In this document: one piece after another, positions 1 to 64,000 of the stretch
Layout of the letters: each line of letters opens with the position of its first letter
How positions within the stretch are numbered: the first letter of the stretch is position 1
IMG/VR virus record: IMGVR_UViG_3300011741_000001
Span: 124,001 to 188,000 of that record
Length of the DNA: 64,000 nt
Source of the DNA: an uncultured virus (IMG/VR IMGVR_UViG_3300011741_000001)
Taxonomy: Duplodnaviria; Heunggongvirae; Uroviricota; Caudoviricetes
Direction: 5' to 3' (one strand)
Notes under the pieces: generated by a model
Seen by the model: the letters and a program-made list of their open reading frames with translations, nothing else
Database searches by the model: none
Told to the model about the DNA's origin: nothing
Translations under genes and position numbers: made by a program

Positions 1-3000
1 GTACCCGAACCGTTACTCGACGGTTATTCCGCCGGAAGGCCCGTTCTATCGTACCGGGCTGGAAATCTCAATCAACACCGTGGTCAACGGCGTAACCCAA
101 AAACAAATCCTGATTGAAGGGCTCGACTATTACCTCGGCTACTACTATAAAGAAGCCTCCGAGGCATTTAACGACGCCATCTTCGGCGGGATAATGCTCC
201 TCAACGCCACCGAGTGTAACTACAGCTTATACTCTGCCGGGCGCGAATACCGCATTCCTCAAACGGAAATCGGTAAGTGGCTTGTGCGCGAAGACATGAA
301 AGACCCGCGTAACGAAGACTGGTCTGCATTAATGTCTTACGCCCCGACCATCCCCGCTATCGATCCGCCGGCGGATATGGATGAAGCCATTCTGCGTGAC
401 GAGATTGTCGCGGCACTGAATGACATCCGTAACGGACTGGTCGAACGCGCGTCTGAGATGGATGAGGCGTATGCGGACGTCACTGATTTAATCTACACCA
501 CCGGGAAGAAGATTTTTGATGACGGGTTGTATCAACACCATCTGTTGAAATCACAGGGGCACTCGTACACGGCAGACGATATCGGCGCGTTGGGTGTCAG
601 CGGTAAAGCGGTGGATGCCACCTACGCGTTTGGCATGGCGTTGAACACGTTAGTGACCATGATGTCCACCTCAGGCATTCAGGCCCAGCACCTCGCTCAG
701 TTGATGCGTAATGACACCGCCCTGAACAACGTGTTCGGTCGCCTGCGGGTGCTCAACAACAACGTCTTAACGTACAACACCGCGAACAATGACCACGTCA
801 TCACGTTCAAAGGGCCGAACATCCTCGTCTCCACCAAAAAGCCCCTGACCTTTACAGCAGATTCCGGTAACGGAAACGCAGGGCTGGCGGTTGAAATGGC
901 AGCCGGGCTGAACACGCTGATGGTGCACTCGGGTAACGAAGCACTGGCTCCGGTGTTCAACGGCGTGTATTTGATTACCCCGGACATGGTGGAAATGTAC
1001 CTGCACGCGGTGACCCTGAAAGCGGCCAACGGGTACATGGCCTCGACCGACACCGTGAAAGTGTACGGTTCCGGTAAGTCTTACTCGCCGTTCCGTCTGG
1101 AAGCGAACCTGCCGGACGCGGAGGTTGGTCTCAAAGGGTTGGTGAAGGTCACCAATAACCGTGCGACCGTTACCCCGGGCTATGCCATTTCGCAGTCGGG
1201 CATTACTGCGATGCGTGATTTGCTGGCCAACTACGTGGATGACACGTACACGGTGAACGGCAAAAGCTTTGACGCCAATCAGGCAATTGTTCTCACCACC
1301 ACCGATGTTGGAGTGGAGAAGATGAACAACACCGCACCGGTGGATAAGCCGGTGACCAAAGCGTTAACAGTAGCACTCGCCGGTAAAGCCCTGTCAACAC
1401 ACACCCACACGCTGGCCGATGTCACGGACGTGCCGTACGCGTCCTCAACAGCCGCTGGACTGGTGTTGTTGTGGAACCTGTTGGATGAGTCAACCGATCG
1501 GGTGGTCACGTCTAAGCAGGGTTACACGCTGCAATTGACACTGGCGGATTTGGAGTCGAAAGCCGCCGGGTTAATCCCCACGTGGGCGGTGTTAGGGTCG
1601 TCGTACGGGAACCTGAGTTTCCTGCCGATTCCCACCTCCGGGAATTACACCGGTTTCGCCCAGTTGCTCACCAACGATGCGTCGGTTGTGGTAAAGGAAG
1701 AGAACAACAAGGTTTACGTGCTGCGTAACGCCAGTGACGGTTATCCCGGTTCAGAGAAGGTGCTCTACTGGTCAGCGGACATCGTTTCAAACCAGATAAC
1801 GAATGCCTCGCCGACAACCGCCCGTTACACACCGGCCGGTTTAGCAGCCATTGCACCGGGCGTGACCCTGAGTAAAATCATTGCACCGGGCGAAGACGGT
1901 GCGGTGTTTGTGGGCAGTGACAACAACTGGTATCTGGTGTTGTTTGACGGCACCATCAACATGGCCAAACACACCCGTGTCGCTCGCATTACTGTCCCTG
2001 CGGTCTCTTCAAGTGTCACCCAGAAAGCCACGAACCCGAATGAAAGTCGGGTGGTGGTCACCAGTGATAAAGTGTTGCTGTTGCAGGCGGTGTTGAACAA
2101 CGACGACTTCTATACCGTCGCATGGACAGCCCCCCTCAGTGACTTTGGCAGCAAAACCGATATCACACTGGCGATACTGAAACTCACCGGCAAGTACGTC
2201 GACGGGGACATCGGACGTTTCGTGACGCAAGGTCAGAAATCCACTGACCCGGCCACGAACAACCTCTGGTACTCCAATGCAGAAGCACTGGCGAAGTGGA
2301 GTTCCCCGGCGGTAGTCTCGTACACCCGCCGTACAGTAATGGCGGCGTACAAAGACGGCAAGGTGCGTGTGCGTTTACACCCGCGCGGTCGTCCAACCGG
2401 AACCACGGCGAGCATTCTCGGCCCGGCATGGACAGTGTCGTACGTGATTGATCTCGCCACCGGTAACGTTACACTGGACGATGACTACTTCCCACTGTTC
2501 TTAGGTGTGGACGGGGTAGAGTTCCCGAAAGGGACGTACGGCGTCACCTCATTAGGGGTGGCTTACGGTGCCTCGTACATGACGGCGTTCCTGAACAACG
2601 GAATTGTCTACTGGTGTGGTGGCAGCGAGACAGAGGATAACCTCTATCGTGGCTCTACCGCCCAGACAGACAACTTCGCAGCACTGCGTTGGGATAACCT
2701 CATCAACCAGCAGTACAACGTGGTGCCGGTGCTGGGACCGTACGGTACGGTGTACGGTTTCCGTGAGCGTGGGATGGTGCATCTGGGTGGGACGTCGAAA
2801 CAGGCGTTATTCCGTCAGCGCAGTACCGCCATTTGCATGCGCAGCGCGTACAACCCGGATGGGACGTACGGGGTACCGAACTACGGTGGTTGGGGCCCCA
2901 GCAACGATCGTTCTGCGGTCTCCCAGACCGACTACGAAAACGTGTGTCGTTTGGGGTACGTGTGGGACGGCAGTAAATGCTACCTGAACGGCACGTCATT

Positions 3001-4933
3001 CAATGCAGCCGGTTCACAGGCGTACAAAAACAACGCGGGTTCCACCACGCTGACCACTGACCGGATTACCGTGTCAGCCCAGCAGTGGACGGATTACGAG
3101 AACTTCATCAATACGAACCTCCCGGACTGGAGCAATGCGGCCACCGAGATGCGTAACTATTGGTTGAGCTTCTTTGACATCGGTGGACTCAACGTGTGTA
3201 TTGCCGCCATCGAGTACACGCAGAAGAACAGCGACGGAGTGTACGTCAATTATACGTACATCTTTAAAATCCCGTTCACGTTCAACAGCAATGCCCTCGT
3301 ACTGAACTGGGCTACCGCGGTCACGGTACTGAACAAAGCCAGTTACACCATCAACACCACCGGGTTACAGTTAGCGGACTCGAACATCAACCAGATGCGT
3401 CTGATCAAGTGCGCAGACGGTTGGGTGATTCGTACCCGTATCCTGAGCCGTTGGTTGACTACCGGGACGGCGTCTAATGTGGCGTATACACTGCGTTGTG
3501 ACACCAACTGGGCAAACTGGAAAGCCGCCCGTTCGGCGTTCTACGTGGGCAGTGGGGAACTCGACCTGATTCACATGCCAGAAACTAATGAAATCGTGCA
3601 AGGCGGTTTTGTTTACTCTGGGGTGTATCTCGGGGGTGTGGCGTATCCGGGTAACACCATTAACTTCGACACGCAAGCGGGTCGGAACGTGGTGCTGTTT
3701 GGGCCGCAGGTGGAAACCGGGGCGATTCAGTACATCACGGAAGCGCAGCGTTTCTTCATCGGTTCCGCAGAGTACACGTTACCGCAGTACAGCATCAATT
3801 TTGCAACGGCGTTCACCAACTGGCAGAACTCGACCTTCTATTTCTACGCAGAGACGTACACGGATGGCGGTGTGTTAAAAGCACGCTACACGGTCACGCA
3901 GACACTGAGCCCGGATACGGACACCCGTCTGTATATCGGTTACGTGAAAACGAACGACACGACCATCAGTGAAACGAACATCAATGCGGTGAAACGCTTA
4001 GGCGGGATTCGTCAGCTGAAAGAACACATGGGGACAGTGTATCGTCACGATATCAACCCGAGCCGTGAGTTCCGTGAATCACCGTTAGCATTGCTGAAGC
4101 CGGTTGCTATCGGTACCGCCGGTGACACCTTTGCTGGGCAGTCTGCGTTGTCGGATAACGTGGGTGTGCGTCTGACCCGTCCTACGATTAACCGTTATGT
4201 TCCGGCCTCACAGCCGTGGTACAGCGGGGCCTCGTTGGCGGAATTGTTCTGGCGTACCCCGCGTGCCGTGGCGGTGACCTCAGCAGAGAACGCGGATGCG
4301 GCGGCACTCGGATTAATCTGGATTGACATTAACCAGCGGAGTATGCCGGGCTTGGGTGCATACGGCACCAAGTTCAAAGTCAACACCACCACCGGAACCT
4401 TGCGTATTCAATTTTCCGTGGACGATTACTGCAACATCTATATCGATGGGGTACGTGTCGCGAGTGGTGCCACCAGTGGCAGCTCGGTGTTGAAAACACT
4501 GGACTTCCCGGTGTCGAACGGACAGCACACGGTGGCGATTGAAACGGTGCAGGCAGAAACGGTGGGTGGGACGATTTGTCACATTGCCTTTATTGCCTAC
4601 GACTGGAACGGTACCGCCGGTCGTGAGTTGTACCGCAGCTCCAGTGCCAGCAAAGTGGGCTGGACAACGTCGCAGGGCAACACCGCCGGGAACATGGATG
4701 TGCTGGAGACTATCTCCCACGTCTACACCCCGGAGAGCGGCAAAACCGCGGTTATCTCCGTGGTGGCTCCGGAAATCCCCTACGCTCCACGCTGGCAACA
4801 ACGTGACCCGAGTACCGGGAACCTTGAGGTGGTTATCGCTTCGAAGTTCTTCGGCCCGGATGGGGCAATGGTGACGCTGACCGAGATAACCGTCAATCTT
4901 ATGTTAATCCCAACGAGTGATTTGTCGTCTTAA
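1..4933 (+). CDS. Large tail fibre / virion structural protein, 5'-truncated
   Basis: Frame 2 is open from position 2 (YPNRYSTVIPPEGPFYRTGL...), so the gene starts upstream of the window. It has fibre-type repeats (HTHTLADVTD, ASSTAAGLVLL), a long beta-rich body, and a C-terminal DDYCNIYIDG beta-sandwich-like segment. Confidence 0.75.
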   Translation, partial: YPNRYSTVIPPEGPFYRTGLEISINTVVNGVTQKQILIEGLDYYLGYYYKEASEAFNDAIFGGIMLLNATECNYSLYSAGREYRIPQTEIGKWLVREDMKDPRNEDWSALMSYAPTIPAIDPPADMDEAILRDEIVAALNDIRNGLVERASEMDEAYADVTDLIYTTGKKIFDDGLYQHHLLKSQGHSYTADDIGALGVSGKAVDATYAFGMALNTLVTMMSTSGIQAQHLAQLMRNDTALNNVFGRLRVLNNNVLTYNTANNDHVITFKGPNILVSTKKPLTFTADSGNGNAGLAVEMAAGLNTLMVHSGNEALAPVFNGVYLITPDMVEMYLHAVTLKAANGYMASTDTVKVYGSGKSYSPFRLEANLPDAEVGLKGLVKVTNNRATVTPGYAISQSGITAMRDLLANYVDDTYTVNGKSFDANQAIVLTTTDVGVEKMNNTAPVDKPVTKALTVALAGKALSTHTHTLADVTDVPYASSTAAGLVLLWNLLDESTDRVVTSKQGYTLQLTLADLESKAAGLIPTWAVLGSSYGNLSFLPIPTSGNYTGFAQLLTNDASVVVKEENNKVYVLRNASDGYPGSEKVLYWSADIVSNQITNASPTTARYTPAGLAAIAPGVTLSKIIAPGEDGAVFVGSDNNWYLVLFDGTINMAKHTRVARITVPAVSSSVTQKATNPNESRVVVTSDKVLLLQAVLNNDDFYTVAWTAPLSDFGSKTDITLAILKLTGKYVDGDIGRFVTQGQKSTDPATNNLWYSNAEALAKWSSPAVVSYTRRTVMAAYKDGKVRVRLHPRGRPTGTTASILGPAWTVSYVIDLATGNVTLDDDYFPLFLGVDGVEFPKGTYGVTSLGVAYGASYMTAFLNNGIVYWCGGSETEDNLYRGSTAQTDNFAALRWDNLINQQYNVVPVLGPYGTVYGFRERGMVHLGGTSKQALFRQRSTAICMRSAYNPDGTYGVPNYGGWGPSNDRSAVSQTDYENVCRLGYVWDGSKCYLNGTSFNAAGSQAYKNNAGSTTLTTDRITVSAQQWTDYENFINTNLPDWSNAATEMRNYWLSFFDIGGLNVCIAAIEYTQKNSDGVYVNYTYIFKIPFTFNSNALVLNWATAVTVLNKASYTINTTGLQLADSNINQMRLIKCADGWVIRTRILSRWLTTGTASNVAYTLRCDTNWANWKAARSAFYVGSGELDLIHMPETNEIVQGGFVYSGVYLGGVAYPGNTINFDTQAGRNVVLFGPQVETGAIQYITEAQRFFIGSAEYTLPQYSINFATAFTNWQNSTFYFYAETYTDGGVLKARYTVTQTLSPDTDTRLYIGYVKTNDTTISETNINAVKRLGGIRQLKEHMGTVYRHDINPSREFRESPLALLKPVAIGTAGDTFAGQSALSDNVGVRLTRPTINRYVPASQPWYSGASLAELFWRTPRAVAVTSAENADAAALGLIWIDINQRSMPGLGAYGTKFKVNTTTGTLRIQFSVDDYCNIYIDGVRVASGATSGSSVLKTLDFPVSNGQHTVAIETVQAETVGGTICHIAFIAYDWNGTAGRELYRSSSASKVGWTTSQGNTAGNMDVLETISHVYTPESGKTAVISVVAPEIPYAPRWQQRDPSTGNLEVVIASKFFGPDGAMVTLTEITVNLMLIPTSDLSS

Positions 4934-4978
4934 CTGAACTGTGGGGGCAGGGATGCCTCCTCGTAAGGGAGCTTGGAG

Positions 4979-6178
4979 ATGAGTGATATTATTTTCCAGT
5001 ATCCGCTTGACTTAAAAGGGTCACTGACATCGAACGCGGTATCCATCCCCGTCGTGTTAGGTTCCGGTAAAGTCAATCGGTCATTTGCGTTTCCGGCTGG
5101 CCCGTTCTACGCAGAATCGTTTAAACTCCGCTCAGTGAGTTCACCGGCTACCCCGTATAAACGCGGGACGGACTTTGAACTTATCTTTGCGCACAACGCA
5201 TACCAGAAACTCTCGGGCAACCAAGAGATTTGCATGGCCGTGGTTGTGACCAACAGTGCTGTCCCGACGGATATCGTGGTGTCGGCACAGGTCGTCGGGG
5301 GTCCACAGTCCGCAAACATCGTGGCTATTAAAGACGCGATTATTGCACTGAACCTCGATAACCAGAAAGTCAATTTTGCTGATTTGATTGACTTCCCGGA
5401 CACCTTACCGGGTGCCCCGGCGTTCAAAGATATCGGTGACATGTATGGTTTCGAGTACATCATTGCGATGCTCTCGGGGATTATCGATGTTATCGGGTCA
5501 GGTTCTGCAGTTCAGTTGGAGAAAATCAAGGACATCATCGAAAGCATCAAGAACAATTTCCTCGATGCCTTGAACAACCACATCAATGCCACGGGCAACG
5601 TTCACGATCTGGATATCCATCAGATTGACGGCTTGACCGCAACGGAAATTCGTCAGCTGATTGCTGGCGTACAGGCGGCCATTGATGCAACTGTATTGCA
5701 AATCAACGACCTGAAAGCTGCGGACAACACCATCAACGTCCGCATCGACGGCATCATCAATTCACTGGCCACGTTTACTGACCAGCTGAACACGGTAGAC
5801 CAAAACTACCAGAAGATGACGTTGATTGTCGCGAACCTGAACTCGCTCGTGTTGTCGCTGCAGAAAACCATCGGTGAGATGCAGCAACGTGAAGATGCGA
5901 TGCAGGCAGAAATCGATGACCTGAAATCCGGGGCCAGCGATAGTCAGCAGCAGATTGACCAGCTGCGTACCGACCTGACCGCATTGGCCCGTCGTGTCAC
6001 CGCGAACGAAGGGAACATCTCGACCGTGAGTCAAACGCTTTCGAACCACCTGTCAGCAGCCGACCCGCACACCCAGTACCTGCACAAACAGTACGGTGGT
6101 ACTGTGCAGGCGAACGTCCACGTCAACGCGAACCTTACCACGCGTGATGACGTCCAGGCGGATGCCGGTACCAAATAA
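4979..6178 (+). CDS. Virion structural / tail fibre-associated coiled-coil protein
   Basis: The N-terminal domain (PAGPFY...GTDFEL) is paralogous to that of the upstream gene. It has a long heptad coiled coil and a HLSAADPHTQY fibre motif. ATG at 4979 preferred over TTG at 4973. Confidence 0.7.
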   Translation: MSDIIFQYPLDLKGSLTSNAVSIPVVLGSGKVNRSFAFPAGPFYAESFKLRSVSSPATPYKRGTDFELIFAHNAYQKLSGNQEICMAVVVTNSAVPTDIVVSAQVVGGPQSANIVAIKDAIIALNLDNQKVNFADLIDFPDTLPGAPAFKDIGDMYGFEYIIAMLSGIIDVIGSGSAVQLEKIKDIIESIKNNFLDALNNHINATGNVHDLDIHQIDGLTATEIRQLIAGVQAAIDATVLQINDLKAADNTINVRIDGIINSLATFTDQLNTVDQNYQKMTLIVANLNSLVLSLQKTIGEMQQREDAMQAEIDDLKSGASDSQQQIDQLRTDLTALARRVTANEGNISTVSQTLSNHLSAADPHTQYLHKQYGGTVQANVHVNANLTTRDDVQADAGTK

Positions 6179-6190
6179 GTTTATTTACGC

Positions 6191-6220
6191 ACGGGCCTCG
6201 TCTTTATGGCGAGTGCCCGT
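6191..6220. other. Intergenic stem-loop upstream of the Cys-repeat operon
   Basis: ACGGGC-CTCG...CGAG-T-GCCCGT inverted repeat with no strong U-tract, so it may not be a terminator. Confidence 0.4.
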
Positions 6221-6242
6221 ATCTTATTAAAAAGGAAAGGTA

Positions 6243-6632
6243 ATGGCGATCTCACTTAAAGACTTAAGTGCCCGTCTTGACCGAGTCCAGGCTGCGACCG
6301 GCGCTTCAGTTGACGCACAGGTCAATAGCAAGGTTCATAACGCCAATTTATTGGGCGGTCAAAATACCGCGTGGGCACGGTGTAACGGGTCGTGTAGCTG
6401 GACCTGTTCTTCGGGTTGTAGCCACGGGTGTTCAAGTTGTTCTGGAAGCTGTAGCGGTGTCTGTACGGGGAACTGCAGTGGTTCGTGTTCTGGGGGTTGC
6501 GGCGGCGGGTGTTCTGCAACGTGTTCCGGTGGCTGTGGTGGCGGATGTGCGGGTGCTTGTAGTGGCGCGTGCTCCGGTGGATGCAGTTCCGGCTGTACCG
6601 GCAGTTGTGGTGCAGGCTGTAGCGGACCTTAG
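6243..6632 (+). CDS. CXXX-repeat Cys/Gly/Ser-rich peptide 1 (probable radical SAM substrate)
   Basis: 46-aa Cys-free N-terminal part, then 21 Cys almost all at period 4, ending CSGP. RBS AAGGAAAGG upstream. Confidence 0.85.
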   Translation: MAISLKDLSARLDRVQAATGASVDAQVNSKVHNANLLGGQNTAWARCNGSCSWTCSSGCSHGCSSCSGSCSGVCTGNCSGSCSGGCGGGCSATCSGGCGGGCAGACSGACSGGCSSGCTGSCGAGCSGP

Positions 6633-6640
6633 GAGCAATC

Positions 6641-7069
6641 ATGGCAATTTCATTAAAGACTATCGCTGCGCGCGTAGCAAACATCGAAAACACCGCATTA
6701 AAGACTCAGGCAGGCGTACAAACGTACATTGCTGGCCGCACCACGAACAACGCGGATTTGTTTGGCGGGCAAAACCCGTCTTACTACCACTGCGGGGGCA
6801 CGTGTAGCTGGACGTGTAGTAACGGCTGTTCAGGAGGGTGTACCGGTAACTGTTCGTCGGGCTGCAGTTCGGCGTGTTCTGGTAACTGTTCTTCCAGTTG
6901 TACGGGAGGCTGTGCGGGGAGCTGTGGCGGTAACTGTGGGGGTGGTTGTTCAGGTGGTTGTTCTGGCGGGTGCTCTGGTACCTGTTCGGGCAAATGCTCT
7001 GGCGGCTGTTCTGGCGGTTGTAGCTCGGGCTGTACCGGTTCGTGCGGGGCTGGGTGTTCTGGACCGTAG
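6641..7069 (+). CDS. CXXX-repeat Cys/Gly/Ser-rich peptide 2 (probable radical SAM substrate)
   Basis: Paralogue of peptide 1 (MAISLK start). 23 Cys at perfect period 4, last 20 aa identical to peptide 1. RBS AGGAG. Confidence 0.85.
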   Translation: MAISLKTIAARVANIENTALKTQAGVQTYIAGRTTNNADLFGGQNPSYYHCGGTCSWTCSNGCSGGCTGNCSSGCSSACSGNCSSSCTGGCAGSCGGNCGGGCSGGCSGGCSGTCSGKCSGGCSGGCSSGCTGSCGAGCSGP

Positions 7070-7077
7070 GAGGACGC

Positions 7078-7287
7078 ATGGCTGTCAGTGAAAAAGATAT
7101 CGGTAACCGGGTACGGATTGTAGAAGGGTATATTACCACGGCGCAAGCCAACAGCTACATCGCGAACTCGGGGACGTGTAACAACACCAACAACTTGGGC
7201 GGCATTCGTGCCGGGGCGTATAACTGCGGGGGAACGTGCAGTTGGACTAGCTCCGGGGGTGCGAAAGGCATCACTGCGCCGAGTTAA
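7078..7287 (+). CDS. Short third paralogue of the CXXX-repeat peptides (69 aa)
   Basis: ATG 7078 after GGAGGA. Sequence MAVSEKDIGNRV...NTNNLGG...YNCGGTCSWT keeps the leader and first repeat motif but lacks the long Cys array. Confidence 0.75.
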   Translation: MAVSEKDIGNRVRIVEGYITTAQANSYIANSGTCNNTNNLGGIRAGAYNCGGTCSWTSSGGAKGITAPS

Positions 7288-7299
7288 CAGGGGAAACCA

Positions 7300-8226
7300 A
7301 TGAAGAGTAACGATCATCTTGCTTATCGCACCAGTCTGAATTACCCGCTTCAGATTGCCTCACCGGATTCGGTTAATGCACACGTCAATGACCAACTCCG
7401 GCTGATTGCGATGGATCAGTTCGACTGGCCTAAGCTGCGCGGTCGCGATTTTGTTAACAAAACGTACACCGTGACAGACGAAACCACCGTGGGCAAGCTG
7501 AACGTGAAATCCGTCCAGTTCGCACAAGGCGGTGGCGGCTATACCGGGAAACTTATTGACGATAAGTATTTCTTTACAGATGCGGTGTTAAACTATGCGC
7601 CGGATTTGGAATTGATGTTCTCGTCGTTTAAAGAACTCGGTTGTCGTCCGGTGTGCGTGCGCAGTTACAGCAGCGATTACTGCGGTAGCTGGGTGTCCCT
7701 GTTTAAGATTGTGGGTGCCGGTCAGGGCGGAGTGGAAATCAATCGTGAGAAGTACCATCCGTTTACCGGATTGGATGCGGCGAACATTGACTGCTTAGCC
7801 GACCTGCTGGCGTTCAGTTATAAGTTTGCGTGGAATGCAGCAGACCAGACATGGCAGTACGTGGATGACCTGCAACTGCAAACCCAACGCATTCGTAAAC
7901 CGTGGATGGCGTATCTGACGCAATGCGAATTCGGTGCGGTACCGAACTCCAGTGCCGATGACCACAAGCTGATTCGTTTCCTGCTGCAATCACAACGCAG
8001 CGAGTTCACGGAAGAGCAGCAAACCGCTTTAGCACCGTTTTTCGAATCCCCGGTTGAACTGGACGAGTTAACCCGTATGGGTGAGCGTCAGAAAGTTCTT
8101 AACGCGTTGTACGACGCGTATCGCTCGCCGCGCTTGATTAAAGCCGGTGAAGATGTACGTGACACTGACCCCCTGTTTTCGTTCCAACGTCGCCTGTACG
8201 GAATGACGGATGCGAACGCTAACTAA
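7300..8226 (+). CDS. Hypothetical protein in the radical SAM operon
   Basis: 308-aa ORF tightly packed between the peptides and the first radical SAM gene (17-nt overlap). No family recognised. Confidence 0.7.
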   Translation: MKSNDHLAYRTSLNYPLQIASPDSVNAHVNDQLRLIAMDQFDWPKLRGRDFVNKTYTVTDETTVGKLNVKSVQFAQGGGGYTGKLIDDKYFFTDAVLNYAPDLELMFSSFKELGCRPVCVRSYSSDYCGSWVSLFKIVGAGQGGVEINREKYHPFTGLDAANIDCLADLLAFSYKFAWNAADQTWQYVDDLQLQTQRIRKPWMAYLTQCEFGAVPNSSADDHKLIRFLLQSQRSEFTEEQQTALAPFFESPVELDELTRMGERQKVLNALYDAYRSPRLIKAGEDVRDTDPLFSFQRRLYGMTDANAN

Positions 8227-9109
8227 AGACATCTTCTCACCCGCCAAGACCATTAACGTGGCATTGACGGCGAAGTGTAACCTGAACTGCGCGTTTTGTG
8301 CGGGTGAGATGCACATGGTCAAGGGGGATGTGTCTCGTAAAACCCATATAGAGGCAATGATGGAGTTACTTAAAAAGAATCCCGAAGTGGAGGAGATCAT
8401 CTGGACTGGCGGTGAGCCGTTACTGGCTTACAACAAACTGGTCGAGTCGGTCGAAGTGATGCGACAGCAGCGTCCGAGTGCTGTGCATTACCTGTTCACG
8501 AACGGGCGTAAGCTGCGCTTAGAGCAAGTCGATTTCTTGAAAACCTTCCATCGTGTGGTCGTCTCTATTGATGGCTATGACAACATGGAACGTGCGCTGA
8601 TGGACTTTGCCCGCTCGGGTGATAACGAAGCGTTCGAAACCATCGCAGCATTGGATAATGTCATTCTGTGGTCAGTGCTTACCCGTGAACGTGTCGGGAA
8701 CATGCGCTGGTTCGAAGACATGATGCAAATGCAAAATGCAATTCACCACCTCGGCTTTATCGGCATGAACTATTTGTTCGATAATCAGATGCCGAAGATT
8801 TTATCACCTGACCACGTCCTGAACTTCACGTACGGCTTTGATTTGCTGCGCGACAATATGCGTCGTCTGAATAAGATGAATGGTCGCGAGACGATTATCA
8901 AGTTGGAGAAGTTCTTCCCAATGGACAGCTGCAACGCATGCAGTGAAATTATCGTCAGCCAACCCAATGGTGATGTGCAGGTGCCGGAGAACCAAGAGAT
9001 TATCGTTGACCGTGGTTGCAACAAGATTGCCCACGCGATTGGTAAGCCGGCCTACGACTACATCATGAATTGGATGAACCCAATCAAACAACCTAAAGAC
9101 GGGAGATAG
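8210..9109 (+). CDS. Radical SAM protein
   Basis: CNLNCAFC (CX3CX2C) motif, WTGGEP, FTNG, SIDG. C-terminal CNAC...GC residues. Confidence 0.92.
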   Translation: MRTLTKDIFSPAKTINVALTAKCNLNCAFCAGEMHMVKGDVSRKTHIEAMMELLKKNPEVEEIIWTGGEPLLAYNKLVESVEVMRQQRPSAVHYLFTNGRKLRLEQVDFLKTFHRVVVSIDGYDNMERALMDFARSGDNEAFETIAALDNVILWSVLTRERVGNMRWFEDMMQMQNAIHHLGFIGMNYLFDNQMPKILSPDHVLNFTYGFDLLRDNMRRLNKMNGRETIIKLEKFFPMDSCNACSEIIVSQPNGDVQVPENQEIIVDRGCNKIAHAIGKPAYDYIMNWMNPIKQPKDGR

Positions 9110-9110
9110 G

Positions 9111-10496
9111 ATGGACGCCACGTATCAGATAGTAACCAACCTATCATGCAACCTCGACTGCGAATACTGCTATGAACGCAAATACCCGCGTAACAACAAA
9201 GTGGCAGACGTGGTCGACTTTATTCACGCCTGTTTTAATCGTGATGTCAATCGTTTCCATAATGACATTAATGGTATTATTATTGATATCATTGGTGGCG
9301 AGCCGTTCATGCAGCCGAAGCTATTATACGCTGCATTCGAAACTGCGGAAGAACTGTGTAAGAAACACAACCTCCCGTACGTGTTCTCCATCTCGACCAA
9401 CGGCACGCTGTTCAACAAACCGCTGGCGCTCGAAATTCTGAACCGTTGGAAAGACGTGTTGTCTCTCGGCGTGTCGATTGACGGCCTGCCAGAAACCCAC
9501 GACCGTTACCGTATCTACACCACGTCCCGTAATGGTTCGTACGCAGATGCCGTTGCAGGTTATCACCTCGCCAAAAACATCGGTGTGCGTGAGATGGGCG
9601 TGAAAGCAACGTTCACCAAAGAAACCCTGATGCAATACGCGGCGGGTATGAAGTCACTGATTGACGTGACCGGCGGTGGTCGTCTGTACGGCAACGTGGT
9701 GTTTGAAGACGTGTTACCGCGTCAGATGGCGCTGGAGATTGCTAACCAGTTCATCGAAGTGGCCGAGTATTTCATCGAGAAGGGTTTGCACTTAGACCCG
9801 GAATCGGAAATCGGTCACGTGTTGCCAGACGGTCTGAACGTTGACCAGCTGTGGAACCCGGACTGGCGTGATAAGCTGATTCACGATGACGAAGTGCGCT
9901 ACAACAAAGAGCGTCTGCGTCCGCACTGCGGTACCACCGTGTACATGACCTGTCTCGGCTTTGACCGGAATATCTTCGGGTGTAACCGTTTCATGTCCAC
10001 CGTGACCACCCGTCAGGCTATCGGTAAACTCGAAGGCCAGACGATTGTGAACACCGACGGCGGGAAACTGTTGGCGGAAGTGCAGGAGCAGTGGAAGTCG
10101 TATCCGGATCAATGTATCGGTTGTCCTGCGAAGCACCTGTGCGCGTCGTGTGTGGCCGCTGCTTACGAGAACGGTGACGGCGAAGAAGATGCGCGTAAAG
10201 CGTATCACGGCGAACGTCGCCAGTGCGGTTGGACGACTGCGAAGCTGCTGGTTGCCCAGTGGTGGAAACAGCGTTTTGGTTCGTACGAGTCGCAGTATGA
10301 CAAGTCGGTGTGTAACTGTTACCAGTGCCGCCAGAAGCGCAACCTCGAAGCGGAATTCGCCGCTCAGGATGCAGCAGAACGCCCATTACACTTCACCGCT
10401 ATGAAAGAAGTGACCATGGCCGTTGAACAAACCCCTCGCAAGGAACAATTCAAAAATGAAGAACCTGCTGATCCAGGATTTTACGAAGTTCGATAG
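9111..10496 (+). CDS. Radical SAM/SPASM peptide maturase (CXXX-repeat target type)
   Basis: CNLDCEYC, IIGGEPF, STNGTL, SIDG..ETHD. SPASM-like Cys set CGT...GCNRF...CIGCPAKHLCASC...C, plus an extra CNCYQC. Confidence 0.92.
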   Translation: MDATYQIVTNLSCNLDCEYCYERKYPRNNKVADVVDFIHACFNRDVNRFHNDINGIIIDIIGGEPFMQPKLLYAAFETAEELCKKHNLPYVFSISTNGTLFNKPLALEILNRWKDVLSLGVSIDGLPETHDRYRIYTTSRNGSYADAVAGYHLAKNIGVREMGVKATFTKETLMQYAAGMKSLIDVTGGGRLYGNVVFEDVLPRQMALEIANQFIEVAEYFIEKGLHLDPESEIGHVLPDGLNVDQLWNPDWRDKLIHDDEVRYNKERLRPHCGTTVYMTCLGFDRNIFGCNRFMSTVTTRQAIGKLEGQTIVNTDGGKLLAEVQEQWKSYPDQCIGCPAKHLCASCVAAAYENGDGEEDARKAYHGERRQCGWTTAKLLVAQWWKQRFGSYESQYDKSVCNCYQCRQKRNLEAEFAAQDAAERPLHFTAMKEVTMAVEQTPRKEQFKNEEPADPGFYEVR

Positions 10497-11004
10497 CCGC
10501 AAAATCGAAGCGTTTCTGCAACACCATAAGCTGTTTAACGTGCATGCGATTGTGCCGGCAGATGCGTTTACGGATCAGTGGTTGAAACTCATGAACCGTT
10601 TTGCTATTAACGTGGTCGTGCCTTTGGACGGCGTCGATGATACGCACAACGGGTTGTTCGAAAGTGAGAAGCGTAACCCCGGTTTAGAAGCACGACTGTT
10701 AGCGGCTCCGGCCTCTAAGCTGAACATCCTGTTCCAGTCGTCATTAGAACCGGGTCACGGTAAAGCAGTGGCGCTGGCGCTGTCGTTCCCAGAGGTGCCG
10801 GTGTGGATGGTTCGTAACCCGGAAGGTCCATGCCAGTATTTTGACGACATGCAATTAGTGCGTGCGTTTGATGCAAATGATGCACCACTCCCGAACGTAC
10901 AGTATCGTTTAGACTTGCGTGCCGACTTCTACCCCGTGTCGTATGAGACGTTAACGAAGTCGGGTATTGTTGGAGAAAATGAATGCTTAGTGCTGGTGAA
11001 ATAA
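10456..11004 (+). CDS. Degenerate radical-SAM-like protein
   Basis: ATG 10456 (MKNLLIQD) preferred. VVVPLDGVDDTHN resembles the SIDG..ETHD strand of radical SAM barrels, but there is no CX3CX2C motif. Confidence 0.55.
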   Translation: MKNLLIQDFTKFDSRKIEAFLQHHKLFNVHAIVPADAFTDQWLKLMNRFAINVVVPLDGVDDTHNGLFESEKRNPGLEARLLAAPASKLNILFQSSLEPGHGKAVALALSFPEVPVWMVRNPEGPCQYFDDMQLVRAFDANDAPLPNVQYRLDLRADFYPVSYETLTKSGIVGENECLVLVK

Positions 11005-11624
11005 AAGCCCGCTTCGAGCAGAACCAAGGGATGATTGACCGTAATGGGTTGTTCTTTGACCCGAACGGTGAAATCTCGTTGGCGCAGCGTTTGCATTATG
11101 CATTGCTGGAAGGCTTGAGCGAAAAGGATGCGTTACGGAACCTGCAAGCGGATGGGGCGTCAGAGTTTGAGGCGAACTACACGCTGAAGCAGACCAAAAC
11201 GTTCATTAAAGATGTGCTGGAGATTGACATCGACAGTTACATCAAAGAGCAGCAGTCAACCACCGCGTACTCGTACCGTGAACTCGACACCAAACTCGAG
11301 GAAGCGAACACAGCGTATGCGGCAGCGGTGACCGCGGACATTACGTACAAAGACCACCAGTTCCAAACCAGTGAGGGTACCCTCTCCACACTGGGCAGCT
11401 ACGTACAGACCGAGACCTGGCCTGAGTATTGGGTCAGTTCGGATAACGCGGCAGTGGAAGACTGGACGGCTGACGACACGAAGCAGTTGTATGCGCTGAT
11501 TGTCGCCCGTAATGCCCAGCTGCATGTGGCACTCACTGCGTACAAAGTCCGTCTGCGTGCATTCGCAGAACAGGGCAATTACGCAGCGTTAAAAGCAGCG
11601 GAGTTTAATCCGTCTGTGGAGTGA
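10983..11624 (+). CDS. DUF4376-like tail fibre-associated protein
   Basis: C-terminal ITYKDHQFQT...WVSSDNA...TADD..QL...H...LK-type pattern typical of DUF4376. Confidence 0.6.
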   Translation: MLSAGEIKARFEQNQGMIDRNGLFFDPNGEISLAQRLHYALLEGLSEKDALRNLQADGASEFEANYTLKQTKTFIKDVLEIDIDSYIKEQQSTTAYSYRELDTKLEEANTAYAAAVTADITYKDHQFQTSEGTLSTLGSYVQTETWPEYWVSSDNAAVEDWTADDTKQLYALIVARNAQLHVALTAYKVRLRAFAEQGNYAALKAAEFNPSVE

Positions 11625-11628
11625 AACC

Positions 11629-11660
11629 GGTGCCCTTCGGGGCACCCTTCTTTATTTTTT
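11629..11660 (+). terminator. Rho-independent terminator closing the tail fibre/radical SAM operon
   Basis: GGTGCCC-TTCG-GGGCACC followed by a T-rich tract. Confidence 0.85.
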
Positions 11661-11702
11661 GCGTGTTGATATGAATTCGGGACACAAACAAGAGGATTTC
11701 CC

Positions 11703-12293
11703 ATGATCGACACCGCACGCTTTAGCCGTATGGGCATCATTAAAGCAAAAGTCAATATCGAAGCCGGGTATGTGAAAGACCCGGATGACCTCGGGGGCGA
11801 AACCATCTGGGGCGTGACCAAAGCCACTGCGCTGGAGTACGGTTACAAAGGCAACATGAAAGACATGCCACAGTCCACCGCGTACGACATCTACACCAAA
11901 CTGTGGTGGAACAAACTGTTGCTGGATGACATTGTGGCTATCAACCCGCTGCTGGCTGACCGTATGTTCGACTACGCGATTAACGCCGGCCGTGCCAACT
12001 GCGTGGAATCCCTGCAGCGTTTGCTGAACGTGCTGAACAATCAGGAAACCCACTACCCGGATATCGTGGTAGACAAAGGCATGGGGCCAAAAACCCGCGA
12101 CACCATCAAAGCGTTGTTCGCCAAACGTGGTGCCGAGGGCATGAACTACCTGATGATGGCACTCACCGGGATGCAGACCTATCACTACGTGGATATCTCT
12201 GAAAAGCGTAAAGCCAACGAGAAGTTCACCTACGGTTGGATGGGGCGTATCTGGGGCGAGATGTCTACGTACGCAAAAGCACTGTTTGGTTAA
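11703..12293 (+). CDS. Endolysin, glycoside hydrolase family 108 with C-terminal peptidoglycan-binding domain
   Basis: EAGYVKDPDDLGGETIWGVT catalytic motif, FDYAINAG, and a C-terminal NEKFTYGW. Confidence 0.9.
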   Translation: MIDTARFSRMGIIKAKVNIEAGYVKDPDDLGGETIWGVTKATALEYGYKGNMKDMPQSTAYDIYTKLWWNKLLLDDIVAINPLLADRMFDYAINAGRANCVESLQRLLNVLNNQETHYPDIVVDKGMGPKTRDTIKALFAKRGAEGMNYLMMALTGMQTYHYVDISEKRKANEKFTYGWMGRIWGEMSTYAKALFG

Positions 12294-12304
12294 GGAGAGG
12301 CATT

Positions 12305-12406
12305 ATGAAAGCCGAAGTTACTGAAGAAGGGGTCGTCAAACAAGGTCTCGGGGCGGTTGCTTTGGTGTTGTTCTTTAGTCGCTTGTTTGGGAAGGTAAAG
12401 AAATGA
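12305..12406 (+). CDS. Small membrane-type peptide (33 aa), not in the ORF track
   Basis: RBS AAGGAGAGG. Sequence MKAEVTEEGVVKQGLGAVALVLFFSRLFGKVKK. Its stop overlaps the next start (ATGA). Confidence 0.6.
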   Translation: MKAEVTEEGVVKQGLGAVALVLFFSRLFGKVKK

Positions 12407-13089
12407 GCCCATTGGACTTTACGTACCGTCGTTTAGAAGGTAAATGGTTTATCCTGACACAGGACTTCCATTACCCGTTTACGCTACGCACACTCTACCG
12501 CAACACCCCGGAGCTGGACAAGATGGTCGCCTTGGCGGGCGTCCACCCGGATGAGATGTTTTACATTACGGTACCGAAAGGGTTCGTGACTGACCTCGCG
12601 AGTATCCCGGAAGTCTTACAGAATGTGATGCACCCTGATGGGCCGTGGTCGCAAGCCGCGTGTCTGCACGACCTGCTCTACCAGAAGCGTTCCAGCGATG
12701 CCGTTTACCCGGACACTCCGTCGGGACGCCTCAGTCGGTCACACGACAAATACTTCGCGGATCTGATGTTCCTGCGGGTGATGGAAGCCACCGGTGTGAG
12801 TGAAGTCGTGGCCCGCAGTTTCTACGATGCGGTACACCTCTTCGGTCAGTCGTCTTACGTGGACGACAACTCCGATTGCCATTACACCCAGTTCTCAGAA
12901 AACACCGTGGAGTACGCGCGTAACTACCTGTTCTTCCGCCAAGCGTTAGAGCCGGCTGTACCGATTGATGAACGTCACGCGTTGGAGTCCGGTATCGCGT
13001 CGAACGTGAAATACCGTAACATCAAGCGGGCTTTCCTGACCGACCCTGAGAACGCCATAGAGGGCGTTAACTTGGAATCGGTTGCGTAA
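12403..13089 (+). CDS. DUF1353 family protein
   Basis: VPKGFVTDLASIP...AACLHDLLY...ADLMFLRVM motif set. Confidence 0.8.
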   Translation: MSPLDFTYRRLEGKWFILTQDFHYPFTLRTLYRNTPELDKMVALAGVHPDEMFYITVPKGFVTDLASIPEVLQNVMHPDGPWSQAACLHDLLYQKRSSDAVYPDTPSGRLSRSHDKYFADLMFLRVMEATGVSEVVARSFYDAVHLFGQSSYVDDNSDCHYTQFSENTVEYARNYLFFRQALEPAVPIDERHALESGIASNVKYRNIKRAFLTDPENAIEGVNLESVA

Positions 13090-13178
13090 CCAACCTAAGT
13101 CATGCTTGATTAGTAAAATCCCCTCAGAATGGCTTACAGAGCGTTCTGAGGGGTCTCTTAATGGATTTGGAGGTAATC

Positions 13179-14309
13179 ATGCTCGGCAGCAACACTATCA
13201 CCATGCAGTACATCATCGCAAACCAGAAAATCTTCAACTACGGGGATCTGGTTTACACGAATGTGGAACCTCGCGAACCCACCGACGATAATGCAGACGA
13301 CACCAAGTGTCTCGCCACGGCTCAACCGCGCTGTGAATACAACGGCACCAAAGAAATCACCTACAACCGGGCAGACGTAGCCACCCGATTAACTAACCAC
13401 CCAGTTGTGGCCAGTGGCAGTAATCCCGATTACCTGACCCGTGACTTGGCGTTTCGTCTGGGCCTGTTTCTGGATGCCGGGGATTTAAACGGGGTTGATT
13501 TAAGCCCTGTCACGGAACCCACGGAGATTACGTTTGCCCCCACACCGACGGCCTTCGCAGTACGGGGTAGTATAGCCGTCACCAAATGCATCCCGTGCGT
13601 CGTGGCGCGTGAGGCGGGCGAATGGCCAGAAGAACAACTCGGGACGAACGACAACCCCTTTTTAGTTGAAGCCGGTAAAGTGTATGAAATCCCCTTCAGT
13701 CGCATCCCGGATTTGGCGAAACTGGAAGACCACGCCTATCCGTACATTGGTGGTGAGTTACCCGGTAAATCCGTGGGGTACATCGACCACGGTTTCGATA
13801 CCTACCAAAAAGACGGGAAATGGTGGTTGCGTTATTACGCCCCGTTAATCTTTAACGCCAGCACCGTTGGCGGAACATCACCTCGCACCGTACAATTCAG
13901 CCTCACCAATCCGGAGTTGCAGGGAAACTTCACAGTCAAAGCGATGCCCAGCTCGACTGACACCGTGCCGACCTCGGAAGGGCCATGCTTACGGCAAGGT
14001 GCGACGTCGCCTGTTTCGCCCTACCAGCTTGCTCGCGGTGAATCCGTCATTATCCCCTATGAACTGATTAGCCAGATGGAATCTCCGGAACTTTCCCTCA
14101 CGGGTATTACTTGCACCGTGGAAGGGATTGTAGGTGCAATCTGTGTGACCCATTTGACAGGGGGTGTGGCTATTGGCCTGCCAAGCGACATCTATGTAAA
14201 AATAACCAACAACATCGACGGGGACGCCCAAAGCGGGAATGTCCAGTTTACTCACATGGCGGGTGAAACGAACCGAGGTACGACGATGTTGTACTTCACG
14301 TTCGAATAA
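13179..14309 (+). CDS. Virion structural protein (N-terminal paralogue module plus variable C-terminus)
   Basis: ATG 13179 after GGAGGT. YNGTKEITYNRAD...LGLFLDAGDL matches the shared N-terminal module of the paralogue array. Confidence 0.6.
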   Translation: MLGSNTITMQYIIANQKIFNYGDLVYTNVEPREPTDDNADDTKCLATAQPRCEYNGTKEITYNRADVATRLTNHPVVASGSNPDYLTRDLAFRLGLFLDAGDLNGVDLSPVTEPTEITFAPTPTAFAVRGSIAVTKCIPCVVAREAGEWPEEQLGTNDNPFLVEAGKVYEIPFSRIPDLAKLEDHAYPYIGGELPGKSVGYIDHGFDTYQKDGKWWLRYYAPLIFNASTVGGTSPRTVQFSLTNPELQGNFTVKAMPSSTDTVPTSEGPCLRQGATSPVSPYQLARGESVIIPYELISQMESPELSLTGITCTVEGIVGAICVTHLTGGVAIGLPSDIYVKITNNIDGDAQSGNVQFTHMAGETNRGTTMLYFTFE

Positions 14310-14342
14310 AAAAGAAAGCCCCTTACTCCGAAGAGTAAGGGG
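14308..14342 (-). terminator. Rho-independent terminator, probably bidirectional
   Basis: CCCCTTACTC-CGAA-GAGTAAGGGG with an A-tract on the left, between convergent genes. Confidence 0.8.
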
Positions 14343-14349
14343 TAACACT

Positions 14350-14925
14350 TTATTGCGCGGGTACCGCGGATTGCAATGCTGCAGCGTCATTCGCGCTCAA
14401 CGCCGGGTCAACCGACGGCGTAGGGGCTGTAGCCGGCGCAGTCGCATCACTCGACGGAGTAAGGGAACTAGCAGGGGTGGCAGTGGCCACGGCTGTATCG
14501 CTGGTTCCAACCTGACAACGGAAAAACGTCGCGCCTGTACCGTTACCGCTGGCATCCACATTGGAATAGGAATACGTTGGCGGGGTGGTATTCAATCGGT
14601 AATAACGGGTGCCCGTTAACAGGTCAACGTTCCCGTCGATTTTGCCCAGCAGGTCTTTATAGAGTTGCGGGGATTCCACCTTACCGCCGTCGAATGTGGC
14701 GACCCAGTTACTGCCATTATCAATCACGGTTACCGCAACAGGGTACAGTTTGACTTGTGTCAAATCCGGTTTCCATGCCACGAAGGTTTCCTGAGCACCG
14801 GTACAGGTGTAGGTCTGGAAATCAGTCGCAGGAACTGGTACGGTACTGAACTGGCCGTTCACTGTGGACAGTGCACAACCGCCCAGCATCAAAGTGAGCA
14901 TAAACGCGCAGATGAAACGTAACAT
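14350..14925 (-). CDS. Lipoprotein
   Basis: Signal peptide with lipobox LGGC. Ala/Pro/Thr-rich low-complexity C-terminus. Confidence 0.75.
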   Translation of the reverse strand: MLRFICAFMLTLMLGGCALSTVNGQFSTVPVPATDFQTYTCTGAQETFVAWKPDLTQVKLYPVAVTVIDNGSNWVATFDGGKVESPQLYKDLLGKIDGNVDLLTGTRYYRLNTTPPTYSYSNVDASGNGTGATFFRCQVGTSDTAVATATPASSLTPSSDATAPATAPTPSVDPALSANDAAALQSAVPAQ

Positions 14926-15064
14926 AAAACCATCCTCTGTGTGTAATCAAAATGATTATTTTCACCCGGCAACTGCGGGTCATAGTATAGTGAGCGGTCT
15001 GTGATTTACGCACACTAAACACTTTTTATGACAACCGTTGTCTACGTTTACAAGGGAAAACGCC

Positions 15065-15574
15065 ATGGCTACCAAACCATCTCATGAGCAGCTTGTTGAG
15101 CTTTACAATGCTGCAAACCCAGGGTTAGCGACTCCACTGACAGTTGATGATGTGGATTTTGCTGAACCCGCTGCGTCCGCTGAAGGCGCAGAGAAAAACA
15201 CCACGCTGGTTATCACTGCAAAAGGCAGCAGTGCCAATTTCAGTGGCTCGAAAGAACTGTCGTACACCCGTGTGACGTTTGCACCGGGCGCAACGCCAGT
15301 AACCGACGACAAAGCGAACTGGGATACTGACGCGAAAGTGTTGGCCAAGTTCAACGCCCTGCTGCAAGAGACCCGTCCAGAAGATGAGTTCGCAGAATCC
15401 GAAGTGACCATCACCTCTGCCGCTAACGCAGAAGATGCAACCAAGGAGGACGTGACTGTCGCGATTAACGCCGGTCACGCGAAGTTTCTGCCAGGTCAAG
15501 CTGTGGTGTGGACGATTAGCCAGGCCAAGTCAGATCTCGCCGACACCAACGGAGACCTCGACGGGTTCGAATAA
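15065..15574 (+). CDS. Virion structural protein (single paralogue module)
   Basis: ATG 15065. LVELYNAANP...KNTTLVITA...FSGSKELSYTR module. Ends NGDLDGFE. Confidence 0.75.
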   Translation: MATKPSHEQLVELYNAANPGLATPLTVDDVDFAEPAASAEGAEKNTTLVITAKGSSANFSGSKELSYTRVTFAPGATPVTDDKANWDTDAKVLAKFNALLQETRPEDEFAESEVTITSAANAEDATKEDVTVAINAGHAKFLPGQAVVWTISQAKSDLADTNGDLDGFE

Positions 15575-15776
15575 CGGAACAGGTACCGGCACCGGTAACA
15601 CGGGAACCGGTACAGGTTCTGGTACCACAACGCCTCCCAGCAGTGGTACAGGTTCGAGCGGTTCGGGGTCAGCCGTCACGATTGACATTGGTGTTAATCT
15701 GGGCGGGCTGGGTACAGTCATCGGCGGCGTCTTGGGCGCGGTCGGAGGCTTGCTCGGCGGTGGAAAAAAGAAGTAA
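15567..15776 (+). other. Start-less +1-frame ORF, candidate frameshift extension of the 15065 gene
   Basis: Reads SNNGTGTGTGNTGTGTGSG...IDIGVNLGGLGTVIGGVLGAVGGLLGGGKKK*. No ATG/GTG/TTG upstream in this frame back to the TGA at 15453. Confidence 0.5.
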
Positions 15777-15779
15777 AAG

Positions 15780-15814
15780 CTACACTCCCTTCGGGGAGTG
15801 TAGTCTTTTTTTTT
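15780..15814 (+). terminator. Rho-independent terminator, bidirectional position
   Basis: CTACACTCCC-TTCG-GGGAGTGTAG followed by a T9 run. Confidence 0.85.
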
Positions 15815-17978
15815 ATTTGAATCCGTTCAACACACCCTGTGTTGCAGTCAGGTCGTCTTTCATACCTGACCAACGCACCGGCGTGGTCTGTTTAGATGGG
15901 TTACATTCCATCACATCATCCAGATACGGATCGTAGTAGATGAACCGGACCACTTTAACCCCCGCACCACTTGTACCCAACTGATAACTGGTGTTATTGT
16001 TGCGGGTGAGTGAGGGAACAACGGCGGTGTCGGTGGTGGTTTCAAAATACGCTAAAGCGGTGATTTCCTGACTTAACCAGAAATTTCCCACATCGGCATT
16101 CGGTGAACAGTGCGACATTACCCCACCGAAATACGAGTTAGCGTTAACGCGACCACCCCACGGCGTACCGGTTAGCCTTGCATACGTTTCACTGTTCGGT
16201 GTGGAGCCGAGCGTCGTTGTAATGCTTATCGGTTTTGTTAAATCGACATTACCAATGAACACCCCGATGTCAGCCACCACGACATCTGACAGACTCGCAA
16301 TATAAGCTTGCAGTCTAGCCTCACGAGAAACTGGGTCAGGTTTCAGTTGACCCCGCGTTACCCACTTGAGTTTATCAGACGGTGCAGTGAGCACTTTACC
16401 CGGTAAACGCGCTTTGTCAGAAGCGAACGGATAGTAGAACGGTAAGTTGTTGGTGTACTGGTAACGAGAACCGTTTTTACCCGGCTCACCTGCTGCCCCA
16501 CCTGCCCCACCACTTATCCATCCTGCGGTACTGCTGCCAAGGTACACGTTCTGCGCACCCGGACCGCCTTTGACGTCGGTGCCGTTTCCGCCGTTGTTCT
16601 GACCAGTTCCGGTGTTGGTTGAACCCTCACCGTAAGCACAACCCGCTCCGCCATACGCGTAATACCACGCAGATGAGTATTTATTGGCAGAGCTCCCGCC
16701 ACCGCCCCCACCGGCAATCAGTCCTTGGTTGTCGACGTTGATAACCCCGTTAAAGTCAGTACCTACGGTAATGGCGTCGCCCGCCACCGAGTTAACAGTG
16801 AACGCACCATAACGCGAACCTTTACCGACAATGCGTCCCAGGTTCTTCAGGTTAAGCTCCACCGTACCGTAGGCGGCCATTCGTGCCAAAGCAATCGGTG
16901 CGGTAGTGACGACAGTTGATGTCAGTGTCACACCCGGATTAACGGTCAGGTTAATGATGAGCTTACCGGCGGTGGCGACCTTCGCAGCCACCGCTGTACC
17001 CAACCATCCCGGGGCACGCTGGGATGTCGCCGCCACAATGATGTCAACGGTTTGCACGTCGTCCGAATAATGCTGAACGTTTGGCGACCCTTCCCCAACG
17101 GCACTGTACGAGCCCGGTACCGCTTTCAGTAACACCGTCGTTGGCTCCACACTGAAATCGATAGGGCTGTCAACCAAATCCTCGGTTGTGACGTACGGGC
17201 CCAGACTCAGGTTCTCGTATGCCATTGCGTCGTACAACGTCCCGGTAAAGTCATCCGGCAATGACATGGTCTTTCCGGTGTACGTCGACAAGTCCCGCCG
17301 CGAGAAGAACATGTTGTACGTACCCGAATACCCACTTCCCGGTTTCCCTTTAACGATCACCACCGAGTTATACGCTGACGTGATGCCTGCCTCTGCTGTT
17401 GTTTTCACATCCGTGAAATCAAACAACTCAACGGGATACGAACGCGCGTTACCGTTCTCAACCAATGACGTGAAAGTCGCTAAGGTGAGGTGTCCCGTGG
17501 GCGCGACGTTGTTTTTGGTGAATGCGGTGCTGATGTCGATGAACGACTCTGTCAACGTCAGTACCACACTCCCGTAGAAGTGTGGGCTGGTATCCGCCGC
17601 ACGCAGCGTCACTGTCGCGGTACCGTTGTTCCATGTAATCGCATCACTCTGGAACTCATTCGCTGGCATCCGCAAACCATAACGGTAACCGAGCTGCATC
17701 AGCAACTGGCTGACAGTGGCAGCCCCACCGATGTTTAACGCCGTCCCTAACCCGTACGGCTTCTTCCCAAACACATCGGTTAATGCTACACGGTCAATAA
17801 CAAACGTGTATTCCCCGTAGTTGGGTTTGGTGGCTTTACCCTGAATCGTCACGGTGGCCTTTGCACCGTTAGGCACAAAGGACTTAATCCGTACGTCTAC
17901 CGGGGAGGCCACTAACGTGTTGTTGGCGCGGTTTAGCGCATTGATAACGCTATCCAGCAACGGACTCACGGTTGGCAT
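15813..17978 (-). CDS. Tail fibre / receptor-binding protein with gp38-like glycine-rich adhesin domain
   Basis: Two N-terminal paralogue modules, then NQGLIAGGGGGG...GGAGGAAGEPG...KWVTRG, then a C-terminal domain shared with 17989..19323. Confidence 0.7.
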   Translation of the reverse strand: MPTVSPLLDSVINALNRANNTLVASPVDVRIKSFVPNGAKATVTIQGKATKPNYGEYTFVIDRVALTDVFGKKPYGLGTALNIGGAATVSQLLMQLGYRYGLRMPANEFQSDAITWNNGTATVTLRAADTSPHFYGSVVLTLTESFIDISTAFTKNNVAPTGHLTLATFTSLVENGNARSYPVELFDFTDVKTTAEAGITSAYNSVVIVKGKPGSGYSGTYNMFFSRRDLSTYTGKTMSLPDDFTGTLYDAMAYENLSLGPYVTTEDLVDSPIDFSVEPTTVLLKAVPGSYSAVGEGSPNVQHYSDDVQTVDIIVAATSQRAPGWLGTAVAAKVATAGKLIINLTVNPGVTLTSTVVTTAPIALARMAAYGTVELNLKNLGRIVGKGSRYGAFTVNSVAGDAITVGTDFNGVINVDNQGLIAGGGGGGSSANKYSSAWYYAYGGAGCAYGEGSTNTGTGQNNGGNGTDVKGGPGAQNVYLGSSTAGWISGGAGGAAGEPGKNGSRYQYTNNLPFYYPFASDKARLPGKVLTAPSDKLKWVTRGQLKPDPVSREARLQAYIASLSDVVVADIGVFIGNVDLTKPISITTTLGSTPNSETYARLTGTPWGGRVNANSYFGGVMSHCSPNADVGNFWLSQEITALAYFETTTDTAVVPSLTRNNNTSYQLGTSGAGVKVVRFIYYDPYLDDVMECNPSKQTTPVRWSGMKDDLTATQGVLNGFK

Positions 17979-17988
17979 ACTTCTCTCC

Positions 17989-19323
17989 TTACGGTAGCCA
18001 GATAGTTGGGGTTGCCGTCACAGCAGGTGCCGCAAACGGGTTGAGGGTACGCATGTTACCGTAACGCACATCGTAGTACGTAAACGCATTCACACGGACA
18101 CCCGACGTGCCGCCAGCCTGGGTGTAGAACAAACTGGTGTAGCCGTTACGCGCGGTTTGGTTATACGCCGTGGTCGGGGCCACTAATGCGGTTATCGTTA
18201 ACAACACTTTGAGTTTGTTCGCAACAGCATAATCAAAACACTCTTGCGTAGGGAAACAGTGTTGCGCGACGCGGTGCATACCCGAGAGCGCGGCATACAC
18301 TTCCTTGCCCCACACGTTACCGTAATAAACGTCAGTGTCCCGTAACGCGCCCATGTCCACAATCACCGACTTACCTGCGTACGCTCGGATAAACTCATCC
18401 GGCGTCACGATAGGATTACCGGACACCTGCACCCAGTTTTCAAAGTCTTCCGCCGAAGCCGTAACTGTTTCGGCAACCTTCGGTGTGTAATGCAAATATA
18501 ACGGCACCGTCCACTTGTGCTTACCCGGTGTGGGCGTCACGATGAGAAGATTGCTGTAGTTTTGATTGCTGTCGGGCGTGGCCTTAGTCGTGGTCGCGGT
18601 GATAATGCTATCCGTAATATCGTAATCACCGGCACCTAATGTGGTACCGCACTCGAAAGGAATCCCACTCCAGCTCTTCAATACCGAAATGAAAGCCGCG
18701 ACCCCTGTCTGGTTGGAGCGCAAGGCCGTGTTCTTTTGCACTGCCCCCAGTTGGGTTGCATAGGGATGCCACGACTTGTTGTACACCGCTGCAGCCGGCG
18801 ACGGGTTACGCCACAAACTGTTTACGTTGTTCTCTGGCAAATACAAATCCACAAACGCTGGGTCTTCACGTACGAACACAAACGATAACACACCTGAATA
18901 ACACACACTGCCGGCTAATATCGTCATGTTCGATGTAGCCGTTTTCGTGGTTGAATATGCTGCTAAGACGTCCGGGCTTGCAATATCATCGAGCGTTAAG
19001 TTTAACCCTAACTGCTCGTTGACATACGGCAACATCTGTGCGCGGGTAGTCGCGCGATACGGAATGGTGACGGGCCCTGCGGCCACGCCCCCAAACAGTT
19101 TTTGCATCTGAATACGATCGTAATACAACACGAGCTCTCCGAGGAATCCTTTCCCCGCAACCCCGTTAAACGTGATTGACGTGTTACGCCCGTTGTCGCT
19201 GGTGACACGCACCGCACCGTTCGCAATCACGGTTTCTGGACTGATACGCCCAGCCATTTCGGGGTTGTCGCGCACCACTTGCTCGCACAACATCTCCATC
19301 GCAGTACCGCTGTAAAAGCCCAT
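17989..19323 (-). CDS. Virion structural protein (paralogue array)
   Basis: N-terminal RDNP...GRNT...YYDR module, internal LYLHY motif, and a C-terminal domain shared with 15813..17978. Confidence 0.7.
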   Translation of the reverse strand: MGFYSGTAMEMLCEQVVRDNPEMAGRISPETVIANGAVRVTSDNGRNTSITFNGVAGKGFLGELVLYYDRIQMQKLFGGVAAGPVTIPYRATTRAQMLPYVNEQLGLNLTLDDIASPDVLAAYSTTKTATSNMTILAGSVCYSGVLSFVFVREDPAFVDLYLPENNVNSLWRNPSPAAAVYNKSWHPYATQLGAVQKNTALRSNQTGVAAFISVLKSWSGIPFECGTTLGAGDYDITDSIITATTTKATPDSNQNYSNLLIVTPTPGKHKWTVPLYLHYTPKVAETVTASAEDFENWVQVSGNPIVTPDEFIRAYAGKSVIVDMGALRDTDVYYGNVWGKEVYAALSGMHRVAQHCFPTQECFDYAVANKLKVLLTITALVAPTTAYNQTARNGYTSLFYTQAGGTSGVRVNAFTYYDVRYGNMRTLNPFAAPAVTATPTIWLP

Positions 19324-19336
19324 GATGTAAACTCCG

Positions 19337-20224
19337 TTAAGGCATAACCAGTTCCAACACCATTACCGTTGGCAAGTTGACCGCCAGCGTTGAGGTGGTT
19401 ATTAACGCCCCTGGCGCATTTGTCGTGACTGAAGCGATCGTGGTAGCGGCGCTGAGATGCGGCCCCACCGCAATGTTGCTGACCGAATTATCGTACAAAC
19501 GCGGTAACGCACCATCTTGCGGTTCCAACGTCATCCTGCACATTCTCGACATCGTGCTACGCCATTCCGACCCAATTGTGTCTGCCTGCGCAGTCAGGTA
19601 TTGCGAGAAAGGAATAGATGAATGACGCGCCAGACGAAGAATGTATTCCAGACCGTTAATGTTCACGATGGTACGTTGTTTCACCGGGTTAGGCGGTGTG
19701 CCGGTAGGAATCTGACCGAAGTCATCGGTACCGAACACCACCCCAGCAGCGTACAACGCATTCCATGACGCGGAGACCACGTAACTGTTTGGGAAGAACA
19801 GCACCTTACCCTTGTGACACATTTTGTACCACTGGGTGAACGATCCCCGAGAGAACGAAGCCAATGCCGGTACTTTCGCCATCAAATCCGCAGGCGTGAT
19901 AAGGTCGGCAGTGGAGATGGTGTCCATGTACCCCGATAGCCAATCCCCACGGAACGGCACCGCCCGGCCGGGCCCGGTCTCCGAGAAATACCCCGTGACC
20001 TGATTTGCGCCCCATGCCCGCTCTGTACCTTTCTTACCGCAAATCCGGTAGTAGTACACCGATTTGTTGGTGACAGTGTTGTCTTCGTACGCGGTTGCGC
20101 TGGCCGCCAACGACACCAGTGGCGTACCGGGATTTTTGGAATCAATCGCGGTGGAAGAACGGTAGACTTCAACAGCATCAAGGTTCTGGTCAACCATTGA
20201 GTCCCATTTTAATTTAATGCCCAT
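19337..20224 (-). CDS. Virion structural protein (FN3-like N-terminus plus GPG-GD domain)
   Basis: IKLKW...VEVYR...YYYR, then GPG...GDW...WYKM...GKVLF. Confidence 0.7.
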   Translation of the reverse strand: MGIKLKWDSMVDQNLDAVEVYRSSTAIDSKNPGTPLVSLAASATAYEDNTVTNKSVYYYRICGKKGTERAWGANQVTGYFSETGPGRAVPFRGDWLSGYMDTISTADLITPADLMAKVPALASFSRGSFTQWYKMCHKGKVLFFPNSYVVSASWNALYAAGVVFGTDDFGQIPTGTPPNPVKQRTIVNINGLEYILRLARHSSIPFSQYLTAQADTIGSEWRSTMSRMCRMTLEPQDGALPRLYDNSVSNIAVGPHLSAATTIASVTTNAPGALITTSTLAVNLPTVMVLELVMP

Positions 20225-20233
20225 GGCGACTCC

Positions 20234-21253
20234 TTAGGCTTTGAGGGTGACGGTAGGTTCAATGAGTTCAATGACCGGAAGCCACGTTGCGGTTGTACTG
20301 ACGGTCAATGCGTTAATAGACGCTAAATGCGCTTTTGTAGTGGGGCTGACACTGACCCAGCTAATGCTGCGTTGACCCCGTGTTACGGCCAGGTTTCCAG
20401 TAAGTTCTTGTACCCAAAGGCGTGAGGCGTTTGTACGTGGGGTGATGTTACTGCTGGAGCTGTTCTCAGAGGCAGCTGCGCCCAACAAAGTGTCAACGTT
20501 GACTTCCGCAAAGTTGATGGTGCGTTGTTTCTCAGGCACCAGATTACACATCGCGTACACCAGATCACTGTACTCGTTGTTCTCCGAGTTGGCCACGTCA
20601 TCCATGCTCGCATACACGGCCGGGATATTGAGGTAACTCCCATCACGCACCCCACGCAGCAGACGAACTTTGTAGTCCTCGCCATTAAGGCTGAGCTTCA
20701 CAAGTTGGTTTACCGGCGTACCGGGTGGTGTTGCATCGCCTGCCGCCGTGGCATCCACACCATACACCAAGCCGGCGTTGTACAGGTAGTTCCACGATAC
20801 CCCACCGAACGTGTTTTCCGGGACATAAATGATTTTCCCGTTGCGAATCATTTTGTGCCAGACAGGAGCAACCAGCGAACCCGGAAGACCCACGGTGGCT
20901 TTGGCTGCGGCTAAAATATTGGCGCTGGTAAAGAAATCCGATGCCAGCAGCGGGCCGTAGTAACCCAGGTTATCATCGCCATACAGCAACGTTGACGGGC
21001 CAGCCCCGCGGTTATCCGCTACCAGAATTTTCTGGTTCGGGGTCAGGATGAGATCGTTAGCCGTTTTGGTGCCGAGTATGTAGTAATACGTTTTCCCGTT
21101 CTCGGCAGTTTGATCCACGTAGAACGCGTCACCGTTTGTGACGGTAGCTATCGGGGCAGGGAGGTTTGTAGGATCTAACGCAGCGTCGCCCCGGTAAATG
21201 TTCACCGAGTTGGCCACCACGTTGCGGTTAGTCCACGTAAGGCGTAAGGCCAT
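20234..21253 (-). CDS. Virion structural protein (FN3-like N-terminus plus GPG-GD domain)
   Basis: LRLTW...VNIYR...YYYI, then GAGP..LLYGDD.LGYYG. Confidence 0.7.
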   Translation of the reverse strand: MALRLTWTNRNVVANSVNIYRGDAALDPTNLPAPIATVTNGDAFYVDQTAENGKTYYYILGTKTANDLILTPNQKILVADNRGAGPSTLLYGDDNLGYYGPLLASDFFTSANILAAAKATVGLPGSLVAPVWHKMIRNGKIIYVPENTFGGVSWNYLYNAGLVYGVDATAAGDATPPGTPVNQLVKLSLNGEDYKVRLLRGVRDGSYLNIPAVYASMDDVANSENNEYSDLVYAMCNLVPEKQRTINFAEVNVDTLLGAAASENSSSSNITPRTNASRLWVQELTGNLAVTRGQRSISWVSVSPTTKAHLASINALTVSTTATWLPVIELIEPTVTLKA

Positions 21254-21264
21254 GTTGTTGTTCC

Positions 21265-22704
21265 TTATTTAAAACCGTCTAAATCACCGTTGGTACCGAC
21301 CAAGGATTGGCGTGGCGACACAACGATTTGCAGTACCGGCGCACGCAGAATGTTGGCAGGTGAGCGCCCTTTGACGTTGCTCACGGCTTTCACCGGCTCT
21401 GCGGTAATCTCGGTAACGCGAGGAATCGAAATCGTGCGCAGGAGACGCCCTGAGACGTTTTCCACGCGCACCGGTATATTCGGGTCACGGGTCTGGTCGA
21501 TGGTCAGTACCGGGGCTCTGAGTCTCCCTACGACCGTACCCTTGACATCTGTCAGTACCAGCACAGTATTACTCAAATCGTGCAGGGCTAAGAATGGTCG
21601 CCATGCATATTTGGCGGTCTTCGCAATCGAACCGGTCGATACCACTGACATTGACGTCACCCACACGTTTGTACCGGCCGAACTGTTGGCGGTCTGGAAC
21701 ATAAACGCGGTTGAAACATCAAGCGTTGGTTGGGTGGTTGTCAAATCATCCCAGTCACCGGTGGTGTAAGTTCCGGTGAACACGCGGCCGAGTAACTGAC
21801 CGAGCTCCCCGTCCTTTACACGCACCCCGGTCACCCAGTCTGCCGCCGCGTAAGTGGGTACCCGCGGTATAAAGCCTACCGTTCCTTCTGGTGAATCGAC
21901 CGCAATGACTTTATTTTGCGGCGTAGGTGTGGAGTCGGTCGGTGGGTAAACACCCGTGCCGTCGCTACCATACACGGCTCCCCGATCGTACAACGTCTTC
22001 CATGTGGTACTCCCGATATTCACACTCGGGAAGTACAAGATTTCACCTTTATACGCAAACTTCAACCAGAACAGGCTCGAGTTCACAATCGGTGTGGAGG
22101 CAGTATCATCCCCGAGTAACGCGTTGTAGACGTCCAGAGCCGACGCCATCTCTTCCGCTTTGACTACACCAAAGTAACCTGCGTCCATTGTCCCGGTTAA
22201 CATCGTTTTGGTGCCCGGACCCGAGGCAGGGTACTCGCCTGCTGGACTGCGCGTCCAGTTCACACTCAGACTGCCCGTAAAGGCCGGTGAGGTGGGGGCG
22301 ATCGTCAGGGTGACGACGGTGGGGGTATAACCGTTGGTGAGTTTTGTCGCTCCGTTGGTGATGTCGGTTGACTGTAAACCCAATCCGTATTGTTCGTTCA
22401 GGGCTGGCAACAAATCCGCGTAAGTGGCGGAATTCGTGTCGGCCGCAAATACCACGGTAATCCCATTAAAGAATTTACCGAGATCCAGTCTGTCGTAGTA
22501 AAATTCGCGACGACCTACAAAACCTGCACCGGACTTTCCGTTTAAAACCACGCGGGCATTACGCCCGCTGGTACCTAAACTGTTGGTGTACGGCCCACCC
22601 AACACCAGAACGTTGTCCGGTGTGAGTGGGTAAGGCAGGTCGGGGTTGTCACGCGTTACTTGTCGACAGAGGAGACTCAGCGACGAGTAGCTGTATGGCC
22701 CCAT
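21265..22704 (-). CDS. Virion structural protein (paralogue module plus GPG domain)
   Basis: RDNP/GRNAR/YYDRLDL module, SGPG..MLTG...GYFG. Ends NGDLDGFK. Confidence 0.7.
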   Translation of the reverse strand: MGPYSYSSLSLLCRQVTRDNPDLPYPLTPDNVLVLGGPYTNSLGTSGRNARVVLNGKSGAGFVGRREFYYDRLDLGKFFNGITVVFAADTNSATYADLLPALNEQYGLGLQSTDITNGATKLTNGYTPTVVTLTIAPTSPAFTGSLSVNWTRSPAGEYPASGPGTKTMLTGTMDAGYFGVVKAEEMASALDVYNALLGDDTASTPIVNSSLFWLKFAYKGEILYFPSVNIGSTTWKTLYDRGAVYGSDGTGVYPPTDSTPTPQNKVIAVDSPEGTVGFIPRVPTYAAADWVTGVRVKDGELGQLLGRVFTGTYTTGDWDDLTTTQPTLDVSTAFMFQTANSSAGTNVWVTSMSVVSTGSIAKTAKYAWRPFLALHDLSNTVLVLTDVKGTVVGRLRAPVLTIDQTRDPNIPVRVENVSGRLLRTISIPRVTEITAEPVKAVSNVKGRSPANILRAPVLQIVVSPRQSLVGTNGDLDGFK

Positions 22705-22716
22705 GAGTTTACTCCG

Positions 22717-23661
22717 TTAAGGTAAGACGAGTTCAAACACAAATTGCGCGTACCACGTGTACGAGGCGTTGTTGTCGGTGGTCATGCCCGGTGGGTTGTA
22801 CGGGTAGTTGTGCCATGTGACCGTCGTGCTGTACAGCGGAGCCAATGGGGTGCTACCCACCACGTTCGGTGCAGAACCGGTACCCAGCACCGCCAGACTC
22901 GCGAACTTCCCTTGGTCGACATCCGAGTAGTTCGTGGATACGTTAAACAAACGCGCATACGTGTTACGCCACTCCCCATCCGGTTGACTGGTACCACCGG
23001 CATAGTCGTACATGTACGGCAAGCGGACACGGTACTTGTAGCCATTTTTGGTGAACATCGCATTCTGGGCCACACCCGCCGCTGGACTGGCACCCGTCGG
23101 GATAACAGCCCCGACCCCGTCAATCCCGTACACCATTCCCGCATTGTAAATCGCTGCAGGGGTAGAATACGCTCCCGGACCGTGCTGGAAGAACAGGATA
23201 CGCCCTTTGAACACAAACTTGTGCCAACCGCTGAATCCGGAGACGGCGTTCATCGTGCCAAAGATATTGTTCTGTGCCGGCGTTAACCCGCCTTGTGAGC
23301 CAACCAAATCGTCACGGGAGATAAAGTCCGCGTTTGAGACGTAACCAAAGTAACCGGCATACCAGTCGCCCATCAGCAGTTTCTGCGGACCGGGACCGGT
23401 GTCCAAGAAGAAACCTTGGACAATCGGTGCACTGAACAGACGTTCCGTTCCTTTTACCGCGGCAATCCAGTAGGTGTAAACCGTTTTCTCTGTGAGGTTT
23501 GCCACGTCCTCAACGAACTGGGTGGCATCCCCTGCGACTGTCGCCGTCGGACTACCGGGGTTGTTGACATCGATGGTCGCACTGTGCCCCACCTTGCGGT
23601 AGATTTCAATGGACGTCAATGCCTTGTCAGCCTGTGACGGCCAACTTAAACGAATGGTCAT
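22717..23661 (-). CDS. Virion structural protein (FN3-like plus GPG-GD domain)
   Basis: Paralogue of 19337..20224. Confidence 0.7.
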   Translation of the reverse strand: MTIRLSWPSQADKALTSIEIYRKVGHSATIDVNNPGSPTATVAGDATQFVEDVANLTEKTVYTYWIAAVKGTERLFSAPIVQGFFLDTGPGPQKLLMGDWYAGYFGYVSNADFISRDDLVGSQGGLTPAQNNIFGTMNAVSGFSGWHKFVFKGRILFFQHGPGAYSTPAAIYNAGMVYGIDGVGAVIPTGASPAAGVAQNAMFTKNGYKYRVRLPYMYDYAGGTSQPDGEWRNTYARLFNVSTNYSDVDQGKFASLAVLGTGSAPNVVGSTPLAPLYSTTVTWHNYPYNPPGMTTDNNASYTWYAQFVFELVLP

Positions 23662-23670
23662 AGTCGTTCC

Positions 23671-24672
23671 TTATTCTACCAATTCAAAGATGGGGATATA
23701 ACGACCCTGTTGTGATGGCGCGGGGTACGAAATTCGCTGTATGGCAGTCAGGGTCGGCATAGACGCTGCTGGTAAGGTTGAGAACAGTCCCCGGTGCAAC
23801 ACCCGCTCCTGTGCAGAATCGTGCTCCATGCACACCACGCCCCCGTTCGCGTAGGGAAATCCCGCACTCACCCCGTTGGTGCCCAGATACGAGTCCCCTA
23901 ACTGGTTCGTGTTGGCGACGCGTTGTTTATTGGGGACAGACTGCACAATCGGGTAGAACAAGTCGTTATACTCATTAAAGGCAGTCAAGTCGGTATCGTC
24001 ATGGGCTTTGTCTTTGTACGCATCGTTAAACGCGAACACCGGGTTAGCCGCCGCTGACGACAAACCGTGCACCAAACGCATACGGTAAGTGTCGTTTTGT
24101 GAGTCGATTTTGGCGTCCTGCAGCGTCAGGGGGAGTGAACCGTTACCGCCTGCGGGCCCGTTGTCACCGGTACCGTAGACCAGACCATTACGGTACAGGT
24201 CTGCCCATGTCGCCCAACCCGGTGAAATACTCGTGAGCATGTAGAAGATTTTCCCGTTACGGGTAAACTTCGTCACCGGAACACGATCGGTAGAGGCATA
24301 CGCGTTCGGGAACATTGCCAAGAACCCGGCGGGTAACTGGTTCCCGTACCATTGTTCCTCTGCCGCCACCGCACCGTAGTAGCCCAGACGGTCGTCACCG
24401 GAAATCAACGTGTTCGGGCCGATACCGCGACGTACCGCCACGGTGTATTTCTGGCTGGCGGTGGCTACCGTCTTCCCGTTAGCGCTTACGGTCATTAAAT
24501 AGTAATACGTTTGACCGGCTACCACGGTGGTGTCGCGGTACGAGGTTTCCCCGTTACTGAGAGTGACAAGAGGTGCCGGTAACGCGGTGGGTGAAATGTC
24601 TTTGGTGTCGCGATAAATGTTAACCACCGTCGCGAGGGTGTTGGGGTTATTCCAACGTAACGTAAATGACAT
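23671..24672 (-). CDS. Virion structural protein (FN3-like plus GPG-GD domain)
   Basis: Paralogue of 20234..21253. Confidence 0.7.
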   Translation of the reverse strand: MSFTLRWNNPNTLATVVNIYRDTKDISPTALPAPLVTLSNGETSYRDTTVVAGQTYYYLMTVSANGKTVATASQKYTVAVRRGIGPNTLISGDDRLGYYGAVAAEEQWYGNQLPAGFLAMFPNAYASTDRVPVTKFTRNGKIFYMLTSISPGWATWADLYRNGLVYGTGDNGPAGGNGSLPLTLQDAKIDSQNDTYRMRLVHGLSSAAANPVFAFNDAYKDKAHDDTDLTAFNEYNDLFYPIVQSVPNKQRVANTNQLGDSYLGTNGVSAGFPYANGGVVCMEHDSAQERVLHRGLFSTLPAASMPTLTAIQRISYPAPSQQGRYIPIFELVE

Positions 24673-24685
24673 GGTAATACCTCAA

Positions 24686-26113
24686 TTAGAAATCATCCAA
24701 CTCGCCAGACGTTTTACCCAAGTCAATTTTAGCCGGCGTGTAAATCTCGGTCTTAAATGGAATGGGTCGGAAGTCAACGGTTTTCGGCTGTCCCGGAATT
24801 ATCGGTTTCACATACAGTGACTGGTCGACATCAAACGTGATCGGCAAGAAGTCGATAGTCTTCGGACTACCCGGTTGCAGCACACTAACCTGCAGACTTT
24901 GCTCGATGTTAAACGGAATGGTCTTCAGACTCATGTCCATTTGCCCGAACGGGGTATCCAGACCCAACAGCGTATTCGTCGTGTCCACCAATTCCAATAC
25001 CGGGAACCAGTACCAGTTGCTGCTGCCACTCCCACCGACGGTACCCTTCCCGGCGTTCGTCCAACCACCCAGTGAGAGGGTAGCCAGTTTGAAGGCCGCG
25101 GCCGTATTACCGGAGACCGAGTTCTGGAACAGGCAGTACAGGTTCCAGTGCACGTTATTAAGAGACGCCCACTTGCCACTGACCAGATAGTTGAACATCT
25201 GGGCTTCACTGCCCTGATAGTTACCTGAACCGGGGGTGCCGTTGGTGAACGGATCGGGGCCCAGTGACGGCAAGCGAACACGGAAATAGAACCGTCCCTC
25301 GCTTACACTGTCACGACCCAGCATGCGGTTCTGGTTCACGGCCGGTGACATCGGGTATTTACCGGTGTCGTCTGTTCCGTAAACCAGCCCTTCGCTGTAA
25401 AGTGTGGCATACTCTACGTTGTACCCCACCGGGTTAATCGGTAGGTACAGCACTTTACTGTTGTAGAAGAACTTGTACCACCCTTCGGTACCGCCGTACG
25501 TCGTTGGTTTGTACGTCTTCAGGAAGGCCGCTTTAATCAGTTCGGCATGCGAGAACATATCCGCGGGGTCAACCGTACCGAAATACCCCATGACCGTGTC
25601 ACCGAGTAAGAGGTTCTTTGGCCCTGGGCCAGACTTCGGATAGAAACCACTGGACTTGACTTGATAACTGAAGACGAGCGAGCCGGTAAAGGCGGGACTG
25701 GTGTTGATAATAGAAAAAGTGGCGGATTGTACTGCCGCGTTGGGTGCCGTGATAGCTGCATCCGGCGACGCCAAATCGGTGTCAGACAATGTGATGCCAA
25801 GGGCGTCGTTAATCGTCGCCAGCATTGCTTTTTGAGTAAGTATTGATGCTTTCGCGTAAATCGTTGGGGCAAAGTTAATCAGTTGACTGAGGTTAATGCG
25901 GTCGTAGTAGAGCGTAATCTTACCCTGCAGACCACTGCCCGGGTACGCGGTAAACTCCACACGGGTATTACGCCCGTAAGTGCCCACGCTTACAACGACC
26001 GGGGTCTTCGTTAAGGCGGCGTTTGTCGGAGACAGCGCCACCGGTAAATTCGGGTTGTCCCGATTCACCTGATCGTAGATCAGCTGCAACGCTGCCTTCG
26101 AATAGAATTGCAT
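24686..26113 (-). CDS. Virion structural protein (paralogue module plus GPG domain)
   Basis: Paralogue of 21265..22704. Ends SGELDDF. Confidence 0.7.
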   Translation of the reverse strand: MQFYSKAALQLIYDQVNRDNPNLPVALSPTNAALTKTPVVVSVGTYGRNTRVEFTAYPGSGLQGKITLYYDRINLSQLINFAPTIYAKASILTQKAMLATINDALGITLSDTDLASPDAAITAPNAAVQSATFSIINTSPAFTGSLVFSYQVKSSGFYPKSGPGPKNLLLGDTVMGYFGTVDPADMFSHAELIKAAFLKTYKPTTYGGTEGWYKFFYNSKVLYLPINPVGYNVEYATLYSEGLVYGTDDTGKYPMSPAVNQNRMLGRDSVSEGRFYFRVRLPSLGPDPFTNGTPGSGNYQGSEAQMFNYLVSGKWASLNNVHWNLYCLFQNSVSGNTAAAFKLATLSLGGWTNAGKGTVGGSGSSNWYWFPVLELVDTTNTLLGLDTPFGQMDMSLKTIPFNIEQSLQVSVLQPGSPKTIDFLPITFDVDQSLYVKPIIPGQPKTVDFRPIPFKTEIYTPAKIDLGKTSGELDDF

Positions 26114-26133
26114 AACGTCTCCTGACCGCTATC

Positions 26134-26159
26134 AAAAAAGAAAAGGCCCCGAAGGGCCT
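26134..26159 (-). terminator. Rho-independent terminator
   Basis: AGGCCC-CGAA-GGGCCT with an A-tract on the left (U-tract on the - strand). Confidence 0.8.
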
Positions 26160-26164
26160 ATTTT

Positions 26165-26995
26165 TTAGCTGTTGTAATGGTAATACGCATTACCTTTTAC
26201 ACCATCTTCATCGATACCGGACTGAATCACCACACGGTCGTAGTCCTTGTTGGCGTACTGCGCCGTCGAAGTGGCCACGTCTTGTACGGTGTTTGAGTTG
26301 AGTGGAGCCGCGTAAACCGGTACACCCAAGTCATCCAGAATCTTACGCAGACCTGCCCATTGTGGCAAACCGGAAGAGTCTACCGTCAACAGGTTCTTGT
26401 AAGCCGTGAAGTCGATGCCGTAGGTCAGCATGTCCACACACTTCTTACCGAGGGTCTGGTCGATAGGCTGCTTCATGGTATCCAGCACGTCTGTGGTGAT
26501 TGACGTGTCCAGTACCGGCAGCCCACGACTGTAGCGCATGACAACCTGACCTTTGTACGCCGGTGAACCGGCCAACGCGGTGAAGTAAATGCTGTTGGAG
26601 TAGTTCGCGGAACCTACACCCCCCATGGCACTGTTGGTCAAGTCCATGGTGCCAAAGTTCACACCGAACGTGTCGAAAATCACCGCCAGTGCGCTGTGGA
26701 TGTTCGCTGCCGTAAAGGTAACAAACGCCGCATTGGTACTGTTGCCCCACGGGAGCAGTTTGGTGAGGTCTACCCGGTCGTAGTAAATCCAGATTTGGTC
26801 ACGGAACCCACTGCCCTGTAATCCACGTAAACGGGCTTTGGTGTTGCGCATGTTACTGGCCGCATTCACCGCCACGTTGGTGATGGATTCAATGGTGCAG
26901 TTCAGAGCAGACGCCGGGATCGGTAAACCGGGGTTATCCCGGTTAATCAGATCGTAGGCAAGCTCCGTCGAGGTCTTTGCATAGTTGAGCATCAT
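26165..26995 (-). CDS. Virion structural protein (LHYN-type paralogue)
   Basis: Shared N-terminal module. Ends GNAYYHYNS. Confidence 0.7.
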   Translation of the reverse strand: MMLNYAKTSTELAYDLINRDNPGLPIPASALNCTIESITNVAVNAASNMRNTKARLRGLQGSGFRDQIWIYYDRVDLTKLLPWGNSTNAAFVTFTAANIHSALAVIFDTFGVNFGTMDLTNSAMGGVGSANYSNSIYFTALAGSPAYKGQVVMRYSRGLPVLDTSITTDVLDTMKQPIDQTLGKKCVDMLTYGIDFTAYKNLLTVDSSGLPQWAGLRKILDDLGVPVYAAPLNSNTVQDVATSTAQYANKDYDRVVIQSGIDEDGVKGNAYYHYNS

Positions 26996-27882
26996 TACAC
27001 CTCGTTAGGGTCATCGACATCGTTGAACTGGAGATACATGGTGCCAATGAACGACGTGTTAGTTGCCGGCATTTTCAGCACCAGTACGTATTTGTACTTG
27101 CTGTTGGTCGGCATGTTAACAGGATCGTTCAGACCGACGCTGAGAATCTCTGCCCCTGCCAGTCCATAGTTGGACGCGGTGGTGGTCACCCATGCCAGTC
27201 CGGTAATCGCCTTCATGGCGTTGACCATCGTGGTCAGTGGGGTACCAGTCAGGATACCCGGCTGCATAGCCAGGAAGTCGTCGCGGTACGCCGAGAAGTT
27301 GAACGGGTACGAGTAGACCTGCGCCATTATCCCAGCGACAGTTTCGGAACCCATCTGGCCGTTCGGGTATTTCAGACCGGTCAGTGTGGTGGTCTTCACA
27401 GTGGACACCAGTGTTTCATCACCGCGTTTCACTTTGAAGTTGTATTGCCCGAACCAGCCCACAGACGTCGGATCGGCTTTCACCAATACGGTACCGGTTT
27501 GTTTGTCGGTATCCCAGAGGATTTCCGCATCCAGTAAATCCGCCTGCTCGAACGCAAAACCGTAACGCTGGTTCAGACCCACAATCGCGCCAAACAGCGA
27601 TGAGTTGGACGGACCGATTAACAGGGTGTCGCCAATCAAGGTAACAATGTCCTGCACCAATAAGCGGTTGTAGAACACGTTCTTTTTACCCGACCACGTC
27701 GAACCCACAACACCGTCCGCGGTGATTTTGATCTGGGTGTTACGTTTGGTGGTGGTACCTTTCTCAGTACCGGTAATGTCCTTCGGCGCACTGTAGACGA
27801 TATCCGTCTGTTTGATGGTCAGCGAGTTCGCTGCATCAATGGCGGCCAGCAGGACGTCCTTCGAAGGTTGATAAAGTGCCAT
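26995..27882 (-). CDS. Virion structural protein (LHYN-type paralogue)
   Basis: Shared module. GTMYLQFND near the C-terminus. Confidence 0.7.
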   Translation of the reverse strand: MALYQPSKDVLLAAIDAANSLTIKQTDIVYSAPKDITGTEKGTTTKRNTQIKITADGVVGSTWSGKKNVFYNRLLVQDIVTLIGDTLLIGPSNSSLFGAIVGLNQRYGFAFEQADLLDAEILWDTDKQTGTVLVKADPTSVGWFGQYNFKVKRGDETLVSTVKTTTLTGLKYPNGQMGSETVAGIMAQVYSYPFNFSAYRDDFLAMQPGILTGTPLTTMVNAMKAITGLAWVTTTASNYGLAGAEILSVGLNDPVNMPTNSKYKYVLVLKMPATNTSFIGTMYLQFNDVDDPNEV

Positions 27883-27893
27883 TCGCGTTATTC

Positions 27894-28730
27894 CTAAATG
27901 TTGTAATGCAGCAACCAGCTACCAGCGACCTGCGGGTCATTCATCCCACTGATAATCAGCAGTTTATCCGATATCCCGTTCGACCGGACGTCCGCAGAAG
28001 CATTGACGCGCTTAATGGTGGTTTTGGTGATATCGAACTGAGGTAACCCACGCCCTTGAAACACCTGCAACAGCGCCGTCGTGTAACCGTTGGTGAAATT
28101 CGCCCCGATATCCAGACGCCCGTTCACAAACGAGTCCATCAGCTGGAACTCATCGGAGAAGTCCTGCCCGTAGCTCAGCATCTCAGCCGACAGCCGGTCA
28201 AGCTTCACGTCGATAGGGTGATTCAGCTCATCCAGAATGTCGTTTACCACCAGTGTGGCCAAATCGAGTTTGCCTTTCACCGACATAAACGTGATTGACC
28301 CGGTGTATTGCACACAGGTTGATTTCACCGTCAAGGTGTTCTTCACGTTCAGGTAAATGTACTGGTCAGGGATATCCGCGGCTTCGAGGTTTAACCCGTA
28401 ACGGCCGTTGACGTTCTGTGCAAACGCGAGCTTCTTCGCATCCGTGTACAGATAGCCGTACGCGTTGGGTGCCGTCACCTGCGGTACGATGTTTTTGAAC
28501 AAGTCGTTCAACGACAGTCGTTTATAGCGGAAGGTTTGTACCCCCGTGTACCCACGCCCTTGACGCCCGCGTACGGTAATCTCGGTGTTGGCTCCGCTGG
28601 GTTGTACCGCGATGGCTTTCGGGTCACCAATCAACGCATTGTCCAGACTGACTGGAGTAATGGCACCGGGGTTCTCCGCGTTAATCGCGTCGTACAGAAA
28701 CTGTCGCTGAGACAGACTATATAACGCCAT
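27894..28730 (-). CDS. Virion structural protein (LHYN-type paralogue)
   Basis: Shared module. Ends GSWLLHYNI. Confidence 0.7.
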   Translation of the reverse strand: MALYSLSQRQFLYDAINAENPGAITPVSLDNALIGDPKAIAVQPSGANTEITVRGRQGRGYTGVQTFRYKRLSLNDLFKNIVPQVTAPNAYGYLYTDAKKLAFAQNVNGRYGLNLEAADIPDQYIYLNVKNTLTVKSTCVQYTGSITFMSVKGKLDLATLVVNDILDELNHPIDVKLDRLSAEMLSYGQDFSDEFQLMDSFVNGRLDIGANFTNGYTTALLQVFQGRGLPQFDITKTTIKRVNASADVRSNGISDKLLIISGMNDPQVAGSWLLHYNI

Positions 28731-28752
28731 AATAGCCTCCTCGGCTAAACTT

Positions 28753-28795
28753 AAAAAAGAAGAGTAGGCTAGAGGGAGGTAGCCCTCCCTCTAGC
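28753..28795 (-). terminator. Rho-independent terminator
   Basis: GCTAGAGGGAGG...CCTCCCTCTAGC stem with an A-tract on the left. Confidence 0.7.
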
Positions 28796-28802
28796 GCAAC
28801 CA

Positions 28803-29729
28803 TTAGGCGTTGTAGTGCAGGAACAGCTCGCCCTGGAAGTTTGAGCACAGGGTATCGCTCAGTTCCAGTTTCAGGATGCTGTTGTAGTCGGTGTTAGCAC
28901 CTTCTACTGGCTCATCCTTGGTACCGCCGGTGGTGCTGTCTGGATCAGGAACCTGATTAACGGTTTTGCCGTTATAGGTGACGGTCGCGCCGTGGACGTT
29001 GTAGTCTTTCGCCGCTTCGTCATCAACCCACAGCTCAGGGACGATTTTGTTCAGCTCAGACGCGAACGCAGAATCGTCAGCCAGTGTACCGTCGGCCTGC
29101 ACTTTCAGGAATGCAGCAATTGCCGTGGCATCCACACCGTAAGAGTAGATGTACGCCTGACCTTTGGTCTCGGACTTCTCATCCGGATACTGCAGACCAT
29201 CCAGCTGGGTTTTGGTGATGACCAGAGACAGACGCTCACCGACCTGTGGCTTGGCACCAATCTTCACGCCGATTTTGCCGAGGAACGCGTAGCAGTCGTC
29301 TTTGAACACGATGTCGTGGTCAACTGGCGCTGGGTCAGCGGCTTCGGGATCACTTGGCTTGACGTTCACGCCATCCGGGATAGTCGACGGGGTGATGTCG
29401 TCTTCGGTGATTTTCAGGCCATACTGGGTGTTCAGCGTGGCGAGCAGGTCAGTGGTAGACTTCGGCTCGTTCACGTCGATGTACGCCGTCACGTTACGGA
29501 ACAGCGCTTCACCTTCCAGACGGGTGTAGGTCACGCCTTGATTACCGATAAAGCCGGAATTCTTACGCGCCGTCACGGTCATCTTGGTGTTGCGGTCAGC
29601 CGCATCGTCGCCATCGTTAACCGCTGGTGTACCCAGAGTGACTTTGGACAGTTCCAGATCTGCGTCCGGGTTCTTCTCGTTGATGAAGTCCAGAACCAGC
29701 AGGTCGGAGGTTTTGTTTAAAGGTTTCAT
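28803..29729 (-). CDS. Virion structural protein (LHYN-type paralogue)
   Basis: Shared module. Ends GELFLHYNA. Confidence 0.75.
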   Translation of the reverse strand: MKPLNKTSDLLVLDFINEKNPDADLELSKVTLGTPAVNDGDDAADRNTKMTVTARKNSGFIGNQGVTYTRLEGEALFRNVTAYIDVNEPKSTTDLLATLNTQYGLKITEDDITPSTIPDGVNVKPSDPEAADPAPVDHDIVFKDDCYAFLGKIGVKIGAKPQVGERLSLVITKTQLDGLQYPDEKSETKGQAYIYSYGVDATAIAAFLKVQADGTLADDSAFASELNKIVPELWVDDEAAKDYNVHGATVTYNGKTVNQVPDPDSTTGGTKDEPVEGANTDYNSILKLELSDTLCSNFQGELFLHYNA

Positions 29730-29749
29730 TCTAACTTCCTTTATCGGGA

Positions 29750-30595
29750 TTAGTCAGGGTCGTTGTAATGGAGATACAACTTACCACCAAGGTTAAGGCA
29801 ATACAGAGACAGGTCGATAATCAGCACGTTGTCCACAGTCGGGTTGGTTGGTAAACTCGACTTGTTGACCCCGTTGTACGACACTATCGCTTCTTTGAGG
29901 TTGTAATCGATTGGGCTGCGGTACACCAACCACGCATCACCCGTCACGGCTTTTAAAATGGCCGCCAGTCGGGTCACCGTAATGGTGGTACCACCCGCTT
30001 TCAACTCCGCTGCGTAGTCATCGAACCGCCAAGGGTACGAATACACCGCGCCTTGCCCGACCTTCGTGTTGAAGTACGGGTAGCTATACGGTTCTACGGT
30101 CGTGGGGTCAAAGTTCGACGGCAACAAGGCATCGCCGGGGAGCAACTGCACAACCTGCGAACCAATCCACCCTAGGGAGGTATCAGCGGCAATCAGTTGT
30201 ACTGTCCACTCAACACGGTTGATGTCCACGCTTAACACGTCGGCGGTTTTCAGACTCAACCCGTAATACTGGTTGATGAGCGGGACAATGTCGTGTGACA
30301 CAAACACGCTGTCCAATCTCGCGGGGATAACCAGCGGCTGGTTCCCGTCCAAATCGGTGAAGATGTCAGCAAAGTCTACGCGGTCGTAATACACCGTGGT
30401 GTACCCAATAGCCGGTGCGGTGGCCAGTGCCTGAACGCGTACCATGCTGTTGTGACCGTTGGCTGCTGCTAACTCTTCAGCGGTGGTGGGAATGCCCGGT
30501 TGCCCGAAAAGCATGTCCGGGGCTTTTAACGCCAGACTGTTTTCGAGGTTCATCTCCGCCAGAATAATTTCTTCTGCGGTAGCTAAGAGAGGCAT
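29750..30595 (-). CDS. Virion structural protein (LHYN-type paralogue)
   Basis: Shared module. GKLYLHYND near the C-terminus. Confidence 0.7.
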   Translation of the reverse strand: MPLLATAEEIILAEMNLENSLALKAPDMLFGQPGIPTTAEELAAANGHNSMVRVQALATAPAIGYTTVYYDRVDFADIFTDLDGNQPLVIPARLDSVFVSHDIVPLINQYYGLSLKTADVLSVDINRVEWTVQLIAADTSLGWIGSQVVQLLPGDALLPSNFDPTTVEPYSYPYFNTKVGQGAVYSYPWRFDDYAAELKAGGTTITVTRLAAILKAVTGDAWLVYRSPIDYNLKEAIVSYNGVNKSSLPTNPTVDNVLIIDLSLYCLNLGGKLYLHYNDPD

Positions 30596-30604
30596 GCGGG
30601 GTCC

Positions 30605-31438
30605 CTATTTCGGCGAGTAGTGAAGAATCAGGGTACCGGTATAGTTGCTTGCATCCGCCATGGGAATCAAGAACGCCCGATTGAAGTTCTGGTTGTATTT
30701 GTCGCCCGGCGTTACCGCCACAGAGCCACCCAGACGTGCACCCCCTAAACTAATCTGCCCCGCCTGCACCCCAGCCCCGGTTGCCATCGTGAACTTCAAT
30801 GGCACCACCCCATTTAACAGGTCAACGTCGTCCTGCGTGAGCAAGCGGTTCGATGTCCAGTCTTTGGTGAACGTTTCCGTAATCTCCGAGTAGTCGTACC
30901 CGTAAGACACGTACTCTGCCTGGGGTTTTGCCCCCACCACAAACGGAGCCACAATCGCAGACAAGTCCACGTCGGTGACCACGTCTTTCAGGTTGGGCAA
31001 GAACTTCGCAAAGCGCAAAGCAAAGTCCGTCTGCCACGCGAGGCAACCCGGTTTTACTTTCACGGTCAGCAGGAACGCGTCGCCGAGTTCGGCCACTGAC
31101 TGGTCTTCGATGTCATCTTTGGTGAGGCTGAGACCGTACTTCTTATTCAGAAACGGTAACAGGTCAGACAACATTTTCACCGGGTTGGTGGAGATAAACG
31201 GTACGATGTTCCGGAACAGCACCGCGGTATCGATACGGTTGTATTCGATGGTCACGTTCCCGTTGTAGCCCTTTCCGTTTAACCCGTAGATTAACACACG
31301 GGTGTCACGGACGGCGAGCGGGGTGTTGATGGTTTCCGGATAGCCTGCGGCAATCTGGTCCCACGTCAACGCGGTGTTGTTCTCCCGGTTAATGACCTCT
31401 AACAACATTTCAGCCGAGGGCTTATCGTAGATAGACAC
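30605..31438 (-). CDS. Virion structural protein (LHYN-type paralogue)
   Basis: Shared module. Ends GTLILHYSPK. Confidence 0.7.
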   Translation of the reverse strand: MSIYDKPSAEMLLEVINRENNTALTWDQIAAGYPETINTPLAVRDTRVLIYGLNGKGYNGNVTIEYNRIDTAVLFRNIVPFISTNPVKMLSDLLPFLNKKYGLSLTKDDIEDQSVAELGDAFLLTVKVKPGCLAWQTDFALRFAKFLPNLKDVVTDVDLSAIVAPFVVGAKPQAEYVSYGYDYSEITETFTKDWTSNRLLTQDDVDLLNGVVPLKFTMATGAGVQAGQISLGGARLGGSVAVTPGDKYNQNFNRAFLIPMADASNYTGTLILHYSPK

Positions 31439-31448
31439 TTATACCCCC

Positions 31449-32249
31449 TTAGTTGTTAAAGTGTAAGTTCAGCGCACCACGGAAGTTGGTACACAAGTCG
31501 GTCAACTGTACCGAGACAACGTGCGTGAAGGCGGTGTTCGCCCCCGGCAGGTCTTTCGGGTCACCGTCGAACACCACAGTCGCGCCGTGGAGGTTAAACG
31601 GTGCTGCGGATTCAGACGCAATCCAGGTTTCCGGCACGGCTTTGTTCAGTTCCTCTGCGAGCGCTGTGTCGTCCACATCGATCCCGACTGCAAGCAGTGA
31701 CAGGAACTTTTTGATGTGGGTACAGTCGATATCGCGCGAGTAAATGTACGCTTGGCCTACCGTCAAATCAGATTGGTGGTCGGGGTAGAGCAACCCGTCC
31801 AGTTGGGTGTTGGTGAGAACCGTGTTCAATTGAACAGCCGGTTTGAGTTGGATGACGGCATTACCTCGCCACTCGTGTGAGAGAGGTTCTGCGGTCAACG
31901 TCAGTGCATTGCCGGAGCGCGGCGTATCTTCCAAATCTTCAGGAAGAATCTTCAGGTCGAAGCGATCGTTGAGTGCAGCAAGGATGTCATGCGCGGTGGC
32001 AATATCCTCGTCACCGAAGGTGTTGTTCCCGGTGATATACTCGTCCAGTGGACGACGATGATAAAAGACCTCAACTTCAGATCCTTCGTCATCCTTAATC
32101 TTGGAGGTCAACACTACACTTGAATCACGACCGTCAACGGACACCACTTCCGGCAGAGAAATATCAACGTCGTCGAAGGTTAACGCAGGGTCAATCTTAC
32201 ATTCTTCGTTGATGAGTTTTAGCAGATTCTCTTTGGAGGTAATAGACAT
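31449..32249 (-). CDS. Virion structural protein (LHYN-type paralogue)
   Basis: Start MSITSKENL at 32249 aligns with the paralogue N-termini. Ends GALNLHFNN. Confidence 0.7.
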   Translation of the reverse strand: MSITSKENLLKLINEECKIDPALTFDDVDISLPEVVSVDGRDSSVVLTSKIKDDEGSEVEVFYHRRPLDEYITGNNTFGDEDIATAHDILAALNDRFDLKILPEDLEDTPRSGNALTLTAEPLSHEWRGNAVIQLKPAVQLNTVLTNTQLDGLLYPDHQSDLTVGQAYIYSRDIDCTHIKKFLSLLAVGIDVDDTALAEELNKAVPETWIASESAAPFNLHGATVVFDGDPKDLPGANTAFTHVVSVQLTDLCTNFRGALNLHFNN

Positions 32250-32371
32250 CGCGTTAACTCGGTTAAGGTTTCCAAAGGCCATGGCGGTACCACAACCCTC
32301 CTGCCAGCATAATAAATCGGCCAACCCTTTTTTACAGGTGTTGCCATATAACGGATCTTAGGTGTGACAAG

Positions 32372-32409
32372 AAAAACAAAAAAAAAAGAAGGTGCCCCGA
32401 AGGGCACCT
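32372..32409 (-). terminator. Rho-independent terminator
   Basis: AGGTGCCC-CGAA-GGGCACCT with a long A-tract on the left. Confidence 0.85.
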
Positions 32410-32414
32410 GAACC

Positions 32415-34325
32415 TCATGAGGGGATTGAGGTTTCCACCTTAATATACCCTTGGGTGACTTTCTCAGTGACCGGGTCAGTGATTTTCACTGGCAGGTAAC
32501 CTTTGTTTAATGCGAAGCGCAGCAGCAGCTCACCGTTACCGTTCCAGCCGATACCGTTCTTCGCCCCGAGGGTCAGACCTGTGACCGCTATCTGAATGTT
32601 CTCCAGCGCTTTCATGTCATCCGTGGTCAGTGCGGTTTTGCCGTCTTCCTTCAGCATCAATGCGCCGTTTGGTTTCCACTGGAACGAGGTACCCATTTCA
32701 AAGTGGGACTTCGAGGTCGTGGTCACTTCTGCACCGACGTAACGCGTCCAGTCGAACAGCTCCACGTACAACTGGCAGACGTTTTTGTACGGTTTAGTGA
32801 AGAACACGGTTTTCACCGGGCACGCACCTTCCCCGTCCCACTGCACGTCCACGTAGTTCGAAGACACTGTTTTGATGGAGATAATCGCCGCACCGTGCGC
32901 ACTACCACCGCCGCCTAAACGGTCTTCGTCGGCTTTGACCGAGTTGTAACCGCGGGTACCTTGCAGCACAATACGGCAGTTCTCACCCACGCCGGTCATG
33001 GTGATGGCACCGAGGTTGAACCAACGGCTCGAAGCGGTGTTGTTGTCCATGCGCAGAGACGTGGCGTAGTAACCGGCTTGCACCGACCCTTCGGTACGGA
33101 TACCGTGGAACTCCAAATCCGTTGAACCCCACTCGTAGCCAGAACGACCTGTCCACGTGGTGGTACCGTTGTCTTTATCCCAACCGCTCGCACCCTGCAG
33201 GTTGGTGTTGCGACGCACCACCACACAGTTCTGGAACAGCATTTTGTTGGTGCACGATTCCATGGAGAAGTTATCGATAGTCCAGTGACCGTCAGACAAG
33301 TTCCCTGGGTTCTCGGTGTGCTCAATCCAACCGTTGTAAATCAGCGACTGGGTGGCACGTGGCAGGATAAAGATGCCCGGGCCAGTGAAGCCCTGCGCAT
33401 TGAAGTTACGCAGCTCTATGGCCGTCTGGTGGTCCCATACGCCCCACGTCTGACCTGACCAACCACCGTTGATGAAGATGTTCGTGTGGTTAGACGGGTA
33501 GAACTGGTCGAACTTGGTATCCAGTGCGTCGAGGGTGTTAAACGTGATACCGCCCACGAACGACGACATCCAGTTAGACACACGCAGGTACTGACCACCC
33601 GGACAGGTGTTGTTGTAGAAGCCACGCTTACCGGCAACTTTCTTGTCCTTCGGTGCGTTCACGTCAACCGCACCTTCGAAGTTCAGGTTGGCAAACACGC
33701 TGCGGCGAGCAACCACGTTGAAGATAAAACCTTCTTTGTCGTTGTCAGACACAATCGTGGTGCCGCTGAAATAACCGAAGTCACCGTTAATCGGTGCGCC
33801 AGCCACACGGAAACGGGCAATCTCTTTGGTGTTTGACCAGCCAGAGAGTTTGAACGTGCCGGAAGCAAACTGTACACCCATTGACGGGATGTTCGCCTGC
33901 GACCATGCCATCATTTTTGCAAACGCGTCTGCACAGTCGGTCTTGCCGTCGGCCACTGCACCGAAGTGGCAGATGTTCAGTTCGTGTAACGAGTTCAGAC
34001 GGCGCTTCCAACGGGCACCGCCTTTAGTCACGAAGCAATAACCGCCGTCGTCTTTGGTGGTTTTGTCATCCTGATCGTAAACGAATTCCCCACCGCCGTA
34101 TTTACAGCCTTGGTTATATTCCTTTACATCAATCTTCTGGTCAGCCATTTTTGGTTCGATGTTACGCAGACCGGCGACGGTAGAGCAGCGCCCTACGAAA
34201 CGTTGCCCATCTTCCCCGGCAAATTCGAGCTTTTGCATCAGCGTGTCAAGGTCAATCTCTACTACGTTACCTTCTTGGTTAACGAGAACTTTGCCTTTGT
34301 TGACAATCACAGATTGCTCTGCCAT
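32415..34325 (-). CDS. amsF: AmsF/WceF-like tailspike-fold protein (candidate EPS depolymerase)
   Basis: GGGEFV...DDGG...WKR...FGAVADGKTD tailspike N-terminus. FGYFSGTTIVSD, CPGGQY, WDHQTAIELRNFN and LPRATQSLIYNGWIEH match Erwinia AmsF / Pantoea WceF as I recall them. Confidence 0.75.
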   Translation of the reverse strand: MAEQSVIVNKGKVLVNQEGNVVEIDLDTLMQKLEFAGEDGQRFVGRCSTVAGLRNIEPKMADQKIDVKEYNQGCKYGGGEFVYDQDDKTTKDDGGYCFVTKGGARWKRRLNSLHELNICHFGAVADGKTDCADAFAKMMAWSQANIPSMGVQFASGTFKLSGWSNTKEIARFRVAGAPINGDFGYFSGTTIVSDNDKEGFIFNVVARRSVFANLNFEGAVDVNAPKDKKVAGKRGFYNNTCPGGQYLRVSNWMSSFVGGITFNTLDALDTKFDQFYPSNHTNIFINGGWSGQTWGVWDHQTAIELRNFNAQGFTGPGIFILPRATQSLIYNGWIEHTENPGNLSDGHWTIDNFSMESCTNKMLFQNCVVVRRNTNLQGASGWDKDNGTTTWTGRSGYEWGSTDLEFHGIRTEGSVQAGYYATSLRMDNNTASSRWFNLGAITMTGVGENCRIVLQGTRGYNSVKADEDRLGGGGSAHGAAIISIKTVSSNYVDVQWDGEGACPVKTVFFTKPYKNVCQLYVELFDWTRYVGAEVTTTSKSHFEMGTSFQWKPNGALMLKEDGKTALTTDDMKALENIQIAVTGLTLGAKNGIGWNGNGELLLRFALNKGYLPVKITDPVTEKVTQGYIKVETSIPS

Positions 34326-34486
34326 GGTGAACTCCTATTGTTTAGGCTGGTGTGGTGTGTGTCGGCCTTTCGCCATAAGCAAAAAAAGAAAGACCCCTTC
34401 CCTAAACTTCGGAAGGGGTGCGCGCAGGGGATGACGCGAAATAAAAAGCGTGGTTGGACATACGAACCCGGCTTCGGTTAGGGCCA

Positions 34487-34520
34487 AAAAATAAAAGAGG
34501 TAGCCCCCTAAAGGGCTACC
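34487..34520 (-). terminator. Rho-independent terminator
   Basis: GGTAGCCC...GGGCTACC hairpin with an A-tract on the left. Confidence 0.7.
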
Positions 34521-34527
34521 AGACTTT

Positions 34528-35424
34528 TTATTCTTTGCTTTCACCCTGAATGCTTTTGAAATCAAATTCAATTGGAGGCATTTCGCTTGATTTAACAAAC
34601 CCTTCGATACCGTCCACATTAGGACGCCATGGATTATTACCGAACGCACCCACCTTTGCATGGTTCAGTGCTTTGCGGAACGTCCTCACCGCTGTAGGGG
34701 TAATCTCTTCTGTCGACTCAGACCCGAGCACCATTTTCAGTAACGCTTCTGCACGTTCTGCGTCGTAGTATTCGGTGTCCAACAAATAACGCTTACCGTC
34801 CGCACCGGTGATGCCGTAGCGTTGCAGATAGAGTTCCCGTACAGCATCAGGTCCTTGCTGCATAGCCAGCGTCATTTCAATATCGGATTTGCGTTCACCG
34901 GGATTGATGCGGGGTGAATCACCAATACCGTTTTGGAACAGAGTGCCTAACCCTGACTTACGTCCTTTCAGGATTTGTGATGTTAAAACACCCCTATCAC
35001 CTTGGCCGGGATAAATTTGGATAACGCGGTCAGTGTGTTTGGTGGGGTCACCGTACAAGAAAGGCGAACCGGTCAGTTTATCCACCATGCTACCACGGTA
35101 CATCAACTGGCGCAGTTGGGATTCTTTTGCGGTGGTCTTCAAACGCTTCCACGCCCAATGATCGTCCCATTCCTCTTGGGACATGGGACGTAATCCCAAG
35201 GCACCGATAGTCGCCTTGGAGAAACGGTTTTGCGCTACACGACGCATCTGGCGCGTCGCATACGGTAGCTGGGCAAAGCTTGCGGCACCAATGGTATCCA
35301 CCATCGCCACACGCACCTCGTCGAGAGAAAGAGTGCGACCTCTACCGTTCGCACTGTACACGACCACATCGTGCTCACGCATCACAAGTTGCGTACGGAC
35401 TTTGCGTTTCTTAGGCTTTAACAT
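34528..35424 (-). CDS. Hypothetical protein
   Basis: 298-aa ORF with a TAAGGAGTATCT RBS. Confidence 0.7.
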   Translation of the reverse strand: MLKPKKRKVRTQLVMREHDVVVYSANGRGRTLSLDEVRVAMVDTIGAASFAQLPYATRQMRRVAQNRFSKATIGALGLRPMSQEEWDDHWAWKRLKTTAKESQLRQLMYRGSMVDKLTGSPFLYGDPTKHTDRVIQIYPGQGDRGVLTSQILKGRKSGLGTLFQNGIGDSPRINPGERKSDIEMTLAMQQGPDAVRELYLQRYGITGADGKRYLLDTEYYDAERAEALLKMVLGSESTEEITPTAVRTFRKALNHAKVGAFGNNPWRPNVDGIEGFVKSSEMPPIEFDFKSIQGESKE

Positions 35425-35447
35425 TAGATACTCCTTACGATTTTAAC

Positions 35448-35786
35448 TTACAGACCTTTGCCACCCGTGGCATAATAGACCAGCACCTGTTCGTGCAGAC
35501 GCACACTGTTGGCCGTGATGAGAATCAATCCCGCCACACCACGGGGAACACGCAACAGTTCACATTTGCGGTCTTTGGTGCGGAAGCAATACTCATTGCC
35601 CAACACCACAATTTCCGAATAAGCTGACTTCGGAATCAGGATGTCAATCAGTCGGTCGGCTAACTGCGGGGTGTCGATAACCTGACCACCCGCCAGAAGG
35701 TATTGGAGCAACTCAGACGGAGTTTTGTCGAGCAGCTCTTGCTCCTGCTTAGTGGCGACCTCGGTGGATATAGAAGATGTTTGCAT
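35448..35786 (-). CDS. Hypothetical protein
   Basis: ORF in a co-oriented run. Confidence 0.55.
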   Translation of the reverse strand: MQTSSISTEVATKQEQELLDKTPSELLQYLLAGGQVIDTPQLADRLIDILIPKSAYSEIVVLGNEYCFRTKDRKCELLRVPRGVAGLILITANSVRLHEQVLVYYATGGKGL

Positions 35787-36267
35787 TGTTGAACGGGCCT
35801 GCCACCCACGTGAGTTTAGTGAACACCCCGTTTTTGTCCGGGGTCGTAGCGCGGATATTCTGGATACCCGGATAACGAATGGTCTGGAGAATTGCCACGT
35901 ACTCTTCCCGCTCCTCCGGGGTACGGTTCAACACCAGTTCCACGTAGTCGTTCAGACGCTTCGGGTGCACGATAGCAAAGACGTCAATCGGTTCCGCACG
36001 GTTGACTTCGAAGATACGGTTCGGGGTGTGTGGTGCATACCAGACCCAACCGTCTTCACGGGTACAGGTGTTGTACTCGGCGAGTTTCACCAGTGCATTG
36101 GCAAAGCTTTGCAGTTTCAGATACTGAGCATCCCAGTCTGCAGACGGGAAACGTTTGGCCACTTCGATTTTCATCTGCTCGATGTTCACCGGGCCTGCGT
36201 ATTTACCGTCGCGGGGAATACCGTCTAAAGCAACGCGTTCACGTTGCGTGAAGAAATTAAGATTCAT
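35749..36267 (-). CDS. Hypothetical protein
   Basis: AAGGAG RBS, co-oriented run. Confidence 0.6.
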   Translation of the reverse strand: MNLNFFTQRERVALDGIPRDGKYAGPVNIEQMKIEVAKRFPSADWDAQYLKLQSFANALVKLAEYNTCTREDGWVWYAPHTPNRIFEVNRAEPIDVFAIVHPKRLNDYVELVLNRTPEEREEYVAILQTIRYPGIQNIRATTPDKNGVFTKLTWVAGPFNNANIFYIHRGRH

Positions 36268-36811
36268 CTTTTACTCCTTTAAAGGATACGTCGAATCCGA
36301 TGCCGTTTAACACATTCTGAATGTGACGACGCTGGAAATCAGAAAGGGTGTAGCTCGGGTTAATTTCGAGCTTCGGTTTATTTGGCACTTTAATGCGGGC
36401 CGGCGTGCGAGACTGCCAATGGGACTGCGCCTGACCGGTGTCTTCGGTCGTCACTTTGTTTTGGCCGGGCAGATCACTCCAATCGCGGGCGATGCGCAAC
36501 ATAGTCGGGGTACGACGTGAGAACAATCCCATGCGTGGGTCGGTACGGGTCTTACCGATATGGTGCTCGTAGATTTCTTCCAGCAGGGTATAAATCTGCT
36601 GGGCTTCATCTGTGCCCGGTTCCACCACTTCTAACGCGGCTTGCGCTAAAAAGGCGTTGTAAAGGTTGCCGTGCTTTTCAATGGGGCGCTCAACCGGATA
36701 CCATTCCACCGGGTGGCCTTTGTCTTTGACACGACAGAAAGAGAATGACGGGTATTGCTCTTTGCGTGGGACAACAACATTTGGTACGTGAATCACTTTA
36801 ACGATTGCCAT
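36257..36811 (-). CDS. Hypothetical protein
   Basis: TAAGGAGTATCT RBS. Confidence 0.65.
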   Translation of the reverse strand: MAIVKVIHVPNVVVPRKEQYPSFSFCRVKDKGHPVEWYPVERPIEKHGNLYNAFLAQAALEVVEPGTDEAQQIYTLLEEIYEHHIGKTRTDPRMGLFSRRTPTMLRIARDWSDLPGQNKVTTEDTGQAQSHWQSRTPARIKVPNKPKLEINPSYTLSDFQRRHIQNVLNGIGFDVSFKGVKDES

Positions 36812-36834
36812 GTAGATACTCCTTAAGGGGGTTG

Positions 36835-37215
36835 CTATTTGATTTCGCCCATGTCGATAACCTCAACGTTGATTTGTTTGCCGAGGTTAATGATGGCGCG
36901 TTTAAACGGGTGACGGTGACAGAAACAGTCCGCAGGGCAATAGCACGCGAACGCCACTTCACCGAGATGAAATATATCCAAGAACTTATCGGGGAACTCA
37001 CGCAGCTTACGGTTAATCTTCGCTGCGTAATGCCGCATGTATTCGGCTTCGTCCTCAGGCCCTTTTGCGGAGTTTTTATACACCATCAAAAAGTCCCAGT
37101 CCGGCGCGAATATCGCTTCTCCGCTTTTAATCGTAATATCCAGAAACTGGATACCCATCTTCTGTACAGAACGCCATTTGGCCATCTGTACGGTATACAC
37201 CTTCAGCGTGGCCAT
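36835..37215 (-). CDS. DUF488/YeaO-like protein
   Basis: FAPDWDFL...Y....Y...VAFACYC....FCHRH pattern. Confidence 0.55.
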   Translation of the reverse strand: MATLKVYTVQMAKWRSVQKMGIQFLDITIKSGEAIFAPDWDFLMVYKNSAKGPEDEAEYMRHYAAKINRKLREFPDKFLDIFHLGEVAFACYCPADCFCHRHPFKRAIINLGKQINVEVIDMGEIK

Positions 37216-37225
37216 ACGGCTCCTC

Positions 37226-37492
37226 TTATTGTTTTTCTCTCACAACGTTATTTGAAATGCCGGTGATGTCCGGGCCGATAGTGGCAACATCTTTCGCGCT
37301 GTTTCGGCAGGCGTAAACGAAATCTTCATCGGGCTTCTGCACGCGGGTACCCTGTAACGACTGCATGCAACCAACAAACGCTTTCAGGTAAATATCTTGG
37401 TCTACCTGAATTTGTTCCGGACCATTCGGAAACGTTTTATTGGCGAACGTTAACGGTGAAACGAATAACAGCGCTAATGCGAGTTTACGCAT
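37226..37492 (-). CDS. Small secreted protein
   Basis: Start MRKLALALLFVSPLTFA (signal peptide) after AGGAG. Two Cys. Confidence 0.65.
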   Translation of the reverse strand: MRKLALALLFVSPLTFANKTFPNGPEQIQVDQDIYLKAFVGCMQSLQGTRVQKPDEDFVYACRNSAKDVATIGPDITGISNNVVREKQ

Positions 37493-37493
37493 C

Positions 37494-38009
37494 TTAATCT
37501 CCTGATGGACTGCTGCTGTCGGACGAACTGCTTCCACTGCTCGGGGAATCGTAGTCCGACGACGGAGTCGAATGGGTTGGGGTATCATCGTGATGGGTAT
37601 CACGGGTTTTAGGGGAATGACTGGCCGGTCGGTTATCACAGGCGGCTAATTGTGCTTGCAGCATCGCCATCGAGGCGGTATCCACATTCGGGTTGTGTCG
37701 TGCATCATCCCGTTCCCGATGAAAGCGACGGGGGTTAGCGTGACGAGCAGCACTGTTACCCGTTAACCGCGATTCCATCTCAGCCTTGGTCTGCTCACGA
37801 CGTTGTTGCCATTGCTTCACACTTGTCAAATACGCACAAGTAAGCTCCAGATCCCGGTCTTTTTTGTGGTAACCGGAATGCCATTCTTTTTCAACCGGGC
37901 TTATCACCACGACTTGTTTAGCACTGCTCAGGAACTTCTTCTTGCGTGATACAGAGCAGCCAAGTTCGACCGCTAATTCCTGTACCGTTTCCCAGGTAAT
38001 CGTTGACAT
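37494..38009 (-). CDS. Hypothetical protein with Ser/Asp-rich tail
   Basis: 171-aa ORF with a low-complexity C-terminus. Confidence 0.6.
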   Translation of the reverse strand: MSTITWETVQELAVELGCSVSRKKKFLSSAKQVVVISPVEKEWHSGYHKKDRDLELTCAYLTSVKQWQQRREQTKAEMESRLTGNSAARHANPRRFHRERDDARHNPNVDTASMAMLQAQLAACDNRPASHSPKTRDTHHDDTPTHSTPSSDYDSPSSGSSSSDSSSPSGD

Positions 38010-38021
38010 TTTAGAGAATCC

Positions 38022-38228
38022 TTACGAGAACAGCGTTTGAGTAGGGAACAACATTTTGATGGCCCAGACATGTGCCTGATAGCCGAGGAACGCCCAGATT
38101 AAATCCATTACCAGAAAACGCAGACTCTTTTCGTTCAGACGGTGAATGGCGTCTTTTATCCCGCCGACAAACATCCACGCCCCAAACAACAACACCAACC
38201 AGAAAAACTTGATTGCCCAATATTCCAT
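38022..38228 (-). CDS. Small membrane protein
   Basis: Two hydrophobic segments. GGAG RBS. Confidence 0.55.
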   Translation of the reverse strand: MEYWAIKFFWLVLLFGAWMFVGGIKDAIHRLNEKSLRFLVMDLIWAFLGYQAHVWAIKMLFPTQTLFS

Positions 38229-38230
38229 GC

Positions 38231-38764
38231 TTACGCTCCACCGTACTGCTCGAGCAGTTTATCGTACTGCACGATATTCAAATTACTGATAATCCCCAAC
38301 ACGACATTACCCGCCACATCCCGGTAACTCACCAGAATGTGTTTACGTTCCATGTCATGCGGTTTCATCCAAATGGCCTGCGGTGACTTCGCGGACAATC
38401 GCAACCAATCCAACAACTGTGCGAGGGACTCGTGCTCAACCTTCATCTTCTTACTGGGCACTTCCAGATACACCGGCAGCAACCCAAAGGCGCGTTTGTG
38501 TATCAGGGTACCGATTAATAGCTGATCTTCCTTGGGCGCGAAACCACGGACATTGGCTTTGTGGGATTCTGACTGCAGCCCGAAATAGATGTCGGGAATG
38601 CTCATCTGCAAACAGTCGGCCAGTGCCACGATGTCGCGGTTGTAATCCACCTTAAAGTAATCCCCGACGATGTCATCAAGGGTACGTTTCGGCACCACCT
38701 TTTTCTTCACCGGTTTGTGCCAGAGTTTAGACAGGGTACGCTTGAGGCTTTCCCAACTTGTCAT
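38231..38764 (-). CDS. Hypothetical protein
   Basis: Coupled to the upstream gene by an ATGA overlap. Confidence 0.6.
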   Translation of the reverse strand: MTSWESLKRTLSKLWHKPVKKKVVPKRTLDDIVGDYFKVDYNRDIVALADCLQMSIPDIYFGLQSESHKANVRGFAPKEDQLLIGTLIHKRAFGLLPVYLEVPSKKMKVEHESLAQLLDWLRLSAKSPQAIWMKPHDMERKHILVSYRDVAGNVVLGIISNLNIVQYDKLLEQYGGA

Positions 38765-39387
38765 GCGCTCACCTTCTGCACGTAAAAGTCTTCCACTTCC
38801 ACAACGTGTTTCTTGTTCACGTCGAACTTGCCGTTGTCAGCCAACAGCTTCAGCAACATGTCGTGTTTAGTCACGGTACGTTGCTCTGGCGTTAAACGCA
38901 GCGCTTCGGTGAACAGCCCTGAGTGGATGAAGTTGTCCACTAACCCGTCGTCCATCTCCGCCAAATCGAAGTGGTCATTCGGACAGGCGTACAACGCGTA
39001 ACTGTGCTGCTTATAACGTTTGTCCCGCGTGTTATCAATCAGCAGGTCAACGTTGTCCGTGAAGTCCTCGAGGGTGTAATCCTCTAAGCGCATCACACGG
39101 GTGTCCACGTCAATCCCGTTTGGAGTGTCGTAATAGTGCCCGAGCCACACGTTCCACGTACGGGGTTGTTCGAACAACGCTGAGACCAGAATCTCCCCGG
39201 CGATAATACGCTGTTGACGGGTGGTGGTCAGTTGGAACCCACGGCCACCCCACGGGGCAATTTGGCGGATACTGGAAGCCACGAAAGCCATGCGGTTAAT
39301 CGCGTTGTTAGCAATGTGTAACGCAGTGGTATCCATTGCTTGTTTCGGGTTGTATTTCTTGGTGCGTTTCTTTGGTGCTTTAGCCAT
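38761..39387 (-). CDS. Hypothetical protein
   Basis: 208-aa ORF with a basic N-terminus. Confidence 0.65.
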   Translation of the reverse strand: MAKAPKKRTKKYNPKQAMDTTALHIANNAINRMAFVASSIRQIAPWGGRGFQLTTTRQQRIIAGEILVSALFEQPRTWNVWLGHYYDTPNGIDVDTRVMRLEDYTLEDFTDNVDLLIDNTRDKRYKQHSYALYACPNDHFDLAEMDDGLVDNFIHSGLFTEALRLTPEQRTVTKHDMLLKLLADNGKFDVNKKHVVEVEDFYVQKVSA

Positions 39388-39907
39388 GAGTCGGCCCCTT
39401 CAATTGTTCGAACGCCTGGCGGAATTGTTCAGCCAGTGCTTGGTAGTTGTGGTTGGTGAGCGGCTTACGGAAACAGATACGCCAGACGGGCATAAAGTTT
39501 TCCGGGGCGTAACCGGTGAAATGGCGCTCCACCGTATCGAGATACGGAGCACGGGGATGACCTGCCGGGTACGGGATTTTTGCCACTGACAGTTCGTACA
39601 GCGGTAACAGGTGACCGCAGTTCGCATTCAATAAAGAGAACAGACGTTCCATGGCTGCCAAGCCCGCGGTATCGCAGACCATGTCAAACTGGGCGTGCAC
39701 CATCTCATCTTTAGGCCAGAACATCTGCACCATGCCACCGTTCAATACGTGGATGTGCGGGATACCTTCCAGACTTTCACGCAACTCCACAAACGCCATC
39801 TGCCACTCGAGCGGGATGTGGTTATTGGGTACCGCGTACATCACGTCACGTTCAAACGTGCGCAGCAGGGACAGGTCACCTGCGGGAACACAGTGATTTT
39901 GGAACAT
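39380..39907 (-). CDS. Hypothetical protein
   Basis: Start MFQNHC after GGAG. Confidence 0.6.
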   Translation of the reverse strand: MFQNHCVPAGDLSLLRTFERDVMYAVPNNHIPLEWQMAFVELRESLEGIPHIHVLNGGMVQMFWPKDEMVHAQFDMVCDTAGLAAMERLFSLLNANCGHLLPLYELSVAKIPYPAGHPRAPYLDTVERHFTGYAPENFMPVWRICFRKPLTNHNYQALAEQFRQAFEQLKGPTHG

Positions 39908-39949
39908 AGTAGATTCTCCGTATAGGGTCATTAGAAAGGTCGGTAACGT

Positions 39950-39984
39950 AAAATAAATAAAAGCAGGGTAGCCCGAAGGCTACC
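39950..39984 (-). terminator. Rho-independent terminator
   Basis: GGTAGCC-CGAA-GGCTACC with an A-tract. Confidence 0.8.
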
Positions 39985-39986
39985 GG

Positions 39987-40430
39987 TTATAAAGCTTGTG
40001 CAATGCGCAACCACGTTGCACAGGCACTGTCGATAACATCGGGCTCCGGGCGGGCAGACAACTGAAAACGCCACGAAGGATAATAGCCGGATTGGAAATC
40101 AGCGGGGTAACGCAACCGGGACAACGTTAAGTGCATCAACTCCCCGTTGGGCGACTCCTGCCAAAACTGGTACATCTTTTCAATGTCGCCGTAACCGAGC
40201 TTATCCGCCACGAAAATCATGTGGTGAGAATGGCGGGTACGACGTTTACCGTTCTCGACACGAACGTGACCTTGACTGCACCACGCCGTTGCGATGTGCG
40301 GGTGCTCCGCAAACAACTCAATAATCGGTCGCAGTTTCGGATCAATCATCTTTTCCGCACACAACGCTTTCTGGGTACGTTCACGGAAATACGTCAGCAC
40401 ATCGGGGCTGACAATTGAGTTGGCAAACAT
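39987..40430 (-). CDS. Hypothetical protein, TYW3-like motif
   Basis: IDPKLRPIIELFAEHPHIATAWCSQGH. Confidence 0.6.
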   Translation of the reverse strand: MFANSIVSPDVLTYFRERTQKALCAEKMIDPKLRPIIELFAEHPHIATAWCSQGHVRVENGKRRTRHSHHMIFVADKLGYGDIEKMYQFWQESPNGELMHLTLSRLRYPADFQSGYYPSWRFQLSARPEPDVIDSACATWLRIAQAL

Positions 40431-40439
40431 TTTCTGTCC

Positions 40440-40910
40440 TTATGAAAATTGGGAAGCGACTTCACGGATTTGGGCTAACCACTCACAGCGGGTGTTCTCA
40501 ATCACCACACGGTTAGAATCGATTTCCCCACGGAAAATCCAAGCGTGGTAATAGTTCTCGGGGTTCAGTTCCGGGTCAGAGTCTTCATCCGCCCACGGGT
40601 ACACGGCCCGGACAATTTCCAGATGAGTCGGTGCGGTCAGGATGTCGTGAATCATCTCTGGCGCTAACGCTTTGATAAACGGCAATCCCTGAAACGACAC
40701 CATCAGCATCAGATACGGACGATTCGCTTCACGGGTTGGGGATTCGGTGTGGCCTTCACAGCTGGCAACCACTGCCACACCCGGCTGAGCGTTGAGTAAC
40801 GCCACGTGTTCGTGAATGCCGCCATCAATCACATTCGGGGTATTCAGGATAGCGGTGCACTGCTTTTTCATGCGCACCAGTACATCGGTCTTAACAATGG
40901 CGAAATCCAT
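40440..40910 (-). CDS. Hypothetical protein, TYW3-like motif (paralogue of the adjacent gene)
   Basis: IDGGIHEHVALLNAQPGVAVVASCEGH. Confidence 0.6.
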   Translation of the reverse strand: MDFAIVKTDVLVRMKKQCTAILNTPNVIDGGIHEHVALLNAQPGVAVVASCEGHTESPTREANRPYLMLMVSFQGLPFIKALAPEMIHDILTAPTHLEIVRAVYPWADEDSDPELNPENYYHAWIFRGEIDSNRVVIENTRCEWLAQIREVASQFS

Positions 40911-41173
40911 CAGAGGGTTCTCCGGGCTAAAGGGAAACTACGGGGCATTGCGTTTGGACTGTGCTGAAGGTCAGCAACCGCCCACGCTTCGTTGCCGGTG
41001 TCTTGTTCGGTAGGAATCAGCAGTACGTCGCCCACACCGATTTTACCCCACGCGTGGTTGGGAATTTCGATACTGCGGGTTTGTAATGCACGCGGTTTGG
41101 CGCTGGCGGCTAAACGTTCTTCTAATTCGAACGCATACATCTGCTTACGCTTGACATTATAACGAGTGAACAT
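40910..41173 (-). CDS. Hypothetical protein
   Basis: Strong RBS. First gene after a candidate early promoter. Confidence 0.6.
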   Translation of the reverse strand: MFTRYNVKRKQMYAFELEERLAASAKPRALQTRSIEIPNHAWGKIGVGDVLLIPTEQDTGNEAWAVADLQHSPNAMPRSFPLARRTL

Positions 41174-41212
41174 AGATACTCCTTAAAGGGAAATGACAAA
41201 GGTTCATGGAAA

Positions 41213-41228
41213 TAATATCTATCTGAAA
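41213..41228 (-). promoter_or_regulatory. Candidate early (virion RNAP) promoter, TTTCAGATAGATATTA
   Basis: Identical 16-mer at 48433 and a near copy at 50080. All three lie between a terminator and a - strand gene. Confidence 0.6.
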
Positions 41229-41266
41229 ACAAATACAGACTCCCCACCCGAAGGCAGGGAGTCGGT

Positions 41267-41578
41267 CTAACGACCTGAGCGCGGGGAACCGGTAATCAAA
41301 TCCACGATAGGCGCGCCATAGCCCGGCATAAACCGAACGATGTAGTGCACTGGATCAATAATTACCTGCGCACCAATGTGCGGAATCATCGCGAACAGTT
41401 CGGTTGGGATATCGAAATGAAAATCACTGTCGATATTCTCGAACTCGACAATATCTTTATCGAAGTTCACGCAGGTTGCATTAACCCGCCGCGGATTCTC
41501 CCCACCACCCATCGGTTGCTGGAAAGCGGCGGCGCAGGCCATTCTCCACGCTTCAGGATTGCTGGACTGCTTCAGCAT
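41267..41578 (-). CDS. Hypothetical protein
   Basis: Coupled ORF, followed by a hairpin at 41238-41263. Confidence 0.55.
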   Translation of the reverse strand: MLKQSSNPEAWRMACAAAFQQPMGGGENPRRVNATCVNFDKDIVEFENIDSDFHFDIPTELFAMIPHIGAQVIIDPVHYIVRFMPGYGAPIVDLITGSPRSGR

Positions 41579-41913
41579 TAATGCGGCTCCGGCTCGATGT
41601 GGTGCTTACCGATTAACTGGAAGCTGTTTTTGCCGGTGCTTTTCGCGACGGCCCACATCCAGTTGTTGGTGGTCGGGTCTTGCCACGACGCCAGTTCACA
41701 CGGGATGGTGATTTCAGACACATCGACTTCCGGATGGAACAGCAGGAACTCGTTCTCATCGCCGTCGTGAATCACGTACTGACCTTCTTCCATGCCTACG
41801 ACTTTCGCCAGTCCCACTTCTACAGCGGCATGACCTTCGATGCTATCACCGGTGGCGGACACGGTAGTGTTTTGACATTTTGGTAAATCACGATTAATAG
41901 CGCTAAGCCACAT
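41578..41913 (-). CDS. Hypothetical protein
   Basis: GGAG RBS. Confidence 0.6.
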   Translation of the reverse strand: MWLSAINRDLPKCQNTTVSATGDSIEGHAAVEVGLAKVVGMEEGQYVIHDGDENEFLLFHPEVDVSEITIPCELASWQDPTTNNWMWAVAKSTGKNSFQLIGKHHIEPEPH

Positions 41914-41962
41914 CAGTTGTTACTCCAGTTTAGGGTTTTGTACATAAAGAGGTACACAACCG

Positions 41963-42003
41963 TAAAAAGAAAAAGAACTCTCCTTACCCGAAGGTAAGGA
42001 GAG
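41963..42003 (-). terminator. Rho-independent terminator
   Basis: CTCTCCTTACC-CGAA-GGTAAGGAGAG with an A-tract. Confidence 0.85.
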
Positions 42004-42007
42004 CCCA

Positions 42008-42469
42008 TTACGCGTCTTCGTCGTCGCGGTCGTCAAACAGAATCGACGCGATTACATAGCGGGCCAAACGCTGTCTGGCGTCTTCCCCGGTTGCAACCAA
42101 CGTCTCGCCTTCTAACTGCTCGGCGTACAATTCCTGACACTCGTCGATGACCGAACGAATCGCGGCGATTTTGTCCTGAATCTCTTCAGAGGGAATCAGC
42201 TCTTTGTCCATTATCATGGTCGCATCAGCGGGTTCCACACTGGTGAAGTTCAGTTCGTTTAGCAGACCGACGTGTGCGGCGTTAGACCCGATTAACCCGA
42301 CCAGCGCTTTCTCAAAGCGTGAACGGTGTTCGTCGTCTAAAGGCTCACCGGTGATGATTTCATGGTAGCCCGAATAAAGCTCGTTATCCGTGGCGTCCGA
42401 CTTACTGCGAATGTCCAAGTCGAAATCATGTTGGGCGAGCTGCTGCAGTTCAATCAGTTTCATCAGCAA
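42008..42469 (-). CDS. Acidic hypothetical protein
   Basis: 153-aa Asp/Glu-rich ORF. Confidence 0.65.
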   Translation of the reverse strand: MLMKLIELQQLAQHDFDLDIRSKSDATDNELYSGYHEIITGEPLDDEHRSRFEKALVGLIGSNAAHVGLLNELNFTSVEPADATMIMDKELIPSEEIQDKIAAIRSVIDECQELYAEQLEGETLVATGEDARQRLARYVIASILFDDRDDEDA

Positions 42470-42495
42470 ACCTCTAACATTAGGGGGTCATACAA

Positions 42496-42777
42496 TTACG
42501 CGGGTTCAGCTTGACGCTGAATCAACGTCTCACCGTTCACTTCTTCAAAAGTGCTATACTCGTGCAGGCTGTAGTCTGCGAGTATGCCGTCCCGGTGCTT
42601 GGCTTTCGCCAGCAGCTTCGTGATGACACGATCAATCGTTCGTGTTTTCTCACCGGGAATCACAATGTACAGACGACGGGTGAGGTGGTCTACGACACCG
42701 TGAAACGCAACATCTTCTCCGTCTTTGATTTCGTAGACGATGTCTTTGTTTTTTGCTAAGCGGCGGTTAATCTGCAT
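42496..42777 (-). CDS. Hypothetical protein
   Basis: AAGGAG RBS. Confidence 0.6.
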   Translation of the reverse strand: MQINRRLAKNKDIVYEIKDGEDVAFHGVVDHLTRRLYIVIPGEKTRTIDRVITKLLAKAKHRDGILADYSLHEYSTFEEVNGETLIQRQAEPA

Positions 42778-42779
42778 TC

Positions 42780-43517
42780 TTACTCCTTCAATAGGTGGTC
42801 TGTTAAGATAACGGTGGTGAGAACAGTCTGGTATTGCCGTTCAGCAGCGACACCCAATAGCGGGTTACTGAGGGCGGCAGAAATGGTACCTTGGCCACGT
42901 TGACCAGCCAGATAGTCGAACGCGTCGAGGAGGATGTCGAGCGTTTCTAAATCCGGGGCAATGGTGGCTAACAACCCAGCGGTATTGGCACTGTCATCAG
43001 TGACGATACAGCCCCGCATATTGCCATCACGGTACATGTGAATACTGGCATGTCCCTCGGCTAATAAGCGCATTACTTCACTCTGCCCCTGCACGTGCAT
43101 GAATTCCAAAAACGTCGACATCTCTTCCGATGTGAGAATCGCGTTGAAATCCACCCACGGTGGGGGTGTCTCAGGAAACCCTGAGGCTTTGGTCATGATA
43201 ACCCGGCACAATTGCCAACCGTCAGCCGTATACAAACTCGGCTGCGTGGTGTATATCTGAATCTCTTTGAGACCCAGAAACGCCGGCAACTGCGTCATGT
43301 CCACCGGGTCATCCGTCAGGGCGATGTAACTGGACACTACCCCTGAATGAAACTCCCGGTCGATGTGCATAAACAGCAGACGGGCTTTGGCAATAATGAA
43401 GACACGTCGTTCGGTCTTCAGGTCAAGAGGCGTGTCCAACCACGCTTTGACCTCGGCTACGTACTTTGGGTTTTCCCATTCCCCACGTAGCACCTGCTCG
43501 GTGATGTCATTTACCAT
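42780..43517 (-). CDS. Hypothetical protein, possible degenerate tandem GNAT fold
   Basis: Start MVNDITE after AGGAG. Secondary-structure pattern resembles the neighbouring GNATs. Confidence 0.5.
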   Translation of the reverse strand: MVNDITEQVLRGEWENPKYVAEVKAWLDTPLDLKTERRVFIIAKARLLFMHIDREFHSGVVSSYIALTDDPVDMTQLPAFLGLKEIQIYTTQPSLYTADGWQLCRVIMTKASGFPETPPPWVDFNAILTSEEMSTFLEFMHVQGQSEVMRLLAEGHASIHMYRDGNMRGCIVTDDSANTAGLLATIAPDLETLDILLDAFDYLAGQRGQGTISAALSNPLLGVAAERQYQTVLTTVILTDHLLKE

Positions 43518-43525
43518 GTTAGCTC

Positions 43526-44350
43526 CTAGTAGACCTGGCCTATCCCCCTTCCGGCGATGCCGTAATGCAGGGAGACTACCTCGGTCGTGACATGGGGTAA
43601 ACTTTTGAACGAGACATGTAAAGGGAAGGCTTGAACACAAGGCTTGCGTAAACGTTTCGCCTCACGGATGAACGCGTTCAGTAACAGAATGCTCCAATCC
43701 AGCCAGTTACGGCTACCGGGCACAGCGTCTATGAACGTCCCCTCCGAATTCAACCTTTCTTTACACTCGCCGTAAAACAACGCCCCGACAATATCGCCGT
43801 TGTCGTTGGGCACCACTACCCCGTTGGCGAGTCCATACGCTAGGTCGCGTAGCATATCTGCTGCACGCTTCCCATCGCGGGCTATCGCCATCTTCCCTAA
43901 AGAAACTGATTGTGAAAGTGTAAGCTCATCCAAACGCAGGTACGTCATTTCGGGCAATGGCGCAGCACGTTCAACGGTGAACTTGATACGTTGCGACAAC
44001 GCCGTGAGTCCGGTTTGTTCGCACGCTTCGTGGAACGCAAAGTCCTCCGGCTGAGTCGTGACATCGAGTTCCACACACTTCAGTTCTTTCAATACCGCTT
44101 TCCAACCGGCAAAGACTTTGTCGGTTAACGGCACAATCGAATGGACATACAGGCGTTCAGATGCAACCATGCCTGTAAAGTACATCATTACCACGTTGGT
44201 TTTGGACGCCACCAGGTAATGCGAGATGTTCGGGTCGCTTTGTAAGTAAAAGCGGAAACGTTCACGCATTTCTTTTAAGGTGGTGAACAAACCGTTGAAT
44301 GACACCTTTTGATCAGCCTTCTCGGTGTCGCTGAGATTATACACACGCAT
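43526..44350 (-). CDS. Hypothetical protein, possible degenerate tandem GNAT fold
   Basis: LYVHSIVP, GDIVGALFY and LLNAFIREAKRL elements. Confidence 0.5.
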   Translation of the reverse strand: MRVYNLSDTEKADQKVSFNGLFTTLKEMRERFRFYLQSDPNISHYLVASKTNVVMMYFTGMVASERLYVHSIVPLTDKVFAGWKAVLKELKCVELDVTTQPEDFAFHEACEQTGLTALSQRIKFTVERAAPLPEMTYLRLDELTLSQSVSLGKMAIARDGKRAADMLRDLAYGLANGVVVPNDNGDIVGALFYGECKERLNSEGTFIDAVPGSRNWLDWSILLLNAFIREAKRLRKPCVQAFPLHVSFKSLPHVTTEVVSLHYGIAGRGIGQVY

Positions 44351-44362
44351 AGGGTTCCCTCG

Positions 44363-45193
44363 TCAGAATAAGGTCGCAATCACCTCGTTGACCTTGCCAC
44401 GCTTTTTGGCATCCGAGTTCATGTAACGTCCGACTTCAATACTCGTGAAGTCGAAACCATGATAAATCTCTCGGGTCAATAACGTATCAGAGTTTGACAG
44501 TACCACTTTGGCACCGGCACCGTTCGCCGCTATCAGGCTAGCAGCCAGCTGACGGTGGTCGGGTTGTCGGAACTCTTTCGCGTGGTATTGGGCAAACGAG
44601 GCGGTTTTGCTGCTGGGCACGTACGGTGGGTCGGCGTAAACCACCACCTGCTTTGAACCTTGCTGCTGTGCGTGTAGTAATGTCTGCTGAAAATCAGCAG
44701 TTAAAAAGGTGACCTTACTCCGTTTTACCTTTTTGGCAAATGCGCGGATCTCATCAACTGGTAAATACGGAGGTGACGGGTGTTTCCCGTACGGGACATT
44801 GTACGCACCGTCTGCATTGTAGCGACACAAGCCGTTATAGCCGTGACGGTTCAGATACAGAAAGTGTGCAGCCCTGTCCTCTTTGGACTGTGGGGCGCAA
44901 GTCTTGTCATTAAACGCCGAACGATAGCTCCGGTACCAGTCACCGTTACCGTTACGGAACAACTCCCGTGCCAGTTCAATCAGGTACTCAGGTCGATCGG
45001 CAGCCACTTCAAATAACTGAATCAAATCCGGATTGGAATCCGCCAAAATGTATTCAGGATAATCAGTGTTCAGAAACACCGAAGCACCCCCGACAAACGG
45101 TTCAATGAACACGTCACCGGGCGGCAGCTTCTGTTTCAGCGCGTCCATTACACGGGATTTACCCCCCATCCATTTAACAAATGGTCTTTGCAT
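44363..45193 (-). CDS. dam: DNA adenine methyltransferase (Dam family)
   Basis: KWMGGK, FIEPFVGGASVF, FLYLNRHGYNGLCRYN, VYADPPY. Confidence 0.95.
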   Translation of the reverse strand: MQRPFVKWMGGKSRVMDALKQKLPPGDVFIEPFVGGASVFLNTDYPEYILADSNPDLIQLFEVAADRPEYLIELARELFRNGNGDWYRSYRSAFNDKTCAPQSKEDRAAHFLYLNRHGYNGLCRYNADGAYNVPYGKHPSPPYLPVDEIRAFAKKVKRSKVTFLTADFQQTLLHAQQQGSKQVVVYADPPYVPSSKTASFAQYHAKEFRQPDHRQLAASLIAANGAGAKVVLSNSDTLLTREIYHGFDFTSIEVGRYMNSDAKKRGKVNEVIATLF

Positions 45194-45226
45194 CCGAAAT
45201 ACCCCTTACAACGCGCTGTAAAGCCC

Positions 45227-46201
45227 TTAGCGCGTTTTATTATAATTTTGTATAGTAGGTCTACCTATCAACTGTGCAGGGCGTGGTGACCCCTTACGGT
45301 GCTTCTGCTCGTCTTTACTGTCCATCTCGGATTCGTGACGACTCAATCCGTAAACCGGCATTATCTGTCGGAATCGCAAGACGTTCTTGAACAGGTGCTC
45401 AGACGCGGCGTTCTCCGCAAACACCGTGGCGTAGACCGTGGGGCCTAAACCGGCAGCATGCTTTAATACCGCGGCTATCAGCTTACGTCCGTAACGTTTA
45501 CCCCGTTCTTCGAGTGCCACACCCACACCCTGCACCACCACGGTACCCGGTTCCAGACGGTGACATTGTGCATAGCCCACAATCTTGCGTTCCGGATTAC
45601 GAATGATGAACGTCTCGTAACGGAAATCCGCAATCCGTTCCATGACATCCTGGAAGAAACTGCCTTCGCCCGGACGCCGTTTCAGGGGGTCAGTACGCAA
45701 GTCCCCAAAGTACGCATCTGACATGATTTCACGAAGTCGGTCAGCATCTTCTTTGGAGAGTTTGTAGTACGCTTCCCCGGAGATGTTCTCCACGTCTCTC
45801 GACACCGGGAAATTGCGGTAGGTGGAAACGTCACCTTGCCACACTGTCTCGGCGAGGGTAAACCCGTGGATGGTCAGAATCTTCACCACTTCCGGGGACG
45901 GGGCAGGGACGGTCATGACTTCAAAGCCGGTGTGGTCTAACAAGTCCACCAAGAATTGTCGGGTGACTTTCCCTGAGCCCAATTCCTGGAAGTAGTTACA
46001 CAACAGCGAGTCGGCACCCTCTGTGAATGACGTCACAGCGTACGCACTCGGATACCCGGCGTCGTTGACCTGCGCATAGCAGCGCACGGTTTCGTTCTTG
46101 GTGATTTTCTTCAATCGTTCCATGTCAGCGGGACGACTGTCGAGGGCGGCTATGAACTCTGCGGTTTTCAGCACCCCCGGTAACAATCTGATGATTGGCA
46201 C
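45227..46201 (-). CDS. GNAT acetyltransferase (tandem domains)
   Basis: GTG start after AGGAG. VGVALEERGKRYGRKL acetyl-CoA motif A, ENAASEHLF. Confidence 0.75.
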   Translation of the reverse strand: MPIIRLLPGVLKTAEFIAALDSRPADMERLKKITKNETVRCYAQVNDAGYPSAYAVTSFTEGADSLLCNYFQELGSGKVTRQFLVDLLDHTGFEVMTVPAPSPEVVKILTIHGFTLAETVWQGDVSTYRNFPVSRDVENISGEAYYKLSKEDADRLREIMSDAYFGDLRTDPLKRRPGEGSFFQDVMERIADFRYETFIIRNPERKIVGYAQCHRLEPGTVVVQGVGVALEERGKRYGRKLIAAVLKHAAGLGPTVYATVFAENAASEHLFKNVLRFRQIMPVYGLSRHESEMDSKDEQKHRKGSPRPAQLIGRPTIQNYNKTR

Positions 46202-46248
46202 GGTAAAGACTCCTGTATAATGGCATGCATAGAGAGACGATAAAACGT

Positions 46249-46283
46249 AAAAAGAAAAAAGAAAGACCACCCGAAGGTGGTCT
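46249..46283 (-). terminator. Rho-independent terminator
   Basis: AGACCACC-CGAA-GGTGGTCT with an A-tract. Confidence 0.8.
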
Positions 46284-46288
46284 CAGAA

Positions 46289-47029
46289 TTACAGGCGTTT
46301 CGATTCCACGCTTAACATCGCATCGACGATAACTTTGTTGCGGGGGTCTTCGAAGAACGTCTTAGTGTTAGGCCACGTCCCATCACGGTAGGAGCGTTCC
46401 AACGTCATTTTTCGCAATTCCCCGTTACCGTGGTCACGCAATCCCGCGCTGAAACTGTATTCACAGGAAAGCTTAGCCGGCGTTGTCCGATCCATTTTCA
46501 GATTGAACAGGAACATGGTGAGTTTTCGGGTGATCGGCCCGATACGGTAGTTGGACGCCCGCAGGTTATGTTCCACAGACACTATCGACTGCCATCTGTA
46601 GATTTTATCCGACACTGGCTTACCTGACATCTTCGATACCAGCAACATGTCATAACGTAGCAAGTCGTAGAAGATAGGATCTTTCGCTTTAATAACGGCT
46701 TGTAGGTTGTTCGCCATCGCAACCTGCATCTGGACGTCATTCGCGTATTGGCGGAAGAAACGCTTGGCCGCTTCCGCGTAGAGTTTATTCCTTATCTCGC
46801 GCAACACCTCACCTTCAGTCATGCGAGGATATTGCACACCGTCGCTACAAATTGAAACAACCGCATCTGACTTGGCATCTGCGATAACTACCGAAGCCCC
46901 GTAATCCTTCCCGGTTCTCATCACGCAATAGACAACGATAGTTGCATCCGGTAACAGTTCACTGTGTTCCAGTGTAAAAGCATCTGACTCAATGATGTCA
47001 CGGATGTTAGCGCCGATTTTGATTTCCAT
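46289..47029 (-). CDS. Hypothetical protein
   Basis: Likely start MEIKIG. Confidence 0.6.
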   Translation of the reverse strand: MEIKIGANIRDIIESDAFTLEHSELLPDATIVVYCVMRTGKDYGASVVIADAKSDAVVSICSDGVQYPRMTEGEVLREIRNKLYAEAAKRFFRQYANDVQMQVAMANNLQAVIKAKDPIFYDLLRYDMLLVSKMSGKPVSDKIYRWQSIVSVEHNLRASNYRIGPITRKLTMFLFNLKMDRTTPAKLSCEYSFSAGLRDHGNGELRKMTLERSYRDGTWPNTKTFFEDPRNKVIVDAMLSVESKRL

Positions 47030-47092
47030 CTTGGTATCTCTCTTAGGTTTTAAGTTGGTGCGCTTTGCCCGGCGCACATCGGGTAAGGATTC

Positions 47093-47746
47093 TTACAGTA
47101 CCGCGACTTCACAACGCAGGCCCCAGCGTTCGTTACCGAAGCCGATGGCGCGCATTGGGTCAGACCATGTCGCGTTGTTGCACGACAGCAATAACTTGAG
47201 GTTGTTCTTGGCGCAGTAGTCCATCGCCACATCCAGCACGTCATCTGCTGCAGCGTCGTACTCGCCCAGACACATCACTTGCAGAATTTCATCGTCACCG
47301 ACAGCAGTCTGCAGACCCACGTAGACTTTATCGCCTTGCAGGATAGTGATGTGGGTGTCTTCACGTTGCACCTGATACTCGGCAACGTCTTTCTCTTTTG
47401 GCTCCGCCAGCGTCAGGTTCAGTGACTCCACCGTCCAGTCGTCACCAACCGGGAACTCGTAGTTTTCATCCACGTAGACCCGCACTGCGGTCGCGCGGGT
47501 GTAATACTGGGTCAGGGAGCGCAGGTCTTCACGCAGACAGTTAGCCGCAAGCACTACGCTAACAATGTCCGCATCCAATACGCAAAACGCCACACGGTCA
47601 ACCGTGAAATCATCGGCGATATGTACAAAGGTTTCAATCGGTAACGCAGTGTCCGCCAAATTCACGAAATAGGCGAGCTGTTCCTGATGTTCAATCAGGC
47701 TGTCGGACAGATTGGTCAGGTCGAGTTGTTCGATTTTAGTTAACAT
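47093..47746 (-). CDS. Acidic hypothetical protein, possible degenerate GNAT fold
   Basis: C-terminal VLDVAMDYCAKNNLKLLLSC...MRAIGF. Confidence 0.55.
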   Translation of the reverse strand: MLTKIEQLDLTNLSDSLIEHQEQLAYFVNLADTALPIETFVHIADDFTVDRVAFCVLDADIVSVVLAANCLREDLRSLTQYYTRATAVRVYVDENYEFPVGDDWTVESLNLTLAEPKEKDVAEYQVQREDTHITILQGDKVYVGLQTAVGDDEILQVMCLGEYDAAADDVLDVAMDYCAKNNLKLLLSCNNATWSDPMRAIGFGNERWGLRCEVAVL

Positions 47747-47822
47747 AATTGAGTCTCCTTAAGGGGGGGGTATAACGATTGAGGTACTTCACAAAAAATA
47801 AGCCACCCGAAGGTGGCCATGA

Positions 47823-48029
47823 TTATTTACCCATCAGTTCACGAATCTGCTTGTGCAGGTCATCAACTAATTTGTGGTTGTTAGCCTGCATTGCTTCATG
47901 CAGGTCTGTGCACAGGACAGCCAGACGCACGCCGTAATTTACTTCGCGTGGCTCCACAGAAGGAGCTGGGATTACCGCCTCTTCTTTAGCAGAGAAAAGG
48001 TTGACGATGGACAGAACTGCATTAAACAT
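47823..48029 (-). CDS. Small hypothetical protein
   Basis: Start MFNAVL after AGGAG. Followed by a hairpin at 47802-47817. Confidence 0.6.
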   Translation of the reverse strand: MFNAVLSIVNLFSAKEEAVIPAPSVEPREVNYGVRLAVLCTDLHEAMQANNHKLVDDLHKQIRELMGK

Positions 48030-48057
48030 GGTAGACTCCTGGAGTTTAAGTTTAAGG

Positions 48058-48375
48058 TTATTTAACAGTAAGGTACGGGAATTCGCCGCGTGCTTTGCGC
48101 AGGCGATAAGTCTGAAGATTGCTCGGGCGCGCCATGGCATAGCCAGATTCCTCGTTGGCACTATTCAGGCTAAACAGCGCTGCTGTACAACGAGCGACTG
48201 TCTTCGCATCCTTGGTGGAGTTAGCAATGGCTAACAGGTGACCGATACGCGCAACTTCTTCACCGAAGAAGCCGAGGTCAGTATTGGCCTGGAAAGTATT
48301 CAGTAACGGGTTAACCACTTCTTTCTTAGCAGTGGCTTTCTTTTCAGAACCGAACAGAGCAGATAAAAATGACAT
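48058..48375 (-). CDS. Hypothetical early protein
   Basis: TAAGGAG RBS. Directly downstream of the candidate early promoter. Confidence 0.65.
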   Translation of the reverse strand: MSFLSALFGSEKKATAKKEVVNPLLNTFQANTDLGFFGEEVARIGHLLAIANSTKDAKTVARCTAALFSLNSANEESGYAMARPSNLQTYRLRKARGEFPYLTVK

Positions 48376-48432
48376 GATGAATCTCCTTAATGGGGGTTAG
48401 GTTAGAGAGATTAATGTATTCTCTCACCTTAG

Positions 48433-48448
48433 TAATATCTATCTGAAA
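48433..48448 (-). promoter_or_regulatory. Candidate early promoter, TTTCAGATAGATATTA
   Basis: Identical to 41213..41228. Confidence 0.6.
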
Positions 48449-48511
48449 TCTTTTTCGTTCAAACCGGTGAACAAAAAAGAAAAGGGAACCCGAAGGCTCC
48501 CTTTAATCACC

Positions 48512-48805
48512 CTAACCTCGCACAATCGTTTTCACGATTTGTGAGATGCGGGCTTCTGTGACACCGTAGATTTTGGCTTGGGTTTTGTTCTGGATGCCGG
48601 AGAGATACCCCAGACACACATTCAAATCCCGGATGTTGCGCATCACGCCATCGATGTTACGGATGTGTTCCACGTGGGTCGGAGGGACAACCCCACTGTC
48701 GGGCAACGCCGCCATCAGCTCACGCAGTTTGGTGGTTTGCAGTTTCAGTGCACGGTGAACACCGTCACGTTTGATTTGCCGAGTGGCTTCTGAGAACGAC
48801 TTCAT
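48512..48805 (-). CDS. HTH DNA-binding protein
   Basis: C-terminal QAKIYGVTEARISQIV helix-turn-helix. Confidence 0.6.
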   Translation of the reverse strand: MKSFSEATRQIKRDGVHRALKLQTTKLRELMAALPDSGVVPPTHVEHIRNIDGVMRNIRDLNVCLGYLSGIQNKTQAKIYGVTEARISQIVKTIVRG

Positions 48806-48807
48806 GA

Positions 48808-49158
48808 CTACACCAAACGCAGACGATGGTGTGCATGATGACCTACACCCTTGATGCGGGTTTGGTATTCCAGTGCCGATTCGATGTGGACACGCACCTG
48901 CACTTTCCCGTTAATGGAACGTACCCCGTATTCGAAATCAATCCCTAACGCTTCTGCTACTGCTGTCAGCGCTTCGAGAGAGACTTTGTCTTTACGGTCG
49001 TTCTTGATAAGACTTATCACCGTGGAAGAGACGCCACAGACTTGGGCAATCTCTTTCTGGGTGTGGTGGTTATTCAAACGGTCAACCACGAGAGAAAGCT
49101 GGTTGAGGAAGACATTTTTCAATTTCGCCAGGTGGGCGTTACGGATACGTTTTGACAT
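48808..49158 (-). CDS. XRE/Cro-family HTH protein
   Basis: TQKEIAQVCGVSSTVISLIKN...VSLEALTAVAEALG. Confidence 0.8.
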   Translation of the reverse strand: MSKRIRNAHLAKLKNVFLNQLSLVVDRLNNHHTQKEIAQVCGVSSTVISLIKNDRKDKVSLEALTAVAEALGIDFEYGVRSINGKVQVRVHIESALEYQTRIKGVGHHAHHRLRLV

Positions 49159-49182
49159 GTAGATTCTCCTTACGGTGTTTTA

Positions 49183-49593
49183 TTAGCGGGTGTACAGTGG
49201 GATATAAAGAACATGGCTAACGACGCGACCCAGTCGCAGATTCTCTTTGTAGAAGTAATCCGCACTGACGGCAATGCATGGCGTGGTACGACCGTTAGGT
49301 CCGCCTACCGCATCGTAATCGTTAATACGCAGTTCCCACGTCGTGATGGGAATTGACCCGCCGAGAACTTTGGTAAACTCGGCGTAGGCTTTGTGGTTAA
49401 ACGGTGCATGACCATCGCTAACACGATGGGTCAGGTGTGGCCAATCCTGCGGTTTCAGTTTTGACCACTCCCCACATTCACAGTCATTACGAAACTGCAT
49501 AGCGTGCTTCACGAGTAAACAGTTAAGCTTGTAGTTTTTCAGCGCTTCCCGTAAACCGACTTGGTTCTTATCCTTTAGAAAACTGTTTAACAT
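49183..49593 (-). CDS. Hypothetical protein (paralogue of 49617..50021)
   Basis: Shared AY...WE...TPC...PLY pattern. Confidence 0.6.
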   Translation of the reverse strand: MLNSFLKDKNQVGLREALKNYKLNCLLVKHAMQFRNDCECGEWSKLKPQDWPHLTHRVSDGHAPFNHKAYAEFTKVLGGSIPITTWELRINDYDAVGGPNGRTTPCIAVSADYFYKENLRLGRVVSHVLYIPLYTR

Positions 49594-49616
49594 GAGATAC
49601 TCCTTAAGGGTGTGAC

Positions 49617-50021
49617 TTATTGTTTATTGGTGTGGTAATACAACGGGACGAGGAAATGACGACGGTCACACTCGTTCCATTTGCAATGGTCTTTCAAACT
49701 GTCGCTGTAGAAACGCGAAGGGATGCACACACAGGGTGTGGCTTTCAGGTGGTTCCATCTCAGGATATCCGCCCTCTTCTCTTGGCACTCCCACACGTCA
49801 AGCTTCGTGCCGTAGGGGATAATCTTCAACAACTTTTGATACGCGTCCTCATCGAAACGGACAACGCCTTCTTCGAAATCGGCATGGCGAATAACTTCTT
49901 CGCTGGTGATGCTGTGATAGTGCATCAAGTTACGGAATGAACGTCCGTGCTTTCTGACCCAGAACCCTACGCGCATTTTAGTGATGAAAAAACCGATACT
50001 GTCTTTAAGTGATTCAAACAT
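49617..50021 (-). CDS. Hypothetical protein
   Basis: AGGAG RBS. Follows the third copy of the promoter motif. Confidence 0.6.
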   Translation of the reverse strand: MFESLKDSIGFFITKMRVGFWVRKHGRSFRNLMHYHSITSEEVIRHADFEEGVVRFDEDAYQKLLKIIPYGTKLDVWECQEKRADILRWNHLKATPCVCIPSRFYSDSLKDHCKWNECDRRHFLVPLYYHTNKQ

Positions 50022-50079
50022 AATTTTTCTCCTGTTTTAGTTGTTATGTTTTTGAGTTTATTGCTAATACTCACAATGA

Positions 50080-50096
50080 TAATATCTATCCGTAAA
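50080..50096 (-). promoter_or_regulatory. Candidate early promoter, TTTACGGATAGATATTA
   Basis: Near copy of the 16-mer, in an AT-rich intergenic region. Confidence 0.55.
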
Positions 50097-50146
50097 TTTT
50101 TAGAATGAAAAAAGAAAGCCCCACCTCCGAAGAGATGGGGGTATAA

Positions 50147-50770
50147 CTAACGGGTGAGTTCGTACACCAGTTTGGCAATGTCCGCCGGTTTGAAATCCCC
50201 GGGTGGCATCGCGATGTGGTTGTAACGGTTCCCGCCTTCAGTCAGGATGTGCATCGCAAAACGGAAGCTCTCACGCAGACCATTCCACGTGTCTTCGTTC
50301 TTCACGTATTTGTAGGTCAGCACATCGTCTTCCCACGGCTTGCCTTCCAGCAATAAACGTTGCTTAGCGCGTACCATGGCGGTGGTGTAATCAATGTCCA
50401 GCGAGACAAACGTATTCGGTGGGGTCATACGTTCCCGCAGTCCTGAACTGAAGATGGCTTGCTTGCCAACCTCACCCTGATGCACAGTGGTGGAGGCCAG
50501 GAAGTGATCCATAATCACAAAGTCGTACTGCTTGTTGATTGGGTCATCCAGCGTAGCTTTGAAATCCGCAACCAATGCGTCCGCCACTATCTCTGGTGCT
50601 GCTGACTGGAGCATCAGTCGACGGGCATGTTGGCCAGTAGGGGAATCGGTACGGGGGTTGCCGTACACAACGACCTTGTAGCCCATGGCTTCTAAGGCGG
50701 TCTTAACCGCACGAATCAAAAAGCTTTTACCCGCGTAATCCGGGCCATCAAATGAAGCAATTCTGGTCAC
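50147..50770 (-). CDS. tmk: Thymidylate kinase-like nucleotide kinase
   Basis: FDGPDYAGKS P-loop, and VIMDHFLASTTVHQG (DR motif diverged to DH). Confidence 0.75.
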   Translation of the reverse strand: MTRIASFDGPDYAGKSFLIRAVKTALEAMGYKVVVYGNPRTDSPTGQHARRLMLQSAAPEIVADALVADFKATLDDPINKQYDFVIMDHFLASTTVHQGEVGKQAIFSSGLRERMTPPNTFVSLDIDYTTAMVRAKQRLLLEGKPWEDDVLTYKYVKNEDTWNGLRESFRFAMHILTEGGNRYNHIAMPPGDFKPADIAKLVYELTR

Positions 50771-50862
50771 AGTGTTCTTATCCGTTGCTGTGGGTGGTAG
50801 TCACACCATAAGGGTAAAGCGTAAAAGAAAACCAAACCCTCTTCCGAAGAAGAGGGCGGGGC

Positions 50863-51456
50863 TTACTGGTGGTCAACCGTGGGGTCAGACCACTCGTCGG
50901 TCGTGTCAGGCATCTCTAACACGGCCGCTTTCTCTGAGGTGATAACCATCGCGGTAATCGCCCGTTCCGCCATAAAGTGTTGAAGCAGCAACGACTCTTG
51001 TTCGTTGTTGACAATCACCAGATGGGCTGAACGCAACAGCTCCACAGCCGCTGCCGCTTGCGACGGACTGACCGGGAGTTTGTTATCTGCGATAATCGAC
51101 TGTAAGCGTGCACGGGACATCCCGCTAACGTTACACGTGTCGAAGCGCAGGTCGATAATGCCTTCACGGTTCATGGGTACCACCTGTGGGGTTTTCAGTA
51201 ACCCTTTGTAGGGTGACTTGGCACGGACTTTGTGAATCTCACACACCGCTTTGTGCAGGATACCGCGAATACGGTTACTGTCCCACACCACCGGCGGTTT
51301 CTTCAGGTTGGCCACTTTGCAGGCGATGTTCACCACCACCGACATGTGATACAACCGCATGAACTGTCCGCGACGAATACGTAAACGTGATGGCAGTTCA
51401 CCGTGATTAAGAATGTACGAATTGGCCACCAACAAAATTGAATCGAGAATCATCAT
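50863..51456 (-). CDS. Hypothetical protein
   Basis: GGAGGAG RBS. Followed by a hairpin terminator at about 50823-50860. Confidence 0.6.
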   Translation of the reverse strand: MMILDSILLVANSYILNHGELPSRLRIRRGQFMRLYHMSVVVNIACKVANLKKPPVVWDSNRIRGILHKAVCEIHKVRAKSPYKGLLKTPQVVPMNREGIIDLRFDTCNVSGMSRARLQSIIADNKLPVSPSQAAAAVELLRSAHLVIVNNEQESLLLQHFMAERAITAMVITSEKAAVLEMPDTTDEWSDPTVDHQ

Positions 51457-51462
51457 CTCCTC

Positions 51463-51888
51463 CTAAAAGCCATTGACAACAGCACGGATGAACTCATATA
51501 CCGTGCGTTTGTGCGCTTCAAGAGGATATGTAAACTGCTCGAAGTTGTCACACCAACGAATCGGGTGCACGCTAACCTTGTTAATGGTCACGTGGGATTT
51601 CAGTACCGCGAAGTATTCTGCGCTGATACGAAAGTTGAGTACAATCATATCATCTCCTACGGAGACGGCTAAGCGCGTGGCTTCTATCCCTCGATCCACC
51701 AATTCAGAACTCAGCTCCACGTGCGGCGCATCCGGGGTGTGTTCCAGAATGTACGCCACGTCGTGTAACTTTCCGTCCTTGGCCGGGGTCAGCCGGGTTA
51801 ATGCTGCGGTGTAACGTTCAAGCTCTCGATAGAACATTTCTCCAGCCTCGTGTCTCGACCGTAGGGCAGAATGTTGTGGAGACCACAA
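51463..51888 (-). CDS. Hypothetical protein
   Basis: ORF in a co-oriented run; start uncertain. Confidence 0.5.
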   Translation of the reverse strand: MWSPQHSALRSRHEAGEMFYRELERYTAALTRLTPAKDGKLHDVAYILEHTPDAPHVELSSELVDRGIEATRLAVSVGDDMIVLNFRISAEYFAVLKSHVTINKVSVHPIRWCDNFEQFTYPLEAHKRTVYEFIRAVVNGF

Positions 51889-52397
51889 TACCCTTCGGTT
51901 TTCAGTGAGCGCATCGACACGTAACGCGAGTAGAACATCAGGTATTTATAGAACGTGGCCAGCGAAACGTCTTTGTCCGTCACCAGCAAATAGTCGGTGT
52001 TGTCAGCATCCTGCACCGTGACACGAATGCCGGTGTAGATAACCTCACCCACGGTAAATCTCACGGGTTGTACGGAGACCGGGGAGTTGTCTACCCCGAC
52101 CTGAAACGCCTTCTGACCTGTCCAGTAAATACCTCTTACGGTTGCGTCACATGTCTTACGCATTTCTCCTGCTTGGCACACATGTTCAAAGCTTGCGCGC
52201 TGACGCGCATCACAAGTCGTTGCCAGACGTTTGATGTCCTCGTCTGTCAGATACTGATTAACACCCGGTGGTAAACGCCAGAACTGTCCTAAAGCCCGGA
52301 CAGTTCGCCAACCCGGACGGTTGATTGCATGGTAGCGTTTAACCCCAAACGTAAAACGTTGACCGCTGTGATGCGGCACAGTGCGAAAGTGTGTCAT
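51798..52397 (-). CDS. Hypothetical protein
   Basis: 199-aa ORF. Confidence 0.55.
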   Translation of the reverse strand: MTHFRTVPHHSGQRFTFGVKRYHAINRPGWRTVRALGQFWRLPPGVNQYLTDEDIKRLATTCDARQRASFEHVCQAGEMRKTCDATVRGIYWTGQKAFQVGVDNSPVSVQPVRFTVGEVIYTGIRVTVQDADNTDYLLVTDKDVSLATFYKYLMFYSRYVSMRSLKTEGYCGLHNILPYGRDTRLEKCSIESLNVTPQH

Positions 52398-52399
52398 GC

Positions 52400-52867
52400 C
52401 TAGAGCTCCAGAGTCATTGTCTGGGATTCGGTTTTAAAGCCGAATGACTGATAAAGGCGTTGGGCACCGACGTTCGAATCGACCACGTGGAGCTCAGCCC
52501 ACTGACAGCCTTTCTTGCGTCCGTATTCCTGCACCCATTGCATCAGTGCACGACCCGTCCCTTTACCCCGCTCACTGGGCACCACGTAAAAGTTGTGGAT
52601 GTATAGAAAGCGGTCACCAGACTTGCTGTATGAAAAATGTAGAAAGCCAACCAGCTCACCCGTCGCTTCATCGATTGCCAATGCCACTGATTCCCCCGGA
52701 CCCCACAACCGCTCCAGCTCACCGAAAGCACGGTAGGCGGTACGGTTGGAGATATCTTTAATCAGGGTCTTCATGGCAAAGAACAACTCGTTGTATAACG
52801 CAAGTAGCTGTTTGTAATAGAGTTGCCCCAGTTTAGACTGAGGCGAAAGGGCGATTTTAATAATCAT
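52400..52867 (-). CDS. GNAT acetyltransferase
   Basis: LYIHNFYVVPSERGKGTGRALM...NVGAQRLYQSFGF. Confidence 0.9.
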   Translation of the reverse strand: MIIKIALSPQSKLGQLYYKQLLALYNELFFAMKTLIKDISNRTAYRAFGELERLWGPGESVALAIDEATGELVGFLHFSYSKSGDRFLYIHNFYVVPSERGKGTGRALMQWVQEYGRKKGCQWAELHVVDSNVGAQRLYQSFGFKTESQTMTLEL

Positions 52868-53994
52868 GCGCCTTCCTTAATCGACTGGCGAACGTATTCC
52901 AGCAACCCCTCCGCTGAACGCACCAACGCGGTAACAAACGCGTCGTTTAGGGCCATGGAGGTTTTGTAGTAACCGGTCACACGACGCAGGTCTTTCAATG
53001 CGACGTTCTTTAAATCCGCTTTCAGGGTTTCCGCTTCTTCGTCCACCGCGGTGTAGCCGGTGAGCTTGCGTTTGACACCCAGTTCGCGTAACGTGGTCAC
53101 CGCCTGACGAACGCCTTTGAGTGCACGTTCGCAGTCCGACTTAGACAGACTCGGCAGGGTATGCCCGTAATCCCCGTCTTTGGCAACCGCATAAGTGATG
53201 AGGCCATTGTCACGTTCGACAACCACCACGTTCCCACCGAAACAAGTCGCTTTGACTTCTTTGGTAGGACTCACAATCCCGATGAGTTTCGAAGCACGTT
53301 TGACCGCCCAGTCGGTTGACCGGCCCATGCGTTCCAGCACCCCGTGCTCATCCACTTTCTTACCTTTGAAGATACTGCGCACCTGCACCGTGAATTCGTC
53401 GATACGGGCTTCAATCACTTTGGAGTGACCGGTGAACTCGATGGTTTTATCGATGCTCACTTTATCTTCAAAACAAACCTTGGACGTCCACGCCCCGGCT
53501 TCCACTGTCCCTTTCTTTAACTCGTCGGCGTCTTTCAACTCACCTTCAAGTTTGTTCAGCTGCTTTTCAAGGATAGTGGCTTTACTGGTGACGTGGGCGA
53601 TTTTCTTCGTGGTGTCTTTGGCGAGTTCATCCGCAAAGCCCACAAAGCGCATGGCCAACTGATGCGACGCACGGCCAGCGGCATTGACGCCTTTCATCAG
53701 TTGTTTGTTGCCGGCACGACCCACCGCTGTAGCACCCTTGCCCGCGAGTCGGGCAGCTTTCCCGCCGTAGACACGCGCCAGACTGCCCTGGCTTTGGGCG
53801 TCGTGTACCGCCTGCGCTCTTTCCATCATCGCAGACGATTCGGTACCCACAAACGGCTCGTCGTCCATCGACAAGCACCAGCGTTTACGAATCGACAGGA
53901 CTGCCGCGTTGTCGGGACGAACCCCAATAGATTCCAATGCGACCAACCTGTCATAATCGTCACAGAGGATTTCAAAATCCAGTTCGAGCGACAT
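52864..53994 (-). CDS. Probable internal head protein (phiKZ-like, proteolytically processed)
   Basis: Acidic N-terminal propeptide with SLE/ALE/GTE prohead-protease-type sites, followed by a helical Lys-rich body. Confidence 0.55.
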   Translation of the reverse strand: MSLELDFEILCDDYDRLVALESIGVRPDNAAVLSIRKRWCLSMDDEPFVGTESSAMMERAQAVHDAQSQGSLARVYGGKAARLAGKGATAVGRAGNKQLMKGVNAAGRASHQLAMRFVGFADELAKDTTKKIAHVTSKATILEKQLNKLEGELKDADELKKGTVEAGAWTSKVCFEDKVSIDKTIEFTGHSKVIEARIDEFTVQVRSIFKGKKVDEHGVLERMGRSTDWAVKRASKLIGIVSPTKEVKATCFGGNVVVVERDNGLITYAVAKDGDYGHTLPSLSKSDCERALKGVRQAVTTLRELGVKRKLTGYTAVDEEAETLKADLKNVALKDLRRVTGYYKTSMALNDAFVTALVRSAEGLLEYVRQSIKEGA

Positions 53995-54009
53995 ACGCGG
54001 CTCTCCGTG

Positions 54010-54276
54010 TTAAGATTCGATAGTGTAGTAGTAATAGCGGTTGGGCCAACGCACGGCGATAGCAAATAACTCGCCAGTGTCCCCGTCGTAATACATTACC
54101 ACACGGCCTTTTACCGTATCGTCGGTGGAGGTCTTAAAGTTTCTGTCGTTCAGATACTGGAAGAACTCCTCCTCCGGTTGTTTCCACGGCGTTAACGCCG
54201 GTGGCGGGGGCGGTGGTAATGCTACCGGTGGGAAGAATGCGCTGTGTAACCGCTGCCATAAAGAGGTTTTCTGCAT
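54010..54276 (-). CDS. Small hypothetical protein with polyproline tract
   Basis: Start MQKTSLW after GAGG. Confidence 0.55.
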   Translation of the reverse strand: MQKTSLWQRLHSAFFPPVALPPPPPPALTPWKQPEEEFFQYLNDRNFKTSTDDTVKGRVVMYYDGDTGELFAIAVRWPNRYYYYTIES

Positions 54277-54292
54277 GTGTGCCTCAGAGGAT

Positions 54293-54859
54293 TCATAATA
54301 AACGCAAGGACGCCAACCATTGGTCGCCATCGCGTGCATGATGGTACGTCGGCACGTTAACGGATTTGGCGTAGGCCACTCCCATTGCGGTACCCCCTTT
54401 GGGGTTGCCTCTCTTATCCAGCGGGGCAGAATAATAGACTGCGTCCACCGGCGTGAGTAAATCGTCACCCATAATGATATTCAGGTTACGTCCGTGGAGT
54501 TTCATGGAAACGTCGTCAAGGTAATCGGGTGCTGGGTGTAGCGAGCGGACAATGCTGTTATACATCTCGGTCTGCTCAATCACGCGGAAGTCCACGTTAG
54601 GGTTTTTGGTTTTTAACCACAGTTTCTTATCGTCGGGTAAATAGCACATAAACGACACGCGATCGTCAGTCGCGAAGACGCGGGCAATCGTGAATTGAAT
54701 CTGATCCGGCCCTTTCCAACAACCGCCGCTGGTCCACTCGACGGTATAACCTTTCTCCAGTAATATCGTGGTGCCCAGTAACAACTTATCGTACATTTCT
54801 TTCATGGTTTCGGGGTCGGTCTCACGTGAGCCGATGACTGCTAAGCGGTATTTTTTCAT
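54293..54859 (-). CDS. SLOG/DprA-like Rossmann-fold protein
   Basis: LAVIGSRET...SGGC.KGPD...HGRN...KGGTAMGV. Confidence 0.7.
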   Translation of the reverse strand: MKKYRLAVIGSRETDPETMKEMYDKLLLGTTILLEKGYTVEWTSGGCWKGPDQIQFTIARVFATDDRVSFMCYLPDDKKLWLKTKNPNVDFRVIEQTEMYNSIVRSLHPAPDYLDDVSMKLHGRNLNIIMGDDLLTPVDAVYYSAPLDKRGNPKGGTAMGVAYAKSVNVPTYHHARDGDQWLASLRLL

Positions 54860-54939
54860 GGGTAAGTGTCCTCCTATAGGGAAGTCCCTGATATGCAAAA
54901 AATAAGAGGAAATTCCCTCCCCGAAGGGAGGGCGGTGGG

Positions 54940-56025
54940 CTAGTAGAACTTGCCCTTTTCGAATCCGTTCAGTTGTCTCAATGTGACCAGTTCCTTCAGG
55001 CCAATCGGGACATCCACTAATAAGGTCACGCTGCCCGTGTAGGCAACGTTGGTACTGGCGGCCGTAATCGTTACGCGCCGGTTGCGGTAATCAAACGCAA
55101 AGGTGTAGTCGGTTTCATCCAGATACAACTGACTGGCCAGACTCGCGATTAACGTCGGGATGGTGATTGTTTGTGTATTGCGATCCAACCCCACCTGTGC
55201 AGGTGTTAAAAGAGGAGGGGTCGTCCAGATGTTCGCGAGGGACATGCGGATGTAACTGAACGTCACCCAGTCTCCCACCACATCCGAAGGGGCGGTCAAC
55301 AGGTCAAGCTCGATACTGGTGTTGGCTCCCGCGCCCGTGCTCAGGGAGACCGTCTTCAGGTTACGCAGCGCAAACTGTGCTGGGGTGTAACTGAAGTGGT
55401 TGTCGAAGTTCATCTGTCCAATTAGCAAAGTAAGCGGGGACAAGGTGAAATCAACGGGGTAAACATCCGCGGGTGCGGTGTCAGTGGAACCAATGGGAAT
55501 CGGCTTAAAGCCTAAGAGGTTCCGTTGGGTTACGTCTTCGCCCCAATAATGCGGCAGAGCGTAAACAAAGGTTTCCGCGAACACAAACGAGTCGCACATA
55601 AAGGTCAATAACCAACGTTGGTCACTGTCACTGTAACGTACGAAACAGGCGTTCGGTGCATTGGTGATACGGCCTAAGGTAAACCCGAGTTGGGTTAATG
55701 CCGCTTCTACCATCGTTCGTCCGGCATTATCCCATGTACCGTTGGAGCTCGGTACCGACAGCGGGTTAAACCACGCCAACTCAGTGGGGCTGAACGTGAG
55801 AACATCCCCTAACTGAATTTTGGTGTGCTGAACGTCAACGTAATCGTCGTTCGCACTGAGATTGGACAAACGCACAGTATAGAAACCCGGAACAAACGAT
55901 TCCAGTTTTTCGATACCGGTGTTCGCCACACTGAGGTCGGTTTTCACCGTGTCAGCGTTAGCGAAATTCACCAAGTCTAAAAGTGACTGTTGGTGTGTTC
56001 GGGTGCGGTCAATGATAAACGACAT
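54940..56025 (-). CDS. Virion structural protein (duplicated paralogue module)
   Basis: LLDLVNFAN / LLIGQMNFDN...ANTSIEL...FSYIRMSL. Ends LRQLNGFEKG. Confidence 0.65.
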   Translation of the reverse strand: MSFIIDRTRTHQQSLLDLVNFANADTVKTDLSVANTGIEKLESFVPGFYTVRLSNLSANDDYVDVQHTKIQLGDVLTFSPTELAWFNPLSVPSSNGTWDNAGRTMVEAALTQLGFTLGRITNAPNACFVRYSDSDQRWLLTFMCDSFVFAETFVYALPHYWGEDVTQRNLLGFKPIPIGSTDTAPADVYPVDFTLSPLTLLIGQMNFDNHFSYTPAQFALRNLKTVSLSTGAGANTSIELDLLTAPSDVVGDWVTFSYIRMSLANIWTTPPLLTPAQVGLDRNTQTITIPTLIASLASQLYLDETDYTFAFDYRNRRVTITAASTNVAYTGSVTLLVDVPIGLKELVTLRQLNGFEKGKFY

Positions 56026-56079
56026 AGTCCGTCTCCGAAAGTAAAGACACCCGACCCACCGAAGTGAGTCGGGTAGGGG

Positions 56080-56475
56080 TCAGTAACCGTACAGCGGGTA
56101 ACGCGCCAGTACCGTCTTTCCCACCCAAAAGGTCAAGAACTGTGTGGCCACAGTCTTCACATCTGATGGGGGTGCTGACAGCTCTGCACGCACGCCCGCA
56201 TAACAACTCCCGGCGTCAATAAACTGGTAGGTTTTCAGTTTGGTGTTCACCAAATAGAATCCCCCACCGGGACAGACCTCCGTTTTCCCAAAGTTCACCA
56301 CGGCGAAATCGCCACCTTCCGATACGGTACGCGCTCTATCGGTTGCGCCGAATTTCACCTTGGCTTCGTCGGGGCTGTTGGGTTGATACCCCAGCATTTC
56401 ATTCGGATTGAACGCAGCCGCGTGAACTGTGTGTGTCAACAACAACAGGAAAATAACAGACAATACAGAACGCAT
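56080..56475 (-). CDS. Secreted protein
   Basis: Start MRSVLSVIFLLLLTHTVHA (signal peptide). Two Cys. Confidence 0.65.
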   Translation of the reverse strand: MRSVLSVIFLLLLTHTVHAAAFNPNEMLGYQPNSPDEAKVKFGATDRARTVSEGGDFAVVNFGKTEVCPGGGFYLVNTKLKTYQFIDAGSCYAGVRAELSAPPSDVKTVATQFLTFWVGKTVLARYPLYGY

Positions 56476-56951
56476 CAATTCATATCCTCTTCCAGATAGG
56501 CGAGAAGCCAAGTTTGTCTTTCTAACCGCGGCAGCATATTGCGCGTGTTTGGAGACCACCGCAGCTCGTGAACAAACTGTTTTGTGAAACGATGCCAGTG
56601 ATAGGTGAAAGACTTCGTGTCCATTTTCGCTTCACGAAGTACCTCCTCCCACTCTAAGTCCTTGATGAAACCGTCTATCACGAGATAAACCGATTCCCGC
56701 CAACTGCTGCGTCGAAAATGACGGTACAGGTGGATCTTCAAGTCGTTATAGTTTTTTCGACTGGTCCGCATTGCTGGTGTAGACTTCGGTAATGCAAGTT
56801 TAATGTGGTGATGGTGCAGAATGTTCACTGGCACACCGCGCACGGTTGACTTTTGCAAATCAACTGCCGCAGCCGGTAGACGTTCGGTGCGTTTCACCAC
56901 AATAGCATCACAATCACGCTGTTCACGTGTTTCGTAAACGACACGATACAT
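56475..56951 (-). CDS. Hypothetical protein
   Basis: Coupled ORF. Confidence 0.55.
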   Translation of the reverse strand: MYRVVYETREQRDCDAIVVKRTERLPAAAVDLQKSTVRGVPVNILHHHHIKLALPKSTPAMRTSRKNYNDLKIHLYRHFRRSSWRESVYLVIDGFIKDLEWEEVLREAKMDTKSFTYHWHRFTKQFVHELRWSPNTRNMLPRLERQTWLLAYLEEDMN

Positions 56952-56971
56952 TTTTTATTCTTCCCGAGAGC

Positions 56972-57448
56972 TTAATACATTTTTTTACCCACCGAGATAA
57001 AGACCGGCACCGTTTTGACAAACTTGGCGATACCAGCCTCAACCGACGGAGTTGTCGGTTGTGTTGCCGTGTTCGTCATACGGAAATATCGCTTATTATC
57101 CGCCCCCAGTAGCTGGTTCTCAATGCGCCAGCCTTTGCGGAGGAAGAAACAGAGACCATTGCTATTACTTTGTTCCACCCGGGTCGAGAGTTTACGGTCG
57201 GCGGTTAAAGACCGAACGTAATTCACCAGATAACTTCCCACCCCACTTAAGCGTGATTCTTCAGGTACATAGAGGTAGGACACCTCACCCGCACTGTAGA
57301 TTATCGCCCCACGGACGATATCATCCTCCACGGCCATCACGACACTCAACGGCTCGGCACGGTAGCTGTTCTCCGTGGCCAGATAGTTAAAGAGTTCGGG
57401 ATAGAGCTCATGGGATATCTTGTCTAACGCGACAGGTATCACGTTCAT
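56972..57448 (-). CDS. GNAT acetyltransferase
   Basis: YLYVPEESRLSGVGSYLV...SNSNGLCFFLRKGW. Confidence 0.85.
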   Translation of the reverse strand: MNVIPVALDKISHELYPELFNYLATENSYRAEPLSVVMAVEDDIVRGAIIYSAGEVSYLYVPEESRLSGVGSYLVNYVRSLTADRKLSTRVEQSNSNGLCFFLRKGWRIENQLLGADNKRYFRMTNTATQPTTPSVEAGIAKFVKTVPVFISVGKKMY

Positions 57449-57451
57449 TCG

Positions 57452-58102
57452 TTAGTCTCTCTGTTCGTGGTGTTCCACAAGGCTAAGAAAATGGTCCCAC
57501 GCCATGTCCGCACGATGTTGACTCTCCCGCGGCAAACCCGGTAGCAGTTTGTTTAAGGGGATATCGTGCAATAGCGTGTGAGCAGCAGCTCTGTTCCAGT
57601 TACGGTGGTCGACCATCTCGTCTTCCAGCTGACGCAATAACGCATCCACTGTCAGGGGTTGATAGTTCAAGCGCGGACGAACCCACGTGATCAACAAGTG
57701 GTTGACCTTCGGACGGTTGACCCAACTGAGACTAAAGCCGTGCTCAAAACGGTTCTTTCCAGATACATCGACGCCAACACACGCCTCATAGAGATTGCGA
57801 AGAATCAGCAGTCGTTTCAAGAACGCCTCGACGGTCTTGTGATTCTGGAAGTGCAGGGCCTGTGCCAACCCAGTGGACTGCATCAACCAACGGTGGAAGT
57901 TCAGTCCCCAACGCCCCTCCGGGAAGTTCCGGGGCTGCTCGGCGGGTGTCGCGCCGTTGCGTTCCAGTACGTCTTTCAACGTCAGCTCAATAATCTTGCG
58001 TTTGGTCTCAAGCGTGTAGCGGTAGCCTTTGTCATTACTGAAATGTACCAGTAACTCGTCGACGGGTAACACAACGACCCGTTTATCTAAATGTAAATCC
58101 AT
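57452..58102 (-). CDS. Hypothetical protein
   Basis: Start MDLHLDK. The ORF-track extension runs through a terminator at about 58145-58178. Confidence 0.6.
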   Translation of the reverse strand: MDLHLDKRVVVLPVDELLVHFSNDKGYRYTLETKRKIIELTLKDVLERNGATPAEQPRNFPEGRWGLNFHRWLMQSTGLAQALHFQNHKTVEAFLKRLLILRNLYEACVGVDVSGKNRFEHGFSLSWVNRPKVNHLLITWVRPRLNYQPLTVDALLRQLEDEMVDHRNWNRAAAHTLLHDIPLNKLLPGLPRESQHRADMAWDHFLSLVEHHEQRD

Positions 58103-58182
58103 AATGTCACCCTCGGTTAAGTACACACCAAATAACCAAGGCGTAAAAAGAAAAAGACCGAACCCTTTGGGGTTCGGTATCT

Positions 58183-58743
58183 TTATTTCGTTTGGGTCGG
58201 TGCTGAGGCGTTGGCTTTGTTCATTTTGTGCTCCACCACTTTCGCGGAGATAGCCAGTGAACTGTACGCCAGCGTTTTGATGGGCACGGCAATCATCGCA
58301 ATACACACCCCAATCGGGATAAGTGCGGTGAGCAGGGCATCCATCCGATCCACAACCGGTTGCTGCAGTGTGTCGTACTCTAACACCCCGGTAATGCCCA
58401 CAGTGGACAACACCAAAAATACCACCAGTACCCGCATTCCCGCAGTCATGGTTGGCCAGAGTGTTAAGACGGTTTCCTTGCTGTACTTTGCATCCATCCC
58501 CTCAATTGAGTCCACCGCGAGTTTCTGGAACGCTTCTGCCATCACCCCGACTTTGTCCACGATAAACGGACGCAGTTGGGAAAGGATAGAGTTCGCAGGC
58601 ATCGTGATGTCAATCGCACCCGACCCTAAGGTCTGTACCGCGGTCTGGACGGTGTTCGCTTCTTCCGGGGTGAGCACACGGTCACCGGCCTGAATCAGCG
58701 TGTCCAGCAACGCCGGTGCGGCGGTTTGCAAGGAGTCTGTCAT
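58183..58743 (-). CDS. Membrane protein (two TM helices)
   Basis: Start MTDSLQ after GGAGG. Two hydrophobic segments. Confidence 0.65.
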   Translation of the reverse strand: MTDSLQTAAPALLDTLIQAGDRVLTPEEANTVQTAVQTLGSGAIDITMPANSILSQLRPFIVDKVGVMAEAFQKLAVDSIEGMDAKYSKETVLTLWPTMTAGMRVLVVFLVLSTVGITGVLEYDTLQQPVVDRMDALLTALIPIGVCIAMIAVPIKTLAYSSLAISAKVVEHKMNKANASAPTQTK

Positions 58744-58747
58744 CGTA

Positions 58748-59392
58748 TTACCTCCGTCGTTTACCCTTGCGAGCTTTCGGCTTCTTAGGCTTCTTCTCAC
58801 GCGGGGGCATCAGACTGTTCAGATTTAACAACGAAATGCGCATGAACGCATTACCTACCGCCACGGCATCGATGGAGTGTTCATCAAGCAGATTCAAATC
58901 AATCAGCGTGCTCTCACCGTATAACCCTTTCACTGCGGCGGCCATGTGGGTTTTGTCGGTGCCTTTGGCATTGACGCCCACATAGTTTTTCACAAGAATA
59001 GGGTTGTAGCCGTGTAACGTCATGTGCGGGTAAACCTGAAAGAGGGTTTGACGCAGCATGCGCTGCAGCTCGACCCCCGACTCGTAAGCCGAGAGTTTCG
59101 CGCGTTGCATAAAGGGTGTTTCAGTGCAGGCAAAGGTAGGACGGGCGATGCTCAGGAAATCCCGCCACCCGGCTTCTAATCCGGCCATGCGGTGGTCACG
59201 CTTACCGCAGGCTTCAGAGAAACTCGATTGGTGGGTCGGGTCTGGCACGTGCAGGGTTTCTGACCACACCACTTTGGCCAAGTCTTCACCCCACACCCAA
59301 TCCAACACAGCTAACCCCAGATACGATGTTCCGGGGTCGACGCAAGCGATGCGAACCGAGTTATCAGGAAACTCCGGTTCGGGGATCAGCAT
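58748..59392 (-). CDS. RuvC-like Holliday junction resolvase
   Basis: IACVDPGTSYLG, ETPF, GTDK..M, DEHSIDAVAVG acidic catalytic motifs. Confidence 0.8.
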   Translation of the reverse strand: MLIPEPEFPDNSVRIACVDPGTSYLGLAVLDWVWGEDLAKVVWSETLHVPDPTHQSSFSEACGKRDHRMAGLEAGWRDFLSIARPTFACTETPFMQRAKLSAYESGVELQRMLRQTLFQVYPHMTLHGYNPILVKNYVGVNAKGTDKTHMAAAVKGLYGESTLIDLNLLDEHSIDAVAVGNAFMRISLLNLNSLMPPREKKPKKPKARKGKRRR

Positions 59393-60279
59393 CAGTTCGG
59401 GCCTAACCAGAACGGCACGGTCTGACCGATACGGATGTTCAGCGCGAGGTCATCGTTGGTGATGGCCAGATTCACGAACAGGTCGATGAAATACAGCGCC
59501 TGCAACCCAATCGCTTCTTCGTAACTGAACTTCGAACCGGTTGACGATTCCGCTGTCGCGGCAGCTGGGATACCTGAGCACAGCGCAATCTCCGACACCA
59601 CTGAACTGCTGGACGTCCCACGAATAATCTCGCAGACGTTCATGTACTCCTGCACGTCGAAGTCTGTCCACGAAATCTGCAGGTCAGCGCCTGACTCAAC
59701 CAGACGACCCGACGGCAGTTCTACTGTACCATCATTATCGTAGTCGTAGTCCGGCAACACGCCCGGAGTAGGGAACAGTTCGTTGTCGGTGTAGACGAAC
59801 GGCACAATCTGTTCGTTACCGTCTTCGTCACGGTAGATGTCCAGATCGGTGGTCTCGACCGCACGGGTATCGAGTTTACGCACCCAGTAACCCACGTACT
59901 GACGACCGTTGTACTCTTTGATGATACGCCCGGCGTAGTTCTCACGTTGGGCATCCGTCAAGTCGTTATCCAGCGTACGCAGCACAAACGGCATGAAGTT
60001 AAACAGACCCGAATACGACGCCTTCTTCCCGTAAGGAATAAAGTCGTAGATGCCATCGGTTTCCACCGCGGTGTGACCTTTGTTGCCGATACACATGTAT
60101 TGCAGGTGCGGACGGTCAGTACCGGCGGGCTGCTGTGACGTCATGAAGTTCAACGCTTCATTGATAGTGGACTTCTGCGGGTATTTGACATCCGCCCCCA
60201 TTATCAATGCCGACGCCAGACGCATAGCGTTCACCGTCACGGTGTTCATCTTACCGTCGTAAAGTTTGGTACTAGCCAT
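59392..60279 (-). CDS. Conserved phiKZ-like virion structural protein
   Basis: YMCIGNKGH, MPFVLR..DNDL, SEIALCSG, which I recall as typical of jumbo phage structural genes. Confidence 0.65.
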   Translation of the reverse strand: MASTKLYDGKMNTVTVNAMRLASALIMGADVKYPQKSTINEALNFMTSQQPAGTDRPHLQYMCIGNKGHTAVETDGIYDFIPYGKKASYSGLFNFMPFVLRTLDNDLTDAQRENYAGRIIKEYNGRQYVGYWVRKLDTRAVETTDLDIYRDEDGNEQIVPFVYTDNELFPTPGVLPDYDYDNDGTVELPSGRLVESGADLQISWTDFDVQEYMNVCEIIRGTSSSSVVSEIALCSGIPAAATAESSTGSKFSYEEAIGLQALYFIDLFVNLAITNDDLALNIRIGQTVPFWLGPN

Positions 60280-60799
60280 TTAACTCTCCTGGATGACGAA
60301 ATCCGTCCAGCTTCGTTTTGGTCACCAGTAGCTTAAGCTTACGTGGTGTCGGGTCAACGAACTGAACAGCAATGGTGCCTTTCAACGACAAGTGTCGAGG
60401 TATCAGACGCAGAATGTAGTTTTCTGCGTCCTCAGGGATAGGCTCGATGAGAATCTGGTGTCGGGTTAAGTTGACACCCAATTCGTCGAAGACATACGGG
60501 GCCAAGTCTTGGCTCCATTGGACGGCACCTTGCGGTACCTTCACGACAGCCCCTTTCAGGAGTTTGTTCAGGTCTCCACGGATATAGTAGAAATCCTGAC
60601 CCCCTTTCAGACCGCCACTGAACAGCCCAGCCGCTTTTGATTCCGCGTTATGACGGCGAGCTTCGAACTTGTCCAGCGGGACAGCCCCACGGGCGTTAAA
60701 CGTTAACGTGGCCGGTGTATAAGAAGAGCCGAGTACGTAATTGATGCGATTAATCAGTATTTCTGGTGCGGTTTTCGATAAATCCACACGGTAAGCCAT
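60272..60799 (-). CDS. Virion structural protein (paralogue module)
   Basis: ILINRIN...FYYIR.DL. C-terminal KTKLDGF. Confidence 0.6.
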   Translation of the reverse strand: MAYRVDLSKTAPEILINRINYVLGSSYTPATLTFNARGAVPLDKFEARRHNAESKAAGLFSGGLKGGQDFYYIRGDLNKLLKGAVVKVPQGAVQWSQDLAPYVFDELGVNLTRHQILIEPIPEDAENYILRLIPRHLSLKGTIAVQFVDPTPRKLKLLVTKTKLDGFRHPGELNG

Positions 60800-60806
60800 A
60801 GGAGTC

Positions 60807-62990
60807 TCACTCTAAGTTGTCGGTTGTGAAACCGGGCAGCGAACGGTTGCGCACCCGACTCGTCATGGACCCGTCACCGGTCTCCACGTCAGCACGAACA
60901 ACATCCACCATTGGGTGCTCGACATTGACCGTAACCTGCTGTACCACTCGCACACGAATCCCCGGACGAATGGCCATTCGGTAGCGCATGTGCGCCGGGA
61001 CAGACGTTCGCAACAATCTCGGGAGTGGGTCAAGGGGACGGTTACACACCATCGTGGCGTCGATTTTCATCTCACCCACACCGGCTAAATCCGCTTCGAC
61101 ATCCACGTGACCTTTGGCAGACAATAAACTGTCGTCCATCATTGGGGTAATCGGATCGGTGACATCGTACGTGTCGCCGGTCATCTTCGAAGCGAAGTGT
61201 ACGGTGTAGGACGCCAGCGTGGTCATCAACTTCACCATCGCCCGCTGAATCTCAGCTTGGGAAACGGTAGTCTTGGTGTCGTAACTGGTGGCCGTATTGA
61301 ACGCGTCATTTGCGATGTCCTGCCACGTCTCATCCGAGATGATCGTGTAGTCAATCGCATACGCTTTGAAGAACGCGTCGTAGTTTTTGTACGCTAATCC
61401 CAGCGGGCACTTGTAGTCCCGGTAGAAATAGGTCATCAACTGTTTCCCCGCCGCGTTATCAGACAACTTATGGCGGTTTAACGCGTAACTGTAACGGCGG
61501 CGTTTGTTTTCCAGTATCGTGTTGGCGATGTCGTACATCTCATCGCTGTTCTCAATCTGCGTCAGCTGTTCGGTGTGCGTGTCCGCGAAATACTCAATCA
61601 TCGCGGTGTAGCGACCGTTCCAGCTTGGCATGAGATACTGTTCCATCTCCTCAACCGACACCCAACGTTTAATCAGCACGCCAATGGCATTGAAGTCCGG
61701 GATGGTATCCAGCGTGGTGCCGGAGTAACCTTTGAACGCCGCGTACAGGTACAACGCCATCAGCTCTTTGGTGCTGATTTTGATGGTGTCACCGGACGTT
61801 GGGTTTAACACCTCGTGCATCAGGTTGTATTTACCCAGTGCCGTGTAGTGCAACCACTCATTAAACAGCAGGTGCGCGAACTCCCAGCGTTCAATGGCTT
61901 CCGGGTCAACCGAGGTGACCTCCACGAGCTTGGTGGGCTGACTGCCGTATTGGGCTAAGCTCAAACGGGTGTCAAGGTCGGTTTGGTATTCGCTCTCGTA
62001 CTTGTCGTTGTCGTACGCCAACCCGTACTCTTTCGAGATAAGGTCTGCGGTGGACACCAGTGTCAGGTCACGACCACTGTCACGTTCTTTGTAGTTGAGC
62101 GATTCCGCGTACCCAGTGGGTTTCGGTACGAGGTCAGCTTCTTCCCCGGTGGACGGGTCATGAATCAGCTGCGACACGTTATACGCCACCGCCGGCATAC
62201 TCCAGCCCGTCAGGAAGGCATCCACCATGCTGTCGAAGATGGTTTGTTTGCCGGAGTTACGTTCCCAGTAGCGGATGTTCCGGTACAGAATGAACTTCTG
62301 CTTCTGAGTCAGGTACGGGATGAATTCGTGTAGCGACTGGTGCGAGGCCAGGAACTCGGTCACGTGGAACGAGTGGGTTTCCACCGTGTGCACTTTCTTC
62401 TGGCGCAGGAACATCAACTGGCCGGGAATCGCCGGGAACAGTTTCAGGTAGAAGCCCAACACGAACGCATCGTTGTGGACTTTCCACCCGTCGGCCATAA
62501 AGCGCACGTGCGTCATGTACAACCAGCGCTCGAGGTCACCAATCAGTGCCGTCTCCTGCGATTCGACCAGTTTCGCATCGTAATACAGGACAGCGCAATC
62601 ATTTGCAGGTACCGAGACCGACATGGGAATTGGCCAGAACACCCCTTTGATATAATGGACGTAATCCAGATTATCAAGGATGAGCTGATCGATGTACGTA
62701 TCGGGGTCGCTGCGATAAAGATTCGAGGTTTTCTTATGACGGGCGAGGTTCGCTATAGTCAACTCGATGTCTTGCTTCGTATCTAATGACCTTATTAACA
62801 ACGGCTTGTCTGTTTCATGACGAATCCCCGCAAGGTGTTGGTAATAACGCCATGTGCTACGATCATCAAGAACGCTTTTGCCACTCTCAATAATGGCCAG
62901 ATTCATTTGCTGCGCAATCGTATCGGATTTAAAGATGAGCGATTTTGCCAGCGCTATGTTCTGGTCGCGATAAATATTGAACCTTTGCAT
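60807..62990 (-). CDS. Conserved phiKZ-like virion structural (baseplate-type) protein
   Basis: WRYYQHLAG..H.TD...SLDT, HSFHV..FLASH, LYRNIRY..RNSGK motifs. Confidence 0.65.
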   Translation of the reverse strand: MQRFNIYRDQNIALAKSLIFKSDTIAQQMNLAIIESGKSVLDDRSTWRYYQHLAGIRHETDKPLLIRSLDTKQDIELTIANLARHKKTSNLYRSDPDTYIDQLILDNLDYVHYIKGVFWPIPMSVSVPANDCAVLYYDAKLVESQETALIGDLERWLYMTHVRFMADGWKVHNDAFVLGFYLKLFPAIPGQLMFLRQKKVHTVETHSFHVTEFLASHQSLHEFIPYLTQKQKFILYRNIRYWERNSGKQTIFDSMVDAFLTGWSMPAVAYNVSQLIHDPSTGEEADLVPKPTGYAESLNYKERDSGRDLTLVSTADLISKEYGLAYDNDKYESEYQTDLDTRLSLAQYGSQPTKLVEVTSVDPEAIERWEFAHLLFNEWLHYTALGKYNLMHEVLNPTSGDTIKISTKELMALYLYAAFKGYSGTTLDTIPDFNAIGVLIKRWVSVEEMEQYLMPSWNGRYTAMIEYFADTHTEQLTQIENSDEMYDIANTILENKRRRYSYALNRHKLSDNAAGKQLMTYFYRDYKCPLGLAYKNYDAFFKAYAIDYTIISDETWQDIANDAFNTATSYDTKTTVSQAEIQRAMVKLMTTLASYTVHFASKMTGDTYDVTDPITPMMDDSLLSAKGHVDVEADLAGVGEMKIDATMVCNRPLDPLPRLLRTSVPAHMRYRMAIRPGIRVRVVQQVTVNVEHPMVDVVRADVETGDGSMTSRVRNRSLPGFTTDNLE

Positions 62991-63004
62991 TTACGGAGAC
63001 CCCA

Positions 63005-64000
63005 ATGGATGATATCAAAAAGCTGGCGTCACGCGACCCAGCCGTTGCCGCATTGTTGCGCAAGGCAACCGGGCCCAGTGCCGGTCAGGAGCGTGGTAAG
63101 CGAGAAGAGGGTGGTACAACCCCAACGCGTACTGAATTAACCAGCTTAGCCAGTGCACGTATCCGAACTATCCGTAACTCGGAGAAAATCTTTCAGGCAC
63201 TGCCTGAGTTAGAGACGATTATCACCATTGCGGTATCGACCTTACTCTCTACAAAAGATTTGATCAACACGTCAATTGTCTACGACTCCAAAGCGGATAT
63301 TCCGTTGGATTTGCTGGCTGACCTGATTGAAAACGTGCGTGATTTCAATGACCACGAACGTGGCTTGCCGGGCAAGCTCTATAACTGGATGTACGATGCT
63401 TACCGTTCCAAAGGTGCCACCCCGGTACTGTTCATCTCTGATGCGGGCTTCGATGAGTTGTTTAAACTCGAAGGCGTAAAACCGGATGAAGCACTCGGTG
63501 TAGGCGGGCTGGATGCGAAGGTCGCGCAGGAGTCTACCCGCCGTACCCAACGCTTTGCCAACTACTTTGAAGCTCAGCAGGGCCATCTCGGCTTTATCGA
63601 CAAAAGCGATAAACCGCTGGTCGGTCTGGAAAGCATCCTGCGTCGCAAAACCAGTAAGCCGGCGGGTCCGCAGAAACTCAATCTGGATCTGAGTGAACTG
63701 TTCGAATCCGGTAAAGGTGATACCTTAACACTCACGGTGACCGACAACGCCCGCATTTATCTGGCCGGTGAAGCCTTCCGTCGTGTGGCACACGAAAACG
63801 CCCGTAGCAGCCTATACGGACAGTTGGAACAGACTGCATATGAACAGGTGCATGGTGGTCTGGCTGAGCGTTTTGACGGGGATAAATTCCAGGACGCCAA
63901 CGACAAGAAACAGAAGTGGATGAACATCTCGGATCTCAATGAGACCTACCGCACCACGCCAGAACAAATGGCGTACGCAGAGATTCCTTCACTGTCCATC
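63005..64000 (+). CDS. Probable portal / head protein, 3'-truncated (absent from the ORF track)
   Basis: ATG 63005 after GGAG; no stop seen in frame. IFQALPELETIITIAVSTLLSTKDL resembles phiKZ-type portal N-termini as I recall them. AQE/GLE protease-type sites present. Confidence 0.5.
   Translation, partial: MDDIKKLASRDPAVAALLRKATGPSAGQERGKREEGGTTPTRTELTSLASARIRTIRNSEKIFQALPELETIITIAVSTLLSTKDLINTSIVYDSKADIPLDLLADLIENVRDFNDHERGLPGKLYNWMYDAYRSKGATPVLFISDAGFDELFKLEGVKPDEALGVGGLDAKVAQESTRRTQRFANYFEAQQGHLGFIDKSDKPLVGLESILRRKTSKPAGPQKLNLDLSELFESGKGDTLTLTVTDNARIYLAGEAFRRVAHENARSSLYGQLEQTAYEQVHGGLAERFDGDKFQDANDKKQKWMNISDLNETYRTTPEQMAYAEIPSLSI

Follow-up and report, generated by a model that had tools for sequence, protein, structure and literature searches.

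The CXXX-repeat system of NCBIfam consists of a maturase family (TIGR04115) and the target families TIGR04114, TIGR04117, and TIGR04118. The TIGR04115 family was defined by comparative genomics only; we know of no biochemical characterization of it, and a literature search found none. The nearest characterized relatives of the long radical SAM enzyme described below (enzyme B) are CteB (SCIFF/thermocellin), which carries an N-terminal RRE domain, and PapB (freyrasin, a ranthipeptide), whose acceptor residues are Asp and Glu. A covalently cross-linked virion protein is known from the capsid chainmail of HK97; we know of no description of radical SAM cross-linking of a virion protein, and a literature search found no paper on it.

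The window analyzed here (the whole stretch of 64,000 nucleotides) belongs to a giant enterobacterial phage, an SPN3US-like jumbo phage with ~77% nucleotide identity to Erwinia phages Wellington and Kwan. Directly 3' of its tail-fiber genes, eight closely packed, co-oriented plus-strand genes (6243-11624) encode a pair of Cys-ladder proteins with a shorter paralogue, an orphan protein, two enzymes of the radical SAM type, a beta/alpha protein that lacks a cluster, and a protein with a DUF4376 domain (Table 1). The original prediction had placed eight ORFs here, behind two tail-fiber genes and before a terminator at 11629. All eight were present on the plus strand, both upstream genes proved to be homologues of the SPN3US virion proteins gp168 and gp167, and the terminator hairpin was found (11629-11646, a 7-bp stem with six GC pairs, then a T run). 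The proposed DUF4376 and radical SAM assignments held, with bit scores above the Pfam cut-offs (25 bits for DUF4376, 28.2 obtained; 29.5 bits for PF04055, 51.7 and 45.0 obtained), and, as had been claimed, searches of the cassette with Pfam, NCBIfam, and PHROGs turned up no transporter, peptidase, or immunity family.

Table 1 Features of the cassette and the adjoining fiber genes
Feature	Position	Strand	Matches and remarks
Large fiber/baseplate-periphery protein	2..4933	+	runs off window start; SPN3US gp168 homologue; phrog_7449, E 0, 1655.9 bits
Coiled-coil fiber protein, ~400 aa	4973..6178	+	SPN3US gp167 homologue; phrog_2163 'virion structural protein', E 2.8e-97
Cys-ladder protein 1 (p1), 129 aa	6243..6632	+	TIGR04114 27.9 bits; phrog_6085 E 1.9e-30
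Cys-ladder protein 2 (p2), 142 aa	6641..7069	+	TIGR04114 27.9 bits; phrog_6085 E 4.4e-35
Short paralogue (p3), 69 aa	7078..7287	+	phrog_6085 E 4.7e-23
phrog_8030-family accessory protein, 308 aa	7300..8226	+	phrog_8030 E 1.8e-123
Radical SAM enzyme A, 299 aa	8210..9109	+	PF04055 51.7 bits
Radical SAM/SPASM enzyme B, 461 aa	9111..10496	+	TIGR04115 top match; PF04055 45.0 bits
Cluster-less partial beta/alpha-barrel protein (half-barrel), 182 aa	10456..11004	+	phrog_7988 E 6.1e-64
DUF4376-domain protein, 213 aa, last module gene	10983..11624	+	PF14301 28.2 bits; phrog_8169 E 3.1e-75
Intrinsic terminator, closes unit	11629..11655	+	7-bp stem, 6 GC pairs, 4-nt loop, T-rich tail

The intergenic spacings, in gene order, were 8, 8, 12, -17, 1, -74, and -22 nt. 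The value of -74 nt between enzyme B and the half-barrel gene becomes -41 nt with the start at 10456: the longest ORF of that gene spans 10423-11004 (193 aa), and 10456 holds the ATG from which the orthologues and the PHROG match run. For p3, the longest ORF covers 7042-7287, and a start at the ATG of 7078, which is served by an AGGAGG-like site, yields a product as long as the orthologues. A DUF1353 'tail assembly chaperone' is encoded near the cassette, and an endolysin gene lies directly downstream. The module order (gp167-like fiber as the first gene, then p1, p2, p3, the phrog_8030 protein, radical SAM A, radical SAM B, half-barrel, DUF4376) was kept in 12/12 SPN3US-like IMG/VR loci, and the flanking lysis genes shifted place and strand; the co-occurrence of peptides and enzymes asked about at the outset was thus seen in every related locus.

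The Cys counts given originally for the first two ladder proteins (21 and 23, at period 4) were exact. In p1, a 46-residue N-terminal part precedes a ladder whose 21 Cys are spaced by 19 gaps of 4 and one of 3; in p2, a 50-residue N-terminal part precedes a ladder of 23 Cys, all 22 gaps being of 4. Shuffling each core 10,000 times gave on average 2.2 and 2.4 gaps of 4, and at most 10 and 9. p3, which retains N-terminal part and junction motif, has only 3 Cys; it was present in 12/12 related loci, with 3-4 Cys. Despite varying CXX/CXXX spacing, p1 had 21 Cys in 11/11 sequences (the window and 10 loci). The dominance of third-codon-position substitutions (63/97, 79/120, and 33/54 changes relative to locus L004, with the same dominance relative to L005) indicates that the Cys frame is the coding frame, under purifying selection. 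The module is built from a short helical segment, the junction motif [D/N]A..L.G...YY[R/H/D]-C..GCSW[T/S]C, and a ladder of ~20 Cys between small residues; the N-terminal part is conserved, and the core (83-92 residues, 21-23 Cys, no Asp or Glu) is hypervariable. Both long ladder proteins exceeded the TIGR04114 cut-off of 20 bits, as had been anticipated. When the three N-terminal parts were modeled together, the complex score had a median of 0.42 (runs of 0.42, 0.68, and 0.38; best of 3 controls 0.03), which is a weak pass, since scores of 0.60 or less were obtained by only 18 of the passing solved complexes but by both passing mismatches; in calibration, the mark itself was reached by 116/157 solved complexes and 2/215 mismatched pairs. 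With a partner pLDDT of at least 55 and at least 58% of contacts shared between runs, the model weakly suggests that the N-terminal parts of p1-p3 associate.

Enzyme B has a full SPASM set, with C273, C281, C291, C335, C338, C344, C347, and C372 invariant in addition to C13, C17, and C20. The original prediction had pointed to TIGR04115 for this protein, which was correct as to rank (top NCBIfam match, E 2e-31) and failed as to score, the 109.8 bits lying far under the curated cut-off of 350. The PapB model was matched over nearly its whole length (102.9 bits), HxsB reached 60.7 bits, and the nearest solved structure by profile was CteB (5wgg, E 1.5e-22). Because TIGR04115 and then PapB head the NCBIfam matches and CteB is the nearest structure by profile, enzyme B is placed by sequence comparison among peptide/protein maturases, and the grouping with cofactor or nucleotide enzymes that had been named as a counterargument was not seen. 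It is likely the main maturase; homologues occurred in 76 phage records, with at least 80% coverage in 62. Enzyme A combines a CX3CX2C motif with three conserved C-terminal Cys (C23, C27, C30, C241, C244, and C270, invariant in 12/12 aligned sequences), and its top NCBIfam match was HxsC (49.6 bits). No RRE-type domain was detected in either enzyme.

The phrog_8030 protein was modeled with a beta-rich N-terminal and a helical C-terminal domain (AF2 pLDDT 83.8), for which the PDB and BFVD yielded no known fold analogue. The 10456-11004 protein (AF2 pLDDT 89.5) had been described as degenerate radical-SAM-like, a description that stands for the predicted fold and not for the sequence: no Cys is conserved, and the best natural structural matches were radical SAM cores (3can_A, Z 9.5; SuiB, 8.7; viperin, 8.2), tied with generic TIM-barrel folds.

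Homologues in other phages place the ladder on tail fibers. Among the matches listed, 15 of 120 longer p2-matching proteins had the junction motif; in 15/15 the ladder ended 3-6 residues from the C-terminus and phrog_6085 was matched, and 11/15 had N-terminal matches to PHROG tail/tail-fiber families, 7 of these weak (E 1e-4 to 1e-6) and the strongest in P0015 (phrog_7037, E 1.6e-34) and P0049 (phrog_910, E 2.4e-20). p2 residues 7-128 aligned to residues 174-297 of the fused fiber P0015, across leader and ladder (BLASTP E 4e-26). A ladder alone does not imply a fiber, because Cys ladders were also found in bacterial lipoprotein-like and other non-fiber proteins. Since tail-fiber-type proteins end in a C-terminal region that is matched by leader, junction motif, and ladder as a whole, the 'leader' is, judged by homology, a counterpart of the fiber shaft-to-tip junction and not a typical RiPP leader, and p1-p3 appear to be stand-alone versions of a module forming the C-terminal (distal) fiber end in other phages.

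The same kit recurs in unrelated phages. In L105, a 32.9-kb contig of a P2-like contractile-tail phage, it lies between baseplate and sheath genes, in the order baseplate wedge (phrog_6), fiber genes, a 387-aa fused fiber-ladder protein carrying the junction motif, a short radical SAM enzyme (hhalign probability 96.9% with enzyme A), a phrog_8030 homologue (E 1.2e-5, hhalign probability 88.5%), a long radical SAM/SPASM enzyme (PapB 153.2 bits, TIGR04115 152.6 bits), and tail sheath. Phages of 47-62 kb that form another unrelated family (L100-L104) show the order baseplate wedge, ladder protein with 62 Cys, helper, TIGR04115-like radical SAM enzyme (295.8 bits), and tail genes. In the protein P0097, a maturase-like radical SAM enzyme is fused to a ladder. 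This distribution bears on the proposal that the ladders are unmodified metal or disulfide structural modules and that the enzymes serve a different substrate, for instance some other fiber protein or a small molecule. Closely spaced Cys residues can by themselves coordinate metals or pair as disulfides, modification is so far predicted, and enzyme B falls under the TIGR04115 cut-off; the strict co-occurrence of ladder and radical SAM enzyme in three unrelated lineages (12/12 jumbo loci, L100-L104, L105), the P0097 fusion, and the NCBIfam description of TIGR04114 as the target repeat of TIGR04115 nevertheless make it improbable in our view.

A classical RiPP, with leaders cut off and cross-linked cores freed at lysis to act, for example, against competing bacteria or phages, would agree with the TIGR04114/TIGR04115-type matches, the PapB/CteB-like enzymology, the small precursors with a conserved N-terminal part and hypervariable core, and the endolysin gene next door. 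We give it little credence: the cassette has no peptidase, exporter, or immunity gene (Pfam, NCBIfam, PHROGs), its enzymes showed no RRE-type domain, fused fiber proteins have a homologue of the 'leader' at their shaft-tip junction, the kit of L105 sits among baseplate and sheath genes, and the cores far exceed known ranthipeptides and sactipeptides in size. The label 'RiPP-like' in the original prediction therefore suits the enzymology and not the product.

SPN3US gp168 is a virion protein, termed a 'baseplate/tail fiber candidate' by its authors and likened to phiKZ gp131, and gp167 was detected in virions. The virion mass spectrometry listed gp167-gp173 and none of gp161-gp166. Absence from this list carries no information on the Cys proteins, since SPN3US and Kwan are wrongly annotated at these ORFs (gp166 is a wrong-frame call; p1 and p3 are unannotated), and the proteomics probably could not have identified them; for the enzymes and the DUF4376 protein, whose SPN3US orthologue gp161 is absent from the list, it fits a non-virion role. 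The list could also be taken to mean that the modified ladder proteins act inside the infected cell and outside the particle, as a fiber-assembly scaffold or chaperone or as a host metal/redox sink. The DUF4376 protein and the nearby DUF1353 protein suggest an assembly context, and none of the 27 gp167-like homologues was fused to a ladder (27/27 are 399-400 aa). Set against the probable blindness of the proteomics to these proteins and the 15 proteins elsewhere in which a ladder covalently ends a fiber-type protein, a virion part by family, an intracellular role seems unlikely.

We favor, with rather better than even confidence, enzymatic maturation, probably thioether cross-linking, of a fiber-associated structural protein. 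Both the chemistry and the virion location are predicted: the fiber-associated target first proposed gains support from the leader-ladder module ending fibers elsewhere and from the fused fiber of L105 with the same kit, and for this phage's own virion it is a prediction. The lack of profile similarity between the p1-p3 leader and gp167, like the lack of ladder fusions among gp167 homologues, speaks against this reading. Because that kit is built onto the distal end of true tail fibers in unrelated phages, chemical cross-linking of a virion appendage is a more probable task for the cassette than production of an antibiotic-like peptide. That cassette and fiber genes are co-transcribed as one late unit is suggested by their shared orientation, the gene overlaps, and the terminator. 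The CX3CX2C cluster of enzyme B would cleave SAM, its SPASM auxiliary clusters would hold substrate Cys, and the enzyme would put many cross-links into the ladder; judging from CteB and PapB, thioethers that join a Cys sulfur to a carbon of the backbone or of a side chain are the most likely. Enzyme A, with one putative auxiliary cluster site, may add a second type or set of modifications; the phrog_8030 protein and the half-barrel may present the substrate or act as scaffolds, and the DUF4376 protein may serve fiber assembly or attachment. The product would be a rigid, redox- and protease-resistant ladder on or with gp167/gp168-type fibers, used for host-surface contact or fiber stability. 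If true, a virion protein cross-linked by dedicated radical SAM enzymes would be, to our knowledge, undescribed.

As in the NCBIfam CXXX-repeat system, a target with Cys at every fourth residue adjoins a radical SAM/SPASM enzyme, p1 and p2 score over the TIGR04114 cut-off, and TIGR04115 is the best match of the enzyme. Unlike that system, the cassette also has a second radical SAM enzyme, a helper of the phrog_8030 family, the half-barrel without a cluster, and a DUF4376-domain protein; it lies in a phage fiber module with a target bearing a fiber-junction N-terminal part, and its enzyme B reaches 109.8 bits where the cut-off is 350. Enzyme B has the CX3CX2C motif and the complete set of SPASM Cys in common with CteB and PapB; however, the RRE domain of CteB is not apparent (CX3CX2C starts at residue 13), the ladder cores are without the Asp/Glu acceptors of PapB, and the substrates, 129-142 aa long, contain over 20 Cys each, the product probably being structural. 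As with HxsB/HxsC, a shorter radical SAM enzyme accompanies a long SPASM enzyme, but the scores fall far under the cut-offs (267.9 and 370), and the repeats of the targets differ in kind. Like phage fibers with specialized distal tips and dedicated assembly factors, the cassette stands directly 3' of fiber genes, its fused homologues bear the ladder at the fiber's distal end, and non-virion helpers accompany the module; unlike such fibers and the HK97 chainmail, the cross-linking would come from dedicated radical SAM enzymes.

The window belongs to a jumbo phage of ~240 kb, the recorded source of its gp167-like fibre protein being a contig of 239,534 bp, and its cassette region shared ~77% DNA identity with the Erwinia phages pEa_SNUABM_11, Kwan, and Wellington (genus Wellingtonvirus). 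The eight genes were separated, in order, by 8, 8, 12, -17, 1, -41 (or -74), and -22 nt. The terminator behind them was taken as the boundary of the cassette because the downstream pair of endolysin and DUF1353 genes moves in SPN3US-type relatives, where it lies on the opposite strand and further downstream. A scan for sigma-70 promoters was uninformative (3 sites versus 5.7 expected). For the coiled-coil fibre gene, the public copy of the protein has 399 aa, as do 25 of 27 homologues (two have 400), so translation probably begins at the ATG located two codons past the TTG chosen by the ORF finder. Between the endolysin and DUF1353 genes, a 56-aa ORF was noted at a place where the Kwan annotation has a 114-nt gene, gp175; its product may be a small lysis or membrane protein.

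Features of the window in and around the Cys-repeat/radical SAM cassette
Feature	Position (nt)	Strand	Size (aa)	Remark
Very large virion protein (gp168-like)	2-4933	+		Open at window start; precedes cassette
Coiled-coil fibre protein (gp167-like)	4973-6178	+	~400	Directly before cassette
Eight-gene cassette	6243-11624	+		Tightly packed; follows both fibre genes
p1, Cys-ladder protein	6243-6632	+	129
p2, Cys-ladder protein	6641-7069	+	142
p3, short paralogue	7078-7287	+	69
phrog_8030 orphan	7300-8226	+	308
Enzyme A, radical SAM	8210-9109	+	299
Enzyme B, radical SAM/SPASM	9111-10496	+	461
Half-barrel (phrog_7988)	10456-11004	+	182
DUF4376 protein	10983-11624	+	213
Clean intrinsic terminator	11629-11646	+		End of cassette unit
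GH108/PG_binding_3 endolysin and DUF1353 protein (PHROGs: tail assembly chaperone)	11703-13089			Directly downstream of cassette
ORF with hydrophobic stretch	12236-12406		56	Between endolysin and DUF1353 genes

In p1 and p2, 46 and 50 N-terminal residues, respectively, preceded ladders of 21 and 23 Cys spaced at period 4, in which one gap of 3 was the sole exception; shuffled cores of the two proteins averaged 2.2-2.4 period-4 gaps, with a maximum of 10. Translated from its ATG, p3 had the N-terminal part common to p1 and p2 but only three Cys. Substitutions relative to Wellington-type loci clustered at the third codon positions of the Cys frame, so p1-p3 are real genes and not artefacts of composition. 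The originally predicted eight-gene cassette and its terminator were confirmed.

Family searches identified p1 and p2 as members of a radical SAM target family and both large enzymes as radical SAM proteins, as the original prediction had proposed. TIGR04114 (Cys-rich repeat, radical SAM target) matched p1 and p2 at 27.9 bits each, above the cut-off of 20, with no NCBIfam match to this model for p3; all three proteins fell into phrog_6085, a family of unknown function. PF04055 matched enzyme A at 51.7 bits and enzyme B at 45.0 bits in Pfam. In an alignment of the window sequence, 10 orthologues, and one distant phage homologue, the Cys residues of enzyme B that form the CX3CX2C motif (C13, C17, and C20) were invariant in 12/12, and so were eight C-terminal Cys in SPASM arrangement (C273, C281, C291, C335, C338, C344, C347, and C372), which bears out the SPASM label. 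Its suggested place in TIGR04115 held in part: this was the top NCBIfam model (109.8 bits, E 2e-31, residues 7-365 against model positions 7-344 of 359), but the score was short of the curated 350-bit cut-off of this whole-protein HMM, and PapB was a close second (102.9 bits against a cut-off of 340). The nearest solved structure by profile was the thioether-forming maturase CteB (5wgg, E 1.5e-22), followed by anSME, ChlB, and SkfB. Enzyme A kept the CX3CX2C motif and had only three C-terminal Cys (C241, C244, and C270), invariant in 12/12 sequences and a putative site for an auxiliary 4Fe-4S cluster, and no Twitch or SPASM model matched it.

The call of the 213-aa protein as DUF4376-like also stood, with PF14301 matching residues 103-198 at 28.2 bits (gathering cut-off 25). 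The phrog_8030 protein gave an AlphaFold model (pLDDT 83.8, pTM 0.79) with a β-rich N-terminal domain and a helical C-terminal domain. Searches for an analogue of this fold returned a best E of 0.26 with Foldseek against the PDB, a best Z of 4.2 over the helical part only in a wide VIA-align search, only its own orthologue in BFVD, and scores of at most 0.85 in the ESM Atlas. No RRE-type domain was matched in the cassette proteins, the phrog_8030 protein with its confident model and no known analogue among them.

The model of the 182-aa protein was a partial β/α barrel (pLDDT 89.5), and its best natural structural match in a VIA-align comparison of all against representatives was 3can_A, a PFL-activase-like radical SAM core (Z 9.5, rmsd 3.1, 144 residues). 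Other radical SAM proteins followed (SuiB, Z 8.7; viperin, Z 8.2; a radical SAM methyltransferase, Z 8.1; NifB, Z 8.0), with generic TIM barrels at Z 7-8, within one Z unit of the radical SAM cores. No conserved Cys was found in a 20-sequence alignment, in which CX3CX2C was absent, and neither Pfam nor NCBIfam gave a match. Comparison with enzymes A and B as possible sequence kin gave hhalign probabilities of 0.9% and 0.08%, and the sole long match of the protein, P0152 (2135 aa, 7 stretches), was a repeat protein and was judged spurious. The description "degenerate radical-SAM-like" is therefore fair for the predicted fold but does not extend to a demonstrated relationship, conserved Cys being absent and the profile comparison with both enzymes empty. 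3can_A is itself a stand-alone 161-residue "domain of pyruvate-formate lyase-activating enzyme" from Bacteroides; the match between the model and this structure gives a hint that cluster-less half-barrels resembling radical SAM proteins form a wider class.

Relatives of enzyme B were present in 76 phage records (34 Erwinia, 32 Salmonella, and the rest Cronobacter, Escherichia, and Proteus). The order gp167-like fibre, p1, p2, p3, phrog_8030, enzyme A, enzyme B, half-barrel, and DUF4376 was identical in 12/12 SPN3US-like IMG/VR loci, with p1 and p2, the CXXX-repeat targets, ~2 kb upstream of enzyme B in the same unit as they are in the window, while the endolysin and DUF1353 genes switched side and strand across these loci. 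Two loci carried an extra paralogue of enzyme A between p1 and p2 (L008, 2543-3454; L009, 2542-3453). Four more loci from the same scan had remote radical SAM matches and no cassette. A scan of bacterial genomes with enzyme B found no prophage cassette among the 80 loci kept, only remote matches to the N-terminal radical SAM part (26-36% identity over ~130-290 residues).

The peptides were compared in 11 sequences, the window and 10 of the 12 loci (L005 and L009 were omitted as near-duplicates of L004 and L008). The p1 Cys count was exactly 21 in 11/11 despite varying CXX/CXXX spacing; p2 had 23 Cys in two sequences and 20 in nine, and p3 had three in two and four in nine. The start of the ladder, C.G.CSW.CS.GC, was nearly invariant, and beyond it conservation was limited to the Cys residues. 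An alternative in which the ladders stay unmodified, based on metal or disulfides, with the enzymes acting elsewhere, we regard as improbable, given that ladder and radical SAM genes occur together in all 12 loci.

Pfam, NCBIfam, and PHROGs detected no peptidase, transporter, or immunity family among the eight cassette genes, in agreement with the original reading. A free RiPP released as a product, which the pairing of Cys-rich targets with a CteB-like enzyme might bring to mind, appears very unlikely to us, and the longer homologues of p2 point to a different kind of product.

A search for such proteins with p2 gave 177 matches at E ≤0.001, and the 120 listed were heterogeneous, with lipoprotein-like, huge repeat, peptidoglycan-binding, and radical SAM-fused ladder proteins. 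One group comprised bacterial proteins with C-terminal Cys ladders behind signal-peptide- or lipoprotein-like N-termini (P0010, P0048, P0055, and P0091), listed together with P0106, which has its ladder at the N-terminus and peptidoglycan-binding domains. P0001-P0007 had 1,600-1,800 aa and >140 ladder Cys. The metagenomic P0097 (661 aa) combined a maturase-like radical SAM/SPASM enzyme with a C-terminal ladder of ~39 Cys, so that a single chain holds the enzyme and its presumed substrate.

Fifteen of the 120 listed proteins shared with the window proteins a junction motif, [D/N]A..L.G followed after a few residues by YY[R/H/D]C..GCSWTC. In 15/15, the ladder began at this motif, after 145-415 other residues, and ended 3-6 residues from the C-terminus, and all 15 matched phrog_6085, part of the "leader" (the N-terminal part of p1-p3) included. 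The N-terminal parts of 11/15 matched PHROG tail or tail-fibre families, strongly in P0015 (phrog_7037, E 1.6e-34), P0049 (phrog_910, E 2.4e-20), and P0036, and weakly (E 1e-4 to 1e-6) in seven; four had no further match. Since p2 aligned with P0015 from residues 7 to 128 (E 4e-26), spanning the whole leader, the "leader" corresponds to the final shaft segment of a fibre together with the shaft-tip junction. A viral scan with P0049 found nothing, and one with P0021 gave 20 loci that all matched residues 46-172 only, outside the ladder. Two direct connections to the gp167-like fibre were considered and rejected: the leader showed no similarity to it by hhalign (probability 1%), and no gp167 homologue was fused to a ladder, all 27 having 399-400 aa and none PF27846.

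The same kit was found in unrelated phages. L105, a 32.9-kb contig of a contractile-tail phage, carried, in order, a baseplate wedge (phrog_6), a phrog_48 tail protein, fibre-type genes, a fibre-ladder fusion (387 aa, junction motif present), a short radical SAM protein (262 aa, hhalign probability 96.9% against the enzyme A alignment), a phrog_8030 protein (242 aa, E 1.2e-5, hhalign probability 88.5% to the helical domain of the orphan), a radical SAM/SPASM enzyme (398 aa; PapB 153.2 bits, TIGR04115 152.6 bits), and the tail sheath. Five contigs of 47-62 kb (L100-L104) encoded a baseplate wedge, a ladder protein (362 aa, 62 Cys), a 194-aa helper, a TIGR04115-like radical SAM enzyme (295.8 bits), and tail genes; the L100 helper had no similarity to the 182-aa and 308-aa cassette proteins. 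From these gene orders, the ladder and radical SAM pair occurs inside the tail modules of three unrelated phage types, and the arrangement of two radical SAM genes with phrog_8030 is found beyond jumbo phages.

According to the virion data for SPN3US available in PMC5694885 and PMC5105663, the virion proteins include gp167-gp173, gp168-gp170 are termed baseplate or tail fibre candidates, and gp168 is compared to gp131 of phiKZ, a protein of the baseplate periphery. In the virion list of Supplementary Table 1 of PMC5694885, gp161-gp166 are missing. That neither the two enzymes nor the phrog_8030, half-barrel, and DUF4376 proteins appear in that table fits a role as non-virion helpers. For the Cys proteins, absence is no evidence, because their ORFs are wrong or missing in the annotation: the SPN3US RefSeq record (L002, 6094-7123) leaves p1 and p3 unannotated and has a wrong-frame ORF, gp100/gp166, over p2, and in the Kwan record (L001, 8001-9046) a wrong-frame ORF replaces p1 and an opposite-strand ORF replaces p2, only p3 being right. 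If the annotated proteome was searched, the Cys proteins could not be identified, and the existing proteomics is probably blind to them, although Lys and Arg occur in their N-terminal parts, from which tryptic peptides would be expected. Cys-repeat genes are thus mis-annotated or missing even in reference records of well-studied phages. A non-virion role of the products, in assembly or inside the cell, would also agree with the table; with ladders forming the ends of fibre-type proteins elsewhere, we consider it unlikely. Literature searches found no paper discussing these cassette genes, and none on phage Cys ladders with radical SAM enzymes or on TIGR04114/TIGR04115 chemistry; the single match for TIGR04115 was an unrelated study of the pig microbiome.

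Co-folding of the N-terminal parts of p1, p2, and p3 gave a median ipSAE of 0.42 (runs of 0.42, 0.68, and 0.38), with 0.03 as the best of three controls, a partner pLDDT of at least 55, and at least 58% of contacts common between runs. In calibration, the mark was reached by 116/157 solved complexes and 2/215 mismatches; the pass is a weak one because scores of 0.60 or below were seen in only 18 of the passing solved complexes, yet in both passing mismatches. The models give no more than a hint that p1, p2, and p3 may co-assemble.

We consider that the cassette is probably a module that matures a fibre-associated protein element with a Cys ladder. Judging from CteB and PapB, the cross-links that enzyme B would form in the ladders are most likely thioethers; enzyme A would add a second modification, and the phrog_8030 protein, the half-barrel, and the DUF4376 protein would serve as helpers. 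A more specific version, which we put forward tentatively and with somewhat less than even confidence, is that phages have dedicated radical SAM enzymes for stapling a distal element of the tail fibre with ~20 cross-links, thioethers or others of radical origin, so that the virion would carry an adhesin or rod cross-linked by enzymes after translation. The SPN3US-like jumbo phages might have this element divided among three mini-proteins (two with ladders, one a stub) that co-assemble via their N-terminal parts and dock on gp167/gp168-type fibres.

Known roles of radical SAM/SPASM maturases lie in small natural products and in a few enzyme cofactors. If the proposal is true, the ladder element would be the first radical-SAM-modified structural protein of a virion, and building part of a virus particle would be a new use of radical SAM chemistry, as well as a novel principle by which fibres are stabilised or hosts recognised. 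SPN3US- and Erwinia-type phages are biocontrol candidates for Erwinia and Salmonella, so an unrecognised fibre component would bear on how their adsorption is understood. The proposal would also give a biological role to the orphan CXXX-repeat/TIGR04115 radical SAM family, a system that, to our knowledge, has been defined by comparative genomics only. The phage cassette is related to that NCBIfam system but differs from it in composition and setting, and its enzyme B scores below the curated cut-off.

What the first reader, a model, noticed from the sequence alone, without database searches (positions are those of the whole stretch)
6243..7287. The 'leader' regions look like tail-fibre segments rather than RiPP leaders
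Seen: all three peptides start with an amphipathic heptad-like helix (LKDLSARLDRVQ, LKTIAARVANIE, EKDIGNRVRIVE). Each then has NANLLGGQNTAW / NADLFGGQNPSYY / NTNNLGGIRAGAY immediately before CxGxCSWT. Established: a (N/D)ADxLDG..xsYY motif is a common repeat in trimeric phage tail fibres. Inference: the peptides trimerise, possibly as a heterotrimer of the three paralogues, and display the modified Cys/Gly array as a fibre tip. The GG in this motif could alternatively be a double-glycine cleavage site, but no C39 peptidase is present.
Basis: partly seen in the sequence, partly recalled or inferred. Interest (0 to 1): 0.75.

Follow-up and report, generated by a model that had tools for sequence, protein, structure and literature searches.

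The report
Fibre-shaft heads on phage cysteine-ladder proteins
Three small cysteine-ladder proteins of a giant Erwinia phage begin with a piece of tail-fibre shaft, not a throw-away leader, so the neighbouring radical-SAM enzymes probably modify a part of the virus particle.

Summary
Three paralogous genes, A (6243-6632), B (6641-7069) and C (7078-7287), share a ~50-residue head ending in CxGxCSW. A and B then carry 21 and 23 Cys spaced every four residues.

- A profile of the head alone aligns with an internal segment of longer proteins (250-400 aa): hhalign probability 96%, E 2.3e-9.
- In those proteins the order is coiled coil, NADLLDGQHGSYYR, CxNxCSWTC, then a C-terminal Cys ladder. Ten of 13 have tail-fibre N-terminal parts.
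- One such fibre sits between baseplate and sheath genes, next to the same enzyme kit.
- B's motif is the best match in the whole phage genome to the common NADxLDG tail-fibre motif.
- The Gly-Gly is not conserved, and the genome has no C39 peptidase.
- A model co-folds the three heads in register (score 0.73, best control 0.04).
- The A/B/C triad is conserved in all relatives examined.

Not shown: presence in virions, the chemistry, and heterotrimer versus homotrimers. Public records mis-annotate these genes, so published virion proteomics could not have detected them.

Earlier notes of this scan reached the same reading on other genomes. I found no paper describing it.

The parts
4973..6178 (+). 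401-aa coiled-coil virion protein directly upstream of the three peptides. It is the orthologue of SPN3US gp167.
   Evidence: phrog_2163 'virion structural protein', E 2.8e-97. Weak coiled-coil hits in Pfam. SPN3US gp167 is listed among virion proteins in supplement file 4 of PMC5694885. No significant profile match to the peptide heads (E 0.02) or to the fused fibres (E 0.014).
6243..6632 (+). Protein A, 129 aa. The head is residues 1-54 (6243-6404), ending in CNGSCSWT. The ladder holds 21 Cys, spaced four apart except for one spacing of three.
   Evidence: phrog_6085 E 1.9e-30. TIGR04114 at 27.9 bits against a cut-off of 20. A has 21 Cys in 18 of 18 genomes.
6641..7069 (+). Protein B, 142 aa. 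The head is residues 1-58 (6641-6814), with NNADLFGGQNPSYYH-CGGTCSWT. The ladder holds 23 Cys, all spaced four apart.
   Evidence: phrog_6085 E 4.4e-35. TIGR04114 at 27.9 bits. Its motif ranks 1 of 257,708 six-frame positions of the genome against a tail-fibre motif matrix.
7078..7287 (+). Protein C, 69 aa. It has the same head and CGGTCSWT, then only 12 more residues and no ladder.
   Evidence: phrog_6085 E 4.7e-23. Many short relatives are in the protein library. Some relatives carry an added C-terminal domain of about 140 aa (P0012).
7300..8226 (+). 308-aa protein of unknown fold (phrog_8030), a conserved member of the enzyme kit.
   Evidence: phrog_8030 E 1.8e-123. AlphaFold2 mean pLDDT 83.2. 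No fold match: Foldseek best E 0.019, VIA-align best Z 4.7. A weak relative (E 1.2e-5) lies between the two radical-SAM genes of locus L158.
8210..9109 (+). Radical SAM enzyme 1, 299 aa.
   Evidence: PF04055 E 1.5e-13. phrog_1802 E 1e-60. In loci L016 and L017 it lies between genes A and B.
9111..10496 (+). Radical SAM enzyme 2, 461 aa, with a Cys-rich C-terminal region that matches radical SAM/SPASM maturase models nearly full length. It is the likely ladder-modifying enzyme.
   Evidence: Best NCBIfam hit is TIGR04115, the CXXX-repeat-target maturase: E 2e-31, 109.8 bits, below its cut-off of 350. Next is PapB, E 1.9e-29. A relative lies within 71 of 74 phage loci that hold a Cys-ladder protein.
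10456..11004 (+). 182-aa protein (phrog_7988) with a partial beta/alpha barrel. It has no CxxxCxxC motif in its first residues.
   Evidence: phrog_7988 E 6.1e-64. AlphaFold2 mean pLDDT 79.2. Foldseek finds sialic-acid aldolase 5afd and the radical SAM enzyme Cfr 9p0p, both E 8.8e-4, and QueE 5tgs.
10983..11624 (+). 213-aa DUF4376 protein that closes the conserved block.
   Evidence: PF14301 E 2.7e-6. phrog_8169 E 3.1e-75. Present in all 17 related IMG/VR loci. That DUF4376 is common in tail-fibre assembly proteins is my recollection, not a call.

Best explanation
The first ~50 residues of A, B and C are a retained structural piece, not a leader that is cut off.

**What the head is.** It is the last coiled-coil turns of a phage fibre shaft, followed by the NADxLDG-type knot found in many tail fibres, followed by a CxGxCSW junction. 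In other phages this same piece is an internal segment of a normal tail-fibre protein, and the cysteine ladder forms that protein's far (C-terminal) end. In SPN3US- and Wellington-like giant phages the module has become three stand-alone genes.

**How it most likely works (inferred).**
- The three heads zip together in parallel and in register, most likely as one A:B:C trimer.
- This brings the two ladders (21 and 20-23 Cys) and the short C cap side by side.
- The adjacent kit (radical SAM 1, the phrog_8030 protein, radical SAM 2 and the phrog_7988 protein) modifies the Cys ladder. Thioether cross-links are the most likely product.
- The finished module is mounted on the virion's fibre apparatus. 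The 401-aa coiled-coil virion protein encoded just upstream is the obvious candidate for its mount.

**Shown here:** homology of the head to fibre segments, linkage to the enzyme kit, and conservation of the triad and of the Cys count.

**Inferred:** oligomer make-up, chemistry, and presence and place in the particle.
For: 1. **Homology of the head.**
- The head-only profile A2 (35 sequences, stops at CSW) against an alignment of 12 longer proteins gives hhalign probability 96.2%, E 2.3e-9, with columns 7-57 matching 132-182.
- A MAFFT alignment is collinear from the first heptads to the ladder.

2. **Longer relatives.**
- Among the 120 listed of 155 longer relatives of the ladder (250-2000 aa), 19 matched the CxGxCSW junction pattern.
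- Thirteen of these read ...coiled coil...N[AS]DLLDGQHGSYYR-CxNxCSWTC.
- All 13 hit phrog_6085, the match reaching into the head part of the profile to differing extents. Ten hit tail-fibre or tail PHROGs in their N-terminal parts, for example P0071 with phrog_7037 at E 1.6e-34 and P0118 with phrog_910 at E 2.4e-20.

3. **Locus L158 (a 32.9 kb phage contig).** The gene order is baseplate wedge, tail protein, fibre genes, a 401-aa fibre with collagen-like GxY runs and this C-terminal module, radical SAM, a phrog_8030-like gene, radical SAM, tail sheath.

4. **The motif.** A 16-column matrix built from 61 tail-fibre motif segments scores B's TNNADLFGGQNPSYYH at 13.8 bits. That is rank 1 of 257,708 positions in the phage's six frames, and the next best scores 6.4. 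The top three PDB hits of the motif profile are the T4 long-tail-fibre proximal subunit (5nxf, 5nxh, 9x3r), but weakly, at E 0.13-0.49.

5. **The helix.** Head residues 5-34 match nine tandem repeats of a 654-aa phage fibrous protein, P0022 (E 1.1e-6 in 1.84 billion proteins). The repeats of P0022 in turn resemble tail needle gp26 (E 6.2e-5), reovirus sigma-1 and T4 fibritin.

6. **Co-folding.** The complex model of the three heads scores 0.73 against a best control of 0.04. That mark was reached by 116 of 157 solved complexes and 2 of 215 mismatched pairs. The runs share at least 79% of contacts and the partner's pLDDT is 71. Contacts are in register over residues 3-50.

7. **Conservation.**
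- A and C were found in all 7 loci checked, and B in 6 of them; the B gene of pEa_SNUABM_11 printed there lies unannotated in the public record. In the 18 genomes, A was found in 18, B in 17 and C in 12. My ATG-only caller misses C copies with other start codons.
- A has 21 Cys in 18 of 18; B has 20-23.

8. **Against cleavage.** The first Gly of 'GG' varies. No C39 peptidase is in the genome. No peptidase, exporter or recognition-element family was found in the nine neighbouring proteins or in the two folds.

9. **A relative with an added domain.** Some relatives of C continue after the junction into a non-Cys domain of about 140 aa (P0012). Its cluster has 9 members on contigs of up to 225 kb.

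10. **Linkage of ladder and enzyme.** Seventy-one of 74 phage loci with a ladder protein hold a relative of radical SAM 2.
Against: - **No direct evidence that A, B or C are in virions.** The SPN3US virion lists name gp167 but none of gp163-166. This says little either way, because the A/B/C genes are absent from or mis-framed in the annotation that was searched.
- **A and C match the tail-fibre motif matrix poorly.** Neither is in the top 12. The direct profile match of the head to the motif alone is weak (E 0.003, probability 10%).
- **No solved structure matches the head profile** (best E 0.53, ankyrin repeats).
- **The complex model has limits.** It used my own alignments and three chains, which is unlike its calibration. 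Paralogues can pass in place of the true partner.
- **Only 1 of the 68 ladder loci outside the SPN3US group has the exact CxGxCSW junction**. Most fused ladder proteins have other shaft ends.
- **A conserved N-terminal piece shared by several precursors is also what a leader looks like.** In CrpA, an N-terminal domain helps enzyme binding (PMC13692751, passages read).
- **How a stand-alone module would attach to the particle is unknown.** The 401-aa neighbour shows no detectable homology to the shafts of the fused fibres.
Confidence: 0.62

Rival explanations
1. Classical RiPP. The head is a leader that guides the radical SAM enzymes and is then cut off, perhaps by a host protease. The free modified Cys ladder acts as a diffusible product, for example an antibacterial, a metal binder or an anti-defence factor.
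For: - The ladder meets the NCBIfam model for radical-SAM target CXXX repeats (TIGR04114, 27.9 bits against a cut-off of 20). The enzyme's best hits are peptide maturases, TIGR04115 and PapB.
- Three precursors share a conserved N-terminal part and differ in their Cys-rich part.
- A published cyanophage paper reads a phage radical SAM maturase as an 'antibiotic synthesis gene' (PMC12801897, passages).
Against: - In relatives the head is an internal segment of tail-fibre proteins.
- The 'GG' is not conserved.
- No C39 or other peptidase, exporter or immunity gene was found.
- C has almost no core to release.
- The fixed Cys count and the place inside the tail-fibre block do not fit a free product.
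- P0012 carries a folded-looking domain after the junction.
Confidence: 0.1
2. Same structural role, but each paralogue forms its own homotrimer (A3, B3, C3) rather than one A:B:C heterotrimer. This would give up to three kinds of tip.
For: - The fused relatives are single genes, so their fibres would carry three identical ladders.
- The complex tool states that close cousins of a true partner also pass, so the score of 0.73 does not discriminate.
Against: - All three types are kept in fixed order across genera whose heads are only 35-60% identical.
- The C type is always ladder-less or nearly so, and the ladder lengths of A and B stay within a few residues of each other. This looks like one co-assembled unit.
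- In the model, replacing B with an unrelated protein dropped C's score to 0.04.
Confidence: 0.18
3. Fibre-derived but not part of the particle. The three proteins act in the infected cell as a scaffold, chaperone or decoy for fibre assembly, or as a metal or iron-sulfur carrier. The radical SAM enzymes may act on another substrate.
For: - None of SPN3US gp163-166 appears in the virion lists I could search.
- A DUF4376 protein, and further downstream a gene that public records call a tail assembly chaperone, lie close by.
- Cys every fourth residue could bind metals. This is my inference.
Against: - The proteomic absence carries no weight, because the genes were not in the database searched.
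- In fused relatives the ladder is covalently the end of the fibre.
- Ladder and radical SAM 2 relatives travel together in 71 of 74 loci.
Confidence: 0.1

Closest known systems
NCBIfam CXXX-repeat radical SAM system (TIGR04114 target repeat, TIGR04115 maturase)
   Same: It has a Cys-every-fourth-residue repeat next to a radical SAM/SPASM-type enzyme. A and B pass the TIGR04114 cut-off, and TIGR04115 is the best hit of radical SAM 2.
   Different: - The enzyme scores 109.8 bits against a cut-off of 350, so it is a distant relative.
- No other NCBIfam family hit the kit's two unknown proteins.
- The targets here carry a fibre-shaft head and lie in a phage tail-fibre block.
- My four literature searches on this theme found no paper on the chemistry of this family.
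CrpC/CrpA of Methanococcus voltae (PMC13692751; abstract and passages read)
   Same: A radical SAM/SPASM enzyme installs thioether (ranthionine) links on a Cys-rich repeat protein rather than on a short peptide. An N-terminal domain of the substrate is shared with a paralogue (CrpB) and contributes to enzyme binding.
   Different: - CrpC belongs to TIGR04463 and carries a recognition element. TIGR04463 scores only E 2.2e-15 on radical SAM 2, whose radical SAM motif begins at about residue 13, leaving no room for an N-terminal recognition domain.
- The CrpA repeats are 17 residues long with CxxQ/D. The ladders here have no Asp, Glu or Gln.
- CrpA has no known link to a virus particle.
PapB/PapA (freyrasin) ranthipeptide system
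   Same: It is the second-best hit of radical SAM 2 (E 1.9e-29). As I recall, its substrate has repeated Cys-X3 units, each closed into a small thioether ring.
   Different: The acceptor in PapA is Asp (recalled). The ladders here hold only Gly, Ser, Thr, Ala, Asn and one Lys between the Cys. The score of 102.9 bits is far below the cut-off of 340.
Trimeric phage fibres with the NADxLDG...S.F/Y motif, such as the T4 long-tail-fibre proximal subunit gp34 (5nxf, 5nxh, 9x3r)
   Same: The motif precedes the ladder in the same place as in fused fibre proteins. The gp34 chains are the top three PDB hits of the motif profile.
   Different: The PDB matches are weak (E 0.13-0.49). T4 gp34 has no Cys ladder and no radical SAM partner. 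In A and C the motif has diverged.
Gly-rich adhesin tips of T-even-like phages (gp38 of phage S16, a polyglycine-II sandwich). This is recalled, not tested.
   Same: A glycine-rich, low-complexity array at the far end of a tail fibre serves host recognition.
   Different: gp38 has no regular Cys and no modifying enzymes. No comparison was run here.

Membership tests
phrog_6085 (phage protein family of unknown function) | Significant full-length match to the family profile | tested here: met
   A: E 1.9e-30 over profile positions 1-128. B: E 4.4e-35. C: E 4.7e-23 over positions 1-66.
CXXX-repeat radical SAM target (TIGR04114) | Score at or above the curated cut-off of 20 bits | tested here: met
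   A and B score 27.9 bits each. C has no hit.
CXXX-repeat-target radical SAM maturase (TIGR04115) | Score at or above the curated cut-off of 350 bits | tested here: not met
   Radical SAM 2 scores 109.8 bits, E 2e-31. This is its best hit and covers profile positions 7-344 of 359. It is a distant relative, not an equivalog.
Double-glycine-leader peptides (class II bacteriocin type) | Conserved Gly-Gly (or Gly-Ala/Ser) at the leader end, plus a C39 peptidase-transporter | tested here: not met
   The first Gly varies (G, A, S, N) and only the second is 90% or more conserved in 35 heads. PF03412 gives 0 matches in the 239.5 kb genome, which is 99% complete, while 7 of 14 control genomes match.
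Ranthipeptides of the PapA/PapB type | Cys-X3-Asp/Glu acceptor motif in the core; maturase above the NF047865 cut-off of 340 | tested here: not met
   There is no Asp or Glu in the cores of A, B or C. PapB scores 102.9 bits.
Phage tail-fibre proteins carrying the NADxLDG...S.[FY] junction motif | The motif is present beyond chance | tested here: met
   B ranks 1 of 257,708 positions, at 13.8 bits against 6.4 for the next. A and C are not in the top 12. So this is met for B only. The heads as a family align with the motif-bearing segment of fused fibres at E 2.3e-9.
Phage tail-fibre proteins | Trimeric assembly | tested here: inconclusive
   Model only: score 0.73 against a best control of 0.04, with in-register contacts. 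It does not separate a heterotrimer from homotrimers.
Phage tail-fibre proteins | Presence in the purified virion | not testable with these tools
   The published SPN3US lists were searched, but the genes were not in the annotation used.
RiPP precursor with a recognition-element-bound leader | A recognition element, fused or discrete, in the cluster | tested here: inconclusive
   No such family hit in Pfam, NCBIfam or PHROGs for the nine proteins. The two unknown proteins gave no such fold. An absent match does not exclude it.

The most novel reading that the evidence does not exclude
Giant enterobacterial phages, and many smaller phages, use peptide-antibiotic-type radical SAM chemistry to staple the far end of a host-recognition fibre. 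Here the tip has been split off as three genes. Their fibre-shaft heads form an A:B:C heterotrimer that holds two exactly counted Cys ladders (21 Cys in A in every genome) and a cap in register for enzymatic cross-linking, possibly between chains. This would be the first enzymatically cross-linked structural organ of a virus particle.
Probability: 0.45. Interest if true: 0.85.

Novelty: new variant of a known kind. Interest (0 to 1): 0.78.

Why it matters
Radical SAM/SPASM maturases are known as makers of small secreted peptides. One 2026 paper extends them to a Cys-rich archaeal protein of unknown role (PMC13692751).

If the reading here holds, the same chemistry builds part of a phage's host-binding apparatus. 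That would be a new way to harden or tune a virion appendage, and a new class of post-translational modification in virus particles.

There is also a practical point. In model phages such as SPN3US and Kwan these genes are missing, mis-framed or called on the wrong strand. Proteomic and genetic maps of these well-studied giant phages therefore have a blind spot exactly at a likely host-recognition part.

For the RiPP field it is a warning. A conserved N-terminal region upstream of a modified core is not necessarily a leader.

Tried and rejected
- **Head profile against PDB sequences.** Only chance-level hits: ankyrin designs at E 0.53 and nitrate reductase.
- **HMMER with a 22-column motif model over the genome's six frames.** It gave only noise and missed the peptides. 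I replaced it with an ungapped matrix.
- **Head against the 401-aa neighbour** (E 0.02, probability 2%), **motif against the 401-aa protein**, and **the 401-aa protein against the fused fibres** (E 0.014). None shows a usable relation.
- **Word-indexed search with B's head among proteins of similar length.** One candidate only, because these genes are rarely called.
- **RTX protein P0020.** It was a hit of the head profile, but I judged it spurious: it is made of haemolysin-type repeats.
- **Six of the 19 junction-pattern matches** (P0053, P0057, P0078, P0111, P0127, P0148). I dropped them before the PHROG scan because the match lay inside a ladder with no NAD-type motif before it.
- **Protein atlas look-up of P0012's added domain.** Best score 0.75, uninformative.
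- **Loci for P0012, P0017 and P0087 in IMG/VR.** Only the head part matched, or nothing did.
- **Fold of the 308-aa protein.** No match in Foldseek PDB or in the wide VIA-align search.
- **Sequencing runs.** No RNA holder was listed, so nothing can be said on expression.
- **Literature.** Seven searches on this theme found no description of radical-SAM-modified phage fibre proteins: SPN3US with radical SAM; CXXX, radical SAM, repeat, phage; the TIGR numbers and 'CXXX repeat'; jumbo phage, radical SAM, SPASM; tail fiber, radical SAM, thioether; phage-encoded, RiPP, radical SAM, virion; and SPN3US virion mass spectrometry. Subscription journals are not covered by that library.
Full report
**What is there.** The window belongs to a 239.5 kb Erwinia jumbo phage of the Wellington/Kwan kind. 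A 6.8 kb stretch around the finding is 77-78% identical in DNA to pEa_SNUABM_11, Kwan and Wellington. The genome record is 99% complete.

Between 6243 and 7287 lie three tandem genes on the + strand.
- A is 129 aa, B is 142 aa and C is 69 aa. C starts at the ATG at 7078.
- Each begins with MA(I/V)S(L/E)K and an amphipathic stretch.
- Each then has N-x-(N/D)-x-(L/F)-G-G ... aromatic, then C-x-G-x-C-S-W-T.
- A and B continue with 21 and 23 Cys spaced every fourth residue among Gly, Ser and Thr, with no Asp or Glu.
- C stops 12 residues after the junction.
- All three match phrog_6085. A and B pass the NCBIfam model for radical-SAM target CXXX repeats. My Pfam copy has no model for them.

**Neighbourhood.**
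- Upstream lie a 1617-aa protein, the orthologue of SPN3US gp168, and a 401-aa coiled-coil virion protein (phrog_2163), the orthologue of gp167.
- SPN3US gp168-170 are described as baseplate or tail-fibre candidates that are absent from a tailless mutant. gp167 is listed among virion proteins (PMC5694885: main-text passages, supplement rows).
- Downstream lie a 308-aa protein (phrog_8030), two radical SAM enzymes, a 182-aa protein (phrog_7988), a DUF4376 protein, the endolysin and a DUF1353 protein.
- Radical SAM 2's best hit is the CXXX-repeat-target maturase model TIGR04115, at 109.8 bits and well under its cut-off. PapB comes next.

**Conservation.**
- The A, B, C order is present in Kwan, pEa_SNUABM_11, SPN3US, CR5, phiEaH2 and Phobos. 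It is also present in 17 IMG/VR loci fetched through the phrog_8030 neighbour.
- tblastn with B and with C each finds 62 phage records, from Erwinia, Salmonella, Cronobacter, Escherichia and Proteus phages.
- The whole block, from the 401-aa gene to the DUF4376 gene, is present in all 17 loci. In two of them radical SAM 1 sits between A and B.
- A has exactly 21 Cys in 18 of 18 genomes, B has 20-23, and C has 2 or 4. For a slippage-prone repeat, that is strong selection on length.
- Public annotation is poor. Kwan calls a wrong-frame ORF and an opposite-strand ORF over A and B. SPN3US has only a wrong-frame ORF (gp166) over B, and nothing for A or C.

- All 83 matches in the 80 fetched loci were in open frames. 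Typical context is ...V.NLNADLLDGQHGSYY....
- Of 50 scanned ORFs, picked by eye from the 75 distinct ones to avoid near-duplicates, 34 hit tail or tail-fibre PHROGs. Twelve hit nothing and 4 hit only other structural or unknown families.
- A 16-column matrix from 61 such segments puts B's TNNADLFGGQNPSYYH first among 257,708 six-frame positions of the phage's own genome, at 13.8 bits against 6.4 for the next. A and C are not in the top 12.
- The motif profile's top three PDB hits are the T4 long-tail-fibre proximal subunit, but weakly, at E 0.13-0.49.

**Testing the heads as a domain.**
- A profile of 35 heads, cut at CSW (A2), searched against 1.84 billion representatives gave 25 hits at E 0.001 or better.
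- Nearly all are short proteins of the same family.
- One hit is an RTX protein, which I judge spurious.
- Another is a 654-aa phage fibrous protein, P0022. Its nine tandem repeats align with head residues 5-34. Its repeat region resembles tail needle gp26, reovirus sigma-1 and fibritin.
- Two family members, P0012 and P0017, carry an extra non-Cys domain after the junction. P0012's cluster has nine members on contigs of up to 225 kb.

**The decisive result.**
- Following a lead from earlier notes of this scan, I searched for longer proteins that share the ladder. There were 155 at E 0.001 or better, and nearly all carry PF27846.
- In 52 of the 120 listed, the longest ladder ends within 15 residues of the C-terminus.
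- Thirteen have the very junction of the peptides, preceded by the canonical motif. An example is ...DDINELIDSLEERAGALEDKVEGGQVYNADLLDGQHGNYYR-CENGCSWTCS....
- All 13 match phrog_6085, the match reaching into the head part of the profile to differing extents. Ten have tail-fibre or tail N-terminal parts.
- The head-only profile aligns to this internal segment with probability 96.2% and E 2.3e-9. The alignment is collinear.
- In locus L158, a 32.9 kb phage contig, such a 401-aa fibre with collagen-like runs lies after the baseplate genes. It is followed by a radical SAM gene, a phrog_8030-like gene, a second radical SAM gene and the tail sheath gene.
- Across 74 phage loci with ladder proteins, 71 hold a relative of radical SAM 2. 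The three exceptions are short loci or loci cut by a contig end. Six of the 74 are SPN3US-like. Of the other 68, only L158 has the exact junction.
- A different ladder protein (361 aa, 62 Cys) sits after the baseplate genes, next to a phrog_1802 radical SAM gene, in five further loci.

**Leader or not.**
- The 'GG' is not a conserved pair.
- No C39 peptidase is in the genome.
- No peptidase, exporter or recognition-element family turned up in the nine neighbouring proteins.
- The 308-aa protein folds confidently (pLDDT 83.2) but matches no known fold.
- The 182-aa protein is a partial beta/alpha barrel whose hits include the radical SAM enzymes Cfr and QueE.
- None of this excludes host proteases, and the head may also serve enzyme recognition, as the N-terminal domain of CrpA does (PMC13692751).

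**Oligomer.**
- A model of the three heads (A 1-62, B 1-66, C 1-69, each with its own alignment) scored 0.73, 0.73 and 0.74. The best of three controls scored 0.04.
- The mark was reached by 116 of 157 solved complexes and 2 of 215 mismatched pairs.
- The runs share at least 79% of contacts, and the partner's pLDDT is 71.
- Contacts run in parallel and in register over residues 3-50.
- The job differs from the tool's calibration, and paralogues may stand in for one another. It therefore supports co-assembly but not the stoichiometry.

**Verdict.** The heads are homologous to the shaft-to-ladder junction of tail fibres. Still unproven are trimer make-up, chemistry (thioether links are the best guess from the enzyme's relatives) and presence in the particle.

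**Novelty.** The scan reached the same reading earlier on other genomes (e1-5838651, e1-5838658, e1-6257462). I re-derived it here from this window's own sequences. None of my seven literature searches found it in print.

Noticed in passing
L001 7342-8168 (Kwan); L003 7192-8221 minus strand (SPN3US): The A and B genes are missing or mis-called in public records. Kwan annotates a wrong-frame ORF (gp184) and an opposite-strand ORF (gp183). SPN3US annotates only a wrong-frame ORF (gp166 / ACQ60_gp100) and nothing for A or C. Proteomic searches against these annotations could not have found the proteins.
   Followed up: partly
window 6381-6629 and 6791-7066; loci L007-L023: The number of Cys in A is exactly 21 in 18 of 18 genomes, although the heads are only 35-60% identical. 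B has 20, 21 or 23. Such a fixed count in a simple repeat implies a length-measured structure.
   Followed up: partly
L016 2413-3258; L017 2414-3259: In two metagenomic relatives, radical SAM 1 has moved to lie between genes A and B. The rest of the block is unchanged.
   Followed up: no
P0012, P0027, P0033 (209-210 aa); P0017 (147 aa): Some relatives of the short C protein continue after the CxxxCSW junction into a non-Cys domain of 80-140 aa that is probably beta-rich. They come from contigs of 222-225 kb. This may be a receptor-binding knob. The atlas look-up was uninformative.
   Followed up: partly
window 10456-11004: The phrog_7988 protein models as a partial beta/alpha barrel whose structural neighbours include the radical SAM enzymes Cfr and QueE. 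It has no CxxxCxxC motif in its first residues, so it may be a degenerate third radical-SAM-like subunit.
   Followed up: partly
window 7300-8226; L158 8312-9040: The phrog_8030 protein folds confidently but matches no solved fold. A distant relative sits between the two radical SAM genes of an unrelated small myovirus-like contig, so it is a core part of the kit.
   Followed up: partly
window 6268-6807 (+), 6322-6693 (-), 6660-7151 (-), 6784-7317 (-): Long open frames in other frames and on the opposite strand overlap A, B and C. They are by-products of the GC-rich repeat codons. These are the frames that some public annotations chose.
   Followed up: yes
L153 13549-14790: A reverse-transcriptase gene (phrog_1423, E 2.1e-59) lies a few kb downstream of the Cys-ladder and radical SAM pair in a ~62 kb phage contig. 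It may be a diversity-generating retroelement near the fibre genes.
   Followed up: no
window 80-4933: The 1617-aa protein upstream, the orthologue of SPN3US gp168, contains STHTHTLADV and ASSTAAGLVLL stretches. I recall these as typical tail-fibre motifs. They were not analysed.
   Followed up: no
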